DNA from: an uncultured Gemmatimonadaceae bacterium
GTDB taxonomy: Bacteria; Gemmatimonadota; Gemmatimonadetes; Gemmatimonadales; Gemmatimonadaceae
DNA length: 64,000 nucleotides
Assembly: GCA_963740355.1 (NCBI GenBank)
Contig: CAVUDW010000003.1
Location: 1,024,001 to 1,088,000 of the forward strand
Reading direction: 5' to 3'
The notes under the pieces were generated by a model, which was given only the letters and a program-made list of their open reading frames with translations, did not search any database and was not told where the DNA came from. Positions within the stretch are counted from its first letter, which is position 1. Each line of letters opens with the position of its first letter. The translations under genes were made by a program, and so were the position numbers. Shown here one piece after another: positions 1 to 64,000 of the stretch.

Positions 1-3000
1 AGGTTGTTCGAGCCATGCAGCAGCAGGTCGGCGGCGCCGAGCGGGTTGTTGACCTGGAACGACAGCGTGGCGCGCTGCGGCAGGCGCAACTTGAGCGGAT
101 TGAACGAGACGCTGAGGAACGCATTCTGCGTCCACGCACCCTTACAGCTGTTGCGACCGGCCAAAGTACCCAGTTGGCGCTCGAGGCACTCGCGCGCATC
201 GCTGCCAGCGCTCGCCAGCAGACTGCTGATTCCTGCGGCCGTGGCCGCATCCGCAGAGGTTGCCGGGTTCACGATGAACGCACGATCGTTACTCAGGCCA
301 TCACCATTCACGTCTCCACCGATCAGCGGGGTGTACGGATTGCCCGATCGGATGCTGCCGAACCAGCTGAGGCGAATGGCGTCGAAGAAGTTGTAGCCAA
401 GTGTGTACTGGAACTGGTGGCGTGAGTCGAACGAGGAGCGTGACCATTCGATGTCACGCGGATCGCCGACGGTGCTCTGGAAGCCGCGGTACTGCTCGCG
501 CACGTTGCCGTACACGTAGTTCAGGCTCCACTGCACCTTCGAGCTGAAGTTCGCCGGCGAGATGCGAACGCTGACCTGCCGCGACTCGCTGAGCAGGTCG
601 GATTGATTGGCGTTGACGACGTTGAAGAGCGGCGAGAAACGCGAGTCACGTGGCGCCGCGGCCCCAGTGACCGGGTCGATGCTGGCAACCGGGACGAACA
701 CGGGACGGCCACCCTCATCGGCCAGCGTGAAGCGCGGTGTCCCGGCGAAGTTCAGGTCCACGGTGCCCGGCTGGTTCATGTTGCGTGAGTAGGTCACATC
801 CACACTCGCGCTGAACCGATTGCGGAGGATCGGTCCGTTCCACTGCAGGTTCGACCGCAGGCTGCGTGTGGCAGCCCAGTCGTTCGGGAAGAGGGTCACG
901 TTCGGCGCGCCATTGGCGAAGGGCGACGTGACGCTGCCATCGGCACACACCACTGGAATCGTGGCGGAATTGGTGAGCCAGTTGCTCCACTGTGGCACCG
1001 GGGCGGCGGTTCCGAAGCAGCCGAGTTGTTGGACGGCGCCGGCAAGCCCGGTGTTGTTCAGCGCGCCGCCAAGCAACGTGGACTGCGGCGTGTTCTGGAA
1101 GACACCAACACCGCCGCGAATGACGGCGCGCGGCCCACGCACCGCACCTTCGAATCCACCGACCTGCGGCGCAGTGCCGACGGTCCAGGAAAAGCCGACT
1201 CGCGGACTGACATAGATCCGATTCGGCACATTCGAGTTGCGCACACCGAAGATCCGCTCCACCTCTGGATTCTCCTCGGGGCCACCACCAAAGCGGTTGG
1301 CGTCCACTCGCACGCCGTACTGAATCTGCAGGTCGCGGCTCTTCCGCCAGGCATCGCCGAGCGACACAGCCGCGATGTACTGGCTGCCCTTGAGCTCGCG
1401 CGGCAGGAGCTGCCTCGTGTACGACACCGCGCGACCAGCTTCGAGATCGGCCAGTGAGTTGAACGTGAACGAGCCGAGTCGGTTGGTGGTCTGATCGATC
1501 GTGAACCCATCACGACGCAATTCGCTGGTGAGCTTGATGCGATGTTTGCTGTCGCGCGAAAACAGCGAGAGGGTATTGAGGAAGCCGGCGCTGAAATTGT
1601 CCTGCGACGTGCCAAGGAATGGGTTGCCGCCAACCTGCAGCACGCGCAGCCCATTGGTGCCATCTTCCAGCGGCGAGTTCACACGGACCGAGGCGCTCGG
1701 CAGGTCGAAGAATGCGGAGCCGGAATTTTGCGAGAGGCTGAGATTGAGGTTCGTCTCGGTCAGGATACCGCTGCTGAAGTACGCCGAGTGCCGCCCCGAG
1801 ACGCCGAGATTCAGGTTGGTGCGTTCGCCACTGTGTGCTGGCAGTTCGCTGACAGAGCCGGACGCAGGCGAGGTGCGGTTCCAGAATCCATTGGCAGCGA
1901 GAGTGAACGCCTGCCCGGTGCGCGATCCCGGCGGAGCGATGTTGATGGTGCCGAAGACACTTCCCTGGTCACCGTATCGATTCTGCGGATTGGACGCCGT
2001 CGTGGCAGGGATCCCGAGCGACTGCAGAATGCCGATCAGTCGCGCGGCCGAGTCAGGCGCGATCCCGCTGGTCAGCAATCCGGTGTTGTCGGTGTTGAGC
2101 AGCGTGCGGAGGTCGTTGCTGCGCCGGCCGAGCTGATAGGAGAAATTGTAGAAGGCCTTGTCGGGAATGATCGGACCAGCGACCAGTCCACCAAGTGACG
2201 TGTTGCTGAACTCCTGCCCAAGCGAACGCGCGGCGGCGTCGCTGAACTGCAGCAGTGGCGAGTCGAGATTCAGGCTCATCGTGCGCGATCGGAAGTTCGA
2301 GCCGCTAGGCGTGCGCAGCTGGAACTGGGCGCCACTGAATCCACCGCGCGAGACGTCGTAGGGCGAGGTCACCAGGGAACTCGACACGCCAGCATCCCGC
2401 GGCAGGTTGGAGCCGCCGAAATTTTGCCCGTTGAGCGTCGTGTTGTTCTGGTCGGGTGTGAGGCCCAGCACCGAGAATCCCGACGGATCACCATTCGCGC
2501 CCGGCACCGTCTGTACGCCTGGTAGTGACGCCGCCATCGCGGCAAGGTCGCCTGCCTGCCCTGCGGCCACGTTGCCGGCGTTGACGGCGCGCTCGCTGCC
2601 ACCGATGTCCGGCGTGCGATCATCGCGTGTGGTGCGAGGCCGATCACCAACCACCCGGACCTCGTCGAGCTGCGTCACCGCACGCGACAGACGCGAGTCG
2701 GCCAGCAGCACTTCCTGATCGGCGGTGCGCTTCACCTCGAAGCGCCGCGGCGAGAAGCCGATCGCCGTCACCGTGACGAAGTAGTCACCGTCTCCACCAG
2801 GGAAGGTGATCGTGAAGCGGCCCTTGGTGTCGGTGCGGGCATTGCGATTGACGTTGCCCGAAAGCGAGGTCGCGGTGACGCGCGCACCGGCGATCGGCAG
2901 CGAGTCGGGCCCGGTGATGACACCCCGGATGACATCGAGTTGCTGCGCCTGAAGTGGCGCAGCGACCAGCAGCGCAGCCAGGGTCAGGAGATACCCTGCG

Positions 3001-3017
3001 AGACGTCGAAGACTCAC
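1..3017 (-). CDS. Oar-like TonB-dependent outer-membrane receptor with N-terminal carboxypeptidase-regulatory-like domain (3' end runs off the window)
   Basis: Absent from the ORF track because no stop lies in the window. Manual translation from GTG 3017 gives a signal peptide MSLRRLAGYLLTLAALLVAAPLQAQQ, then IRGVITGPDSLPIAGARVTATS...TDTKGRFTITF, PYDVSRGGFSGAQ and NRLGSFTFNSLADL. Frame was spot-checked at 1443 and at position 3. Confidence 0.85.
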   Translation of the reverse strand, partial: MSLRRLAGYLLTLAALLVAAPLQAQQLDVIRGVITGPDSLPIAGARVTATSLSGNVNRNARTDTKGRFTITFPGGDGDYFVTVTAIGFSPRRFEVKRTADQEVLLADSRLSRAVTQLDEVRVVGDRPRTTRDDRTPDIGGSERAVNAGNVAAGQAGDLAAMAASLPGVQTVPGANGDPSGFSVLGLTPDQNNTTLNGQNFGGSNLPRDAGVSSSLVTSPYDVSRGGFSGAQFQLRTPSGSNFRSRTMSLNLDSPLLQFSDAAARSLGQEFSNTSLGGLVAGPIIPDKAFYNFSYQLGRRSNDLRTLLNTDNTGLLTSGIAPDSAARLIGILQSLGIPATTASNPQNRYGDQGSVFGTINIAPPGSRTGQAFTLAANGFWNRTSPASGSVSELPAHSGERTNLNLGVSGRHSAYFSSGILTETNLNLSLSQNSGSAFFDLPSASVRVNSPLEDGTNGLRVLQVGGNPFLGTSQDNFSAGFLNTLSLFSRDSKHRIKLTSELRRDGFTIDQTTNRLGSFTFNSLADLEAGRAVSYTRQLLPRELKGSQYIAAVSLGDAWRKSRDLQIQYGVRVDANRFGGGPEENPEVERIFGVRNSNVPNRIYVSPRVGFSWTVGTAPQVGGFEGAVRGPRAVIRGGVGVFQNTPQSTLLGGALNNTGLAGAVQQLGCFGTAAPVPQWSNWLTNSATIPVVCADGSVTSPFANGAPNVTLFPNDWAATRSLRSNLQWNGPILRNRFSASVDVTYSRNMNQPGTVDLNFAGTPRFTLADEGGRPVFVPVASIDPVTGAAAPRDSRFSPLFNVVNANQSDLLSESRQVSVRISPANFSSKVQWSLNYVYGNVREQYRGFQSTVGDPRDIEWSRSSFDSRHQFQYTLGYNFFDAIRLSWFGSIRSGNPYTPLIGGDVNGDGLSNDRAFIVNPATSADAATAAGISSLLASAGSDARECLERQLGTLAGRNSCKGAWTQNAFLSVSFNPLKLRLPQRATLSFQVNNPLGAADLLLHGSNN

Positions 3018-3360
3018 GATGATCGGGCGACGGGATGGATGCCAGAACGGACTGGGGGAGCCGCAAACAGACTTCAGACGCCGGCGCGCATCGAACGGTT
3101 GCCACGAGCGGCGGGAGGCGGTGACGCGGGAAACCAAGCGCCTGCGCCAACGCCGAAGCAACGCTGCGGCGGCGCGGGACGACCGGCCTCACGAGTTCCT
3201 CATCCTGACGTCATGCAACGCAAACGCGCCCGTACCTGCAGAAGCAGACACGGGCGCGCGGGAAATCAGTCCATCACCGCCAAAAGGTCAGGCGGTCCGG
3301 TCCGCGCGCAGGGTGGTACGCGCGAACCGTCGTTCAGGATCCAACCGTTTCCAATTCAGC

Positions 3361-4233
3361 TCAGTTCTTGACCGTCAGGGCGCTGCCCAGGGTCACAGTC
3401 AGCGGCGAACCTTCCGGGAGGCAGGCGAGACGATCACCCGTCACCGCGGCGGCCACGGCACCGGCGGCGCCACCCGCGGCGGCACCGACCACCGTACGCT
3501 GGGCACGGCTGCCACCACCGATGATGTTACCGATCACGGCGCCAGCGGCGGCACCAATCGCCACCTTCTTGCCGTCGCCTCCCTTCCGCTCCGTCACGAC
3601 CGCATCGGTCGAGACGCTGCCCGACATCGTGTACGTCTCACCACCGAACGTCACGCTGCGGACGTCGAACGTCAGCTTGGCGTCGTCGCCCTGGCGGCTG
3701 GACGTCTTGGATTCGGTCACGACCAGGCCCACACGAGCGCCGGCCGGGATCGACACGCCATTCGAACCGCTGACCAGGGAATTGGTGGTCGCAGTCACGC
3801 GGTCACCGACGGCGAGCGAATTGGAACAGACCTTTTCGCCGCTCGAGACGCGGATCGTGGTGCCAGAAGCGACCGTGCCGCTGCTGACCGATGGGCCGGC
3901 TGGAGCTGGTGCGGGCGAATTCGACGCGGAATTGCCCGACGACGACGGACGCGGCGTGGACGGCTTCGGGCGGGGCGTGGTGGCCTTGGCGGGCACGGCC
4001 GGCACGGGCTGACGACCTGCGACCGGCGGTTCCTGCGCGGCTGGGGCGGTGCTCGGCACGACTTCGATGCTCGTCGCCGAATCGGCAATCGCGGCACGCG
4101 AGGCCGAATCGGTGGTCACCACGACGGGCGAGACTTCTTCTGACTTGTTCTTGTCACCGCATGCGCTCATGAGCAGCATCGCGACAGCAGCCAGCGGGAG
4201 GATCGAGCGGGGCATAAGTTCAGTGGATCGCAT
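3361..4233 (-). CDS. Lipoprotein with Pro/Ser-rich linker and C-terminal glycine-zipper-containing beta domain
   Basis: AGGAG RBS before ATG 4233; lipobox LMSAC; GAAAGAVIG...GAAAGGAAGAVAA glycine zipper. Confidence 0.75.
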   Translation of the reverse strand: MRSTELMPRSILPLAAVAMLLMSACGDKNKSEEVSPVVVTTDSASRAAIADSATSIEVVPSTAPAAQEPPVAGRQPVPAVPAKATTPRPKPSTPRPSSSGNSASNSPAPAPAGPSVSSGTVASGTTIRVSSGEKVCSNSLAVGDRVTATTNSLVSGSNGVSIPAGARVGLVVTESKTSSRQGDDAKLTFDVRSVTFGGETYTMSGSVSTDAVVTERKGGDGKKVAIGAAAGAVIGNIIGGGSRAQRTVVGAAAGGAAGAVAAAVTGDRLACLPEGSPLTVTLGSALTVKN

Positions 4234-4304
4234 GTGTATTCTCCTAGTGCAGATGGTCACGCCACGACGTCTGTGTACCCGTCGTTGAAGCGCTTACCAA
4301 CCTG

Positions 4305-6092
4305 ATGAGCAAGCCTCGTACCAGCAGTCTGCACGCCTTGCGCGCACTTGTGCCATTCGTGCAGAAATATCAGGGCCGAGTGGCGCTCGGTCTTGGCGCC
4401 GTGATCGGGTCGAGTGCCATCGCCAGTGCCATTCCCTGGCTGTTACGCCGCGCCGTGGACGACCTCAAGGCGGCCGCCCCACCTCGCGACCTGTGGCTGC
4501 TGGCAGCCGCCATGGTCGGAATCACGCTCGTGACCGGCGTGCTCCGCTTCCAGATGCGGAACATCCTCAACGCCGTCAGTCGCTACGTGGAATACGACCT
4601 GCGGAACGCAATGTTCCGCCATCTGCTCACGCTCGACGCTGGTTTCTTCGGCCGGAACCGCACGGGCGACCTGATGGCGCGCCTGACCAACGACCTCTCC
4701 GCGGTCAGAATGGTCGCCGGGCCGGCCATCATGTACCTGGTCAACACGATCGCGGGGGGCATCTTCGCCCTCATCTTCATGCTCCGCATCAGCCCGCAAC
4801 TGACGGGGATCGCGGTGTTGCCGATGGTGCTGCTCCCGATCGTGATGGCGGTGCTGGGCTCACTGATCCACAAACGTTTCGAGGCGGTGCAGGAACACTT
4901 CGGCGTGATGACGACCCACGCACAGGAGAACATCAGCGGTGCGCGCATCGTCCGCGCCTTCCGGCAGGAGGCGGCCGAGGAGAAGTATTTTGCGGCGCTG
5001 AACGACGAATACCTGCGTCGCAACATGGGCCTCGCGAAGCTCTATGGGCTGATGTCTCCCGGACTGCAGTTGCTGGCCGGACTGGGTGCGGTGGCCGTCC
5101 TCGGGCTCGGTGGGGCGGCGACGCTCCGCAACGAGATCTCGGTCGGCGACTTCGTGGCGTTCGGCCTCTACCTCGCGATGCTGACCTGGCCGCTGATTGC
5201 ACTCGGCTGGGTGATCAACCTGTTCCAGCGCGGCGCGGCAAGCATGAACCGCATCAACGATGTGCTGCACGCGACTGCGTCGGTGGTGTCACCATTGCAC
5301 CCGGCGACCTTGCCGGCGCACACGAACCGCGGGCGCACGATCGAGTTTCGTGACATCGGCTACCACTATCCGGTCGCCGACGGCAATGCACCACGCTGGG
5401 TGCTCCGTCACATCTCGTTCACCGTGCCCGCTGGCGCGACTGTCGGCATCGTCGGGGCGACAGGAAGTGGCAAGAGCGCGCTGATGGATCTGGTGCCGCG
5501 CTTCTGGAATGCGCAGGAAGGGCAGATCCTGATCGACGGCGTGCCGATCGAGACGCTGTCCCTCGAAGCGCTTCGCTCGTGCATCGGCTACGTCCCACAG
5601 GAAACAGTGTTGTTCAGCGACACGATCCTGTCGAACCTGACGTACGGCGGCAATGATGAGGTGGCAGCGCGTGAGGCGGCGGCAGTGGCGCAACTCGACA
5701 AGGCAATCGTCGACCTGCCCGATGGCTATGACACGATCCTCGGCGAACGAGGCATCAATCTCAGTGGCGGCCAGAAGCAACGCGCAGCGATCGCGCGTGC
5801 CCTCGCGCGCGACCCACAGATCGTGCTGCTCGACGATGCCTTGAGCGCGGTCGACACCGGCACCGAAGCCGCCATTTTGCAGGGGTTGCGTGAGGAGTTG
5901 ACGGGTCGCACGGCGTTGATCACGTCACACCGCGTGAGCGCAGTACGCGACGCCTCGTGGATCGTGGTGCTGGATGATGGACGCATCGTGGAACAGGGCA
6001 CGCATGACACGCTGGTGGAGTCGCGCGGCCGCTACTGGCAGTTGCTGCGGCGCCAGCAGGTGAGCGATGAACTGGACGCCGTGACGGTCTGA
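4305..6092 (+). CDS. ABC exporter fused permease/ATPase, YheI/BmrC/MdlA-like
   Basis: N-terminal TM domain; Walker A GATGSGKS; signature LSGGQKQR; Walker B LLDD. Confidence 0.93.
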   Translation: MSKPRTSSLHALRALVPFVQKYQGRVALGLGAVIGSSAIASAIPWLLRRAVDDLKAAAPPRDLWLLAAAMVGITLVTGVLRFQMRNILNAVSRYVEYDLRNAMFRHLLTLDAGFFGRNRTGDLMARLTNDLSAVRMVAGPAIMYLVNTIAGGIFALIFMLRISPQLTGIAVLPMVLLPIVMAVLGSLIHKRFEAVQEHFGVMTTHAQENISGARIVRAFRQEAAEEKYFAALNDEYLRRNMGLAKLYGLMSPGLQLLAGLGAVAVLGLGGAATLRNEISVGDFVAFGLYLAMLTWPLIALGWVINLFQRGAASMNRINDVLHATASVVSPLHPATLPAHTNRGRTIEFRDIGYHYPVADGNAPRWVLRHISFTVPAGATVGIVGATGSGKSALMDLVPRFWNAQEGQILIDGVPIETLSLEALRSCIGYVPQETVLFSDTILSNLTYGGNDEVAAREAAAVAQLDKAIVDLPDGYDTILGERGINLSGGQKQRAAIARALARDPQIVLLDDALSAVDTGTEAAILQGLREELTGRTALITSHRVSAVRDASWIVVLDDGRIVEQGTHDTLVESRGRYWQLLRRQQVSDELDAVTV

Positions 6093-6209
6093 GGCGGCAC
6101 CCGCCCCTGTCCATGTCCGAGTGGAGAGAACGGCGGTCGGTTCACAGCCGGTGACGCGCTGGTTGCGGGAGTGCCGGCACCGCAATGTCACGAGCGCAGA
6201 GCCTTTCGA

Positions 6210-6938
6210 TCAGATCCTGCTACGCAAGAACTCCGGCGTCCACTCGGTCAACCAGCCGGCCATGGTCGTGAATGCGCCGGTCAACATCAGGACGCCGACG
6301 AGGACCAGCAAGGCGCCCGCGATGTGGTTGATGCGTCCCATGTGACGGCGGAATGACTGGAACCAGTCGAGGAACCGGTCGACCATCAGTGCTGACACAA
6401 GGAACGGCACCCCGAGCCCGAGCGAATAGCAGGTGAGCAGGATCAGCCCGCGCTGCAAGTCAGCCACCGACGACGTGTAGGCGAGGATTCCACCAAGCAC
6501 CGGTCCGAGACAGGGCGTCCATCCCGCGCCGAATGCAACGCCGACGAGCAACGTGCCGAGGTAGCCAAGCGGCTTGTCGGCGAAGTGCACGCGCCGTTCG
6601 CGATCGAGCGCGCCGATCCGCAGCAAGCCCGCGAGGTACAAGCCGAACACGATCAACATCACGCCGCCGACTCGCGTGATCCAGACGCGCTGCGAAAACA
6701 GCAACCGTCCCACCACCGTCGCGGTCGCGCCGAGCGCGAGAAAGATCAGCGTGAAACCGAGCACGAACAGCAAGCCGTGGATCAGCGCCGTGCGCCGTGA
6801 GCGACCGACATCGTCGAGCCCGAGGCCCGTGATGAAGGTGATGTAGCTCGGGATCAGCGGCAGCACACACGGCGACAGAAAACTCAGCAACCCGGCCGAG
6901 AATGCGAGCGCGAATGAGATCGTGGTGCCGGGTTCCAT
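6210..6938 (-). CDS. ccdA: Cytochrome c biogenesis protein CcdA (DsbD TM family)
   Basis: GLLSFLSPCVLPLIP and GWTPCLGPVLG motifs; multiple TM helices. Confidence 0.92.
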   Translation of the reverse strand: MEPGTTISFALAFSAGLLSFLSPCVLPLIPSYITFITGLGLDDVGRSRRTALIHGLLFVLGFTLIFLALGATATVVGRLLFSQRVWITRVGGVMLIVFGLYLAGLLRIGALDRERRVHFADKPLGYLGTLLVGVAFGAGWTPCLGPVLGGILAYTSSVADLQRGLILLTCYSLGLGVPFLVSALMVDRFLDWFQSFRRHMGRINHIAGALLVLVGVLMLTGAFTTMAGWLTEWTPEFLRSRI

Positions 6939-6990
6939 TGCTGTAAGCTAGCGCGCGTCACGGCAGCCTTCGTTCGCAGCGCAGTTATCC

Positions 6991-7086
6991 GGCGTCGTGC
7001 CGGCGCGTCGGTCGACACGATCGAACTGCGGGCGTCGTGCCGGCGCGTCGGTCGACACGATCGAACTGCGGGCGCCGTACCGGCGC
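6991..7086. repeat. Tandem direct repeat, 40-bp unit x2 plus a degenerate partial third copy
   Basis: GGCGTCGTGCCGGCGCGTCGGTCGACACGATCGAACTGCG is identical at 6991-7030 and 7031-7070, followed by GGCGCCGTACCGGCGC. Confidence 0.95.
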
Positions 7087-7105
7087 AACGGTCCACACTG
7101 TTAAA

Positions 7106-7286
7106 CACGCGGAGCCGCGGGGGACGCGGAGCCGCGGAGAACTGCAACTGCGAAGGGAATTGCAACGTCCCGCAACTTCGGCGCGGTGTTACGGCAGCCA
7201 CCTAGAGCCGCGCACAAAAGATCTGCGATGCGCACTGGATCCCTCGCTGTTTCTCCGCGGCTCCGCGTCCCCCGCGGCTCCGCGTG
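7106..7286. repeat. Perfect 36-bp inverted repeat pair (REP/MITE-like element)
   Basis: CACGCGGAGCCGCGGGGGACGCGGAGCCGCGGAGAA at 7106-7141 and its exact reverse complement at 7251-7286; 109-bp spacer. Confidence 0.92.
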
Positions 7287-7370
7287 AGGGAGTGTAGACC
7301 AAGCGGCGCGGCACGCGCGTGAACGAACTGCTGAAGGAGCTCGCGATTTGGCGGCGCGACGAAACGCAGC

Positions 7371-7826
7371 CTAGCGCCGCGGACCGCCGCTGCGTTGGCA
7401 ATCGGCGCAGACGCCGTAGATCACGAGCCGGTGCCGCTGCCGGCTGTAGCCGTGGGACTCGGCGATCAGCGTGGTCATGCGCTCGAGGCGCTCGTCGCGG
7501 AATTCGTCGACGCGACCACAGATCGTGCACAACATGTGCTCGTGGTGCGGGATGCCGCGGGACGGTTCGAAACGGCGGAAGCCTTCGCCAAAATCGCGCT
7601 CGACCACCAGCCCACTCTTCACGAGGAGGTCGAGTGTGCGATAGATCGTCGCGGTGCCCGCGTTCTCGCCCTGGGACGAGATGTCGGCGGCAACATCCTC
7701 AACCGACAGGTGTCGGTCGGAGGCGAAGACCACGCCTGCGATGGCAAGACGCTGCTGCGTGACCGGCAGGTTGTGCTGCCGCAGGTACGTGCGAAACTGT
7801 TCCAGGTCGTTGCGCACTTCCGTCAT
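7371..7826 (-). CDS. fur: Fur family transcriptional regulator
   Basis: TQQRLAI, HLSVED, ATIYRTLDLL, HHEHMLCTICG and C-terminal CADC. Confidence 0.92.
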   Translation of the reverse strand: MTEVRNDLEQFRTYLRQHNLPVTQQRLAIAGVVFASDRHLSVEDVAADISSQGENAGTATIYRTLDLLVKSGLVVERDFGEGFRRFEPSRGIPHHEHMLCTICGRVDEFRDERLERMTTLIAESHGYSRQRHRLVIYGVCADCQRSGGPRR

Positions 7827-7841
7827 GCCATCACTCGTGAC

Positions 7842-8618
7842 TCAGGCAGCCGGTGCGACGACGGCCGGGGCAATCAGCGCCAGCAGCGCGTCGTGGCTGA
7901 CGAGCTCAGGATCCGCGGGCTCCGTGCTGCGATGCCGCACGCCGCGCAGGACGAGTTCAACCGCATCGAGCGGCGCGTCGGCTTCTTCCTGCACATCGAA
8001 CGCCCACTTCCCGCGCTCGACACCCTTGATCGTGTGGCGGTAGCTGGCGGTGAGAATCCGCATGCGTGGTGACACAGCCGGCGGTGTCGCGACGACGTCG
8101 ACCGGTGCTTCATCGACCGGCGCTTCATCGACCAGTGCATCGTCGACCGTGCCATCATCGACAGCTGCGTCACCGACTTCGTCAAAGACTTCGTCAGCGA
8201 TCGTTGCGCCTGACATGCCGTACACATCGTCCGCGACCGCTTCGGCAATGACGTCGTCGACATCGGACATCAGTTCGGCAACGACACTCGCTTCCACGGT
8301 CTGCTCGGTCTCGTCGAGCAACGGCTCCTCTTCGGCGACCACGTTCTCCGCCACCACCTCATCAGCGACAACCTCCTCCGCCAGCGCCTCCGCTGCCACC
8401 ACATCCTCGTCCACCACGTCCTCGGCGGCAGGTGCTTCGTCAGCCGACACCGCATCCACCACCAGCTTCGGGGTCGGCGGCAGCACCGTCGCGATCACCG
8501 CCACGCCCGTCTCGAGCGTGCCGCGCCGAATGGGCGGAAAGAGGTGCAGTTCCACCACCGAGTCGACCGGCACGCGGGTGAGGACGCTGCGAAGGAATCG
8601 TTCCTGGGTTTCGGTCAT
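7842..8618 (-). CDS. Hypothetical protein with a long acidic low-complexity central region
   Basis: Likely start MTETQERFL at 8618 (ORF is open to 8660); D/E/V/A-rich middle; lies 15 nt upstream of fur on the same strand. Confidence 0.7.
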   Translation of the reverse strand: MTETQERFLRSVLTRVPVDSVVELHLFPPIRRGTLETGVAVIATVLPPTPKLVVDAVSADEAPAAEDVVDEDVVAAEALAEEVVADEVVAENVVAEEEPLLDETEQTVEASVVAELMSDVDDVIAEAVADDVYGMSGATIADEVFDEVGDAAVDDGTVDDALVDEAPVDEAPVDVVATPPAVSPRMRILTASYRHTIKGVERGKWAFDVQEEADAPLDAVELVLRGVRHRSTEPADPELVSHDALLALIAPAVVAPAA

Positions 8619-8888
8619 CAACAGATCCAGAAGTGGCGGCGACGGCGCCGCGACGTGCATCGAACTCTCGCTCGACGAGGAGACACCGGATGCCGACCTT
8701 CACACCCCGCGCCACGGTGACCATCCGAGATACCCCGGCGGCCTGTGCGTGGCTCCCGCTCCCCAATCCGGGACGGCCACACACCAATTTGCCTGGAAGG
8801 ACGTGTGCATTCAATGCTCCGGCTGAGGCCGATCGCCTCGTGGAGGCGTCTTTCGGCAGGCCGGCCGAACGGTGGCCGCTTGCGTCCG

Positions 8889-8907
8889 ACATCAGATCAT
8901 CAGATGT
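8889..8907. promoter_or_regulatory. Putative operator of the adjacent FadR/GntR regulator
   Basis: ACATCAGATCATCAGATGT: ACATC...GATGT dyad with two ATCAGAT copies, 7 nt before the FadR ATG. Confidence 0.5.
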
Positions 8908-8914
8908 TTGACCC

Positions 8915-9628
8915 ATGGCCACCATCGCCCGACTCTCGCTCGCCGACGCCGCCGCCGCCCAACTCGAAGCCCGAATCGCCGCCGGCGAGTGGGACGTGGG
9001 CAGCCGCCTCCCGACGGAGCCCGAGCTCATGGCGCAGCTCGGCGTTGGGCGATCGACCGTCAGGGAGGCGATCCGGACCCTCGCCCGGGTCGGCCTGGTG
9101 CAAGTCCGACAGGGCGACGGCACCTACGTCACCGGGAAGCCCAGCGACAACGAGTCGCTGCAGACCCGCTGTAACCGCGCCCACTTGAACGAAATTCGCG
9201 ACGTCCGGGAAGCGCTCGAGTTTCAGGCCGCACGCCTCGCCGCTGAGCGCCGCACCGACGACGACTTGCTCGCCCTTCGGCAGTTGCTGGACGCGCGCGC
9301 CGAGGCAGCAGCCAGGCACGATGCACGCGGCTATGCCGACGCCGACGTCGCCTTCCACCAGCGCATCGTGATCGCGACGCAGAACGACATGCTGATCGAT
9401 CTCTACCGCGTGCTCTGCGACACGCTCGTGCACTCACTCACAGCACGGAAGAAGGCGACCGAATTCGACGATGTCGACACCACCGCCGAGCACGAGGCGC
9501 TGCTGAACGCGATCGCAGCAGCAGATCCCGTCGCGGCAACAGTCGCGGTGACGACACTCTTTCGGCGAGGCCGAACCCCCGCGCCACCAGAGCACGTGAT
9601 GCAAGATCAATCGGAGCCGACATCGTGA
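8915..9628 (+). CDS. FadR/GntR family transcriptional regulator
   Basis: GSRLPTEPELMAQLGVGRSTVREAI...VRQGDGTYV winged HTH; FCD domain with DVAFH and EH. Confidence 0.92.
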   Translation: MATIARLSLADAAAAQLEARIAAGEWDVGSRLPTEPELMAQLGVGRSTVREAIRTLARVGLVQVRQGDGTYVTGKPSDNESLQTRCNRAHLNEIRDVREALEFQAARLAAERRTDDDLLALRQLLDARAEAAARHDARGYADADVAFHQRIVIATQNDMLIDLYRVLCDTLVHSLTARKKATEFDDVDTTAEHEALLNAIAAADPVAATVAVTTLFRRGRTPAPPEHVMQDQSEPTS

Positions 9629-10824
9629 CCGCCATCGCTGCGCCAATCGCACAAAGCACCTCGCGGCCACGCTTCGATCGCCCCTCGGTGCTGCGCCTGA
9701 TGCTTGGCCATGGCGCGACGGATTTCTATCAGGCCGCCGTGCCGGCACTGGTGCCGTACTTCATCGCCACCTTTCACCTCACACTCGCACGCGGCGCCAC
9801 CGCGGTGTTTGCAGCCACGATCCTGTCGGCGGTCCTGCAACCGTATTTCGGGTGGCTGGCCGATCGCCGCGCCACACCGTGGCTGACCACGGGAGGATTG
9901 ATCCTCGCCGCAGGAGGCGTCGCACTCGCCGTGCTGGCACCGACGTATCCGATCGCGCTGGCGGCGGTGGCTGCCGCGGGCATCGGCGTGGCAGCGTTTC
10001 ATCCGGAAGCGACACGCGCGGTGAACATGTTCTCCGGCGACCGGAAGGGCGCTGGCATGAGCTTCTTCACGATCGGCGGCAACATCGGCTTCGCGCTGGC
10101 ACCGATCATCGTCGTGCCACTCGCGAATCCCACCAGTCGCCCGGTGCTGGCGGCCCTCTGCCTGATCTCGATTCCCTGCGCCTGGATCCTGAATCGCGCG
10201 ATGGGCGCACTCCCGCGCGAGCGCGGACATGCATCACGCTCTGCCGCGCATGATGCGACGCTGCCGACCGATGCCTGGGGCGCATTTGCGCTGCTCGGCA
10301 TTGCCATCGGCATGCGCAGCATGATGGTGGTGGCCATGAACACCTTCCTGCCGACCTACTGGTCGCGCTCACTCCACGTCACGCTGCAAAGCGGAGCGTT
10401 CGCCCTCTCGATGTTGCTGACGATCGGCCTCGCCGGCGTCTTCGTCGGTGGCAAGCTCGCGGATCGCGTTGGAGCGAAGCGTGTGATCCTCTGGAGTTTC
10501 GCGGCCATCGGCCCGGCGTTCTTCCTGCTCGCGCGCGCGCACACCCTCATCGAGGCATGGTTGGCGCTCCCGATCCTCGCATTCGCCCTCTTCGCCCCTG
10601 GTGGCGTGATGGTGGTGCTGGGTCAGGCCTACCTGCCGCGACACCTCGGCACCGCCTCAGGCGTGACCGTTGGACTCGCCGTCACGTTCGGCGGCCTCGC
10701 CGCACCGTTGCTTGGCCGCATGGCCGACATCAACGGCCTTCACGCGATGATCCTGCTGCTCGCGGCCTGCGCACCGATCATGGCGATGCTGGCGTGGATG
10801 CTGCCTGATCGTCGTCACGTTTGA
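9625..10824 (+). CDS. MFS transporter, Fsr (fosmidomycin resistance)-like
   Basis: GHGATDFYQ, QPYFGWLADR, AAFHPEA, GGNIGFALAP; GTGA overlap with the FadR gene. Confidence 0.88.
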   Translation: MTAIAAPIAQSTSRPRFDRPSVLRLMLGHGATDFYQAAVPALVPYFIATFHLTLARGATAVFAATILSAVLQPYFGWLADRRATPWLTTGGLILAAGGVALAVLAPTYPIALAAVAAAGIGVAAFHPEATRAVNMFSGDRKGAGMSFFTIGGNIGFALAPIIVVPLANPTSRPVLAALCLISIPCAWILNRAMGALPRERGHASRSAAHDATLPTDAWGAFALLGIAIGMRSMMVVAMNTFLPTYWSRSLHVTLQSGAFALSMLLTIGLAGVFVGGKLADRVGAKRVILWSFAAIGPAFFLLARAHTLIEAWLALPILAFALFAPGGVMVVLGQAYLPRHLGTASGVTVGLAVTFGGLAAPLLGRMADINGLHAMILLLAACAPIMAMLAWMLPDRRHV

Positions 10825-11884
10825 CGGGGGCCGTGACTTCGCCCTCGAGGATGACGGTCGCGCCCACCTCGCGGTAGCCGCCGAGCATGACTGGCGAGGT
10901 GGGATCGGCGTGGTGCAGCAACGGCATGCGGATGGCGAAGTTCGACACGATCCACTGACCGTTCGCCAGACGGCGTAGCACGACTTCGCCGCCAGCATGT
11001 TTCGCCTGCACGGGAATCAATCGGCGGGACATGACGTAGCGGAACTCGATGCGCCGCAGTTCGCCGCTGAGTGTGTCGACGAACGCCGTGCCTTCGACAT
11101 CGGCCACCGAGCGGCCACGTACGGGTTGAAAGCTCAACTCGGCCAGTGCCGGATCCCGGTCGCGCTTTGGCGTGGCGAAGCAATGCGTGGTGAGAAATGC
11201 GTCGCTCAACAACGATTGCTCGTCAGGGGCGAAGAACGAGAAATCGCCGCCCTCCTCGCGCCGCACATAGCCGACCGACGCGAGTGAGTCGGCGTTGAAC
11301 GCCGAGTATGGGCGACCGTAGCCGGCGCCACTGCGGGTGATGATCGAGCTCAACTCCATCAGCGCCGGCGTGAGTTCACGTTGACGCTCGACGATGCGCA
11401 GCCGCGGCATGTTGAGCGAGTCGGCACGCGACAGCGTGGACGCGCGAAGTGCGAGCGTGATCTGTTCCCACAGTGTCGCGGCGCGATCTTCGCCTTCCGG
11501 CGCGCGTCCGCAGATGCCGGCGTTGGCGAGCACGCGCACGGGCGGCAACGCCTGGCGGATGGCTTGCACGCGAAGTGGCAACGTGACGACAGCCCCAGCT
11601 GCCACACGAATCGGCGGCATTCGGCGCGGCGTGAGACCGATGCGACGCACGGTGATGGTCCACAATCCGGCAGATGGCAGCTTCAGCGAAGCGAGCCCAC
11701 CGACATTGCTCAGCGCATCGACCGTGACGGTTCCAAGCGAATCCCGAGCGCTGACCAAGGCACCCGGAACGGGCCCGCCGGTCGTCGAATCTCGCAGCTC
11801 GACACGCACGACCTGCGCGTGAAGAGCGACCGCGGCCATAAGCGGGAGCAGCGCGCGACCGAAACACGACATCGCGCCGCGCAT
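10778..11884 (-). CDS. Exported protein with carboxypeptidase-regulatory-like domain
   Basis: Signal peptide ...AVALHAQ, then VRVELRDSTTGGPVPGALVS...TVRRIG; start uncertain (11872-11938). Confidence 0.7.
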   Translation of the reverse strand: MRGAMSCFGRALLPLMAAVALHAQVVRVELRDSTTGGPVPGALVSARDSLGTVTVDALSNVGGLASLKLPSAGLWTITVRRIGLTPRRMPPIRVAAGAVVTLPLRVQAIRQALPPVRVLANAGICGRAPEGEDRAATLWEQITLALRASTLSRADSLNMPRLRIVERQRELTPALMELSSIITRSGAGYGRPYSAFNADSLASVGYVRREEGGDFSFFAPDEQSLLSDAFLTTHCFATPKRDRDPALAELSFQPVRGRSVADVEGTAFVDTLSGELRRIEFRYVMSRRLIPVQAKHAGGEVVLRRLANGQWIVSNFAIRMPLLHHADPTSPVMLGGYREVGATVILEGEVTAPVKRDDDQAASTPASP

Positions 11885-11980
11885 GGATCCTTTCATCTGG
11901 CCGAGGCGCTTAATTTTGGAGAATTCACAGCGTGACATAACCCGCGCGCTCCACCAACGTCAACTGGACCTCAGAGACAT

Positions 11981-12427
11981 ATGGCTGCACATACGATCAA
12001 GCCGCTCGTCACCGCCACCGCGACCAGCACCGGTGGCCGCAATGGTCATTCCGAAACGACGGACGGCTCCGTCAGCGTCAACCTCTCGGTTCGCAAGGAA
12101 ATGGGCGGACCCGGCCTGCCGAATACCACCACACCGGAACATCTGTTCGCAGCAGGATACGCAGCCTGCTTCGGCGGCGCGCTGGAATTCGTGGCGAGCC
12201 AGCACAAGAAGGACGTGAAGGGCGCCAGCACGACCTGCGAAACCACGATCGGACCGCGTGAAGGCGGCGGGTTCGGCATCGCAGTGAAGATGCTCGTGAA
12301 GGTGCCGACGCTCAGCACCGCTGATGCCACGGTGCTGGCGAACGAAACGCATGAAAATATCTGTCCCTACAGCCACGCCACGCGCGGCAACATCGACTTT
12401 GCGTTGACCGTCGAAGGCAACGACTGA
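11981..12427 (+). CDS. ohr: Organic hydroperoxide resistance protein (Ohr/OsmC family)
   Basis: GGRNG, PEHLFAAGYAACF and CPYSHATRGNI motifs. Confidence 0.93.
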   Translation: MAAHTIKPLVTATATSTGGRNGHSETTDGSVSVNLSVRKEMGGPGLPNTTTPEHLFAAGYAACFGGALEFVASQHKKDVKGASTTCETTIGPREGGGFGIAVKMLVKVPTLSTADATVLANETHENICPYSHATRGNIDFALTVEGND

Positions 12428-12464
12428 TCACGGGCGATGCGTGCTCCGGCCACGCTGCGATGCA

Positions 12465-14759
12465 CTAAAGCAGCGTGACCGGATCACGATCCCATGCCAG
12501 CCGCAGGCCAGCGGTGGATGGCACCGGGCCGTGCTCGACGACGTAGCGGCCGATGCGACCCAGCATCTCGGTGTCGCGACTCTTCACCAGGAAGTGCCAC
12601 CGCCAGCGCTGCTTTATGCGCTCTACCGGGCAGGGTGCCGCACCGACGATCTCGACGGCGCCCGGCATGCGCGTCTCCACCAATCGACGCGTCCACTCCG
12701 CAAGCGCGCGTGCCGCATCGGCGGTGGCCAGTTCTTCGGTGCCGCTCACGACGGCATTCGCGAGGAACAACGTCGGTGGATAGGGCGGACTGGTGCGACC
12801 GGCCAGTTCCTCGGCGGCGAAACGCAGGTAGTCATGCGTCACCGCGCAGGTGACCGCGTGATGCGTCGGCTCGCGCGTCTGGATGAACACTTCCCCGCCC
12901 TTCGCGCCGCGTCCTGCACGACCAGCCACCTGGCTGAGGAGCTGGAAGCAGCGCTCACTGGCACGAAAGTCTGGAAGATTGATGCCGACATCGGCGTCGA
13001 TCACGCCAACCAGCGTGACATTCGGAAAGTCGAGTCCCTTCGCAATCATCTGCGTGCCGAGCAGGATGTCGACTTCACCGGAGGACACACGATCGAGGAT
13101 CGTGGCGTGTGCCCACTTGGCGCCGGTGGTGTCCATGTCCATGCGCGCGATCCGCGCCTCCGGCCATCGCTCCGCGAGCAAGCGCTCGAGCTGCTGCGTG
13201 CCAAGGCCGCGTTCGCGGAGTGGCGGACCGCTGCAGTTCGGGCAGTGCGCAGGAGGCGCCTCGCGATGACCACAGTAGTGGCAGGCAAGACGTTCCGGCG
13301 TGCGATGATAGGTGAGGGCGATCGCGCAGTTCGGGCACTGCGCGACCCATCCGCAATCGCCGCACTGCATGAAGTGTGCGTACCCGCGTCGATTGAGGAG
13401 CAGGATCGACTGTTCCTTCTTCGCGATGCGTTCGGTGATCGCCTTCTCGAGCGCTGGCGTGATGGCGTGCGCGAGCGAGGTGCCTTGCGGCGTGACTGAC
13501 GCACCCGAGCCGCCCTGTTGTTGCGTGCGCCGCACGGCTGCTTCCTTTCGACGATCGATCACGTGCACGGCTGGCAGCTGCGCACCACCCGCTCTTTCCG
13601 GCAGTTCGAGCAACACCAACTCGCCGCGTTGCGCCTGCGTCCAGCTTTCGAGGCTGGGGCTGGCGCTGCCGAGCACGAAGGTCGCACCTTCTGCAACAGC
13701 GCGCACGCGTGCGAGGTCACGTGCGTGGTAGCGTGGTGACTCCCCCTGCTTGTACGTCGCCTCGTGCTCCTCGTCGACGACGATCGCGCCCAGCTGGTGC
13801 ACCGGCGCAAAGATGGCGGAGCGCGCACCGACGACGATCCGCTTTTCTCCACGCCGGATCTGCGCCCAGGCGTCGTATCGTTCGCCATCGGACAGCGCCG
13901 AGTGCAGGACGGCCACCTGGTCACCGAACGCCGTGCGAAACCGATCAACTGTTTGTGGCGTGAGCGCGATTTCCGGCACCAGCACGATCGCGCCCTGCCC
14001 GCGTCGCTCGATCACGTCGCGCAGATACTCGATGTAGACGAGCGTCTTGCCGCTGCCAGTGACGCCGCGCAGCAACGCACCGGCACCGGGCGGCAGTGCT
14101 GACAGCGCCGCGATTGCGCGCGTCTGTGCATCGGTAGGGACGAGCTTTTGTGCCGCTGCGATCGCACGGGTCGAGAACGGGTCGCGCGTGACCGGCGCCG
14201 AATCGATGGCCACCAGGCCGCGATTCACCAGCTGCTTGAGCACCGCATCCGTCACGTCGGCCTGCTCGAGCAATGCGCGCACCGGATGCGTGTTGCCCAG
14301 CGACTCGAGCAACTCGAACAACATGCGCTGCTTCGGTGCCCGCTTGAACAGCGCATCCCGCTCCATCAGGCTTTCGAGCGGTGATGCAATACGTGCCACA
14401 CGCTGGCGCTTGATTGGCGCCACCGGCACCGCGACCCCGGTCAGTGCGACCGGCAGCATGGCGCGCAGCACGATGCCGGGTGGTGCGGCGTAGTACCGGG
14501 CCATCCAGCGCGCGAGCACCAGTAGCTCCGGCGAGAGCGCGGGATCGATGTCGGGCGCGTTGATGATGTCACGCAGCTTGCCCTTCGCGGGCGCTGGCAC
14601 ATCGATCGCGGTGACGATGCCGATCAACGTGCGCCCGCCGAGGGGCACCACGACCCGGGCGCCGGGCACGACTCGGTCACGCCATTGCTCCGGCACGGCG
14701 TACACGTACGCGCGCGGAACCGCGACAGGAAGCGCGACGGCAGCCAGCAGAGTGGTCAC
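12465..14759 (-). CDS. priA: Primosomal protein N' (replication restart helicase)
   Basis: GVTGSGKT, LVPEIALTPQ, DEEH, LNRRGY, four CxxC pairs, GTQMIAKGLDFP. Confidence 0.96.
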   Translation of the reverse strand: MTTLLAAVALPVAVPRAYVYAVPEQWRDRVVPGARVVVPLGGRTLIGIVTAIDVPAPAKGKLRDIINAPDIDPALSPELLVLARWMARYYAAPPGIVLRAMLPVALTGVAVPVAPIKRQRVARIASPLESLMERDALFKRAPKQRMLFELLESLGNTHPVRALLEQADVTDAVLKQLVNRGLVAIDSAPVTRDPFSTRAIAAAQKLVPTDAQTRAIAALSALPPGAGALLRGVTGSGKTLVYIEYLRDVIERRGQGAIVLVPEIALTPQTVDRFRTAFGDQVAVLHSALSDGERYDAWAQIRRGEKRIVVGARSAIFAPVHQLGAIVVDEEHEATYKQGESPRYHARDLARVRAVAEGATFVLGSASPSLESWTQAQRGELVLLELPERAGGAQLPAVHVIDRRKEAAVRRTQQQGGSGASVTPQGTSLAHAITPALEKAITERIAKKEQSILLLNRRGYAHFMQCGDCGWVAQCPNCAIALTYHRTPERLACHYCGHREAPPAHCPNCSGPPLRERGLGTQQLERLLAERWPEARIARMDMDTTGAKWAHATILDRVSSGEVDILLGTQMIAKGLDFPNVTLVGVIDADVGINLPDFRASERCFQLLSQVAGRAGRGAKGGEVFIQTREPTHHAVTCAVTHDYLRFAAEELAGRTSPPYPPTLFLANAVVSGTEELATADAARALAEWTRRLVETRMPGAVEIVGAAPCPVERIKQRWRWHFLVKSRDTEMLGRIGRYVVEHGPVPSTAGLRLAWDRDPVTLL

Positions 14760-14773
14760 CCGATCAACCTAAC

Positions 14774-15805
14774 TTACCGACGGGTGACGCCGAGCCCCGG
14801 GGCGGTGGGAAGCGACACGATTCCGTTCGTGATCGTGGCGCCAACGAATGGATCGTGTCGAAGCAGCGCCGCACCATCGAGGTCGACGCAGTCGAGGAGC
14901 GGCGCCAGGTGTGCCGCCGCGGTGATGCCGAGGGATGTCTCGATCATGCAGCCAGCCATTACCAGCATGCCGTGCGAACGCGCGGTGTGGATGATGCGGA
15001 TCGCCTCACGCAGCGAGCCACACTTGGCGAGCTTCAGGTTCACGCCATCGACGACGCCCACCAGCTTCGCGACGTCGCTGGCTACGAGGCAACTCTCGTC
15101 AGCGACGATCGGCAGGTCACAGTGGTCGCGCACGAATCGCAACCCCGCGAGGTCCGTCGGCGGCAGCGGCTGCTCGATGAACTCCACCGCGAGTTCCGTC
15201 AGGAGCGGCGCCATCGCGAGCGTCTGCTTGGGTGTCCAGGCCGCATTGGCGTCGACGCGCAGCACGGCGTCCGGCGCTTCTTCACGCACCAGCGTGATGA
15301 TGCGACGATCGCGGTCACTGCCCAGCTTCACCTTCAGGATCGGATAACCCGCCGCGACAGCCTCTTGCACACGTGAACGGAGCGTGTCGTCGTCGGCTGC
15401 GATGGCGATGGTGAAGCTGGTTCGCGGGCTCGCAGACGGCGTCAGGCCCCAGAGCTTCCAGAGCGGCACACCAAGTCGCTTGCCCTGCAAGTCGTGCAAC
15501 GCTGCACTGACCGCACAGCGCGCGGCCGCATTGAATCGCAGCGCAGTCACCATCGCCACTTCGATTTTCTCGATCTCCGAGGCGTTGGACTCCTCGATGA
15601 TCGGGCGCAACCGCTCGAGGGCTGCGAGCACCGTGTCGGCCGTTTCGCCGTAGAACCGGCTCGGCGCCGCTTCGCCCCACCCTTCCAGGCCATCCTCGTC
15701 GATCAGCCGCACCCAGACCACGCGCCACTCGCTCGACCCGCCTCGTGCGATGACGAAGGGATGCGTCGTGTGGACGGTGAGGACTTCGGTTTCGAGTCGG
15801 ATCAT
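14774..15805 (-). CDS. Dipeptide (L-Ala-D/L-Glu) epimerase, enolase superfamily
   Basis: PFVIARG, GWGEAAP, KVKLG, RVDANAAW, IEQP, ADES, KLAKCG, GCMIE, DLDG. Confidence 0.9.
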   Translation of the reverse strand: MIRLETEVLTVHTTHPFVIARGGSSEWRVVWVRLIDEDGLEGWGEAAPSRFYGETADTVLAALERLRPIIEESNASEIEKIEVAMVTALRFNAAARCAVSAALHDLQGKRLGVPLWKLWGLTPSASPRTSFTIAIAADDDTLRSRVQEAVAAGYPILKVKLGSDRDRRIITLVREEAPDAVLRVDANAAWTPKQTLAMAPLLTELAVEFIEQPLPPTDLAGLRFVRDHCDLPIVADESCLVASDVAKLVGVVDGVNLKLAKCGSLREAIRIIHTARSHGMLVMAGCMIETSLGITAAAHLAPLLDCVDLDGAALLRHDPFVGATITNGIVSLPTAPGLGVTRR

Positions 15806-16806
15806 GGGGCGATGGCGGGCGTCAGGCGGGCGAGGCGCGCCGCACGAACGGCGGGTACGTCGAGCGACGCGGAATCGATCACGCGAATCAACGCATCGGC
15901 GAGGTCGACGCCACGCTGGTACCGCTCGCTCGCCGCCTTGGTGAGGCAGCGCATCGTGATCTGTGACAACATCGGCGACACCGCCGGTGCGGTGACATCC
16001 AGCGGCGTGGGCATTTCATGCACATGCTTGTAGCCGACCGCGTACGAGTCTTCGCCGTCGAATGGCGGGACACCGGCCAACATTTCGTAGAGCATCACGC
16101 CGCACGCATACACATCGCTGCGACCGTCGACGGGCTTCCCCATCGCCTGCTCCGGCGACATGTAGTGCGGAGTGCCCATGGCGCGGCCGGTGCCGGTCAG
16201 TCCCTTGTGAAAGCCCGCCGTGGCAATGCCGAAGTCGGTGATCAGCGCCGTGCCATCGGCATCGAACAGCACGTTGTCCGGCTTCACGTCGCGGTGCACG
16301 ATGCCGTGGCGATGCGCATGATCGAGACCGGTGGCAATCTGCGCGACGATCGCTGCACTCTCGGTCGGCGGCACTGTGCGATGGCGCGCCAGCCGATCGG
16401 CCAACGATCCACCGGGCAGGAACGGCATCACCACGAACGTGCTGTCGCGAGTCACGCCGGCGTCGAGGATCGTGCAGACGTTCGGATGGCTGAGCCGACT
16501 CGCCGCCTCTGCCTCGCGCCGGAATCGCTCGCGCATCTCGGGATCGCGGGAGAGGTGCGAATACAACACCTTGATCACCACGCGACGCCCGAGCACGGAA
16601 TGCGACGCCTCGTACACATGCGCCATGCCGCCGCTGGCAATGCGGCGCACGATGGCGAACCGGCCACCCGTCGCGCGACGCAACGCCGTGATCTCCGCGT
16701 CGGGCACATCGATGGGAGGCGCGGAGACATTGGGCAACGCATGGCCGCACCGCACACAATTCGGCGCAGCGGAGCGATTCCAGGTGCCACAATCAGGGCA
16801 GAACAT
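15802..16806 (-). CDS. Hanks-type Ser/Thr protein kinase with N-terminal zinc ribbon
   Basis: CPDCG..CVRCG; GGMAHVY, HRDVKPDN, DFG, GTPHYMSPEQ, SDVY; no TM segment. Confidence 0.93.
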   Translation of the reverse strand: MFCPDCGTWNRSAAPNCVRCGHALPNVSAPPIDVPDAEITALRRATGGRFAIVRRIASGGMAHVYEASHSVLGRRVVIKVLYSHLSRDPEMRERFRREAEAASRLSHPNVCTILDAGVTRDSTFVVMPFLPGGSLADRLARHRTVPPTESAAIVAQIATGLDHAHRHGIVHRDVKPDNVLFDADGTALITDFGIATAGFHKGLTGTGRAMGTPHYMSPEQAMGKPVDGRSDVYACGVMLYEMLAGVPPFDGEDSYAVGYKHVHEMPTPLDVTAPAVSPMLSQITMRCLTKAASERYQRGVDLADALIRVIDSASLDVPAVRAARLARLTPAIAP

Positions 16807-16823
16807 GCAGAGCGGGGTTCAGG

Positions 16824-17492
16824 CTAGAACTGGAGCCGGACAAAATCGTACACGGGCCACGGTCCGGTGAGACGCAGCGTGAGACCTGGCGACCGGACGT
16901 CCTCCGCAGCGACCTCAGCCGCAAAGCGATCCCACGATACGCGCTCCACGAGGAACGCCTCCGTCGCGATCGTTGTCCCGTCACCCACAGTATCGGAGGA
17001 GACAGGCACAGTGGCCGCCGCGTAACGTCGAAGCGAGCGGAACGATTCGACCGCCGCAGCTGACGGCGGCAAGACCGAGGGGTCGGACGTGGCGCCGGCG
17101 GCGTCGCGATCCGCCGTCACGCGGGCTGCGATCCGACCATCGATGTAGGCGAGCCCATCCGCCAGTGCTACGGCGTGCAGCTCGAGCCACTGAAGGGCGC
17201 TGGCGGCCGTGCGGAACGTCGTCAACGGCGGCGCTGGAATGATCGTGGCTGTCCGCGACAGCGCTGCAATCGCCGCGTGGTGCTCGAGCAGCACGGCCTC
17301 GCTGACGGTGTCGTGATGCTTCGCGCACGGGCGCACGATGGCCGCCACATCACGGAACGAGATGCCATGCGCACCGGCGCCCGAGAGTCGGACCGCGTCA
17401 GTGATCGCGTTGGCATGCACCACGCCGATCAGGCGGAAAGCGCCAGCGCGCGCGGGCGGCACCACACCCGTACCCATGCTCGGCGTCGGCAC
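16824..17492 (-). CDS. GvpL/GvpF family (gas vesicle accessory)-like protein
   Basis: LIGVV..ISFRDVAAIV..LLEHHAAI..PAPPLTTF..AFLVERVSWDRF..LTGPWPVYDFV; GTG start overlaps the corA stop. Confidence 0.72.
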   Translation of the reverse strand: MPTPSMGTGVVPPARAGAFRLIGVVHANAITDAVRLSGAGAHGISFRDVAAIVRPCAKHHDTVSEAVLLEHHAAIAALSRTATIIPAPPLTTFRTAASALQWLELHAVALADGLAYIDGRIAARVTADRDAAGATSDPSVLPPSAAAVESFRSLRRYAAATVPVSSDTVGDGTTIATEAFLVERVSWDRFAAEVAAEDVRSPGLTLRLTGPWPVYDFVRLQF

Positions 17493-18622
17493 TAGAGCAA
17501 TTCCCACTTGCGCAGCAACCACACCAGGAAGACCCCAAGCCCCAGCTGCACCGCAAGCATGATCCAGAATCCGTGCGAATGATGCGAGAGCGGGATGTCC
17601 TCGAAGTTCATCCCCCACATGCCGCTCACGACGACGAACGGCACGCTCAACGTGGCAATCACGCTGAGGCCCTTCGTCACCTGGCCGAGTCGATTCGAGA
17701 CCTGCGAGAGATAGCTGTCCATGACGTTGGCCAGCAGTTCACGGTAGGTATCCACCGAATCGTTGATGCGCAGCACGTGGTCGTAGATGTCGCGAAACCA
17801 GACCTGTGATTCCGGCGGCAGGAATGGCGTCGGTCGATTGGTCATGATGTTGAAGACTTCGCGCTGTGGCATCAGGTGTCGCCGCATCGACAGGACGAGC
17901 CGCTTCACGGCAAACACGTCGCGCATGACTTCCTGGTCGAAACGCTGATACACCCGCTCCTCGAGGCCATCCACGAACTCGTCGATCTTGTCGAGCACGG
18001 GGAAGTACTCATCGACGGTGATGTCCATCAGTGCGTGCGCCACCCGCTCGACACCGCGCTGCAGCTGGTCGGGATTGGCGATCATCCGGTCGTAGACGAC
18101 ATCCACCGGCACACTGGGGCCGGCGTGCACCGTCACCAGCAGGTTCTTCGCAAGGAAGAAACAGAGGTTGTACGTCTCGACATCGTACGGATCATCGGTG
18201 GTGTCGCAGAACCGAAGGCCGCGCACGATCACGAAGAGCGAATTCTTGTACTCGTCGATCTTGACGCGACTCTGCGGATTGAGCGCATCCTCGACCGCCA
18301 GCGGATGGAAGTCGAAGACCTTCTCGAGCAACGCGACCTGATGCCGACTTTCGTTGTCGATGTCGACCCAGAGCGTGCCGTTGATCGTGCCGCACCGCAC
18401 CAGGTCGCGCAGCTCCACCGGATGCAGATCGGTGCGCACCGTGCCATCGCCCATCATGTAAGCGATCCGTGGCACACTGCTGGCTGCCACGACCGGCCGA
18501 ACCGGCTCACCCCGCGCGGCGGCCTCGTTCGCGTCCACCTCCGCCAGGCTCATCGACCGCGTGTCGTCACCACGGCGAAGCCGCGGCGGCATCGGTGTCT
18601 TCCGGCGGCGACTCTTGCTCAT
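17492..18622 (-). CDS. corA: Magnesium/cobalt transporter CorA
   Basis: LWVDI, FHPLAVEDA, WGMNF signature, two C-terminal TM helices; start taken at MSKSRRR. Confidence 0.92.
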   Translation of the reverse strand: MSKSRRRKTPMPPRLRRGDDTRSMSLAEVDANEAAARGEPVRPVVAASSVPRIAYMMGDGTVRTDLHPVELRDLVRCGTINGTLWVDIDNESRHQVALLEKVFDFHPLAVEDALNPQSRVKIDEYKNSLFVIVRGLRFCDTTDDPYDVETYNLCFFLAKNLLVTVHAGPSVPVDVVYDRMIANPDQLQRGVERVAHALMDITVDEYFPVLDKIDEFVDGLEERVYQRFDQEVMRDVFAVKRLVLSMRRHLMPQREVFNIMTNRPTPFLPPESQVWFRDIYDHVLRINDSVDTYRELLANVMDSYLSQVSNRLGQVTKGLSVIATLSVPFVVVSGMWGMNFEDIPLSHHSHGFWIMLAVQLGLGVFLVWLLRKWELL

Positions 18623-18674
18623 GCGGCCGCCGGCGGAGGAGAAGGAAGGAATCGCATCCCCGGCAAGATACCGA

Positions 18675-19601
18675 CTATCGCAACGCGCGGAGATGGGTGA
18701 CGCAGGCCTCACCGAGTCGCTCCGGCACGTACCCCCCTTCAAGCGCGCTGACGACGCGTCCGCCACACCACCCCTCGGCGCGAGTCACGACCAGTCGAGT
18801 GAGCTGCTCGATGTGCTCCATCTCGAGCGTGAACCCGCCCAACGGATCGCCGGCCAGGCAGTCGAATCCGGCGGAGATCAGCACCAGATCGGGGGTCCAA
18901 ACATCCGTCGCCGCATCGATGGCTTGCGTCAGGGCATCCACATAGACCGATGGTGGCAGCGCGGGCGTCATCGGCACGTTCCAGACGCTGCCATGCGGAC
19001 CGCGGTCCGATGCCGCACCACTGCCCGGATACCAGGGGGACTGATGCATGCTGACGAAACGAATCGCGGGATCGTCCTGCACCAGATCCTGCGTGCCATT
19101 GCCATGATGCACATCCCAGTCGACGATCAACACGCGATCGGCACCATGCCGGCGGCGGGCATAGTGGGCGCCGACGCCGATGTTGCCGAAGAGGCAGAAG
19201 CCCATCGCAGCGCCACGCAACGCGTGATGCCCCGGCGGCCGCACGGCACAGAAACTCCGCGTCACGGAGCCGTCGAAGGCCCAGTCGATGCCATCCAGCA
19301 CGCAGCCGACGCCGGCCGTCGCCGCATCCCAGCTTCCCGGACTGACGGGCGTGTCGGGATCCAGCTGCCCACCGCCAGTATCCGCCATCACGCGCACCCG
19401 CTCGACATAGCCTGCGTCGTGAGCCAACGCGATTTCAGCAGCCGTCGCATGCCGACCTTCACGATGCTCGATCGTGTCGAAGAGATCGAAGTCGTATCGC
19501 AGCGCGCGCGGAATGGCACGCAGCCGCCCGACGTGCTCGGGGTGATTCCAGCCGGTGTCGTGGCGACCACAATCCGAATGCGAGATGTATGCAACGGTCA
19601 C
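18675..19601 (-). CDS. Histone deacetylase family (AcuC/AphA-like) Zn-dependent deacylase
   Basis: HPEH, RPPGHHA, GFCLF, DWDVHHGNGTQ, SAGFD, LEGGY; GTG 19601 overlaps the upstream stop (GTGA). Confidence 0.93.
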   Translation of the reverse strand: MTVAYISHSDCGRHDTGWNHPEHVGRLRAIPRALRYDFDLFDTIEHREGRHATAAEIALAHDAGYVERVRVMADTGGGQLDPDTPVSPGSWDAATAGVGCVLDGIDWAFDGSVTRSFCAVRPPGHHALRGAAMGFCLFGNIGVGAHYARRRHGADRVLIVDWDVHHGNGTQDLVQDDPAIRFVSMHQSPWYPGSGAASDRGPHGSVWNVPMTPALPPSVYVDALTQAIDAATDVWTPDLVLISAGFDCLAGDPLGGFTLEMEHIEQLTRLVVTRAEGWCGGRVVSALEGGYVPERLGEACVTHLRALR

Positions 19602-20971
19602 GTCAGACCTCTCCAGCGGCGTAGCGTCCACGACGCCACCAGCGACAGCAGCGCGAGCGCCAGCAACCATCGGGGATCGAGCGAGGCACGCCAACTCTCC
19701 TGCACCGGCGCGAGGCTCGCGGCGCGAACGGAGGGCAGGCCAAGATCGCGTGCCAGTGCCGCCACAGGCGCGGCGTCGACGGTATCGTGCTCGGCTGGCG
19801 TGGTGTGTGTCAGTGGCATGGTGAGTGGCACAATGCTCGATAGCAGCGCAGTCCACCAGCGGCGATGTGCTGCAGGAGCGTCGTCATTGCCTGCCATGCG
19901 CCACAACCAGGAGTTGTCGTAGCCTACCTGCAGCACGCGTCCGGCGCCGACACGTCGAGCGGCGACTGCCACACGACCGTCGCGGCTTTCGAGCGCAATG
20001 CTTCCCGCAGCCAGCGACGCCACTGGCACGAGATCGAGGCCGTGGCGCGGCTCGACGGACGCTTCCGCGCCGAGTTCACCGACGATGGTGGCGCCAGGTG
20101 CCCCCGCGCGCAGTGAAGCCAGACCCGCAAGTCGCGCCGCTTCGCCAACGATCACCAGTCCGCCACCGTCGCGCACGAACTGCGGTAACGCCGCGATCGC
20201 TGATGCAGGTGCGCCAGGAAGCAGCAGCACGATGGCGTGACGGCTGCGCGCAGGAGTTCGCGTCGCACCCTGCGAAATCGTGACGCGAGGCGAGAGGGTG
20301 ACCGCCATGTCGACGGGCCACCCCGCTTCCTCCAGCGTCGACACGAGGAAGCGCGACTCCCAGGTTGCATCACCAAGCACCAGAACGCGCGCCGCGTCGG
20401 GCGATCCTGCCGCGAGCGACGTCGCCGAGGCCCGCACGGTCGGCGCATCGACACGCAGCAGTCCCTGCACCGGCCCCGATTGAGAACGACTTCCACCCGT
20501 CGCGAGAGTCAGCGAATCAAGTGCGCCCGCGCCATCACTGACCGATGCGGCCAACGAATCGGTGCCCGCCACCAGGATCCGTGTGCCGCCCAGTGCGCGC
20601 CATTCATTCTCTGCAACAACCGCCAGCGCCGGGAGCGGCGATGCGGTGCTCAGTCGAACCGTGTGACCACTGCCCTTCAGCGCGCGCAGGGCGGCGCGTG
20701 CGTGCGACGACGGAACGCCGCTGAGCGACACATCGAGCGTGTCCGTCGGCGTGCGCAAGAGGCTCGCGAGGCCGGCATCGAGTGTTCCCGCCCTCGTGAC
20801 AGTCGACGCAACGCCAGTCGGGCTCACTGGCGCCAGCAACCGCCACAGCAGCAACGCCATGCACGTGAATGCCACACCGTGCAACACCGCGCCAATGCGC
20901 TGCAGCGTCCGATCGGTGGACACGCCACCCATCGGCAGCGAGGCAGCGGCCGCGTCAGCGCGTGAGGGCAT
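19598..20971 (-). CDS. Hypothetical membrane protein of the MoxR/DUF58 operon
   Basis: N- and C-terminal hydrophobic helices; FVRDGGGLVIVG and GAGRVLQVGYDNSWLWRM resemble a GATase-like/trimerisation domain; start 20932 or 20971. Confidence 0.7.
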   Translation of the reverse strand: MPSRADAAAASLPMGGVSTDRTLQRIGAVLHGVAFTCMALLLWRLLAPVSPTGVASTVTRAGTLDAGLASLLRTPTDTLDVSLSGVPSSHARAALRALKGSGHTVRLSTASPLPALAVVAENEWRALGGTRILVAGTDSLAASVSDGAGALDSLTLATGGSRSQSGPVQGLLRVDAPTVRASATSLAAGSPDAARVLVLGDATWESRFLVSTLEEAGWPVDMAVTLSPRVTISQGATRTPARSRHAIVLLLPGAPASAIAALPQFVRDGGGLVIVGEAARLAGLASLRAGAPGATIVGELGAEASVEPRHGLDLVPVASLAAGSIALESRDGRVAVAARRVGAGRVLQVGYDNSWLWRMAGNDDAPAAHRRWWTALLSSIVPLTMPLTHTTPAEHDTVDAAPVAALARDLGLPSVRAASLAPVQESWRASLDPRWLLALALLSLVASWTLRRWRGLT

Positions 20972-21563
20972 ACACCACCAGGTTCACGCCGAAGCGCGTG
21001 TTGTCCACCGAGAGGAATCGCTTGTTCTCGGGATGGAACGACCACTCGCTGCTGTAGTCCTTGTTGCTGTACACGACCGCCAGCCGACCATTGCGTTCGA
21101 TCCCCTGCAGGTGATCGTGCACCAGGTTGTCGCCCCATCCATTCAGCTCGTGCGAGGTGGTGGGTGGGCCATCGCGGAAGGTGAAGAACGCCTTGTACAG
21201 CGGATGTGTATTCGGGATCGGCTTCAGCGGTCCCAAGGCCTGCGTCAGCTCTTCGGTGCAGGTCTTGTGAAAGACGCCGTCCACATCGTGGTTGTGATCA
21301 TCCACGAAAAGCAGCCCGCCGCGATCGCAGTACTTCCGCAGCATCGCGCGCTCCGCGATGGTGAAGCGCACCGGCAAATGGCCGGTGAGGTATGCCAGCG
21401 GGTACCGCAGCAACGCTTCCGACGACAGCGGCACGATCGCCCCTGACGGCGCCACGTCGACATTGGTGTAGCGCGCCACGGCGTCGATCACGTTGGCGGC
21501 CAGCAGCGGTGCGGAATCCCAGTCGCCCGATTCGTACTGCACGGTGGCGAAGGTGAACTTCAT
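20955..21563 (-). CDS. DUF4159 domain protein
   Basis: FTFATVQYESGDWD, YLTGH, GGLLFVDDHNHD, YSNKDYSSEW, FGVNLVVYALT; ATGA overlap with the upstream gene. Confidence 0.85.
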   Translation of the reverse strand: MKFTFATVQYESGDWDSAPLLAANVIDAVARYTNVDVAPSGAIVPLSSEALLRYPLAYLTGHLPVRFTIAERAMLRKYCDRGGLLFVDDHNHDVDGVFHKTCTEELTQALGPLKPIPNTHPLYKAFFTFRDGPPTTSHELNGWGDNLVHDHLQGIERNGRLAVVYSNKDYSSEWSFHPENKRFLSVDNTRFGVNLVVYALTR

Positions 21564-23686
21564 GGCGTCCCGCCGAGCCACAGTGCCGTTCCGTCACCGC
21601 GACGCCATGGCGCAAGCGCCAGTCGTCGCACGCGCAACATTGCCGCGGTCGCATCGCGTCGCGCTTCCACGGCGTCGATCGTTTCGCCGATCGCGGCCGC
21701 AAGGCTCGGTGCGGTTGCCAGTGCATCCAGTCGCACCAAGCGCAGCGCATCGAGCGCCGTCGCGTCCTTCTCGACCAACAGGCTCAACCCCTGCAGTGCG
21801 CGCTCTGCCAACCGCCGCTCCGGCGCCGGCAGAGCGTCCAGCGCACGACGCTGCTCGAACTTCGCCGAGTCAGTGCCGGTGAGGCGAATCTTCACCAGGT
21901 CCACCACAGCCGCTGGCGGCGTGCCGCGCAGGTACACGCGTTCAGCAGAACGGGCCCGCTGGATCGCGGCCAGCGCGCGGCGCATCGGGTCGAGCGCGTC
22001 GCGCGGGACGCCACCCTGCAAGGCGCGCGTCGCGTCCCACATCGCGTTGTACGCTTCCAGCAGCGGACGATTCACCGCCACCACCGGCGTTTCGTCACCG
22101 TGCGAGTCGAGCATGCCACTCATGCCGCCGGTTGCCGCATCCGCCGCCTTCAGTACCGACTCCGGCGTATTGGTTGCAGCAAGGTCGCTGGCGGTGTGTT
22201 CATGACCGTCCCCAGCGAAGTGTGCATGTTCGCCGCTCGGGCTGTCGCCGAGGCGCGCGAAGACGATGTCCGCGACCTGCTTCCGGAGCCGCGCCTGGTC
22301 ACTGCCGATGCGCTGTGATTCCGTCAGCATCGTGGCACGGTCGATCCTGGGCATCCGTGCCACCAATCGCTCAGCCATCAGCAGCAACATCCGCTGGCTG
22401 AGCACACTCTTGTCCACCGGCGTGGGAGGCAGCTGCTCGACGGCCACCGAGTCGCGCTCATCGGGTCGCGGAATGCGAATCGTGCGCGTCTCGCTGGTGC
22501 CGAGCGAGGGACCGCTGAGTGTGTTGCCATCATGTGCGGTGAGTCGCACGTGCATCAGGTCACCCGGCTTCAGGTGCAGCGCGCCGAGGTCGAGCGTGGT
22601 CGCCATCGTGAGGTCACGCCCAAGTGAACCGCGACGTTCGTCGATCGCGCCAGACTTGAACGTGAACTGCTCGCCACCGCCGCTGGAGATGATGTACTCG
22701 ATGCGTGCGTCGCGCAGACCAAGGTCGTCGTGAATTGTGCCGGATACCCTGATCCTGGCCGTCGTATCGAAGACCAGCGTATCGCTCGCTGGCAGGACCA
22801 GGGTGGCGACTGGCGCGGAGTCGGCGACGGGTGTCACCAGCAGCCAGCGCTCGCCAGCCGCGTCTCGCAGGCGAACAGCAATCGGTGCCGTGCCGATGCG
22901 CACGTCACCGCGCCACCCGCCGTCGCGCGGTGCGGTGGTCACTGCTCGCGGCGTACCGGCACCACTGTCCGATGACTCCTGCACGAGCATCGTGGCGTTG
23001 CCCTGCGCACCAATGGCGTCGATGCGAATGAGGCTGCCGACAAGCGCTGACACGGTTTGTCCGAACGCCAGCCCGCGTTCAGGGCGACCTGTGTACGCCG
23101 GCGGCACGAGTACGGCTTCTGCCATCACGCGGCCTGGAGGCGGCGCCGTCGTATCGCGCTCCACACGCAGCGCTGGCGCCACGTTTGCCGCGATCGGCCG
23201 CGCACGCCACGGGTAGATGCCGGCGGCCACGAGCAGCACTGCGGCCGCCAAGCGGCGAAGCACCGCTGCGCGTCGCCCACCCATCGCACGTCCAACGTTC
23301 TGCTGCCAAGGGGTACTGGCAGTGAAATCAGCCAGCCGACGCTGAACGGGATCGGCATCATTCACCGGCTGCTGCTCAGCCAGCGTCACCAATGCGTAGC
23401 GCAGCTCCGGCGCTTGTGATTCAGCCCACAGCGCGGCGTCGAGCAGTGCCAGACGCGCTGGCTGCAGCACGCGCCACCGCCACCCACCAACCGCTACGGC
23501 ACCACTGATCGCCACAGCCCAAACAATTCCTATCGCCGGCACACCGAGCAGCACGCGCGCCAGTGCGCCGATTGCAAGCAGACTGCCAAGTGCCGCCAGC
23601 GTCCAGACGGCGACGTCTCCGATGGCCAGCGTGCGGAGCGAGGCTCGCAGCTGGTCGAGTCGTGATGCGAGTTGGTGTGGTGTCAT
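21560..23686 (-). CDS. Large membrane-anchored protein, DUF4175-like
   Basis: N-terminal TM helices, PPAYTG, DDLGL Ig-like segment, helical C-terminus with LSQRMLL and YNAMWDA. Confidence 0.7.
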   Translation of the reverse strand: MTPHQLASRLDQLRASLRTLAIGDVAVWTLAALGSLLAIGALARVLLGVPAIGIVWAVAISGAVAVGGWRWRVLQPARLALLDAALWAESQAPELRYALVTLAEQQPVNDADPVQRRLADFTASTPWQQNVGRAMGGRRAAVLRRLAAAVLLVAAGIYPWRARPIAANVAPALRVERDTTAPPPGRVMAEAVLVPPAYTGRPERGLAFGQTVSALVGSLIRIDAIGAQGNATMLVQESSDSGAGTPRAVTTAPRDGGWRGDVRIGTAPIAVRLRDAAGERWLLVTPVADSAPVATLVLPASDTLVFDTTARIRVSGTIHDDLGLRDARIEYIISSGGGEQFTFKSGAIDERRGSLGRDLTMATTLDLGALHLKPGDLMHVRLTAHDGNTLSGPSLGTSETRTIRIPRPDERDSVAVEQLPPTPVDKSVLSQRMLLLMAERLVARMPRIDRATMLTESQRIGSDQARLRKQVADIVFARLGDSPSGEHAHFAGDGHEHTASDLAATNTPESVLKAADAATGGMSGMLDSHGDETPVVAVNRPLLEAYNAMWDATRALQGGVPRDALDPMRRALAAIQRARSAERVYLRGTPPAAVVDLVKIRLTGTDSAKFEQRRALDALPAPERRLAERALQGLSLLVEKDATALDALRLVRLDALATAPSLAAAIGETIDAVEARRDATAAMLRVRRLALAPWRRGDGTALWLGGTP

Positions 23687-24897
23687 GCGCGCTTCCGCAG
23701 CAGCAGCTCGAGCGCGGCCAGTGCCAGTGCGAGGCCGACGAACCAGACGGCCAGCGGCGACGAAAGTGTAGCCTGCGACGCCGTCACACTCCGCGTACGC
23801 GTCGGTGCCCGCAGCCAGTCAGGCGCCGCGCCAACCGTCCCCTGCTCCCGGTCACAACTCGTGACGAGCGCCGCCAGCCACGCCTGCGCGGCCAGCGACA
23901 GGGTCTGATCGCCGGCCGCCGGCACAGCAACCGCCACCCGAAGCAGACATCCGCGTCCAATCGACACGCGCCACACGGCCGGCGAACCGTCAGCCCACCA
24001 CCCAATCGCCTGAGCCCCACGCAACGCGACATTCGAGCTGTCCACTCCAAGCGGCGCAATCCATGTCGCGGAACCGACGGCGAGTCCCCGCAGCGCCGGC
24101 GCACCAGCCAGCGCACGTGACGGCCACCAGACGATCGTCGCTCCGGCGCGTGCGGCGCTGGAATCATCAGCCGTCAACGGTGCGCCCCGAACGATTCGCG
24201 TCGTCACGCGCGCGACGCTGTCGCCGAGCAGGTGTGCCGTCGCGGCGATCGGATCATCGCCGTCAGCGCGCACAGCGATTGGTCCGCGCGCCACGGCGCT
24301 GTCCTTCGCGATCGCCACCGGAACGACGACGATCGAGTCAGGCACCAGCGCACGAATCGACGCTGTGACCGGATCGAGGCTGCGTGGTGAGAAGCGCGAC
24401 GCGATGGCCACCCGCAGCGTCGTCGATCGTTCGGCCAATGAATCGCGAACACGCACCAACCGCCCAAGCCCCGCGCCCAACGATGCCACATCGGCTACTG
24501 ACGGTGTGACCGCACTCGGCAAACCGATCGCGGTGGCCGAATCGTACGCGATGACGACATCTGTCGCTGCGAGCGTCGAGAGCACGGTGCGCTGCGCGTC
24601 GAGTGGCAAGCTGCGATCGAGCAACAGCAGCGTGCGCGTCGGCACACGACTGCCAGTCAACACCGGTTGCGCGACACCCAGTGCCAACAATGCAATCACC
24701 AGCAGGCGCAACAACATCCACCAGCGATCCATCGGGATCTTCTGCAGCGTCGTCGCTTCGAGCATGCCGCCCGGCAGGAAGCGCGTGGTGGCCAGTGTCA
24801 GCGCACGCGGCCTCTGTCGCGACAACAGATGCGCGGCGACCACGCCGAGCATGCCAAGCGCGCCCGCCGCCAGTGCCCACGGCGCGAGCCATGTCAC
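23683..24897 (-). CDS. BatA-type N-terminal double-transmembrane domain protein
   Basis: MTWLAPWAL..AHLLSRQRP..TRFL..LLRLLVIALLALGVAQP, followed by a degenerate vWA-like LLLDRS. Confidence 0.8.
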   Translation of the reverse strand: MTWLAPWALAAGALGMLGVVAAHLLSRQRPRALTLATTRFLPGGMLEATTLQKIPMDRWWMLLRLLVIALLALGVAQPVLTGSRVPTRTLLLLDRSLPLDAQRTVLSTLAATDVVIAYDSATAIGLPSAVTPSVADVASLGAGLGRLVRVRDSLAERSTTLRVAIASRFSPRSLDPVTASIRALVPDSIVVVPVAIAKDSAVARGPIAVRADGDDPIAATAHLLGDSVARVTTRIVRGAPLTADDSSAARAGATIVWWPSRALAGAPALRGLAVGSATWIAPLGVDSSNVALRGAQAIGWWADGSPAVWRVSIGRGCLLRVAVAVPAAGDQTLSLAAQAWLAALVTSCDREQGTVGAAPDWLRAPTRTRSVTASQATLSSPLAVWFVGLALALAALELLLRKRA

Positions 24898-25781
24898 GCC
24901 ACCGCTCCAGTGCCCGAGGCGGCGCGCACCAGCGTACGCACTGCGTCGGCTGGTGGCTGATCATCCACGATTTCCACGTAGCGCGCGCCGGTTGCCAACC
25001 AGCGGTTCCGCATCGACGCACGAAACGCCGCAAAACTCGCCTCGTACGCGCGGTGCGCACTCTTCGAGAGCGGGCGTCGCAGCGCCTCGTCTTCCGGATC
25101 GACGGCCACCGCCCGTTCAACGCCCAGCGAGAGCTCGGCACGTGACACAAGGTGCACAACGATCACCTCCACACCGCGCGCGATCAGCGAGGCACCGCGC
25201 TGCAGCAGCGCGTCAGCATCACCCAGCAGGTCGGAGATGATCACGACACGCTCGATACCGCGCATGCCGTCCAGCATCGGCGCGACGGCGGCCACGCCAT
25301 CCACCTCGACGGCGTCGACCACACGGATCATTTCACGCACGACATCGCCCCGCGCGCGTGGCGCCAGCCGACGCGCACCCGAGGCGCGCGCGATCACCAA
25401 TCCGACAGGGTCACCGGCACCGCGTCCCACCGCAGCCAGCCCGACGCACAGCATGCGCGCCTGTCGCCACTTCGTCTCCCCGCCCACCGCAGCGCCCATC
25501 GAGGCCGAGCCGTCGAGCACGATCAACGTCGGCGACGTTGCGATATCGGGTGCCAGGCGGACGTAAGCGCGGTCAGTGCGCGCCAGCAGCTTCCAGTCCA
25601 GTCGCCGCGGATCGTCACCTTGCCGATAGGGGCGATACTCGGTGACTTCGACATTCGGGCCGATGCGTTTCGCGGTGTGCGCACCCACGTTGGTGGTACG
25701 CGGGCGCAGGCGTGCCATCCATCGCACGCCGCGCAACGCATCGAGCAATGCGCCGTATTCGTGAAAGCCGGGCGCCGCCAT
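24894..25781 (-). CDS. DUF58 (vWA-associated) protein
   Basis: EYRPYRQGDDPRRLDWKLLAR, LDGSASM (MIDAS-like), IISDL. Confidence 0.9.
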   Translation of the reverse strand: MAAPGFHEYGALLDALRGVRWMARLRPRTTNVGAHTAKRIGPNVEVTEYRPYRQGDDPRRLDWKLLARTDRAYVRLAPDIATSPTLIVLDGSASMGAAVGGETKWRQARMLCVGLAAVGRGAGDPVGLVIARASGARRLAPRARGDVVREMIRVVDAVEVDGVAAVAPMLDGMRGIERVVIISDLLGDADALLQRGASLIARGVEVIVVHLVSRAELSLGVERAVAVDPEDEALRRPLSKSAHRAYEASFAAFRASMRNRWLATGARYVEIVDDQPPADAVRTLVRAASGTGAVA

Positions 25782-25795
25782 GACCTGCGACGGCG

Positions 25796-26828
25796 TCAGC
25801 GAGGAAAGGCGCCGCGTGGTGGCTCGATACGTGCCACCAATTCCTTCACGATGACGTCCGACGCAATGCCATCCGCCTCGGCCGCGTAGTTCGGAAGCAC
25901 GCGATGGCGAAGCACTGGAATCGCGACGCGCTGCACATCGGCCGGCGACACTGCCACGCGTCCGGCCAGCAACGCGTGGGCCTTCGCGCCAAGGATGAGC
26001 GCCTGGCCCGCGCGTGGGCCGGCACCCCAGCGCACGTACTTCGTCACCAGATCCGGCGCACGGGAGTCACCAGGACGAGTCGCGCGCACCAGCTGTGCTG
26101 CATATCGCAGCACGGTGTCTGAGGCGGGCACGTCGCGCGCCATCTTCTGCAGCGCACGGACCTGCAACGCATCGAGCACGGGCGTCAGCGGTTCGGAGGC
26201 AGCGCCGGTGGTGCTGCGCAGGATGCCGACTTCATCATCCTCGCCAGGGTAATCCACACGAATGTCGAACAGGAACCGATCCAGCTGTGCTTCAGGCAGC
26301 GGATATGTCCCTTCCTGCTCGATCGGATTCTGCGTGGCGAGCACGAAGAACGGTGCCGGCAGCGGCATGGTCTGGCCTGCCGCCGTCACGCGGTACTCCT
26401 GCATCGCTTCGAGCAGCGCCGCCTGCGTGCGTGGTGGCGCGCGGTTGATTTCGTCGGCGAGCACGATGTTGGCGAAGATCGGCCCACGCACGAAGCGGAA
26501 GGCGCGATGCCCGCGTGGCCGAGTCTTCCTCGAGCAACTCGGTGCCCGTGATGTCGCTTGGCACGAGGTCCGGGGTGAACTGGATGCGGCGAAAATCCAG
26601 CTGCATCGCCTCGGAGACGGCACGCACCATCATCGTCTTCGCCAGCCCCGGCACACCCACCAGCAACGCATGGCCACCGGCCACGATCGCGAGCAGAATT
26701 TCGTCCAGTGCCTCGGTCTGGCCCACGATGCGGCGCGCGACTTCCGCGCGCATTGCCTGCGCCGCGCCGATCAGTGCTGCTGCCTCGTTTTCGCTCGTGC
26801 CACGTGACACACCCATCGGTTCCGCCAT
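25796..26828 (-). pseudogene. MoxR family AAA+ ATPase split by a +1 frameshift near 26513 (real lesion or sequencing error)
   Basis: 5' frame has IVGQ, GVPGLAKT, RIQFTPDLVPSDITG; 3' frame has GPIFANIVLADEINRAPPRTQAALLEAMQE, ATQNPIEQEGTYPLPEAQLDRF. Removing one base at 26513 restores EEDSATGHRAFRFVRGPIF. Confidence 0.88.
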
Positions 26829-27151
26829 CACTTGAGCGGCTGCCGGCGACGCATGTGCAGCAGCAGCGTCGAACCGTCCTTCACACCAGCGTCCGCCAAC
26901 GATTTCGCTTCATCGCGGATTTCGAACCCACCGAGCTTCGTCACCATGTCGCCTGGCACCGGCAGATCGGGTGCCAAAACGGCCAGGGCACGCGCCTTGA
27001 CGGTGGCGACCGATGTCTCAGGTGCGGCAACGACTTTCACCGCATCCCACGCCTCCAGCAGCTGGACGCGGATCGTGATGTCGGCGGCGCTGCCGGTACC
27101 AAGCGTGATCGCCTCCGCAGGGGTGCGGAGCTGGGTGACGAAGGGCGGCAT
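26828..27151 (-). CDS. Ubiquitin-like (beta-grasp; YukD/EsaB-like) protein without C-terminal GG
   Basis: ITIRVQ..PETSVATVKARA..KLGGFEIRDEAKSLADAGVKDGSTLLLHMRRR parallels the ubiquitin pattern; TGATG overlap with moxR; start uncertain. Confidence 0.7.
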   Translation of the reverse strand: MPPFVTQLRTPAEAITLGTGSAADITIRVQLLEAWDAVKVVAAPETSVATVKARALAVLAPDLPVPGDMVTKLGGFEIRDEAKSLADAGVKDGSTLLLHMRRRQPLK

Positions 27152-27230
27152 GTGCGGTTGGACGGAGCGAGGGAACAACGGGTTGCCAGCGGCGACGGTG
27201 CTCGTGTCGGCCGAGCCGCGGACAGATGAT

Positions 27231-27575
27231 CTACGCGGCGGGGGTGCCTTCAGTTGCGTCAGCGACCGGGGCTTCGAGCGCTGGGGCCGGTGGCGGCGCC
27301 ACGTACCTCGGCAGCGTCGACAGAAAGCGGGCGATCTGCTGGTCGAACATGTAGCTCGATCCGGTGACCCGCGTGCCATCAGGAATCGCCGCCACCCCGA
27401 ACAGCACATCTTCCCCGCCCTGTCCGCGCAGCGCGACGAACGTCGGCCCCGACTTCTCGGGGAAGGCGGCGTAAACGCCGCTCCGCAGGGAGAAGAAATC
27501 CGTCGCGGCCGCCAGCACCGCGGCGCCGTCGAGGGAGGTGTTGGCTTCCTGCTGGGTGCGGATGGTCGGTGGCAT
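27231..27575 (-). CDS. Hypothetical protein (114 aa)
   Basis: Globular alpha/beta-looking core with a Pro/Ala tail; TAGATT-N6-ATG start context. Confidence 0.7.
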   Translation of the reverse strand: MPPTIRTQQEANTSLDGAAVLAAATDFFSLRSGVYAAFPEKSGPTFVALRGQGGEDVLFGVAAIPDGTRVTGSSYMFDQQIARFLSTLPRYVAPPPAPALEAPVADATEGTPAA

Positions 27576-27619
27576 GGCCGGAATCTAGCCGCACCCGGAT
27601 GGCTGGCGAATGGACGCCC

Positions 27620-28279
27620 CTAGAAGATCCGGAACGACAGCATCACGGGCACCAGGTAGAGCGGCCCGACGGACGACTGGGCCCGCATCACATCGGCCGA
27701 GAGGACGAACCGGGAGTCGGGCTTGCCAAGCGGTGCCGAGGCCCCGACGCGCCATCCCCAACCCGACGCAGTGGTTCGGATGTAGGCGATGGACGCAGGA
27801 GCGGAGGGCGAGCCGGTGGCACCGTCCACGTGTGAGCTGCGAAGCCACACCGGACCGGCGCGAAGGTGGAGTGGGACACTCGCGAACGGTTCGAATTCGA
27901 TCGCTGGTGCGAAGCCGAGCATCGACGATTGGGGCCCACGCTCGCGGATTGGCTGCTGGCCGCGCGTTCCGAGCACCGTATCGGAGGCGAATGGCCACCC
28001 GAGCAGGTCAACGAAGTCTCCGCCGCTCGGCGCGGCGGCGAGCGCCTCGACGCGAAGTTGCGCGAAGGTCGAGAGTCGGAGGCTCACCGCCGCGCTGGCA
28101 GATATACCACTGCGGCGGGAGGGGTTGCCGAAGGGCACATCGGTGACCGCGCTTCCACCGATTCCGACCGCAAACGACGTGGTTCCTGGTTCGGACCGCT
28201 CCGTCTGTCCGCGGAGGGATGGCGCGGCGGCAACGATCACAGCAAAGCCCAGCGAAAGCAGTCGGAGCGACACGAACAC
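27620..28279 (-). CDS. Hypothetical exported / outer-membrane beta-barrel-like protein
   Basis: Signal peptide, alternating beta-strand pattern, terminal Phe (VMLSFRIF). Confidence 0.55.
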   Translation of the reverse strand: MFVSLRLLSLGFAVIVAAAPSLRGQTERSEPGTTSFAVGIGGSAVTDVPFGNPSRRSGISASAAVSLRLSTFAQLRVEALAAAPSGGDFVDLLGWPFASDTVLGTRGQQPIRERGPQSSMLGFAPAIEFEPFASVPLHLRAGPVWLRSSHVDGATGSPSAPASIAYIRTTASGWGWRVGASAPLGKPDSRFVLSADVMRAQSSVGPLYLVPVMLSFRIF

Positions 28280-28442
28280 CTCGGAGGAGACCGGGATCCT
28301 GGCGACGGCTGATTGGTACCATGATAAACCTATCGGGTTCCACCGCGTTCCCGCTCACCCCCTGATCGGCGCAGGCACGGTGCAGCTTCGCCCGCTCACC
28401 CCATTGCTCCGTCTGCTCGTTCACGCCCCTCGCCCGTCACAT

Positions 28443-28652
28443 TCAGCCCCGAAAGAGCGTCACCCGGTGCGACCCGTCGCAAAAGGGCGCCTCGCGCGAG
28501 GCGCCACACCGACAGAGTGCCATCGAGTCCGCTTCGCGGATCAGTGTGCCATCGGCCGACTCGAGCCGAACCGGTCCCTGCAATACCAGCGGGCCGTTGT
28601 GTCGCAACCGGATCAGCAGTCGTGGCGTATTGTCATTGTCGGCTCCATTCAT
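28443..28652 (-). CDS. CDGSH iron-sulfur domain protein
   Basis: NGPLVLQG..ALCRCGASREAPFCDGSH. Confidence 0.9.
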   Translation of the reverse strand: MNGADNDNTPRLLIRLRHNGPLVLQGPVRLESADGTLIREADSMALCRCGASREAPFCDGSHRVTLFRG

Positions 28653-28697
28653 GCAAGCAATTTACGTTGCTACCGACACCACTATCACGGAGAGACG

Positions 28698-29165
28698 ATG
28701 ACCGAAGTCGCGCCACGCAAGATCCTGATCGCCAGTTTCGCCACTCCGGGCGGCGCCGACGCCTCCCTGCACCTTCTGAAGGCCGCACCAGTCAGCCTCG
28801 GCAATGTCGCCGTCGTGAAGCGCGACGCGAACGGCAAGGTCGAGTTCACCGAGTCGCAGGACTGGGGCATCGGCAAGAGCGCGCTGGTTGGCGCGATTGC
28901 GGGTTTGCTCCTGCCGGGTGTGGGCACGATCACCATGGCCGCCGGCGGCGCACTGGCCGCGTATTTCATCGACCTTGGCTTTCCTGACCCGCTCCTCAAG
29001 CAGATGGGCGAAGGGCTCGACCAGAACAGCTCGATGCTGGTCGCACTCGTCGACGAGGCAGGCCTGGCGCGTGCCAGCGAAGTGATCTCGCAGGCGGGCG
29101 GCACCGTGTCCGGCACGAGCACCGAGACGGACCTCGCGGCCGCCATGGCGACGATGAAGCGGTAG
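28698..29165 (+). CDS. DUF1269-like membrane protein
   Basis: GGAGAG RBS; AVVKRDANGKV..GALAG-type glycine zipper..DLGFPD..SSMLVALV. Confidence 0.75.
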   Translation: MTEVAPRKILIASFATPGGADASLHLLKAAPVSLGNVAVVKRDANGKVEFTESQDWGIGKSALVGAIAGLLLPGVGTITMAAGGALAAYFIDLGFPDPLLKQMGEGLDQNSSMLVALVDEAGLARASEVISQAGGTVSGTSTETDLAAAMATMKR

Positions 29166-29187
29166 TCGATCACGCAGTTGTTGAACG

Positions 29188-29227
29188 CAGAACGGCGCTC
29201 CCGAGACGGAGCGCCGTTCTGTTTTTT
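29188..29227 (+). terminator. Intrinsic terminator between convergent DUF1269 and glyQS genes
   Basis: CAGAACGGCGCTCC-cgagac-GGAGCGCCGTTCTG 14-bp stem followed by TTTTTT. Confidence 0.88.
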
Positions 29228-29258
29228 GCCGTGTGTCCCTACTGCGGTCGTACGCGAA

Positions 29259-30611
29259 TCAGACCGTGATCCGCTGCTGTACCCAATTGCGGACCTGGTC
29301 CATCGCCACGCGAACCTGCGCCAGCGAATCACGTTCACGGATGGTCACGCTCTGGTCATTCGCCGATTCGCTGTCGATGGTCACGCAGAACGGCGTGCCA
29401 ACTTCATCCTGACGGCGATAGCGCTTGCCGATGCTGCCCGTCTCGTCGTAGTCGGTGTGGAAGGCACGCCGCAATTCGTCGGCGAGCTTCGTCGCCATCT
29501 CGGGCTGGCCATCCTTCTTCGTCAGCGGGAAGACCGCAGCCTTGATCGGTGCCAGCGCCGGATGCAAGCCAAGCACCACGCGCCCTTCGTCCTCACCGGC
29601 CACTGACTCCTCGCGGTAGCCGTTCACCAGCGCGGCCAGCGTGGTACGATCCGCACCCACCGACGTCTCGATCACGTACGGCAGATACCGCTTGTTTGCC
29701 TGCTGGTCGAAATATTCGAGCTTCTTGCCGCTGAACTGCTGGTGCTGCGACAGGTCGAAGTCGCCGCGATTGTGGATCCCTTCGATCTCCTGGAAGCCCA
29801 GCGTACCACCGAAGTCGAAGGTGATGTCGAACGCCGCGCGGGCATAGTGCGCCAGTTCACCCGCTTCATGCTGGTGGTACTGGAGCCGATCCGGCGACAA
29901 GCCGATCGAGTGGTGCCAGGCCAGGCGATCGGCCTTCCACTTCTCGAAGTGCTCCATGTCCGTGCCCGGCTCGACGAAGAACTGCATCTCCATCTGCTCG
30001 AACTCACGGGTGCGGAAGATGAAATTGCCCGGCGTGATTTCGTTGCGGAACGCCTTGCCGATCTGCGCGATGCCGAACGGCACCTTCTGGCGACAGCTCT
30101 GCTGCACGTTGAGGAAGTTCACGAAGATGCCCTGTGCCGTTTCCGGTCGCAGGTAGATCGTGCTCGCACTTTCCTCGACCGGCCCCATGAACGTCTTGAA
30201 CATGAGGTTGAACATCCGCGGCTCGGTCAACTGACAGGCGTCGTGCTGGCCCGGCATCTTGCTCGGCTTCTGCGGGCAACGCGCATCTTCCAGCTTGTCG
30301 GCGCGGAAGCGGCCCTTGCAGGTCTTGCAATCGACGAGTGGATCGGTGAAACCTGCGACGTGACCGCTGGCTTCCCAGGTCTTCGGGTGCATCAGGATCG
30401 CGGCATCGAGTCCTTCGACGTCATCGCGCAGGCGGACCATGCTAGTCCACCAGAGATCCTTGAGGTTCTTCTTCAGCTCCACACCAAGTGGGCCGTAGTC
30501 CCAGACGCTGCCGGTGCCGCCGTAAATTTCGGAGCTCTGGAAGATGAAGCCGCGGCGTTTGCACAACGACACGAGCTTGTCCATCACATCGGGATGGGCG
30601 CTGGCTGACAT
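29259..30611 (-). CDS. glyQS: Glycine--tRNA ligase, alpha2 (GlyQS) type
   Basis: [53 protein letters not shown]. Confidence 0.96.
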
Positions 30612-30865
30612 CGGCTGACCTCTGAGTTTGGCGCCCCTGGATGCCGCGAACAGGCGTCGCGACTGGGTGGGGTGCACTGGTCTGGACAAGTTACTGGGCA
30701 CACGAAGTGCCTGACGGCGGCCAGAGCGGCGACCTCACCCGCTTGCCAGAGGGCGGCGCACCGTCGATTCTGCTGCCAGCGATGTCGCGGGGACCTGAAG
30801 CATGGTCGGCGCGTACAACGCCCAACCGCCTCTTCCCAACCTTTCCAGAATCCTGAGAGTCGAAC

Positions 30866-32275
30866 GTGCTGCGGTGGCGTGATGCGAAGCGAGTGATGTA
30901 TGCCCTTGTGGCCGCGCAACCAGCCCTGCTGGCAGCCCAGACCAACATCAGCGGGATCGTCCGCGACAGTCTGGCCAACAAGCCGTTCATGGGTGCGACG
31001 GTACAACTGGTGCCGAGCGCAACTCCGTGGGCGACTGGTCGCACCATGAAGACCGACTCCATCGGTCGGTACGCGTTTGCCGGCGTCCTCCCCGGCCGCT
31101 ACGTGCTCGGCTTTCAGCATCCTCGACTCGACTCGCTTGGCATGGACGCCGTCAGTCGCACGGTGGATGTCTCGAAGGCTGTACCGATCCTGCGAGCCGA
31201 CCTGGCACTGCCGAGTGGACGGACGTTCGTGACGACGCTCTGCGGGGCACGCACGGACAGCACGACTGGTGCGCTGATCGGTCGTGTCTTCAATGCAGAC
31301 GACGGCGCGTCGCTGACCGGCGGGAGCGTGGTGGTACGCTGGGCTGAACTTCGGATCGACAACGGCGGTGTGCGCAGCGTGCCGCAGCAGGTGGTGGTGT
31401 CGTTCGGCAGCGATGGCCGCTACGTCGCATGCGGTGTTCCGACCGATGCGCCCCTGCAGGTGCAGGCGCGCACCGGAAGTGCCACGGCCACCGATCCTGC
31501 GGCCAAGCTGGTGACGAGTGGTGAAATCGAGGTCGCGTTCACACCGCAGATTCCGCTGCTGCACCGCGACCTCTTGATCGCCACGCCGGTCGCTGACTCG
31601 ACGCTGGCTGCAGCCAACGCCGCGCGATTGAGCGGACGGGTGATCGCTGCCGACGGCACGCCCGTCTCAGGTGCGCGCATCGCAGTGCACGGCACGACGA
31701 TCGCGACGACCGCGGATACGAATGGTGTCTTTCGTGCGAGCGGAATTCCGCCCGGCACGCGCGCCCTGGATGTCACCGCGATCGGCTACGCGCCGGCACG
31801 GGCCTCGGCCGATTTCCGACCGAATCGCGAGTCCGCGATCACGGTACGGATCGGGGGCAAGGTTGCCACCCTTGGCGCGGTCAAGGTGACCGGCACCAGT
31901 GGCGCCGATCGCAGCGGGTTCATCGCGCGACGTGCACGCGGCGTGGGCTACTTCCTCGACGCCAATACGATGGAGCAGCGCGGCGCACAAAGTGTGTCGC
32001 AGGCACTCCAGACGGCCCCATCACTGCGCAGCAACGGTTTCGACACCGCCAATCCGACGCGGCCGCGGATCTCCGGTCGCGGGAATTGCACACCGACCGT
32101 CTATCTCGACGGATTGCCGATGCGCGATGGGCTCGGGGGTGTCGACGACATCGTCACCATCCGCCGTGTGGGTGCTGTCGAGGTGTATGCGAACCCGACC
32201 GAGGCGCCACCACAGTACGCCAGCAGGAGTTCGTGCGCGACGGTGCTGGTGTGGACGCGGGCGTACGTGCCTTGA
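30866..32275 (+). CDS. Exported protein with carboxypeptidase-regulatory-like domains and C-terminal TonB-plug-like domain
   Basis: Signal peptide; SGIVRDSL..GATVQL..DSIGRY; SGRVIAADGTPVSGARI; C-terminal C-P-VYLDG..VEVY..PPQY..CATVLVWT. Confidence 0.75.
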   Translation: MLRWRDAKRVMYALVAAQPALLAAQTNISGIVRDSLANKPFMGATVQLVPSATPWATGRTMKTDSIGRYAFAGVLPGRYVLGFQHPRLDSLGMDAVSRTVDVSKAVPILRADLALPSGRTFVTTLCGARTDSTTGALIGRVFNADDGASLTGGSVVVRWAELRIDNGGVRSVPQQVVVSFGSDGRYVACGVPTDAPLQVQARTGSATATDPAAKLVTSGEIEVAFTPQIPLLHRDLLIATPVADSTLAAANAARLSGRVIAADGTPVSGARIAVHGTTIATTADTNGVFRASGIPPGTRALDVTAIGYAPARASADFRPNRESAITVRIGGKVATLGAVKVTGTSGADRSGFIARRARGVGYFLDANTMEQRGAQSVSQALQTAPSLRSNGFDTANPTRPRISGRGNCTPTVYLDGLPMRDGLGGVDDIVTIRRVGAVEVYANPTEAPPQYASRSSCATVLVWTRAYVP

Positions 32276-32358
32276 TGCAGGCGCGACCGCAGGTGCCTTG
32301 CGGTGTCGTAGGCACGGAGTGAAGCTGTAGCAGTCACGTCACCGCCGAGAGTAGCATC

Positions 32359-33792
32359 ATGCGACCTGCCGCCTACCGAAAGCGCTTGCTACCGTTGCTG
32401 ACGGTGTGCGCAGTCACTGCGTCGCGAGGGCTGGCGCAGACGACGGTTCACGGCATCGTCACGGACAGCCTCAGCGGTCGCCCCTTCGCCGGTGCGACCG
32501 TGGAGTTGGTCCCCACGCGCACGCCATGGTTAGCCGGGTTCACAGCCCGCAGCGATTCGGCCGGCCGTTACAGCATCGCAGCTGTTCCCGCAGGCAGCTA
32601 CTACTTCGGCTTCCAGCACCCGCGGCTGGACTCGCTTGGGTTGGATCCGGTGACCAGTACGCTCGAGGTGCGATCGGCCTCGCCACGACTGACAGCCAAC
32701 CTCGCGCTGCCGAGTGCGTACACCTTCGCCGCTATCCTCTGTGGTGCGCGACGCGGGAGTACGACCAGCGCACTGGTCGGCCGCGTGTTCGATGCCAACG
32801 ACGGACGCGCGATCAGTCGCGGGACGGTGCTTGTTCGCTGGGGTGAGTTGAGCGTTGGCGACAGTGGCTTGCGCAACGACAATGCACAACGCACAGTCGC
32901 CGTCCGCAGTGATGGTCGATACATCGCGTGTAACGTGCCGACCGATGCTCCGCTGCTGATCCAGGCGATCAGCGGCAACCTCACCGATCCCAGTTGGACG
33001 ACATCACGACTGGTGAGTGGTGGGATCGAAGTCACGTTTGCGTATGACAAGCCGCTGCTTCATCGCGACCTCTATGTCGGCATGAGCGAGACCGATAGTG
33101 CCGCGCCGAGCACATCACAGATCGGAAGCGTGGGTCCAGTTCGCAAAGGGTCGTCGCGCCTGGTGGGGCGCGTAGTCAACGAAGATGGCGCCCCAGTCGT
33201 CGGCGCTCGTGTGCTGGTGCGAATTGCAGCAGCGCAGGCGGTCAGCGATTCCAGTGGCGTCTTCCGAATCAGCGGCTTGCCAATCGGGACCCAGTCGGTG
33301 GAAGTCACTGCCCTTGGCTTTGCGCCGACGAACACCGGGGTCGATCTGCTTCCCGATGTCGAGACGCCGCTCACGTTGCAGGTCGCGCGACGCGTGCAGA
33401 CGCTGGAGGAAGTAAATGTCGTGGCGCGACGGGCGGACCCGTCTGGTTTCTATGCGCGGCGCGCGAAGGGACTCGGCTACTTCGTCGACTCGGAGCAGAT
33501 CCGGAAGTGGGGCCCGCCGGACCTCGGCAGCGCGCTTTCCATGGCGCCTATGCTGCGAAAGAACCTGACAGGAAGAGGCGGTTGCACGCCAGTCTTATTT
33601 CTCGACGGGGTTCGCATCGACTATATGCTTAACGAAGTCCTGAATGGGTTGGAGCTGGGGGGAATCGAGGTGTATGCAAACCCCGCAGATATCCCGCCAC
33701 AATTTGCCTCACCCGGCAGTCGCCCCGGCGCGAGGACGCTGTCTGGCGGCTGCGCCGTCATCGTGATCTGGACACTCGCCTTCGTCCGCTGA
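32359..33792 (+). CDS. Tandem paralog of the preceding carboxypeptidase-regulatory/plug-like protein
   Basis: Shares FQHPRLDSLG, GRVF.A.DG, DGRY.AC.VPTDAPL, SG.IEV.F, PLLHRDL, EVYANP...PPQ and C.V.WT. Confidence 0.75.
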   Translation: MRPAAYRKRLLPLLTVCAVTASRGLAQTTVHGIVTDSLSGRPFAGATVELVPTRTPWLAGFTARSDSAGRYSIAAVPAGSYYFGFQHPRLDSLGLDPVTSTLEVRSASPRLTANLALPSAYTFAAILCGARRGSTTSALVGRVFDANDGRAISRGTVLVRWGELSVGDSGLRNDNAQRTVAVRSDGRYIACNVPTDAPLLIQAISGNLTDPSWTTSRLVSGGIEVTFAYDKPLLHRDLYVGMSETDSAAPSTSQIGSVGPVRKGSSRLVGRVVNEDGAPVVGARVLVRIAAAQAVSDSSGVFRISGLPIGTQSVEVTALGFAPTNTGVDLLPDVETPLTLQVARRVQTLEEVNVVARRADPSGFYARRAKGLGYFVDSEQIRKWGPPDLGSALSMAPMLRKNLTGRGGCTPVLFLDGVRIDYMLNEVLNGLELGGIEVYANPADIPPQFASPGSRPGARTLSGGCAVIVIWTLAFVR

Positions 33793-33799
33793 TCACAGC

Positions 33800-34789
33800 C
33801 TATTTCGCGGCGCCCAGCTCCCGATTCCACGCCACGAACGCGCGCTCGTAGAACGTCGGCCCGAACAACGCCCACTCACCAAGCGCCGACGGCAGCTTGA
33901 ACGCACCACCAGCCGCTGCAGCGCTCGTTCCAGCGGAATGCGCCGCACGTGCTGTCATCTCGATCTCGCCCAGCACCGCCAGATACCGATCGATCGCCGC
34001 TGCATCCGCCACGGCGCCATGCCCCGGCACATACACCGTGCTGCGATCACGCTTCAATGCGCGAACCTGCTTCGCCAACACCGTTGGCAGCGCATCGACG
34101 AAATTCGGGATCATCGCGTTCCAGACCAGGTCACCGGTGAACACGAGGCTCGGATCATCCAGCTCGATGCTCACATCACTCGACGTGTGCCCCGAGCGCG
34201 GCACGATGCGCACGCGTCGCCCCCCGAGGTCGACGATCGTCTCCGATGTGGGCGACAACTCGACGACATCCTTCAAGGCTGCGGTCCGCGAATCGACCAG
34301 TGGCGTGTTCTTCGCCAGCACCTGGTCACGCGTTGCGGCGGTCGTCAGCACGCGTGTCGGGAATCCCTCGGCGATGTATCCGTCGACACCATTGGCATGA
34401 TCGGCATGGTAGTGCGTCAGCACGACGTGCGTCGGCCAGCGGCCCGTCAGCTGGCGTGCCTGCGATGCCATCCACCGCGCTCCCTGCGAGGTGAACAGGC
34501 CCTCGATCGCCATCACACCGTTGCGGCCGGCGATGATGCCGCCGTTCGAGAGCGTCGTACGATCGCCGCTGAGGGGCGCAGAGATCAGTGCCCACACGCC
34601 GTCGGCAACTCGTTCCAGCTTGCCCCACGGTTCACGCGCCACCACGGTGCCGAACGACGGCGCAGTCCACGCTGCACGCAGCGCGGCGGGTGCAAATGTC
34701 GCAGCCAGTGCGAGATGGGCGGCGCAACTTCCCGCCGTACCAAGGAACGCACGGCGCGAGGTCGTGTCTCGCGGAAGCGGCTCAGACAC
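33800..34789 (-). CDS. Tat-exported metallo-beta-lactamase-fold hydrolase
   Basis: SRRAFL twin-arginine signal; THYHADH, GHT, GDL, PGHG. Confidence 0.88.
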   Translation of the reverse strand: MSEPLPRDTTSRRAFLGTAGSCAAHLALAATFAPAALRAAWTAPSFGTVVAREPWGKLERVADGVWALISAPLSGDRTTLSNGGIIAGRNGVMAIEGLFTSQGARWMASQARQLTGRWPTHVVLTHYHADHANGVDGYIAEGFPTRVLTTAATRDQVLAKNTPLVDSRTAALKDVVELSPTSETIVDLGGRRVRIVPRSGHTSSDVSIELDDPSLVFTGDLVWNAMIPNFVDALPTVLAKQVRALKRDRSTVYVPGHGAVADAAAIDRYLAVLGEIEMTARAAHSAGTSAAAAGGAFKLPSALGEWALFGPTFYERAFVAWNRELGAAK

Positions 34790-35783
34790 CTGCAGTCTGC
34801 GTCATGCGCTCCACGATCCGCGCGGCGATCAGGTCGCCGTGGAAGCGGCCATTCTCGATGAACGTCTTGTTGGCATCGAAGCCCGACGCCAGTACCCCCG
34901 CCAGGAACAGCCCCGGTAGCGTCGTTTCCATCGTGGCCGGGTTGTGCGTCGGAATGCCGGTCTCGGGATCGATCGGCGCGCCGACCTGTCGCAGCAAGGC
35001 CGTCTCCGGCATGTAACCGAGCATCGTGAACACATGCTGCGCCGCGACGCGAGTGCGCACACCCTCCGACTCGACATCAACCCAGTCGCCGCCAATCTCG
35101 ACCACGCGCGAATTGAACATTGCGGTGATCGCACCATCCTTGATTCGCCCTTCGATATCCGGCCGCACCCACGGTTTCACCTTCGGGTCCAACTCGGCAT
35201 CGAAGTGCACCAGCGTCACTCGCGCACCGGCGCGAAAGAGCTCCAGCGCCGCATCAACCGCTGAATTGGCACCACCCACCACGACCACGTCCTGGTCGTA
35301 GCCCATGTGCCCTTCCATGAATCGGTAGTGCACATGCGGCTGGATCTCACCCGGCACGCCGAGCCGGTTGGGCAAACCGAAATAGCCCGTGGCCATCACG
35401 ACAGCGGTAGCCTCGGTGTTTCGGAAATCACCGGCGCGGGTGCGCGAACGCACCCGCCACCGATCGGCGCAAAGCATCTCGAGCTCGTCCACCGTTTCGT
35501 ACTGGTGGATCTTGACGCCGTGATACTGCGCCACCGTGCGGTAGTAGGCCAGCGCATCCCGACGCGTTGGCTTGGCGGTCGGGATGCTGAATGGCACGCC
35601 ACCGATCGAGATCTTCTCGGCCGTCGAGAAGAACGACATCTCGGTCGGGTACGAAGCGATGCCGCTCACTAGGCAATCACGCTCGATGATGATGTTGGTG
35701 ATTCCAGCACGCTGCAGCGCGATGGACGCTGCCAGCCCACACGGGCCACCGCCGATCACCACCGCTCCGACTGCCTCCTCCAT
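34782..35783 (-). CDS. ypdA: YpdA family flavoprotein (putative bacillithiol disulfide reductase)
   Basis: GGGPCGL, YPTEMSFFSTAEK, KPTRRDALAYY, ATGYF, GGANSAVDAALE, FIENGRFHG. Confidence 0.88.
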   Translation of the reverse strand: MEEAVGAVVIGGGPCGLAASIALQRAGITNIIIERDCLVSGIASYPTEMSFFSTAEKISIGGVPFSIPTAKPTRRDALAYYRTVAQYHGVKIHQYETVDELEMLCADRWRVRSRTRAGDFRNTEATAVVMATGYFGLPNRLGVPGEIQPHVHYRFMEGHMGYDQDVVVVGGANSAVDAALELFRAGARVTLVHFDAELDPKVKPWVRPDIEGRIKDGAITAMFNSRVVEIGGDWVDVESEGVRTRVAAQHVFTMLGYMPETALLRQVGAPIDPETGIPTHNPATMETTLPGLFLAGVLASGFDANKTFIENGRFHGDLIAARIVERMTQTAGV

Positions 35784-37078
35784 TACGCCACCCCGGCTTC
35801 CATTCCAATCATCTGATCACGCCGCGTCCCCACACTGACATACGTGATTCGGGTCTCGCAGAGTTCCTCGATCCGGTCGAGATAGATGCGCGCAGCCGGC
35901 GGCAGCGCATCCAGCGAGCGGCAATCGGCAGTCGACTGCTTCCAGCCGTCATACCACTCGTACACCGGCTCGGCATTCTCGAGAAGCGCGAGGTCCGCGG
36001 GGAACTCGGTCTGCACTTCACCGTCGATCTTGTAGCCGGTGCAGATCGCGACCTTGTCGAGGGTGTCGAGCACATCGAGCTTCGTGACCGCGAGGTCCGT
36101 CAAGCCGTTGATGCGCGCGGCGAACCGCACCACCACCGCATCGAACCAGCCACAGCGGCGCGGGCGACCGGTCGTGGCGCCGAACTCGTTGCCGAGGGTG
36201 CGCATCTGGGTCTGCATCGGCTCGACGAATTCCGTCGGCAGCGGGCCGGCGCCGACGCGGGTCGTGTACGCCTTCACCACGCCAAGAATCGCATGCAGTG
36301 CCGTGGGCGCCATGCCTGCGCCGATCGCGGCCCCGCCCGACGTCGTGTTGCTGCTGGTGACGTACGGGTAGGTGCCATGATCGATGTCGAGCATCGAACC
36401 CTGTGCGCCTTCCAGCAACACCGCAGCACCGGTCTTCAACGCGCGATGAATCTGCAGGCTGATGTCGTCAGACAGCGCAAGCAAACGCGGCGCGATCTGC
36501 TCCAGCGTCTTCATCGTGTCATCGACGTCGGCGCGCGTGTCGCAGTTCATCATCGCCAGGCGACCATTCGCATTCGCGACCCCGGCCTCGACCAACGTGC
36601 GCAGGCGCGCTGGATTGCGCAGGTCGAGCACCCGTACCCCACGGCGCGCGACCTTGTCTTCGTACGTTGGGCCAATGCCGCGACCGGTGGTGCCGATCGC
36701 CTTGCTGGCCGTGCTGGCACCGTCCATCAGCTTGTGATACGGCATCACCAGGTGCGCACGCTCGCTGACGTAGAGGCGACCGGTGACGTCGATGCCATCG
36801 GCGACGAGCCCGTCGATCTCACCGAAGAGCTTCTCCGGGTCCAGCACCACACCATTGCCGATCGCGCAGCGCACGCCCGGATGCATGATGCCGCTCGGGA
36901 TCTGGTGCAGCACGACCTTCTTGTCGCCGATGTGCACCGTATGGCCGGCATTGGCGCCGCCCTGATAACGCACCACCCAGTCGGCTCGCTCCGCGAGCAC
37001 GTCGACCAGCTTGCCCTTCCCTTCGTCGCCCCATTGGGCGCCGACTACCACCAGCGTGCGTCGCGACGCGTCGAACAT
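35783..37078 (-). CDS. purA: Adenylosuccinate synthetase
   Basis: GAQWGDEGKGK, RYQGGANAGHT, GTTGRGIGP, EFGATTGRPRRCGWFD, TKLDVL. Confidence 0.97.
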   Translation of the reverse strand: MFDASRRTLVVVGAQWGDEGKGKLVDVLAERADWVVRYQGGANAGHTVHIGDKKVVLHQIPSGIMHPGVRCAIGNGVVLDPEKLFGEIDGLVADGIDVTGRLYVSERAHLVMPYHKLMDGASTASKAIGTTGRGIGPTYEDKVARRGVRVLDLRNPARLRTLVEAGVANANGRLAMMNCDTRADVDDTMKTLEQIAPRLLALSDDISLQIHRALKTGAAVLLEGAQGSMLDIDHGTYPYVTSSNTTSGGAAIGAGMAPTALHAILGVVKAYTTRVGAGPLPTEFVEPMQTQMRTLGNEFGATTGRPRRCGWFDAVVVRFAARINGLTDLAVTKLDVLDTLDKVAICTGYKIDGEVQTEFPADLALLENAEPVYEWYDGWKQSTADCRSLDALPPAARIYLDRIEELCETRITYVSVGTRRDQMIGMEAGVA

Positions 37079-37159
37079 CGGATATCTCTTCCTTGGCGCG
37101 CCGCACGAGGGGCGCGCAACAGACTCGATTCAGAGGCGCCGGACAGAAATTCACCCAAC

Positions 37160-37192
37160 GCAAAACGCCACGCGCGATAGGCGCGTGGCGTT
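37160..37192 (-). terminator. Hairpin plus short U-tract between the small ORF and purA (terminator or purA 5' structure)
   Basis: Minus strand AACGCCACGCGC-ctatc-GCGCGTGGCGTT followed by TTG. Confidence 0.5.
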
Positions 37193-37246
37193 GGCGAAAA
37201 CTACGCCTCGACTGCCAGCGGGGGTAGGCTATCCCCCGTCCGCAGT

Positions 37247-37417
37247 TCAGGCGTCCGGCTTGTCCCGCAGCGCGATGAACGGAAAGGCGCAGCACAGCGC
37301 CATGCCAATCGCAGGAGCGACTACCGGTCCCAACGCATAGATCCCGTCCATAACCAGCGACGGCACCACGAGATAGACCTTCACGAAGGCATACATCGCC
37401 GACAGGATCGCTTCCAT
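37247..37417 (-). CDS. Small hydrophobic protein, 56 aa (below the ORF-track cutoff)
   Basis: GGAG RBS then MEAILSAMYAFVKVYLVVPSLVMDGIYALGPVVAPAIGMALCCAFPFIALRDKPDA*; fills an intergenic gap. Confidence 0.6.
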   Translation of the reverse strand: MEAILSAMYAFVKVYLVVPSLVMDGIYALGPVVAPAIGMALCCAFPFIALRDKPDA

Positions 37418-37570
37418 TCCGGGCTCCAGAGTGTCAGGTGCGGGTCAGGGCGGAGTGTGCCGCCCTCGGCGGTGAAAGTAATCGAGTCTCGACCGGTTCC
37501 CGAGCCCCCGGGGGCCGCTTCGCCAAGCCGCGCCGACCCGCACCCACGGCCCACTGTCTCCGGCGGGACG

Positions 37571-38068
37571 TCAACTCCAGGCCGCTACCAGCAGCCAGAT
37601 ACCGATCAGGCACCCAATCAGGCTCTTCATGGCCGTCGCCACCGCCCGGCCGATCAGGGCACCGGTCGCGGCTCTAGTCGCCTTCTGGTGGTTCTTCTCG
37701 AACGAGTACTCGCCGAGCAACGCGCCGATGAAGGCGCCGGCGAAGGCTCCGATCACCGACCCGATGACCGGGACAGGAATGCCCACGAAGGCGCCCACCA
37801 GGCCGCCGGCGATCGCCCCCCATGAGGCGCGGCGCGAACCGCCGTACTTCTGCGTGTAGCGACCCGCGACAGAGAACTCGAGCCACTCAGCACCGAGCGC
37901 AATCACCACCAGCAGGCCGAGGGTCAGCCAGCCGATCGTCGGCGGTGCCACCAGCAGGTGATGCCCAACGCCCGCCAGAATCATGAGCCAGATGCCGGGC
38001 AGGCCGAGGGGGATCATGACAAGGCCGCCAATCACGGCGGCCAGCAGCAACAGCAGGTCGGGAGTCAT
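37571..38068 (-). CDS. DUF456 (YqgC-like) membrane protein
   Basis: PLGLPGIWL, KYGGSRRASWGAIAGGLVGAF, GAFIGALLGE. Confidence 0.85.
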   Translation of the reverse strand: MTPDLLLLLAAVIGGLVMIPLGLPGIWLMILAGVGHHLLVAPPTIGWLTLGLLVVIALGAEWLEFSVAGRYTQKYGGSRRASWGAIAGGLVGAFVGIPVPVIGSVIGAFAGAFIGALLGEYSFEKNHQKATRAATGALIGRAVATAMKSLIGCLIGIWLLVAAWS

Positions 38069-38145
38069 GGCGAATAGTACGCATCTCCGCCGTGGCAGTT
38101 TCCCAGCAGAGCGGGATCGCAGACACGCAACGGCACTCGCGTCGC

Positions 38146-38670
38146 TCACTCCCGCGAGTGCTCACCCGCCGGCGTCTGCGCCAATAGCGTGCGCACGAAC
38201 GCCTCCATGGCGGGCGTATCCCATCGCATCGCACCGCGCCGTCGCAACGCGATGTACCCGTCACGATCGATGATCCAGGTCGTTGGCACGGCCTCGAATC
38301 GATAGACCGCAGGGGCAGGCGTGCGCTCGAGAAATACCGGCAGCGTCAGCCGACGTCGACGGACGAACGCTTGCACCGGTTCCTTGCGTTGCGGCGCAAC
38401 CATCACGAACACCAGGCCCGTGTCGGACACCGCGTTGCGCAGCTGCGCGAAGGAGCCCAGTTCCGCAACACACGGCTCACACCAGGTGGCCCAGCTGTTC
38501 ACGATGACCACGCGCCCACGAAACGCATCCAGCGAGACCGGTACACCTGACAGCGAAAACATCGACCACGAGAAGTCAGCTCGTTCGCGCTCATTCATCG
38601 GTTGCGCAATCACTCGATGCGGTACTGCGGCGAGCAGAAACGCGACGGCGACCCTGATCACGCCGCGCAT
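38146..38670 (-). CDS. TlpA family thiol:disulfide oxidoreductase
   Basis: Signal peptide; FRGRVVIVNSWATWCEPCVAE; VPTTWIIDRDG. Confidence 0.88.
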   Translation of the reverse strand: MRGVIRVAVAFLLAAVPHRVIAQPMNERERADFSWSMFSLSGVPVSLDAFRGRVVIVNSWATWCEPCVAELGSFAQLRNAVSDTGLVFVMVAPQRKEPVQAFVRRRRLTLPVFLERTPAPAVYRFEAVPTTWIIDRDGYIALRRRGAMRWDTPAMEAFVRTLLAQTPAGEHSRE

Positions 38671-38671
38671 G

Positions 38672-40885
38672 TCACCGTCCCGCCGTGTGACGAACTCCCA
38701 GCAACAGTCGCCGCCCCTGCAACGGCCCGTACACCCGCTCGGTGGCGAATGAATCACCGAACGGGTTCCCCGGATCGATGATCGGATCTCGCTGCACATA
38801 GTTGAAGAGATTCTTCACCGCCACGTAAAGGTCCGGCCCGCGACCAAGGCGCTTCGACACCTGCACATGCTGCTCGGTGAACCAGCCTGATTGCGATGGA
38901 AGCCCGTCGAACTTCGGCAGTGGCGTTGGTCCCTGCACGCGTCCTGTCCAGTCGATCGTCAGCGCCAACGCATCAACACGGTAGCCAAGCGTGAACACAC
39001 CCTGCACATTCGGCGCGAAAGGCAGGTCACGCCGCACCCCCCGCTCGCGAATGAACACATCCTGCACTGTCATGCCGACGTTGGCGAACAGTGGCTTGCG
39101 CAGCGTGGCATAGCCGGCCGCCACCGAAGCCCCACGCGTCACGGCAAATCCGTCCAGGTTCGCGTAGATGATCAGCGCTGGATCGGTGTCGTAGTCGCCA
39201 ACGATCCGATTCGTGAACCGCGTGAAGAATGCGTCGATGTCGAGTGTCAGCGCGTCCTCGATGCCCTGCACGTCAAAGACGCGATTGGCGCCGACCGTGA
39301 ATGAGGTCGAGCGCTCGGGCTCGAGCCGCTCCGCGATTCGCACCGCGCGCGAACCAGTCAGTGCCGCATGATCTTCGGTGAAGAGGCTCACCACGCGGAA
39401 CCCGGTCGCAGCATTCACACGGACCGTCGTGTGCGGATCGGGTGACCACTTCACCGCCACGCGCGGCGACGGGATGACTCCGTGCAGCGCATGATGGTCG
39501 AGCCGCAACCCGGCCAGCAACGTGGTGCGTGTGCCAAGTGGCAACTCGTCCTGCACGAACAGACCGGGGATGAAGCGAGACTCGCGTGTCTGTTGTGCGG
39601 CGGTGCTATCGCGATAGCGCTGATGACGCACGGTCGCACCCAGTTGCAGCGAGTGTGCACCAGCGGTCGGTGACCAGATGCCCTGCGCAAACGCGACCGT
39701 CTGCGTCGCCATGTACGGCTGCCGGCCGTAGTAGCTGTCCTGGTCGTGCCAATTCGCCGACAGGTCAAACCGCAGCGGTGCCACCCCGGGATCCACACGA
39801 TACGTCCCCAGCAACTCGGCCCGATTGGTCCGGATCGACTCGCCGTACACGCGCGATGAGCCGCGGTCCGCGCGCGTCCAGTCACGCACGCCGCCGAAGC
39901 GGTCCTCGACATAGTATCGCGCCGCGATCGTCAGCGGCTGCTGGGCGGCGGTGCCGATCGACCACTTGTTGAACACCGACAGCCGCTTCACCAGCGGCAG
40001 ATCGGAGAACCCGTCGCCGTTCTGGTCCACGAATCGCGAGTTCCAGGCGCCGTTCACGCTCAGGAGCGATCGCGCTACACCGAGCTTCGATGCGGCTCCG
40101 ATCGCGAGGCTGCTTTCGCCATTGCTGGTGCCGAACGCGTTCACGCTCAGGCGCGGCGCCAAGCGCGGATCCTTCGTCACGATGTTGATCACGCCACCCA
40201 TCGCCTCCGAACCGTACAGCGTCGAGCCGGGGCCCTTGATGATCTCGATCTGCTCGATCAGGCTGGGATCGATGCTGTTGAGGCCATACACGGTGGCCAG
40301 CGCGCTCACGAGCGGCGTGCCGTCGATCAGCACGGCGGTGTATGGGCCTTCCATGCCGTTGATGCGGATGTTGTTGGTGAAACACACCCCGCAATCGACC
40401 TGCTGATTCAATCCCGGCAGGAACGACACGTTGTCCATCAGGTTGTTGCCAGCATTGCGCTGCAGAAAGGCCGGCGTCACCACATCCACCTTCACGGGGG
40501 AGTCGGAGACGTAGCGTTCCTGCGTGGTGGCGGTGGTGACGACCGTATTGAGCATCGAGGCGCTCGCCACGAGCGTCACGCTGAGCGAGTCGAGGCGGCC
40601 TGACGCCAGCAGCACGCGGTGCGTGACGGCAGTGTGGCCGATGGCCCGGATGCGGACCTGATGTGGCCCGGCTGGGATCATCAGCCGGAAGCGTCCAGCC
40701 GAGTCGGTGCGGGCGCCGCGGCGTCCAGCGCCCTCGACGTCGACCGAGGCGTCGGCCACTGGCCGTCCTCCGCTCTGCACGCGCCCGGTCAGCGTGGCCA
40801 ACGCCCCGCCGGCCTGAGCACCGACGCGGTGCACAGAGACTGCCAGCAGGCAGAGCAGCAGAATGCAGGCGCGGCCAACAAACAT
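38672..40885 (-). CDS. TonB-dependent receptor with CxxC-containing plug
   Basis: Carboxypeptidase-regulatory-like N-terminus; DSPVKVDVV, DCGVCFTNNIRINGMEGPYT, IEIIKGPGSTLYGSEAMGGVINI; barrel motifs PERS and NLFN. Confidence 0.93.
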   Translation of the reverse strand: MFVGRACILLLCLLAVSVHRVGAQAGGALATLTGRVQSGGRPVADASVDVEGAGRRGARTDSAGRFRLMIPAGPHQVRIRAIGHTAVTHRVLLASGRLDSLSVTLVASASMLNTVVTTATTQERYVSDSPVKVDVVTPAFLQRNAGNNLMDNVSFLPGLNQQVDCGVCFTNNIRINGMEGPYTAVLIDGTPLVSALATVYGLNSIDPSLIEQIEIIKGPGSTLYGSEAMGGVINIVTKDPRLAPRLSVNAFGTSNGESSLAIGAASKLGVARSLLSVNGAWNSRFVDQNGDGFSDLPLVKRLSVFNKWSIGTAAQQPLTIAARYYVEDRFGGVRDWTRADRGSSRVYGESIRTNRAELLGTYRVDPGVAPLRFDLSANWHDQDSYYGRQPYMATQTVAFAQGIWSPTAGAHSLQLGATVRHQRYRDSTAAQQTRESRFIPGLFVQDELPLGTRTTLLAGLRLDHHALHGVIPSPRVAVKWSPDPHTTVRVNAATGFRVVSLFTEDHAALTGSRAVRIAERLEPERSTSFTVGANRVFDVQGIEDALTLDIDAFFTRFTNRIVGDYDTDPALIIYANLDGFAVTRGASVAAGYATLRKPLFANVGMTVQDVFIRERGVRRDLPFAPNVQGVFTLGYRVDALALTIDWTGRVQGPTPLPKFDGLPSQSGWFTEQHVQVSKRLGRGPDLYVAVKNLFNYVQRDPIIDPGNPFGDSFATERVYGPLQGRRLLLGVRHTAGR

Positions 40886-40893
40886 GATCGTCC

Positions 40894-40937
40894 CTCAGAA
40901 TCCTGAATTTCGGTTCTACGAAATTGAGGATACTGAG
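40894..40937. promoter_or_regulatory. Imperfect palindrome upstream of the TonB receptor (candidate metalloregulator operator)
   Basis: CTCAGAATCCTGAATTTCG-gttcta-CGAAATTGAGGATACTGAG; 19-bp arms with 2 mismatches; AT-rich core. Confidence 0.55.
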
Positions 40938-40960
40938 AGGCTGGATCCACGTCAACGTGC

Positions 40961-41866
40961 CTACATCTCGTTCGCCAGCACCTCTGCCACGACCTTTCGG
41001 ATCACGACACGTGCCTCGTCACTGACGGGCAGCAGCGGCGACCGCGGCGCCCCCCCAACCATTCCAGCCGCGTCCACGGCGGCCTTCAGCCCCGGCACAC
41101 TGTACACGCCGGCCACTTCCGTCGCGATGCGCGTCAGGCCCTGTTGTGCGTCCGCGGCGTCTTCCGGATGCCCGACACCAACGCCACGCGCCACGGCGAG
41201 GGCCAGCTTCGGCGCAATGCAGGCGGCCGACAGCACGGCGCCGGCGCATCCCTCGCTCAACGCCTGCGACAGCGACGGGGCATGGCCCGTCAGGACCGAG
41301 AACGTCGCACTGTTGGCCCGTAGATAGCCAGTGCGCCATTCGGCGTTCCCACTCGAATCCTTGATGCCGATGATGTTGTCGTGCTGCGACAGCTCGCAGA
41401 CCACATCGGGATCGAGGTGGTAGTGCATGAAGGCAGGCACGGAATACAGCACCACCGGGGCCGGCGATGCATCGGCAACGGCCAGGTAGTGCGCGCGCTG
41501 TGCGGCGGGCGTCATCAGCGCCGTGAAGTAGTGCGGCGCCACGACCAGCACGGCGTCGGCGCCGAGTGTCGCGGCATGTTTGGCGCGCGCGATCGTGTGG
41601 CGCGTGCTTTCCGTGCCCACACCCATCAGCAGGAATCGGGAGGACGGTACTTCGTCACGCACGGCCTGCAGCAGGCCATCTCGCTCGGTCTGGTCCAGCA
41701 GCGCAGCTTCGCCAGTCGAGCCGGCGAGGAGCACACCGTGCAGCCCCGCGTCGAGCAGCGCACGCACATTGCGGCGCGCGGCGTCGCGATCGAGCGTGCC
41801 ATTGAGGTCGAAGGGCGTGACGGCGGCGGCGAGCATGCCGCCAAGCACAGGACGTGGTAGTGGCAT
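40961..41866 (-). CDS. Dihydrodipicolinate synthase family aldolase (DapA/HOGA-like)
   Basis: VTPF, GSTGE, APHYF, LYSVP, GIKDS (Schiff-base Lys). Confidence 0.88.
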   Translation of the reverse strand: MPLPRPVLGGMLAAAVTPFDLNGTLDRDAARRNVRALLDAGLHGVLLAGSTGEAALLDQTERDGLLQAVRDEVPSSRFLLMGVGTESTRHTIARAKHAATLGADAVLVVAPHYFTALMTPAAQRAHYLAVADASPAPVVLYSVPAFMHYHLDPDVVCELSQHDNIIGIKDSSGNAEWRTGYLRANSATFSVLTGHAPSLSQALSEGCAGAVLSAACIAPKLALAVARGVGVGHPEDAADAQQGLTRIATEVAGVYSVPGLKAAVDAAGMVGGAPRSPLLPVSDEARVVIRKVVAEVLANEM

Positions 41867-42852
41867 CAGTCAGTCAGCCCCATGCGCTCGTACACCTGAC
41901 GCATCGTTTCCTGTGCCGTCGTCCGGGCGCGCGTTGCGCCATCCTCGAGCACTTCTGTCACATACGACGGCTGAGCACCGATTTCCGCTGCACGCCGACG
42001 AATTGGCACCAGCACGTGCTCCATGCTTTCCGCCAGCACCTTCTTGCACTCGATGCAGCCCCACGACGCGGCACGGCAGTTCGCCGCGACGGTGGCCTGC
42101 GTGGCGTCGTCGCTGAACGCCTTGTGCAACGAGTAGATGTTGCAGACGTCTGGATTGCCTGGGTCGGTCTTCCGCACGCGTGCCGGATCGGTCATCGCCG
42201 GCCGGAGCTTCTCCCAGATCTGCTCGCGCGTCTCGAGCAGCCCGATGGTGTTGCCGATCGACTTCGACATCTTGGCCTGCCCGTCCAGTCCCATCAGGCG
42301 GCGCACCGGCGTGAGGAGCGGCTGCGGCTCGGGGAAGTACGGCGCATCGGCCGCGAAGCGCCCGTTCCAGCGCCGCGCGATCTCGCGGCTGAGCTCCAGG
42401 TGCTGTACCTGGTCTTCGCCGACGGGCACCCGGGTGGCGTGGTACAACAGGATGTCGGCGGCCTGCAACACGGGATACGTGAGCACACCGGTGATCACGC
42501 TCTCCTGTCGGCTGCTCTTGTCCTTGTACTGCGTCTGCCGCTCCAGCTCACCCAGCGGCGTCACGGTGTTGAAGATCCACGCCAGCTCGGCATGCTGTGG
42601 CACCGCGCTCTGGAAGAAAAGCGTGCACCGCTCCGGATCGAGCCCGGCGGCCAGCAAGGAGACCGCCATTTCGTGGCGACGTCGCCGAAGATCGGCAGGC
42701 TCGTAGTTTCCTGTCAGTGCGTGAAGGTCCACGACGCAGTAGAAGGTTGCGTCGCGGCCTTCCTGCAGCCGGACCCAGTTCTGCACGGCCCCGAGGTAGT
42801 TGCCGATGTGCAGCTCGCCCGAAGGCTGGATTCCGCTGAAGATTCGAGACAT
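41866..42852 (-). CDS. trpS: Tryptophan--tRNA ligase
   Basis: SGIQPSGELHIGNYLGA, VDLHALT, YPVLQAADIL, VPVGEDQ, KMSKS. Confidence 0.97.
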   Translation of the reverse strand: MSRIFSGIQPSGELHIGNYLGAVQNWVRLQEGRDATFYCVVDLHALTGNYEPADLRRRRHEMAVSLLAAGLDPERCTLFFQSAVPQHAELAWIFNTVTPLGELERQTQYKDKSSRQESVITGVLTYPVLQAADILLYHATRVPVGEDQVQHLELSREIARRWNGRFAADAPYFPEPQPLLTPVRRLMGLDGQAKMSKSIGNTIGLLETREQIWEKLRPAMTDPARVRKTDPGNPDVCNIYSLHKAFSDDATQATVAANCRAASWGCIECKKVLAESMEHVLVPIRRRAAEIGAQPSYVTEVLEDGATRARTTAQETMRQVYERMGLTD

Positions 42853-42864
42853 TCCGCCAAGCTA

Positions 42865-43692
42865 ATGACAGACCGCCCTGAGCAGCGACACACCGCCCCG
42901 CAGCCCACCGCCGCCGACCGCGAAATCCTCCGCGAGATCGAGAGAGTCGCACAGGCCGCTGCCTCCTTCATCCGCAGTCAGGACGAAGGCCGCGACGCCC
43001 TGAGCTGGGATATCAAGGGCGAAAGTGACTTCGTCAGCGCGGTGGATCGCGGCACGGAGGAGCTGATCCGGGCCGCGCTTGCACCACCAGGCCGCGACGT
43101 GACCTTCATCGGCGAAGAAAGCGCGCCCGGGACGCTGGTCGCCGCCGGCCTCACCTTCATCGTGGACCCGCTCGACGGCACCACCAACTATCTGCACGGT
43201 TTCCCGGCCTACGCGGTCTCGATCGGCGCATTGATCGACGGAGAGCTGGTGGCGGCCTGCGTCGTGGATGTGCCGCGCAACGAGTGCTACACCGCGGTGC
43301 GCAACGGCGGCGCATTCCGCGATGGGCACCCGATCCGGGTCAGCGGCATCACCGATCCAGCGCTGTCGTTGATTGCGACCGGCGTGCCATTCCGCAAACC
43401 CGAGCAGATCGCACGCTACCTCTATCAATTGCCACGCGTGCTGGCCGAGACGAGCGGGATACGCCGCGCCGGCGCGGCGGCGATCGACCTGGCGCACGTA
43501 GCCTGCGGTCGCGTGGATGGGTTCTGGGAGCTTCGCCTCGCACCGTGGGACGTGGCGGCTGGCATCCTACTGGTGCGCGAAGCCGGCGGGATGGTCACCG
43601 ACTTCGATGGCACGCCGTCGGTGCCCGCGTTTTCAGGCTACGTCGCCGGCAACCCGGCCATGCACACGTGGCTTCTGTCGACCCTGGCCTGA
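42865..43692 (+). CDS. suhB: Inositol monophosphatase family protein (SuhB-like)
   Basis: DFVSAVD, GEE, VDPLDGTTNY, RRAGAAAIDL, WDVAAG; start uncertain. Confidence 0.85.
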   Translation: MTDRPEQRHTAPQPTAADREILREIERVAQAAASFIRSQDEGRDALSWDIKGESDFVSAVDRGTEELIRAALAPPGRDVTFIGEESAPGTLVAAGLTFIVDPLDGTTNYLHGFPAYAVSIGALIDGELVAACVVDVPRNECYTAVRNGGAFRDGHPIRVSGITDPALSLIATGVPFRKPEQIARYLYQLPRVLAETSGIRRAGAAAIDLAHVACGRVDGFWELRLAPWDVAAGILLVREAGGMVTDFDGTPSVPAFSGYVAGNPAMHTWLLSTLA

Positions 43693-43702
43693 GGCGCACA
43701 CG

Positions 43703-45208
43703 ATGGCACTGATCGAGTGTGTTCCGAACTTCAGCGAGGGACGTGATCCCGCGGTGATCGATGCGATCGCAGCGGCAATCACGGCAGCGCGCGGGCGAGT
43801 GCTGGATCGCTCCCTCGATGCGTGGCACAACCGTGCCGTGATCACCTTCGTCGCCGAGCCACATGACATCGTCGCGGCGGCGTTCGCCGCCATTCGGACG
43901 GCGCGCGACCGCATCGACTTGTCGCAGCACAGCGGTGTGCACCCGCGGATCGGCGCAGCCGACGTGGTGCCGTTCGTGCCGCTCGACGGTACGACGATGG
44001 ACGACTGCATCCGCGCGGCCCGTGAACTGGCGGACCGCGTGGGCGCCGAGCTGCAGATTCCCGTCTACCTCTACGATCAGGCCGCGCAGCGCCCGCAGTA
44101 TCGCAACCTGGCCGACGTGCGGCACGGCGGCACCACTGCCTTGGAACAGACAATCGGGTCCACACGTCCTCCGGACGCAGGCCCGGCACACCTGCACCCA
44201 ACCGCCGGCGCCGTCGCCATTGGCGCCCGCCACTTCCTTGGTGCGTTCAACGTCTTCGTTGGCCATGCGGCGCACCTGTCACAGGCGAAAGCGATCGCGG
44301 CGGAGCTGCGCGCCGCAAATGGCGGCCTGCCGGGACTGAAGGCGCTCGGCCTCGTCGTCGATGGACAGGCGCAAGTCTCGATGAACGTCACCGATCTCGA
44401 TGCTGTCGCGCTGCACGAGGCGTTCGATGCCGTCGCGGCAGCGGCGGCGACACGCGGCATCGAGGTCACGCACAGCGAGATCATCGGGCTGGTACCCCAA
44501 CACACCATCGAGCAGGCATTCGCCAGCCGCATCATGCTTCGCGATGCGCGCGACTCCGTCTCGCTCGAATACCGCATCGCCGAAACGCGTCCGGCCGATG
44601 ATCTCTCGCACACCGCGCAGGCCATCGCGGCGCTCGACCTTCCCGAAGCCAGCGGCACCGCGTCGGCACTGGCGGCCATCCTCGCGTCCGCCACGGTGCG
44701 GCTGGCGGCTGGCGTGCATGTTGCGCGCAGCAAGAGCCCGTCTGTCGAGTCGATGCAGCGCGTGGTCGCGACAGCCAGCATGCTCGAGCGCCATCTGCAC
44801 ACCGCTGCCCGTGATGACGCGGCCGCGTGGCAACAGGTGATTGCGGCGCGTCGTACGCTCGCGCGCACCAGCGGTGGCATGCCCGACGGATTCCGCGCGG
44901 TTGATGCCGCGCTGATGGGTGCCAGCGAAGTACCGTTGCGAATCGCCCGCCTCGCCGCCGACGTGCTCGCATTGGCGGTCGAGGCGGCGCAGGCTGGAGA
45001 CAACGTGACGGCCCCCGACGCCTGGGCCGGCGCCACCATCGCCCACGCCGCCATCACCGCCGCACTCGGCCTCCTGCGCGGCAACCTCGCGATGCTTGCG
45101 GATCAGACGCTGTCACACGCCGCACACAACGAAGCCAAGTCGCTCACGCACCGCGCCGAGGGCTTGCTCGCTCAAGCGCGCACCGCGGTGAAACACGTCG
45201 CGGGATAG
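43703..45208 (+). CDS. ftcd: Glutamate formiminotransferase with C-terminal cyclodeaminase-like domain
   Basis: IECVPNFSEGRD, HNRAVIT, HPRIGAADVVPFVP, QVSMN, SEIIGL; helical C-terminus with EVPL. Confidence 0.88.
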   Translation: MALIECVPNFSEGRDPAVIDAIAAAITAARGRVLDRSLDAWHNRAVITFVAEPHDIVAAAFAAIRTARDRIDLSQHSGVHPRIGAADVVPFVPLDGTTMDDCIRAARELADRVGAELQIPVYLYDQAAQRPQYRNLADVRHGGTTALEQTIGSTRPPDAGPAHLHPTAGAVAIGARHFLGAFNVFVGHAAHLSQAKAIAAELRAANGGLPGLKALGLVVDGQAQVSMNVTDLDAVALHEAFDAVAAAAATRGIEVTHSEIIGLVPQHTIEQAFASRIMLRDARDSVSLEYRIAETRPADDLSHTAQAIAALDLPEASGTASALAAILASATVRLAAGVHVARSKSPSVESMQRVVATASMLERHLHTAARDDAAAWQQVIAARRTLARTSGGMPDGFRAVDAALMGASEVPLRIARLAADVLALAVEAAQAGDNVTAPDAWAGATIAHAAITAALGLLRGNLAMLADQTLSHAAHNEAKSLTHRAEGLLAQARTAVKHVAG

Positions 45209-45253
45209 TAAAAAAGGAAACAAATGCGGGCGAAGCACGATCGATTGCACATG

Positions 45254-45379
45254 GAGCACTCCGTGAGCTCCGTGGCCTCCCCCCCAATGCAGTTTGCGAT
45301 CTTTCGCGAAGCACCTTTCTGCCCAGCGCGAGCGAAGAAACAGCAATGAGGGGGAGGCCACGGAGCTCACGGAGTGCTC
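45254..45379. repeat. Perfect 30-bp inverted repeat pair (REP/MITE-like) between convergent genes
   Basis: GAGCACTCCGTGAGCTCCGTGGCCTCCCCC at 45254-45283 and its exact reverse complement at 45350-45379. Confidence 0.92.
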
Positions 45380-45449
45380 GAGTAGCCGGCGTCCGCTTTC
45401 CGCGAACGTCGTCGAGTCTTGTGGGAATGGCCTCTGGCTTCGGTTCGGC

Positions 45450-45989
45450 TCAGCGCTTGGACGCGGTCTGCTCGGGGAAACGGACGCCCTCGATCACGCC
45501 ACGGATCTGCTTCAAGTGCTCCGGGAAGCGCGTCTGCAGCTGCATGTACAGATGCTGCCCCTCGAAGGTCGGTGACCAGCTCACATCCACGCGATAGCGG
45601 CGGATGCCATCGACCAGCATCGTGGTGCTGATCGTGATGGTGGTGTCGCCGCGCGAGATCTCGCACTGCGATGAGTTGAGCGGCAGCACGGGCTTGAAGA
45701 CGAACGCCCCGCCCTTCCAGACATTCAGTTCGGCGCCGGTGCGACGGAGGTCGAAGTCGAGATCGTTCAGCGAGTTGAACTGCGGGATCCACTTCTCGGG
45801 CACCGGGAATTCCGCAGGGCCGAACGGTGTCATGCGCACCGGCACGTCGAAGGTCGCGTTGCTCGGATCACAGGGGATGTCGATGTCACGCGCACCAACG
45901 CCGACGATAGCAGGCGGGATGTTCGGTCGAGCACAGGCCGCAGCTACCAGGGCCACCACTGCCAGCGACATCGAAAGATTCCGTGTCAT
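45450..45989 (-). CDS. Hypothetical lipoprotein (paralog 1)
   Basis: GGAGG RBS; lipobox VAAAC; strong similarity to the upstream ORF. Confidence 0.78.
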   Translation of the reverse strand: MTRNLSMSLAVVALVAAACARPNIPPAIVGVGARDIDIPCDPSNATFDVPVRMTPFGPAEFPVPEKWIPQFNSLNDLDFDLRRTGAELNVWKGGAFVFKPVLPLNSSQCEISRGDTTITISTTMLVDGIRRYRVDVSWSPTFEGQHLYMQLQTRFPEHLKQIRGVIEGVRFPEQTASKR

Positions 45990-46061
45990 CGCGCCTCCGA
46001 GAATTCCCGCGTTATGTGATCCTGCATGCCCGCCCGTCCCCACCCATCCAGACTGCCACGC

Positions 46062-46583
46062 CTACTTCTTTGCGCTCAGTGAATCCACCGAGAACCGCAC
46101 TCCCTCGATGATGCCGCGCATCTGCTTCAGGTGCTCCACATAGCGCGTTTGCAGCTGCATGTAGAAGAATTGCCCCTGGATGAGCGGCGCCCACGACACG
46201 TCGACGCGATACGAAAAGCCGTTCAGGCGCTCAGCCTGAATGCTGATCGTGGTGTCGCCACGTGTGATGCGGCAGCGGATCGCGTTCTGCGGCGCCGTGC
46301 TGGGGAACACGAAGCGAGCGCCGCGCCAGACATTCAGGTCGGCGTCGATACGCTTCAGCTCGAGGTCCTGCGGCGTGGTGTAGTTCGTCGACCAGCCGCG
46401 GAGCACCGGTACGGTGGCGGGGCCGAGTGTGAAGGTCTCCGTGGCACCGTTGAGCGTGCCGTTGCGCGGATCGCAAACTTCATCGAGCGGTGTGCCAAAC
46501 GGCGCAGGCGCGAACTGGCGAAGGCAACCGCTCAGGCCGGCAACCGTCAGTGCGATGAGTATGGCTGGCTGAATTCGCGGCAT
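46062..46583 (-). CDS. Hypothetical lipoprotein (paralog 2)
   Basis: AGGAGG RBS; lipobox LSGC; shares CDP, LNVW, RGDTTI, YRVDVSW, YMQLQTR, EHLKQ.RG.IEGVRF. Confidence 0.8.
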   Translation of the reverse strand: MPRIQPAILIALTVAGLSGCLRQFAPAPFGTPLDEVCDPRNGTLNGATETFTLGPATVPVLRGWSTNYTTPQDLELKRIDADLNVWRGARFVFPSTAPQNAIRCRITRGDTTISIQAERLNGFSYRVDVSWAPLIQGQFFYMQLQTRYVEHLKQMRGIIEGVRFSVDSLSAKK

Positions 46584-46639
46584 GCTGATCCTCCTGCACG
46601 CAGTCTGTCGGCGGGGCCCCGGATTGTCGAGTACCCCGC

Positions 46640-46711
46640 CCAGCGAAATGGGTGCACTGTCACCGGATTACCAGCGAAATGAGTGCACTGTCACCGGAAT
46701 TGTCACCGGAA
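46640..46711. repeat. Tandem 31-bp repeat x2 plus partial copy (REP-like)
   Basis: CCAGCGAAATG(G/A)GTGCACTGTCACCGGA.. at 46640 and 46671, then an extra TGTCACCGGAA. Confidence 0.88.
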
Positions 46712-46722
46712 CGCGGGCGGCC

Positions 46723-47481
46723 CTACGAATCGATGTTCGTGAGGATGCGGGGGCCGTTGGCGGTGATGGCGACGGTGTGCTCGAAGTGGGCTGACCACTT
46801 GGCGTCGGCGGTCACCATCGTCCACTTGTCGCTCAGGGTGCGGATCGCTGCCGTGCCAATGTTCACCATCGGTTCGATGGCCAGCGTCATGCCCGCCATG
46901 AGCTTTGTCCCGCGCTTGGGCTTGCCGTAGTTCGGGACCTGCAACTCCTCGTGCGGCACGAAGCCGACGCCGTGGCCGACCAGCTCACGGACGACCGAGA
47001 ATCCAGCCGCCTCGACGACGGTCTGCACCGCGTGCCCGATGTCGCCGATGTGATTGCCGAGCACCGAGACGTCGATCGCAGCCTGCAGCGACACCTTGGT
47101 GACGTCCAGCAAACGCTGATGGAGTTCGCTGATCTGTCCCACGGGATGCGTCTGCGCCGCATCGGTGAACATCCCTTCGAATTTCACGCCGATGTCGACG
47201 GAAAGGATGTCACCTTCCTTCAGGATGCGCTTCGGCGACGGAATTCCATGCACGATCTCCTCGTTGATGCTGAGGCAGACCGATCCAGGAAACCCGTACA
47301 AGCCCTTGAACGCTGGCGTCGCGCCGGCGTGGCTGCGGATGAACTCCTCCGCCAGCGCGTCCAGCTGCTGCGTACTGACGCCGGGACGAATTGCGGCACG
47401 CACATGATCATGGGTCGCGGCGAGAATTCTCCCACCGCGCGCCATCGTGTCGATCTCACGTGCCGACTTGAGCTGGATCAC
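46723..47481 (-). CDS. map: Methionine aminopeptidase type I
   Basis: SINEEIVHGIP, GHGVG, HEE, AIEPM, SAHFEHT. Confidence 0.96.
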   Translation of the reverse strand: MIQLKSAREIDTMARGGRILAATHDHVRAAIRPGVSTQQLDALAEEFIRSHAGATPAFKGLYGFPGSVCLSINEEIVHGIPSPKRILKEGDILSVDIGVKFEGMFTDAAQTHPVGQISELHQRLLDVTKVSLQAAIDVSVLGNHIGDIGHAVQTVVEAAGFSVVRELVGHGVGFVPHEELQVPNYGKPKRGTKLMAGMTLAIEPMVNIGTAAIRTLSDKWTMVTADAKWSAHFEHTVAITANGPRILTNIDS

Positions 47482-48134
47482 AGGCCCAGCGCGAGTCGCG
47501 CGCGTCCCGTGATCTCATCGATCGCGCCGACGGCATCGATCGTGGCGATACGGTCACCATTCTGCTCATACCAGGCGAGCACCGGCTCAGTGGACTTCCG
47601 GTAGGCGTCGAGACGCGTCTTGACTGCTTCCGGATCATCATCCTTGCGGCGGACAAGAACGCCACCGCCCTGGCCGCTGACGCATCCGGCCACATCACAC
47701 GATTCGCCGGGCTCACGCCCGGTGAACGGTGCGCTGCACTTGTCGCAGGTGAGGCGGCTGCTGATCCGGCTGATGATTTCATCGTCCGGGATGTCGAAGA
47801 CCAGCACGGCATCGAGCGAACGCCCGAGGTCGGCCAGCACCTTCTCCAACCCGGCTGCCTGCGGCACCGTGCGCACGACGCCATCGAGCACCGCGCCCTT
47901 GGTATAGGCCGGCTGCGACAACGTTTCCTTGATGATGCCAAGGATGACATCGTCTGCGACGAGATCACCACGGTCCATGAAGGCCTTGGCGGCCAGACCC
48001 ATGGGAGTGCCAGCGCGAAGCGCGGCACGCAAGGCTTCGCCGGTAGCAAGGATCGGAACGTCAAGCGCCGCGGCGAGCCGCGGCGCCTGAGTGCCTTTTC
48101 CCGCCCCGGGTTTGCCGAAGAGGACGATAACCAT
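47478..48134 (-). CDS. adk: Adenylate kinase with Cys-containing LID
   Basis: GKPGAGKGTQA, GDLVAD, LDG..RT, RRKDD. Confidence 0.95.
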   Translation of the reverse strand: MVIVLFGKPGAGKGTQAPRLAAALDVPILATGEALRAALRAGTPMGLAAKAFMDRGDLVADDVILGIIKETLSQPAYTKGAVLDGVVRTVPQAAGLEKVLADLGRSLDAVLVFDIPDDEIISRISSRLTCDKCSAPFTGREPGESCDVAGCVSGQGGGVLVRRKDDDPEAVKTRLDAYRKSTEPVLAWYEQNGDRIATIDAVGAIDEITGRARLALGL

Positions 48135-48203
48135 GTGCGAGCGGGGTGTCCGGAGTAGTGCCGAAGAACCGCGAGTCAGGCGACCCGGCGGGACTTCCGG
48201 CGG

Positions 48204-49538
48204 TCAGAGACCGCCGGTTGCCTGCCGTCCGCGATAGCGAACCTTGCCCTTCTTCATGAAGCCATCGTACTGGCGCAGCAAGAGATGCTGCTGCATCTGC
48301 GCCATCGTGTCCAATGCCACACCAACGACGATCAGCAGGCTGGTACCACCGAAGCTGAACGGGACGTTGATCCACTTGGCAATCAACTGCGGGAGCAGCG
48401 CGATGATAGTCAGGAAAAGTGCACCTGGCAGCGTAATGCGGCTCACGACCTGATCGATGTATTCAGCGGTCTTGGCGCCAGGCTTGATGCCCGGGACGAA
48501 ACCGCCCTGCTTCTTCAGGTTCTCGGACAGGTCGATCGGATTGAAGATGATCGACGTGTAGAAGTAGGTGAAGAACAGGATCAACACGGCGCTGAGCACG
48601 AAGTACAGCCACGTACCCGGCGAGAAGAACTCGGCGAAGGTCTTCAGGTTCTCGTTGCCGCTGAACTGTGCGATGGCACTTGGCACCACGATCACCGACT
48701 GCGCGAAGATGATCGGCATCACGCCGGCCGAATTCAGGCGCAGCGGGATGAAGTTTCGCGCTTCCTGCCGCATCCGACCTCGACTCACCGTCCGCTGCGG
48801 GATCTGGATCAGGATGCGGCGTGCCGCCATCGTGATTGCGACCACACCAGCCACCACCGCCAGCATCACCACGCCGAGCACCAGGATCTGGAGCGGACCG
48901 ATGGCGCCACTGCTGAGGAAGCTGAACGTCTGGAAGATGCCCGGCCAGAAGCGTTCGACGATCGAGAAGAAGATGATCAACGACGCGCCATTGCCGAGTC
49001 CACGCTCCGTGATCTGCTCACCAAGCCACATCACGAACATTGCACCCGTCGTCAGGAACAGCGTCATCTGGAGCTTGAACGCAAACCCAGGATTGGCCAC
49101 GGCACCGCCAAGCGATTCCGTGAACAGGCCGAAGCCCCAGCCCTGAATGACGGCGAGGAACACCGTCGCGTAGCGCGTCCACTGCGTCAGCTTCTTCCGG
49201 CCTTCTTCGTCCTTCTGCAGCTTGTCCACCTGCGGCAGCACTGCACCAGCGATCTGCACGAAGATGGAGGCCGAGATGTACGGCATGATGCCCAGCGCGA
49301 ACACGGTCGCCCGGCTCAGGCCACCACCGGAAAACAGGTCATACAGGCCCAGAATTCCGCCGCCGTTACCCTGGTTCTGGAAATACGCCGTGATGGCCAG
49401 CACATCCACGCCTGGGGCGGTGATGTGCGCGCCAACACGGTAGAGCACGAGGCAGATGAACGTGAACGTGATCTTCTGCCACAGCTCGGGCGTGCGATAA
49501 ATATTCGCGACGGTATCCGTCGCGGAGGCCTGTGCCAT
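48204..49538 (-). CDS. secY: Preprotein translocase subunit SecY
   Basis: ALGIMPYISASI, WLGEQITERGLGNGASL, GVMPIIFA, FGGTSLLIVVGV. Confidence 0.98.
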   Translation of the reverse strand: MAQASATDTVANIYRTPELWQKITFTFICLVLYRVGAHITAPGVDVLAITAYFQNQGNGGGILGLYDLFSGGGLSRATVFALGIMPYISASIFVQIAGAVLPQVDKLQKDEEGRKKLTQWTRYATVFLAVIQGWGFGLFTESLGGAVANPGFAFKLQMTLFLTTGAMFVMWLGEQITERGLGNGASLIIFFSIVERFWPGIFQTFSFLSSGAIGPLQILVLGVVMLAVVAGVVAITMAARRILIQIPQRTVSRGRMRQEARNFIPLRLNSAGVMPIIFAQSVIVVPSAIAQFSGNENLKTFAEFFSPGTWLYFVLSAVLILFFTYFYTSIIFNPIDLSENLKKQGGFVPGIKPGAKTAEYIDQVVSRITLPGALFLTIIALLPQLIAKWINVPFSFGGTSLLIVVGVALDTMAQMQQHLLLRQYDGFMKKGKVRYRGRQATGGL

Positions 49539-49541
49539 CCC

Positions 49542-50009
49542 TTACTCCTCGACGCGACCGCCGGCCGCCTCGATCTTCGCCTTGGCGCTGGCGCTCACCT
49601 TCACGCCACGCACCGTGAACGCGCCGGTGACTTCGCCGTTACCGAGCAGCTTGGCCGGACCCTTGTTCACGTTCACCAGCCCTGCTGCCAACAACGTCTC
49701 CGTCGTCACTTCGGTCCCCGTCACCTTTGTCAGTTCATCCAGACGAACGATCTGGTTGACGATGCTGAACGGGTTGGTGAAGCCACGCTTCGGAATACGA
49801 CGGGTCAACGGCATCTGACCGCCTTCGAAGTGCGGCTTGCCGCCGCCCGGGCCGTGATGGCCCGCGCGTGCCTTCTGACCCTTGTGTCCCTTACCTGCCG
49901 TCTTGCCCGTGCCGGAGCCCGGGCCGCGACCGATACGCTTCCGGTTGCGGTGCGAACCTGGTGCTGGCACCAGGTTGTGCAGGCCCAGCTTTTCGATGGT
50001 CTCGCTCAT
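49542..50009 (-). CDS. rplO: 50S ribosomal protein L15
   Basis: RIGRGPGSGTGKT, FEGGQMPL, KIEAAGG. Confidence 0.97.
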   Translation of the reverse strand: MSETIEKLGLHNLVPAPGSHRNRKRIGRGPGSGTGKTAGKGHKGQKARAGHHGPGGGKPHFEGGQMPLTRRIPKRGFTNPFSIVNQIVRLDELTKVTGTEVTTETLLAAGLVNVNKGPAKLLGNGEVTGAFTVRGVKVSASAKAKIEAAGGRVEE

Positions 50010-50016
50010 GGCTCCG

Positions 50017-50271
50017 TTACTCCGCGACCGGGGTCACTTCAAGCAAGTGACGCACCCGCTTGATCTGCCCACGCAAGGACGGACTGTCCTGCTGGATTAC
50101 TTCATCCTGATGATGCTTGAGGCCCAAGGCCTCGAGCGTCGCCTTCTGGACCTGCGGGTGACCGATCCCGCTGCGCACCTGCTTGATGCGCAGCTTGCCG
50201 GTGGTCATCGGCAGGGTCTTCGGCGTCTTCTTCGGGCCCTTGGTCGGACTCCAGAAAAACTCGCGCGGCAT
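50017..50271 (-). CDS. rpmD: 50S ribosomal protein L30 (N-terminally extended)
   Basis: LRIKQVRSGIG..KATLEALGL..RGQIKRVRHLL; operon position. Confidence 0.92.
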   Translation of the reverse strand: MPREFFWSPTKGPKKTPKTLPMTTGKLRIKQVRSGIGHPQVQKATLEALGLKHHQDEVIQQDSPSLRGQIKRVRHLLEVTPVAE

Positions 50272-51038
50272 TATGCAACCTCCTTCGACTTGGCCCGGCT
50301 CAGGTACTGAATCGAGCTGACTTCAATACCGCGCTCACGCGCGATCTGGTCAACCGTCACCAGCTCCGCCAGGCCGGCCATCACCGCGCGCACGAGATTG
50401 TGCGGGTTGGTGCTGCCAAGGCTCTTGGTAAGGATATCCTGGATACCGACGCACTCGAACACTGCGCGGACGGCACCACCTGCGATCACACCGGCACCCG
50501 GAGCAGCAGGCTTCATCAACACCTTGCCTGCGCCGTGCTTGCCGAGGACTTCGTGCGGGATCGTGGCGCCGGTCAGCGGCACGCTCACCATGTTGCGCTT
50601 GGCGCCTTCGACGGCCTTACGGACCGCCTCTGACACTTCATTCGCCTTTCCGGTCGCATACCCGACCTTGCCCTTCCCGTCGCCAACGGCCACGAGGGCG
50701 TTGAACGAGAAGCGACGACCACCCTTCACGACCTTGGCGACGCGGTTGATCGCAACCACGTTCTCGACCAGATCGGACTGCTCGCGCTCGCCACCGCGGT
50801 TATCACCGCCGCGACCACGGCCTTCACGATTGCCACCGGGGCCACCATCGCGACCGCCACGGTTGCCGCCGGGACCACCAGGGCCTCCGCCGCCAGGACC
50901 GCCGCGACCTGCTCCGCCCCCACGACCACCACCACCGCCCCCACGACCACCACGGGCTCCACCACCACCACCCGGGCCACGGCCTGCGGGGCGCGACGTC
51001 TCACTCGACGGCGCAGTTACGTTCGGCTGATCTGCCAT
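50271..51038 (-). CDS. rpsE: 30S ribosomal protein S5 (Gly/Arg-rich N-terminal extension)
   Basis: [38 protein letters not shown]. Confidence 0.97.
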
Positions 51039-51039
51039 A

Positions 51040-51396
51040 TCAGAACTCCAGGCCGCCTTCGCGGGCGCCGTCGGCGACCGCCTTCACGCGGCCATGGTAC
51101 TTGTAGCCTGCACGGTCGAAGACGACCTTCGACACGCCCGCTGCCTTCGCCTTTTCGGCGATCATCTTGCCGACCTGCACCGACTTCTCGCTCTTCTTGC
51201 CTTCGAGCTTGACGCTGGTGACGGTCATCATCGTCCGGCCGGTCGTGTCGTCCACGATCTGCGCCGTGATGTGCTTCAGCGACCGGAACACAACCAACCG
51301 GGGCCGTTCCGGCGTGCCTGCCACGTTCTTGCGAACGCGCAGGTGACGACGGGCGCGCAAATCCTGGCGCGTCTTCGGAATCCGCATCTTCGGCAT
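51040..51396 (-). CDS. rplR: 50S ribosomal protein L18
   Basis: [24 protein letters not shown]. Confidence 0.97.
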
Positions 51397-51935
51397 TACT
51401 TACCCCCGGCCTTACCCGCCTTACGGCGAATGACTTCACCCTGATACTTGACGCCCTTGCCCTTGTACGGCTCGGGCGGACGCAGGCTGCGGATTTCCGC
51501 GGCGACCTGGCCAACGACTTCCTTGTTCGCGCCATCCACCACGATCGACGTCGGCGTCGGGGCATTCAACTTGATGCCCTCCGGTGCCTTCACCTCGATC
51601 TGATGGCTGTAGCCAAGCGACATCAACAAGCCGTAGGGCTTGTTCTCTGCCTTGTAGCCGACACCGACGATATCGAGGTTCTTCTGGAACCCCTTCGTCA
51701 CGCCGTCGACCATGTTGGCCACCAGCGTCCGGGTCAGGCCGTGCATCGCCTTCGAGGCCGTTTCGTCATTCGGACGAACGACATTGATCACGCTGCCTTC
51801 CACCTTCACCGTGACGATCGGCGGCAGGGAGCGCGAGAGCGTCCCACGCGGGCCCTTCACCGTCACGTTGCGTCCCTCGAGCGTCACCGTCACGCCAGCC
51901 GGCACGTCGATCGGCTTCTTTCCAATTCGCGACAT
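51396..51935 (-). CDS. rplF: 50S ribosomal protein L6
   Basis: [22 protein letters not shown]. Confidence 0.98.
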
Positions 51936-51947
51936 CGCAATCTCTCC

Positions 51948-52349
51948 TTAGTACACGATGGCGAGGAGCTCGCCACCAGTGTTGGCGCGACGCGCTTCGC
52001 GGTCGGACATCAGGCCCTTGCTGGTGCTGACAATGGCCATGCCCAACCCGTTGCGCACGCGCGGAATCTCCGTCACGCCCACGTACTTCCGCAGGCCTGG
52101 CGTCGAGATGCGCTTCAATTCGCGAATGACCGGCTGACCGCCGGGAGCGTACTTGAGGATCACGCGCAGCAGCTTGCGGCCTTCCTCGGTGTCGATCACA
52201 CGGTAGTCCGTGATGTAGCTCGACTCCTTGAGGATGCGGGCAACCTGCACCTTCAACTTCGACGACGGCATGTCGACTCGACGGTGGCGCGCGCCAATGG
52301 CGTTGCGCAACCGCGTCAGCATGTCGGCGATCGGATCTGTCATGCTCAT
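51948..52349 (-). CDS. rpsH: 30S ribosomal protein S8
   Basis: DPIADMLTRLRN, STPGLRKY, STSKG, GGE. Confidence 0.98.
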   Translation of the reverse strand: MSMTDPIADMLTRLRNAIGARHRRVDMPSSKLKVQVARILKESSYITDYRVIDTEEGRKLLRVILKYAPGGQPVIRELKRISTPGLRKYVGVTEIPRVRNGLGMAIVSTSKGLMSDREARRANTGGELLAIVY

Positions 52350-52429
52350 GAATGGGTCCTGTGCGCCCTTCGTGTCCCGTCAGACGGGACGTGAGGACTG
52401 GAAAAAGAAAAGACTGCGACGAACTGGAC

Positions 52430-52735
52430 TTACCAGCTCGCCTTTGTCACGCCGGGAAGGAAGCCGTTGAGGGCCAGCTCCCGGAACTTGTTACGGCCGA
52501 GCCCGAACTGGCGCACGAACCCACGCGGCCGACCGGTCAACTCGCACCGGTTGCGGTACCGCGTCGCCGACGAATCGCGGGGCAGGTTACGCAGCTTTTC
52601 GTAGGCGGCGTCCCGTGCATCCGGATCAGTCTTCGGATCAAGAATAACCTTCTTCAGCTCAGCACGCTTGGCAGCGTACTTCACGATCAGCGCCTTGCGC
52701 TGGGCGTTGCGAACGACCTTGCTGGTCTTTGCCAT
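52430..52735 (-). CDS. rpsN: 30S ribosomal protein S14 (long, Zn-ribbon-less type)
   Basis: [31 protein letters not shown]; 101 aa. Confidence 0.96.
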
Positions 52736-52745
52736 GTCTCAGAAC

Positions 52746-53513
52746 TCAGGTCAGCGGGGGAATGTTCGGAGACTCGCCCTTGAACGGCATCCCCAGTTCA
52801 CGCAGCAGCGCCAGTGCCTGATCGTCCTTGGTCGACGACGTCACGAACGTGATGTCCATGCCGTGCACGTGCTCCACCATGTCGTAGTTGATCTCCGGGA
52901 AGATCATCTGTTCCTTGACGCCCAGCGAGTAGTTGCCACGGCCGTCGAAGGCGCGGGTGCCGAGTCCACGGAAGTCACGGATACGGGGGATCGAGATCGT
53001 CACGAACCGATCGAGGAATTCCCACATCCGGGCGCCGCGCATCGTCACCTGGGCACCGATCTCCTGGCCTTCGCGCAAGCCGTAGTTGGCGATCGACTTC
53101 TTCGCCTTCCGACGGATCGGCTTCTGGCCGGTGATCAGTTCCAATTCCTCGCAGACCGAATCGAGCACCTTCGGCGTCTTGATCGCTTCGCCCACGCCGC
53201 AGTTGATCACGATCTTCTCGAGCGTCGGGATCTCGTGCACGTTTTCGAGGCTGAACTGCTTGGCCAGGCGATCACGCACCGTGGCCACATAGAACCGCTT
53301 GAGGCGTGGCTCGATGGGGGCCAGCGCCGCGCCGGTGTGCGGTCCGCGCGCGGCCTTCTCGGCGTTGCGACGGCTGTTTTCCGCACCCTTCGAGCTCTTG
53401 CTGGCACCACCCTGCTTGCCACCCTTCCCGCCGGCGGGCGCTCCGCCCTTGCCGCCCTTGGCCGCCGGGGCAGCGTTCTTGCCGCCCTTCGCGCCCTTCT
53501 CCTTCGTCGCCAT
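52746..53513 (-). CDS. rplE: 50S ribosomal protein L5 (Lys/Gly/Ala-rich N-terminal extension)
   Basis: EKIVINCGVG, ITGQKP, PRIRDFRG, FDGRGNY, FPEI. Confidence 0.97.
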   Translation of the reverse strand: MATKEKGAKGGKNAAPAAKGGKGGAPAGGKGGKQGGASKSSKGAENSRRNAEKAARGPHTGAALAPIEPRLKRFYVATVRDRLAKQFSLENVHEIPTLEKIVINCGVGEAIKTPKVLDSVCEELELITGQKPIRRKAKKSIANYGLREGQEIGAQVTMRGARMWEFLDRFVTISIPRIRDFRGLGTRAFDGRGNYSLGVKEQMIFPEINYDMVEHVHGMDITFVTSSTKDDQALALLRELGMPFKGESPNIPPLT

Positions 53514-53530
53514 TCTCTATCTCCTCGCGG

Positions 53531-53929
53531 TCAGCGTGTACGCGGGATGACATCCCCGCTCTTCACGCTCACCCGCTCCTTCGTGCCGTCAGTGTCGATC
53601 CGCGCACGGATGCGCGTCGCCTTGCCCGTCTTCGGATCGATCAGCATCACGTTCGACAGCGCGACTGGCGCCGGCTTCTCGATGATGCCGCCCGTTTCTT
53701 CAGGGCGCGTCGCGCGCGTGTGGCGCTTGACGATGTTGATGCCCTCGACGAGCACGCGGCCCGTCTTCAGGAACACGCGCATGACCTTGCCCGTCTTCCC
53801 CTTGTCGCTGCCCCGCATCACCTGGACCGTGTCGCCCTTCGTGATCTTGGTGACCACGCGGACGGTGTTACCAGCGTGCCGCTTGCGCAGCTTCTGTCCT
53901 TCGGTCTTCCGATACTTGAGAATGCGCAT
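53531..53929 (-). CDS. rplX: 50S ribosomal protein L24
   Basis: KGDTVQVMRGSDKGKTGKV, VEGINIVKRH. Confidence 0.96.
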   Translation of the reverse strand: MRILKYRKTEGQKLRKRHAGNTVRVVTKITKGDTVQVMRGSDKGKTGKVMRVFLKTGRVLVEGINIVKRHTRATRPEETGGIIEKPAPVALSNVMLIDPKTGKATRIRARIDTDGTKERVSVKSGDVIPRTR

Positions 53930-53932
53930 GGC

Positions 53933-54301
53933 TTAGAGCACCTCAGGCGCCAGCGAAACGATCTTCGTGTACTTCTTTTCACGAAGTTCGCGCGCCACTG
54001 GGCCGAAGATGCGCGTGCCGCGCGGCTCTCCGGCATCGTTGATGATCACGACGGCGTTTTCGTCGAAGCGGATGTACGTGCCGTCCTTGCGTCGGGTCTC
54101 CTTGACCGTGCGCACGACGACCGCCTTGGCCACATCGGACTTCTTCACCGTGCCATTCGGGAGCGCGTCCTTGACCGCCACGATGACCTTGTCGCCAAGG
54201 CCGGCGTAACGGCGGGCCGAGCCGCCCAGCACGCGGATGACGAGGGCTTTCTTGGCCCCCGAGTTATCCGCGACCTTTACCACTGATTCCTGTTGGATCA
54301 T
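53933..54301 (-). CDS. rplN: 50S ribosomal protein L14
   Basis: [27 protein letters not shown]. Confidence 0.98.
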
Positions 54302-54316
54302 TGTCGTCGCCCCCGG

Positions 54317-54601
54317 TCAGCGCGCGCGCTCGACGATCTCGACGACCCGCCAACGCTTGGTCTTCGAGAGCGGTCGCGTCTCCATGACGCGTACCGTATC
54401 ACCCTGCTTCGCCGAATTCTCCTCGTCGTGCGCCTTCACGGTCTTCGTGAGCGTCATCATCTTGCCGTACTGCGGATGCGGCACACGACGCTCGATCGTG
54501 ACGACCACCGTCTTGTCCATCTTGTCGCTCGTCACCACGCCGGTCCGGATCTTCCGGGCCAGGCGCGTGTTCGCGGCTGAGGACTGCTGAGTCTCTGCCA
54601 T
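54317..54601 (-). CDS. rpsQ: 30S ribosomal protein S17
   Basis: [25 protein letters not shown]. Confidence 0.97.
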
Positions 54602-54609
54602 ATATCTCC

Positions 54610-54801
54610 TTACTTACCCTGCCGCTGACGCAGCACAGTCATGAGTCGGGCCACATCGCGACGAATCGCGCGCTTGCGCAGCGGATTCTCCAGCTGTTCG
54701 GTCGCACCACGGAAGCGCAAACGGAACCGCTCTTCCTGCAGTTCGGCGATCCGCTGCTGGATCGCGTCAACGGTCAATTCCTGAATTTCACTCGCCAGCA
54801 T
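54610..54801 (-). CDS. rpmC: 50S ribosomal protein L29
   Basis: [27 protein letters not shown]; operon position. Confidence 0.92.
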
Positions 54802-55219
54802 CGGTATGCGCCTCCTCACGCACGACGAACTTCGTCTTCACGGAGAGCTTGGCCGATGCCAACGCGAGCGCCCGTTCGGCGGTCTCACGCGTCACTCCCT
54901 CGAGCTCGAACAGCATGCGGCCAGGCTTGACCACAGCCACCCATCCTTCCGGCGATCCCTTGCCCTTACCCATGCGCGTTTCCGCCGGCTTCTTGGTGAT
55001 CGGCTTGTCCGGGAAGATACGAATCCAGACCTTGCCGCCACGCTTGATGAAGCGCGTCATCGCGATACGCGCTGCCTCGATCTGCCGGTTGGAAATCCAG
55101 CCCGGCTCGAGCGACTGCAGCCCGAAGTGGCCGAAGGCCACCGTATTGCCACGGCGAGCGACACCTGTCGTCCGCCCCTTGAACATCTTGCGGAACTTGA
55201 TCCGCTTAGGACTCAGCAT
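54788..55219 (-). CDS. rplP: 50S ribosomal protein L16
   Basis: [29 protein letters not shown]. Confidence 0.98.
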
Positions 55220-55232
55220 TGGTCAGTACCCC

Positions 55233-55892
55233 TCACGCGCCGGTCGAGTAGGTCTTGCCACGCCGATCTTCCACCACTTCGCCCTTGTAGATCCAGACCT
55301 TGATACCGATGGTGCCAAAGGTGGTCTTCGCGGTTGACTGCGCGTAGTCGATGTCGGCGCGCAGCGTGTGGAGCGGAGTGCGCCCCTCGTTGTAGCCTTC
55401 GACGCGCGCGATTTCCGCACCGCCCAGACGACCGCTGCACTTGATCTTGATGCCCTGCGCGCCCATCCGCATCGCGCTCTGCACCGCACGCTTCATGGCG
55501 CGACGGAACGAGATGCGCTGCGCGAGCTGGTTCGCGACGTTGTCGCCGACCAACTGCGCGTCGAGCTCGGGACGCTTGATTTCCTCGACGTTGATGCCGA
55601 TTTCCTTGCCCGTGAGCTGAGCCAGCTCATCGCGCAGCTTGTCGACTTCCGCGCCCTTCTTGCCGATCACGACGCCTGGACGGCCCGTGTGCAGCGTCAC
55701 CGTCGCCTTGCCCGGCTTCCGCTCGATGCGGATGTCGGACAGCGCCGCATGCTCGAGGCGCTTGTGCAGGTACTTCCGCAGCAACGCGTCTTCCTTCAGC
55801 AGCTGCGGGTAGTCCCGGTTCGCATACCACGTCGACCGCCACGTCTTGGACACGCCAAGACGAAAGCCGATCGGATTGGTCTTCTGACCCAT
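55233..55892 (-). CDS. rpsC: 30S ribosomal protein S3
   Basis: [42 protein letters not shown]. Confidence 0.98.
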
Positions 55893-56269
55893 TAGCGCGT
55901 CCCCCGCTCAGTCACCGTGATCTCGATGTGGCTCGTCCGCTTGATCATCGGCGTGGCCCGCCCCATCGCCGCTGGCGTGAAGCGCTTCAACTTCGGTCCT
56001 TCATTCACCACCGCGCGGGTGATCACGAGCTGGTCGACATCGACCGGCGTCCGGCTCTCACGGCTCGCATACTCCGCATTCGCCACCGCCGAGTCGAGGA
56101 CCTTCTTGATCTCCTTCGACGCGTGCTTCTTCGAGAACTGCAGCAGCGCGAGCGCTTCGTTCACGCTCTTGCCACGGATCTGGTCGACAACCAGGCGCAC
56201 CTTGTAGGGCGACTGGCGCGTGCCACGCTGGATGGCCTTCGCCTCATGCAGGATGACTGTCTCCGCCAT
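55892..56269 (-). CDS. rplV: 50S ribosomal protein L22
   Basis: [34 protein letters not shown]. Confidence 0.97.
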
Positions 56270-56272
56270 GAT

Positions 56273-56578
56273 TTACTTGCCTCCCTTCGGCGCGCCGCCG
56301 GTCTTCTTGTCGGCTGCCTTCTGGCCCACGTGACCGCGGAACAGACGCGTCGGCGAGAATTCGCCGAACTTGTGGCCGACCATGTTTTCCGTCACGTACA
56401 CGGGCACGAACTTGTTGCCGTTGTGCACCGCGAAGGTGTGACCGACGAAGTCCGGCAGCACCGTGCTGGCGCGGCTCCACGTCTTGATCACCTTCTTCTC
56501 GTTCTTGGCGTTCATCGCAGCCACCCGTTCCACCAGGCGCGTCTGCACGAACGGCCCCTTCTTCAGACTCCGAGCCAT
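56273..56578 (-). CDS. rpsS: 30S ribosomal protein S19
   Basis: [27 protein letters not shown]. Confidence 0.98.
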
Positions 56579-56593
56579 TAGTCGTCGCTCCGG

Positions 56594-57424
56594 TTACTGG
56601 GTTGCCTTGCCACGCTTCCGACCGCGCACGATCAGGCGCTGCGAGGCCTTCTTCTTGTTGCGCGTCTTCACGCCTTCCTTGTTGCCCCACTTGTCCACGA
56701 CGTTCCGGCCGCCGCGCGTACGACCACCATGCGGGTGATCGACCGGGTTCATCACTTCACCACGCACCTTCGGACGCTTGCCCAACCAGCGGCTCTTGCC
56801 CGCCTTGCCATGGCTCAGCAGCTCGTGCTCGGCGTTACCCACCTCGCCGATCGTCGCCATGCAGGTGCCATGAATCATGCGCATCTCCGAGCTCGGCAGA
56901 CGCAGCGTGACGTAATCGCCTTCCTTCGCCATCACCGTCAGGCTCGAGCCGGCTGACCGCGCCAGCTGACCGCCCTTACCCGGCTTCAGCTCGACGTTGT
57001 GCACCGACGTGCCGAGCGGCATTTCCTTCAGCGGCAGGCAGTTGGCGAGGCGCACATCCGACCCCGGGCCGCTGACGATCGTGTCGCCGACGTTCAGGCC
57101 CTTCGGGTGGATGATGTAGCGCTTCTCGCCATCCGCGTACTCGACCAGCGCGATACGCGCCGAACGGTTCGGGTCGTACTCGATCTCGCGCACCGTGGCG
57201 ACCATGCCGAACTTGTTGCGCTTGAAGTCGATGATGCGGTACTTCCGCTTGTGACCACCACCGATGCGACGCATCGAGATGTGACCGTGGTTGTCGCGAC
57301 CACCGCTCTTCTTGAGCGGCTCGGTGAGCGACTTCTCCGGCGTCGTGCGGGTGATCACGGCGAAGTCCGACACGCTGCGGAAGCGCGACGACTTCGTCAC
57401 TGGCTTGAATTGACGAATGCCCAT
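56594..57424 (-). CDS. rplB: 50S ribosomal protein L2
   Basis: [35 protein letters not shown]. Confidence 0.98.
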
Positions 57425-57427
57425 CGC

Positions 57428-57715
57428 TTAACCCTCGAAGACCGGGATCGTGTCTCCGGCCTTCAGCCGCACGATCGCCTTCTTGTAGTTGGGACGCTTC
57501 CCCTTGGACTGCCCCACCGTGCGCTGCTTGCCGCGGCAGTTGAGCGTCCACACGTCGGTCACCGTCACGCCGAACAGGATCTGGATGGCGTTCGCGATGC
57601 CGTGCTTCGTTGACTTCGGGTGAACCTGGAAGGTGTACTCACCGAGGTTCTGGTACGCCGTGCTGCTCCGCTCACTGATGATCGGGCGCACGATGGTCTC
57701 GTGGATCGTCGGCAT
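57428..57715 (-). CDS. rplW: 50S ribosomal protein L23
   Basis: RPIISE, YTFQV, KKAIVRL. Confidence 0.95.
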   Translation of the reverse strand: MPTIHETIVRPIISERSSTAYQNLGEYTFQVHPKSTKHGIANAIQILFGVTVTDVWTLNCRGKQRTVGQSKGKRPNYKKAIVRLKAGDTIPVFEG

Positions 57716-57716
57716 G

Positions 57717-58370
57717 TTACTTCGCCTCCGCAGCGGCTGCCGTCTGCGCGGTCAGCGCCGAGGCTTCGATGATGACCACGTCCGACCACATCACATGGTA
57801 CGTACCGACATCCTGGTACGGCATGACGTGGGTCGACGGGATGTTGCGTGCGCTGAGGAACGTCATCGGCTTCACACCATCCGTGAGGAACAACACCTTC
57901 CGATCCGCCACGCCCAGCTTGCCGAGCAGCGACAGCATCGCCTTCGTGCTCGGTGCCTTCATCTCGAAGGAATCGATCACGAGGAGGTCGTTCTCACGGG
58001 CGCGGACGTTCAATGCGCTCTTCTTGCCCAGCGTCCGGACCTTCTTCTGCACGCGCTGCGTGTAGTCACGCGGCGTCGGGCCGAAGACGGTACCACCACC
58101 CGGCCAGTGCGGGGCGCGGGTCGAGCCCTGACGGGCGCGGCCAGTTCCCTTCTGCTTCCACGGCTTCTGGTTACCACCCACCACCTTGCCGCGCGTCTTG
58201 GTCGACGCGGTGCCCTGGCGCTGGTTGGCCAGCGTGGCCTTCACCACCTGATGGATCACCGGCACGTTCACCGTTCCGTCGAACAGCGCCTCGGGCAGCG
58301 TGATCGCTGCCTTCGCCTTGCCGTCCGCGCTGAACGCGCGTGCCTGCAGTGTCATTGTCTCTGTCGTCAT
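57717..58370 (-). CDS. rplD: 50S ribosomal protein L4
   Basis: RQGTASTKTR, KPWKQKGTGRARQGS, GGGTVFGP. Confidence 0.97.
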   Translation of the reverse strand: MTTETMTLQARAFSADGKAKAAITLPEALFDGTVNVPVIHQVVKATLANQRQGTASTKTRGKVVGGNQKPWKQKGTGRARQGSTRAPHWPGGGTVFGPTPRDYTQRVQKKVRTLGKKSALNVRARENDLLVIDSFEMKAPSTKAMLSLLGKLGVADRKVLFLTDGVKPMTFLSARNIPSTHVMPYQDVGTYHVMWSDVVIIEASALTAQTAAAAEAK

Positions 58371-58374
58371 CGGC

Positions 58375-59058
58375 TCAACCCTGCTTCTTGACGAGGACGA
58401 TTCCGTTGGTCGGACCCGCCACTGCGCCACGGATGTAGATCAGATTGCGCTCCACGTCCACCTTCTCGACCCGCAGGCCGATCTGGGTGTGACGGTGATC
58501 GCCGTAGTGACCGGGCATCTTCTTGCCCTTGATCACGCGCGACGGATCCGTGCCCGGTCCGATGGAGCCAGGACGACGGTGCTTCGTGTTGCCGTGCGTG
58601 TTGGGACCGCCACCGAAGCCGTAGCGCTTGACGACACCCTGGAAGCCACGGCCCTTGCTGGTGCCGGTGACCTTCACGATCTCGCCCGGCGCAAACAGCT
58701 CGACGGTGAGCTTCTGGCCCAACTCGTACGTCGGGATCTCGGGGTTCTTGCCCGGCGCGTCATCGATGCGGAAGCTGCGGATCACTTCCGGCGGATTGGT
58801 CAGGCCTGCCTTGGCGGCATGCCCGACTTCGGCCTTCGGTGCGCGGTTACCACGCGGGGTACGCTCACCCGGCTTCGACTCACGACGCACGCGCTGTGCG
58901 CCATACCCAAGCTCGACCGACGCGAAGCCGGCCGTTGCCTTCTCCATCACCTTCGTGACCGTGTTGGGAGTTGCCTCCACAACAGTCACCGGGATCTGCT
59001 GCCCGATCTCGTTAAAGATCTGGGTCATCCCGACCTTTCGTCCAATGATGCCGATCAT
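58375..59058 (-). CDS. rplC: 50S ribosomal protein L3
   Basis: GRKVGMTQ, SKGRGFQGVVKR, RPGSIG, KGKKMPG. Confidence 0.98.
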   Translation of the reverse strand: MIGIIGRKVGMTQIFNEIGQQIPVTVVEATPNTVTKVMEKATAGFASVELGYGAQRVRRESKPGERTPRGNRAPKAEVGHAAKAGLTNPPEVIRSFRIDDAPGKNPEIPTYELGQKLTVELFAPGEIVKVTGTSKGRGFQGVVKRYGFGGGPNTHGNTKHRRPGSIGPGTDPSRVIKGKKMPGHYGDHRHTQIGLRVEKVDVERNLIYIRGAVAGPTNGIVLVKKQG

Positions 59059-59211
59059 TTCTCTCTCAGCTCAGTCACTGCCCGGCGCGGCGTGCGGCCC
59101 GCGACGACAACGGCAGTTGGACTCTGGCTCCCACCGGCGAATTCCGGCGGCGAACCCGCACCCGCGACCTCACCCAGCGTCGCAGACCCACACCTGCACC
59201 TGCACCCGCAA

Positions 59212-59520
59212 CTACTCGACCTTGATTTCGACGTCCACACCTGCCGGCAGGTCCAGCTTCGTCAGCGCGTCGACCGTCTGCGCCTTGGAGTCCAGGATGT
59301 CGATCACACGCTTGTGCGTCTTCAGCTGGAACTGTTCCCGCGACTTCTTGTCGACGTGCGGCGAGCGGAGCACCGTCCACCGCTGCGTCTTGGTCGGCAG
59401 TGGAATCGGGCCGGACACCTGTGCGCCGGTCTTTTCAGCCGTGCGCACGATGTCTGCCGCTGCCTGATCGATCACCGCGTGATCGAACGCCTTCAGTCGA
59501 ATCCGAATCTTGCCAGCCAT
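59212..59520 (-). CDS. rpsJ: 30S ribosomal protein S10
   Basis: [30 protein letters not shown]. Confidence 0.98.
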
Positions 59521-59535
59521 TGCAGCTCCAGAGTG

Positions 59536-60729
<1,194 letters not shown>

Positions 60730-60768
60730 GCTGCGTTCCTCTCGTCCGTTTAGTGAATCAGTGCAGGC

Positions 60769-62889
<2,121 letters not shown>

Positions 62890-62931
62890 GCGCGGAAACT
62901 CTCAGATGAGGCTGGAAGGCCAGTTGAGTCC

Positions 62932-62982
62932 AACAAAAAACCGAATGGATCCAGGCACCCCGTTGGGGCCGATATCCATTCG
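62932..62982 (-). terminator. Terminator-like hairpin inside the fusA 5' leader (possible attenuator)
   Basis: Minus strand CGAATGGAT...ATCCATTCG stem with inner GGCCCC/GGGG.GCC pairing, followed by GTTTTTTGTT, about 45 nt before the fusA ATG. Confidence 0.6.
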
Positions 62983-63111
62983 CTGCCGCCGGGTACACGC
63001 GGACTGCGTGGGGACCCAAGGCGCGCCGCCGAAGCGACGTCTCATTTGTCGATACCGCGGCAGCCATACGAAAAGGCGCCGACAACACCGTTCTTGCGAG
63101 ACAGATCGCGG

Positions 63112-63139
63112 AAATTAGTGGCGACTGCCCCCAAGTCAA
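63112..63139 (-). promoter_or_regulatory. Sigma70-type promoter for the fusA-tuf-S10-spc cluster
   Basis: TTGACT-N16-TAATTT followed by the GC-rich discriminator CCGCG. Confidence 0.65.
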
Positions 63140-63174
63140 TGCCCGACAGTCACATGGACCGCGTGCATGGGCCC

Positions 63175-64000
63175 CTACCCGCCGAGGACGCGTCCCAAGT
63201 GGCGACGCCACCGGCGGAAGCTCCGGCTGGCCCCCTCCGACCCGACAGATCCGGAGGCCGACGCGGCTCCCGCTCCTCCGGCGTCTCCAGCATCTCCCGC
63301 ATCAACGGCACCGGCTCGGCCCAGTGCCCAAGGCCAGCCGGACACCGCGTCGCCGAGTCCGTGCATCGCCTGCCGCCACCAATACCGAGACCACGCAACG
63401 GACGGGCTCGCTGCTGGAGAATGGAAGGCACGAAGCACCCATTCGCGCTCGGTCATGCCGGTCAACCAGCCGTTTCGACCGCGGAGTGCCACGATGGCAG
63501 ACTCGTCTACAGCCAGGCCGGCCAGGCGGCTCGCCGTCCATAGCCCCCAGCCGACGGGGAGCCCAGCCCCAATCGACTGCGCGGCCGCCACGACCTCGCG
63601 CCATTCTTTTCCGGCACCAAGCGCTGCCGAGCTCAGCCGATGGGTGTCGTGCAGGTACTGCCAACTGCCGACCTCGCCTTCGTGATTCCATGCCCAATGC
63701 ACTGAGGCGTGCACCAGGTGCCAGGCGGGGGGCAGCACCCTGACCCGGCGCTCGCCCCATGCGACATCCACACCCCGCGCCACCCAGGTCGCGGCCGGCT
63801 CGTCGGCAAATGGATGCCGCGGCGGAAAGAGGCTGCGATGCAGCTCGAGTCGGATACCGCCGCGCCACAGCAGCGGGGCGTCATGGTGATGGTCAGCGTA
63901 CGAGCTCTCACTGCCGCTTTCCCGCCACCCCGCCCGCCGGAGCGCCTCACGTGCCGCGACGTGCTGCTCAGGTTTCACCAGCAGATCGAGGTCGCCCATG
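63175..64000 (-). CDS. Nucleotidyltransferase family protein (NTP_transf_5-like), 5' end outside the window
   Basis: GDLDLLV catalytic motif, HHHDAP, IRLELHRSL, LVHASVH, YLHD. Confidence 0.75.
   Translation of the reverse strand, partial: MGDLDLLVKPEQHVAAREALRRAGWRESGSESSYADHHHDAPLLWRGGIRLELHRSLFPPRHPFADEPAATWVARGVDVAWGERRVRVLPPAWHLVHASVHWAWNHEGEVGSWQYLHDTHRLSSAALGAGKEWREVVAAAQSIGAGLPVGWGLWTASRLAGLAVDESAIVALRGRNGWLTGMTEREWVLRAFHSPAASPSVAWSRYWWRQAMHGLGDAVSGWPWALGRAGAVDAGDAGDAGGAGAASASGSVGSEGASRSFRRWRRHLGRVLGG

Follow-up and report, generated by a model that had tools for sequence, protein, structure and literature searches.

The window, a 64,000-nucleotide stretch of DNA from an uncultured Gemmatimonadaceae bacterium, contains a locus whose genes all lie on the minus strand (Table 1). 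A gene for a 107-amino-acid (aa) protein, here called Ubl, is preceded by a gene for a 114-aa protein, here called the partner, and followed by a six-gene cluster encoding MoxR, DUF58, BatA-N, 708-aa, DUF4159 and 457-aa proteins (19598 to 25781 for the genes after moxR). The initial annotation had proposed that Ubl serves a MoxR AAA+/vWA system, either as a non-conjugating adaptor or as a substrate. The overlap that it described between the Ubl stop and the moxR start is present: the minus strand at the junction reads ...AAG TGA TGG..., such that a MoxR-frame start, either GTG (−4) or ATG (−1), shares bases with the Ubl stop codon, and an overlapping start of this kind was found at 45 of 76 junctions. 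The 114-aa open reading frame (ORF) also lies upstream of Ubl as described. The promoter-like motif attributed to it was not recovered, as a scan for sigma-70 consensus sites between 25500 and 28800 returned none on either strand. Terminator-like sites were detected on the plus strand, inside moxR.

Table 1. Genes of the partner-Ubl-MoxR locus, in minus-strand order
Gene product	Position in window	Strand	Basis or remark
Partner, 114-aa protein	27231-27575	minus	80-bp gap before Ubl
Ubl, 107-aa ubiquitin-fold (beta-grasp) protein	26828-27151	minus	ORF and translation, homologues, model
MoxR-type AAA+ ATPase	25796-26831	minus	Pfam AAA_3, AAA_lid_2; split in two frames
DUF58 protein	24894-25781	minus	Pfam
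BatA-N membrane protein	23683-24897	minus	Pfam
708-aa protein	21560-23686	minus	Member of six-gene cluster
DUF4159 protein	20955-21581	minus	Pfam
457-aa protein	19598-20971	minus	Member of six-gene cluster
Histone-deacetylase (HDAC)-type amidohydrolase	18675-19856	minus	Pfam Hist_deacetyl, E 3e-79; synteny

The window's moxR does not encode AAA_3 and AAA_lid_2 in one intact frame. Pfam placed the N-terminal half of AAA_3 in an ORF at 26292-26831 and its C-terminal half, together with AAA_lid_2, in an ORF at 25796-26623. Compared with four relatives, in which the gene reads in a single frame, the assembled sequence carries one extra base near 26514, and among the contigs of four sequencing runs compared with 25700-27700, which were fragmentary, none listed across the frameshift site was near-identical. 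The genes downstream of Ubl, which encode MoxR, DUF58, BatA-N membrane and DUF4159 proteins, resemble MoxR AAA+ systems with vWA/DUF58 partners (RavA-ViaA type and Bat-operon-like clusters). To our knowledge, no Ubl component of such MoxR/vWA systems has been described. No Ubl in a MoxR operon is described in excerpts from PMC7159879, and literature searches found no paper joining DUF4159 with MoxR. PADLOC assigned no defence family to Ubl, the partner, MoxR, DUF58 or the two large unnamed proteins.

Ubl is a member of the ubiquitin-like beta-grasp superfamily

A database search recovered 87 homologues of Ubl, mostly of 107 aa, and the protein consists of an N-terminal extension of about 24 residues, a ubiquitin-like region and a C-terminal tail, RRRQPLK, which lacks a di-Gly as the initial annotation had read it. 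The AlphaFold2 model (pLDDT 83.9) has the strand order beta-beta-alpha-beta-beta-beta, and its best structural matches were ubiquitin, NEDD8 and bacterial BilA (8tyz_B and 8tyx_A among them), with a target TM of about 0.8 and 20-24% identity. The beta-grasp fold that had been expected was thus found, and sequence profiles agreed: the family profile matched FAT10/ubiquitin D among PDB sequences with an E value of 1.8e-5, followed by ubiquitin variants, ISG15 and BilA. In Pfam, the window protein matched YukD at 19.5 bits (E 0.0018), below the cut-off of 27, and of 21 family members, 17 matched YukD (best E 2.3e-6), 10 DUF2604, 7 UBL_UBAC1 and 4 ubiquitin at E≤0.1. Among the database homologues, two come with a precomputed PF08817 label, and for Ubl NCBIfam gave only a weak match, to the EccD N terminus (17.3 bits against a cut-off of 94.95). 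In the ESM Atlas, both Ubl and the partner fall only in unnamed Gemmatimonadota clusters. We conclude that the 107-aa ORF is a real, conserved gene and that its resemblance to ubiquitin is beyond chance.

Seven database homologues were inspected, of which five measure 133-173 aa against the usual 83-117 aa. Their extra N-terminal parts are Arg-rich and without the motifs of the partner; to judge from these sequences, the five look like mis-called starts rather than fusions, and the other two look frameshifted. Separately, giant proteins with 5-16 Ubl repeats matched through many weak repeats and were rejected as family members; by their K-rich low-complexity sequence they look eukaryote-like.

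The tail is a family feature. Of the 22 rows of alignment A1, the 20 that are intact have ends of the RRRxPx[R/K] type, without a terminal Gly; the exceptions, P0082 and P0083, have two extra residues after the motif, and row P0086, apparently frameshifted, was left out of alignment A2. The tail takes the position of LRLRGG in ubiquitin. Related Ubls of sister orders terminate instead in F-[R/K]-G, with a single Gly.

Ubl differs from conjugated and carrier-type relatives

Ubiquitin, NEDD8, FAT10, ISG15 and BilA are conjugated through a C-terminal Gly by E1 and E2 enzymes. These proteins gave the best structural and the significant profile matches of Ubl, but the window protein has neither the Gly nor the Gly-Gly of conjugated and sulfur-carrier Ubls. 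Moreover, Pfam detected no E1, E2 or JAB gene among 24 window proteins and 29 proteins of four relatives' loci, in agreement with what had been reported for the window. Because there is no C-terminal Gly and no such gene nearby, canonical adenylation or conjugation of Ubl is unlikely. The window Ubl likewise had no ThiS/MoaD match in Pfam and lacks the Gly-Gly end, which distinguishes it from the ThiS-family MoaD of molybdopterin synthase and from the MoaD-related 1V8C of T. thermophilus. Passages of PMC9650054 contain nothing on the C-terminal domain of 1V8C. Elsewhere the genome carries a separate moaD (ending VAGG)-moaE-moaA set, which has no partner gene upstream.

Non-conjugated bacterial Ubls are few and poorly understood, with YukD/EsaB and RnfH as the main examples. 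YukD/EsaB (PF08817), whose members are the unconjugated Ubls of type VII secretion, is the best Pfam family for the Ubl family. Both are small beta-grasp proteins that stand alone and lack a Gly-Gly end. Ubl differs in scoring below the gathering threshold, in its tail and in its constant neighbour. Moreover, type VII secretion families (EssC/EccC ATPase, WXG100 substrate) were absent from the window proteins scanned, as the initial annotation had stated, and from the relatives' loci, and the genome (94.5% complete) had no WXG100 match. YukD is reported, in part of PMC12637312, to be a non-covalent assembly factor. Among the papers listed in literature searches on ubiquitin-like or YukD proteins of Gemmatimonadetes, none dealt with the present Ubl family.

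Ubl and the partner form a constant pair

Profile searches of a 151-genome sample of the phylum detected Ubl in 30 of 31, 72 of 72 and 2 of 2 genomes of the three families of the order Gemmatimonadales (104 of 105 in total), with one match in almost every genome having any. Beyond the Gemmatimonadales, two families belonging to other orders gave weak matches, and all remaining families in the sample gave none. The partner profile matched all genomes of the same three families (31/31, 72/72 and 2/2). We conclude that Ubl is a single-copy, near-universal gene of the Gemmatimonadales.

The partner was directly upstream of Ubl on the same strand in 66 of 66 loci examined (13 of the window's own genus, 34 of other genera of the family and 19 from two sister families; Ubl was placed from HMM positions in three). 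The 114-aa gene, taken as a bystander in the initial annotation, is therefore an invariant neighbour. Adjacency within the order is by itself weak evidence, because the whole block from GlyRS to PriA is syntenic across it, with the layout GlyRS ... partner-Ubl-HDAC ... PriA in relatives, and the weight of the pairing evidence thus falls on the sister orders. In six of six sister-order loci, a weak partner-like ORF (a small search gave E values of 3e-5 to 7e-3) lay directly upstream of the related Ubl-like gene, in a different context that includes Na:Ala symporter, DeaD and serA-like genes. The same genomes also encode stronger partner homologues (E 1e-7 to 2e-12), and in seven of seven loci these immediately precede a moaD (ending VAGG)-moaE group that mostly includes moaA. 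The three partner subfamilies are alignable over their whole length. In a partner tree, two subfamilies formed well-supported clades (95/89 and 100/99) and six of seven moaD-linked rows fell in a third (96/98); no one subfamily was singled out as nearest to that of the Gemmatimonadales (branching-order support 79/75). The location of partner homologues directly 5′ of moaD or of a Gly-terminated Ubl in sister orders is newly seen here, and, since homologues precede either kind of gene, the partner family appears to be dedicated to beta-grasp proteins.

The partner has a conserved core of about 90 aa, with the motifs LRGQGGEE and GS[ST]..FDQ..ARFL..LP, and a variable Pro-rich/acidic tail. Its model may be KA1/helix-grip-like, and we regard it as a second unnamed family with a putative fold of that kind. 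Foldseek comparison of the model with the PDB gave no match at E≤0.001, the partner profile had a single match among PDB sequences (E 0.68), and neither NCBIfam nor the START and SRPBCC families matched the sequence. A complex prediction for partner residues 1-95 with Ubl, run without controls, scored 0.00 and counts neither way.

The MoxR adjacency is confined to part of one family

MoxR follows Ubl in all 13 loci of the window's genus. Elsewhere in the family it does so in 16 of 34 genomes from other genera, and in the two sister families in none of 19 genomes. The arrangement with MoxR appears to occur in cultured Gemmatimonas strains as well. Where MoxR is lacking, the gene directly after Ubl is often of the HDAC type, as in all 19 sister-family genomes and in 17 of the 34 from other genera of the family. 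The six-gene cluster sits exactly between Ubl and the HDAC-type gene, which in the window and in other loci comes after the inserted cluster, an arrangement that fits one insertion followed by losses. Conservation of the neighbourhood of hypothetical protein, Ubl and moxR had been named as a check in the initial annotation; the first two genes are conserved together, and the third belongs to a lineage. Outside one family, homologues of Ubl sit beside genes unrelated to MoxR, the outcome that the initial annotation had named as refuting its proposal.

The cluster was also approached from its own side, in 53 assessable loci from species representatives, a sample that overlaps that of the 34 and 19 genomes. 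Ubl lay directly upstream of MoxR in 46. The remaining seven had the six-gene cluster without Ubl or partner (14-20 kb fetched; nothing at an HMM E≤1, with two positive controls detected), and Ubl was found elsewhere in the genome in five of five tested. Three genomes (G021, G026 and G035) keep the pair without the adjacency; the regions fetched at their top matches to MoxR (about 60% identity) and to DUF4159 (30-35% identity) contained no orthologous six-gene cluster.

These data bear on the proposal that the following MoxR AAA+/vWA (DUF58, BatA) system has Ubl as its non-conjugating adaptor or as a substrate, at least in the Gemmatimonadaceae. The constancy of the arrangement in the genus, the high proportion of clusters headed by Ubl and the overlapping start and stop codons speak for it. 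However, the sister families all have the pair with no MoxR there, half of the genomes of other genera have the deacetylase-type gene in its place, cluster and pair each occur without the other, the site of the cluster fits one insertion followed by losses, and the window's own moxR is frameshifted. Co-occurrence and adjacency, as expected of a system component, do not hold across relatives. What stands of the proposal is a Gly-less Ubl packed against moxR in the genus, whereas a general functional link is mostly unsupported, and we consider the adaptor role unlikely. With the cluster placed between Ubl and the deacetylase-type gene, co-transcription of Ubl with MoxR is probable where they adjoin; the tight arrangement in the Gemmatimonadaceae is observed, and co-expression is suggested by that gene order. 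We conclude that the MoxR adjacency is lineage specific and confined to part of one family and that the Ubl-MoxR junction reflects mainly how gene order has changed.

Other roles for the pair

By analogy, the pair could be a nucleic-acid- or ribosome-associated factor whose Arg-rich tail contacts RNA. In beta- and gammaproteobacteria, a START-domain protein (RatA) is paired with RnfH (RatB) and linked to smpB, as presented in part of PMC1779556, and the architecture here is similar. Consistent with this are the strong basicity of the tail and the failure to find a canonical RnfH in the genome; in addition, four of four annotated sister-order loci have a gene for a DeaD/DbpA-type helicase no more than about 2.5 kb away. 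RnfH (PF03658) also failed to match any of 21 Ubl members at E≤0.1, the threshold used for the genome as well; Ubl is closer to ubiquitin and FAT10 in fold and profile, and the partner differs from RatA in its short core and in matching no START/SRPBCC family. Moreover, the helicase gene lies on the opposite strand or has other genes in between, smpB was not seen in linkage, and a seven-residue tail is weak evidence of RNA binding. We regard this role as improbable.

Least probable of all, and very unlikely, is that Ubl regulates or is acted on by neighbouring metallohydrolases (a downstream amidohydrolase of the deacetylase type and an upstream Zincin_1 peptidase, the latter in two families) through non-canonical chemistry at the basic tail, for example trimming or formation of an amide linkage: the frequent HDAC adjacency, the Zincin_1 gene upstream of the pair in most sister-family loci and the invariant tail in the place of LRLRGG favour it, but the HDAC adjacency is part of a long stretch of syntenic yet unrelated housekeeping genes (GlyRS to PriA) and is lost in sister orders where the pair persists, Zincin_1 was undetected in every locus of the window's family, and there is neither a terminal Gly nor a ligase-like gene nearby.

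Discussion

We favor, as somewhat better supported than not, the interpretation that the partner and the Gly-less Ubl constitute a two-gene module that is a conserved, single-copy core unit of function in the Gemmatimonadales and to which the MoxR cluster is secondary. The module would comprise a small KA1/helix-grip-like protein followed by a ubiquitin-fold protein that has a conserved basic tail and has presumably lost its terminal Gly. The partner family is encoded directly 5′ of a beta-grasp gene in every locus examined, whether moaD or a Gly-terminated Ubl in sister orders or the Gly-less Ubl in the Gemmatimonadales, and the module may have descended from a Gly-terminated carrier-type Ubl system. 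Partner and Ubl would act together non-covalently, with the partner binding or presenting Ubl, perhaps via the tail; it is gene order that suggests the binding. The MoxR/DUF58/BatA/DUF4159 cluster would have arrived secondarily, in part of one family, at the site between Ubl and the deacetylase-type gene, and Ubl may there have a recruited role with MoxR.

The partner-Ubl module might also have acquired both roles, such that the partner is an unrecognised dedicated partner of beta-grasp carriers and modifiers, pairing in some orders with MoaD and with a Gly-terminated Ubl, and an exapted Ubl, Gly-less and Arg-tailed, has been wired in the Gemmatimonadaceae as a MoxR/vWA adaptor. We think this combination quite improbable. 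If true, a Ubl acting as a MoxR/vWA adaptor would be a bacterial parallel to the Ubl/UBX adaptors of eukaryotic AAA+ machines.

For the module as we interpret it, the analysis cautions against annotating a "Ubl-MoxR system" from one genome. It also defines a new lineage-wide Ubl family with an invariant basic tail and, with it, a second unnamed companion family. The occurrence of that companion family near moaD in related orders provides a testable handle on whether it binds beta-grasp proteins and whether it affects their C-terminal tails.

The 107-aa ORF encodes a ubiquitin-like protein without a terminal glycine

The initial annotation had called the 107-aa ORF ubiquitin-like (Ubl) and lacking a terminal di-Gly, and both claims held. 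When the family profile was compared with PDB sequences, FAT10 came first (E 1.8e-5) and ubiquitin variants, ISG15 and BilA came next, and an AlphaFold2 model built from a 21-row alignment (pLDDT 83.9) had the element order of a beta-grasp. Pfam gave only sub-threshold matches for Ubl itself (YukD, 19.5 bits, and DUF2604), and the matches among 21 family members were YukD (17), DUF2604 (10), UBL_UBAC1 (7) and ubiquitin (4). The majority of the 87 database homologues were exactly 107 aa, and every one with a taxon was labelled Gemmatimonad-. Common to the family was a C-terminal tail, RRRxPx[R/K], which has no terminal Gly and occupies the place of ubiquitin's LRLRGG. Separately, three proteins of the representative library (P0208, P0209 and P0217; 1378-1662 aa, 13-16 tandem ubiquitin-like repeats) matched the Ubl profile via many weak repeats and look eukaryote-like by composition.

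As first noted by eye, no E1, E2, JAB or T7SS families were seen near Ubl; moreover, neither WXG100 nor RnfH was matched in the window's genome. Two known systems come closest. YukD/EsaB does so in its sequence and in not being conjugated, and the START-protein/RnfH pair does so in architecture, resembling Ubl and the 114-aa protein encoded upstream of it (the partner), as outlined in PMC1779556. The defining features of both systems were looked for and not found. No description of the Ubl family, or of any Ubl in MoxR operons, was found in the literature searched.

Gene layout of the locus

Genes at the Ubl locus and nearby ORFs. Rows run 5' to 3' on the minus strand, which carries every gene of the finding.
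Feature	Position	Strand
Second tandem ORF	32359-33792	+
First tandem ORF	30866-32275	+
Glycyl-tRNA synthetase (GlyRS)	29259-30701	-
CDGSH protein	28443-28652	-
219-aa protein, without family	27620-28279	-
114-aa protein (partner)	27231-27575	-
107-aa ORF (Ubl)	26828-27151	-
MoxR-type ATPase, split over two frames	25796-26831	-
DUF58	24894-25781	-
BatA-N membrane protein	23683-24897	-
708-aa protein	21560-23686	-
DUF4159	20955-21581	-
457-aa protein	19598-20971	-
Histone-deacetylase-type (HDAC-type) gene	18675-19856	-
GvpL/GvpF-like gene	16824-17618	-

Beyond the HDAC-type gene lie CorA, the GvpL/F-like gene, a Ser/Thr kinase, an MR/MLE enzyme and PriA. The GvpL/GvpF-like gene (Pfam E 5e-19), between CorA and the kinase, keeps its position in many relatives, and the annotated stretch contains no other gas-vesicle genes. 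The 219-aa protein, directly upstream of the partner gene, has a hydrophobic N-terminus and an aromatic C-terminal residue; it has no Pfam or NCBIfam family, and tblastn at E<=0.001 found none in the genus's 12 loci from relatives (L002-L012, L032), most of which stop within 1.1 kb of the partner gene on its upstream side. The tandem ORFs (~470 aa each) are visibly alike in sequence; in the first, CarboxypepD_reg domains and a TonB-receptor Plug domain were matched, and a barrel domain was not.

Ubl is paired with its partner throughout the order

In the Gemmatimonadales, Ubl is single-copy and nearly universal; it was present in 40/41 close relatives. In a 151-genome phylum sample, which takes in the unpublished genome G086, Ubl was found in 30/31, 72/72 and 2/2 genomes of the order's three families and as weak matches in two families of other orders; the remaining families gave no match. 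The partner (511 homologues, no Pfam family) was distributed likewise, at 31/31, 72/72 and 2/2 in a tally that includes unpublished genomes G086 and G125. It lay directly upstream of Ubl in 66/66 loci examined; in three of these loci Ubl was too divergent for tblastn with the window's Ubl and was placed by HMM positions. Genomes drawn from a single order do not amount to independent samples. The predicted fold of the partner is without functional information. We conclude that the partner-Ubl pair is probably the functional unit.

Adjacency to MoxR is lineage specific

The initial annotation had proposed that Ubl serves a MoxR-vWA chaperone system, and the overlap that it reported is present: within the frame of MoxR, a GTG or an ATG overlaps the Ubl stop (AAGTGATGG). 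The same kind of overlap occurred in 45/76 junctions, and such tight junctions, where present, speak for the proposal. Against this reading, neighborhood conservation held only in part. The six-gene MoxR cluster followed Ubl in all 13 loci of the window's genus (HDAC-type gene 0, other 0) and in 16 of 34 genomes from other genera of the family (HDAC-type gene 17, rearranged 1), but in none of 19 genomes from two sister families, all of which had the HDAC-type gene there (other 0). The usual order across Gemmatimonadales was GlyRS ... partner-Ubl-HDAC ... MR/MLE-PriA, and the cluster sits exactly between Ubl and the HDAC-type gene. The partner-Ubl pair is still present in three genomes that lack the adjacency; their best MoxR (~60% identity) and DUF4159 (30-35% identity) matches lie on other contigs or far off, and no orthologous six-gene cluster surrounds these matches.

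Of the species-representative loci retrieved with the cluster's DUF4159 protein, 80 were examined; they overlap the sample counted above and are titled Gemmatimonad- except for one plain "bacterium" and one Candidatus Kuenenia. Ubl was directly upstream of MoxR in 46, the cluster occurred without Ubl and partner in 7, and 27 were not assessable. Ubl and partner HMMs found nothing at E<=1 in those 7 loci and found both positive-control loci, and Ubl was located elsewhere in 5/5 of the corresponding genomes tested. We conclude that Ubl-MoxR adjacency is lineage specific and that an adaptor role for Ubl, as a lineage-specific recruitment, is improbable. Involvement of the flanking metallohydrolases with Ubl, or of the pair in RNA or ribosome binding, is less probable still.

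Within the cluster, the window's MoxR gene has one extra base near 26514 (GCCACGCGGGCAT versus GCCAC-CGGGCAT in four relatives, where MoxR is in one single frame), which may be an assembly error or real inactivation. No Pfam, NCBIfam or PADLOC family significantly matches the 708-aa and 457-aa proteins (within 19598-25781), which are kept together with the cluster across Gemmatimonadaceae.

The partner family accompanies other beta-grasp genes

Sister-order proteins related to Ubl (loci L072-L075; ~100 aa) end F-[R/K]-G, with a single terminal Gly. Their genes have neighbors unlike those of Ubl, namely a Na:Ala symporter, a DeaD-type helicase and serA-like genes, and the neighbors scanned included no E1- or JAB-like gene. 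A weak partner-like ORF was directly upstream of the sister-order Ubl-like gene in 6/6 loci; in a small search the HMM E values ran from 3e-5 to 7e-3, and hhalign gave two of these ORFs probabilities of 85% and 57%. Better, full-length partner homologues (E 1e-7 to 2e-12) occur at other loci of the same genomes, directly upstream of moaD-moaE and mostly then moaA in 7/7 loci fetched (L175-L181, from sister-order genomes G087, G103, G114, G134, G162, G078 and G110), and the product of the adjacent moaD ends VAGG. The window's genome has a separate moaD-moaE-moaA, with no partner gene upstream.

The three partner subfamilies were alignable throughout. A tree supported a Gemmatimonadales group, a Gly-Ubl-linked group and a third clade of 6/7 moaD-linked rows, with no resolution of their mutual branching order. 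In these lineages the moaD-linked homologue could belong to molybdopterin synthase operons as an accessory gene yet to be described. In the Gemmatimonadales, partner and Ubl would act non-covalently as a two-protein module. We conclude that the pair is probably a derived form, without the Gly, of a wider partner/beta-grasp theme to which MoaD also belongs.
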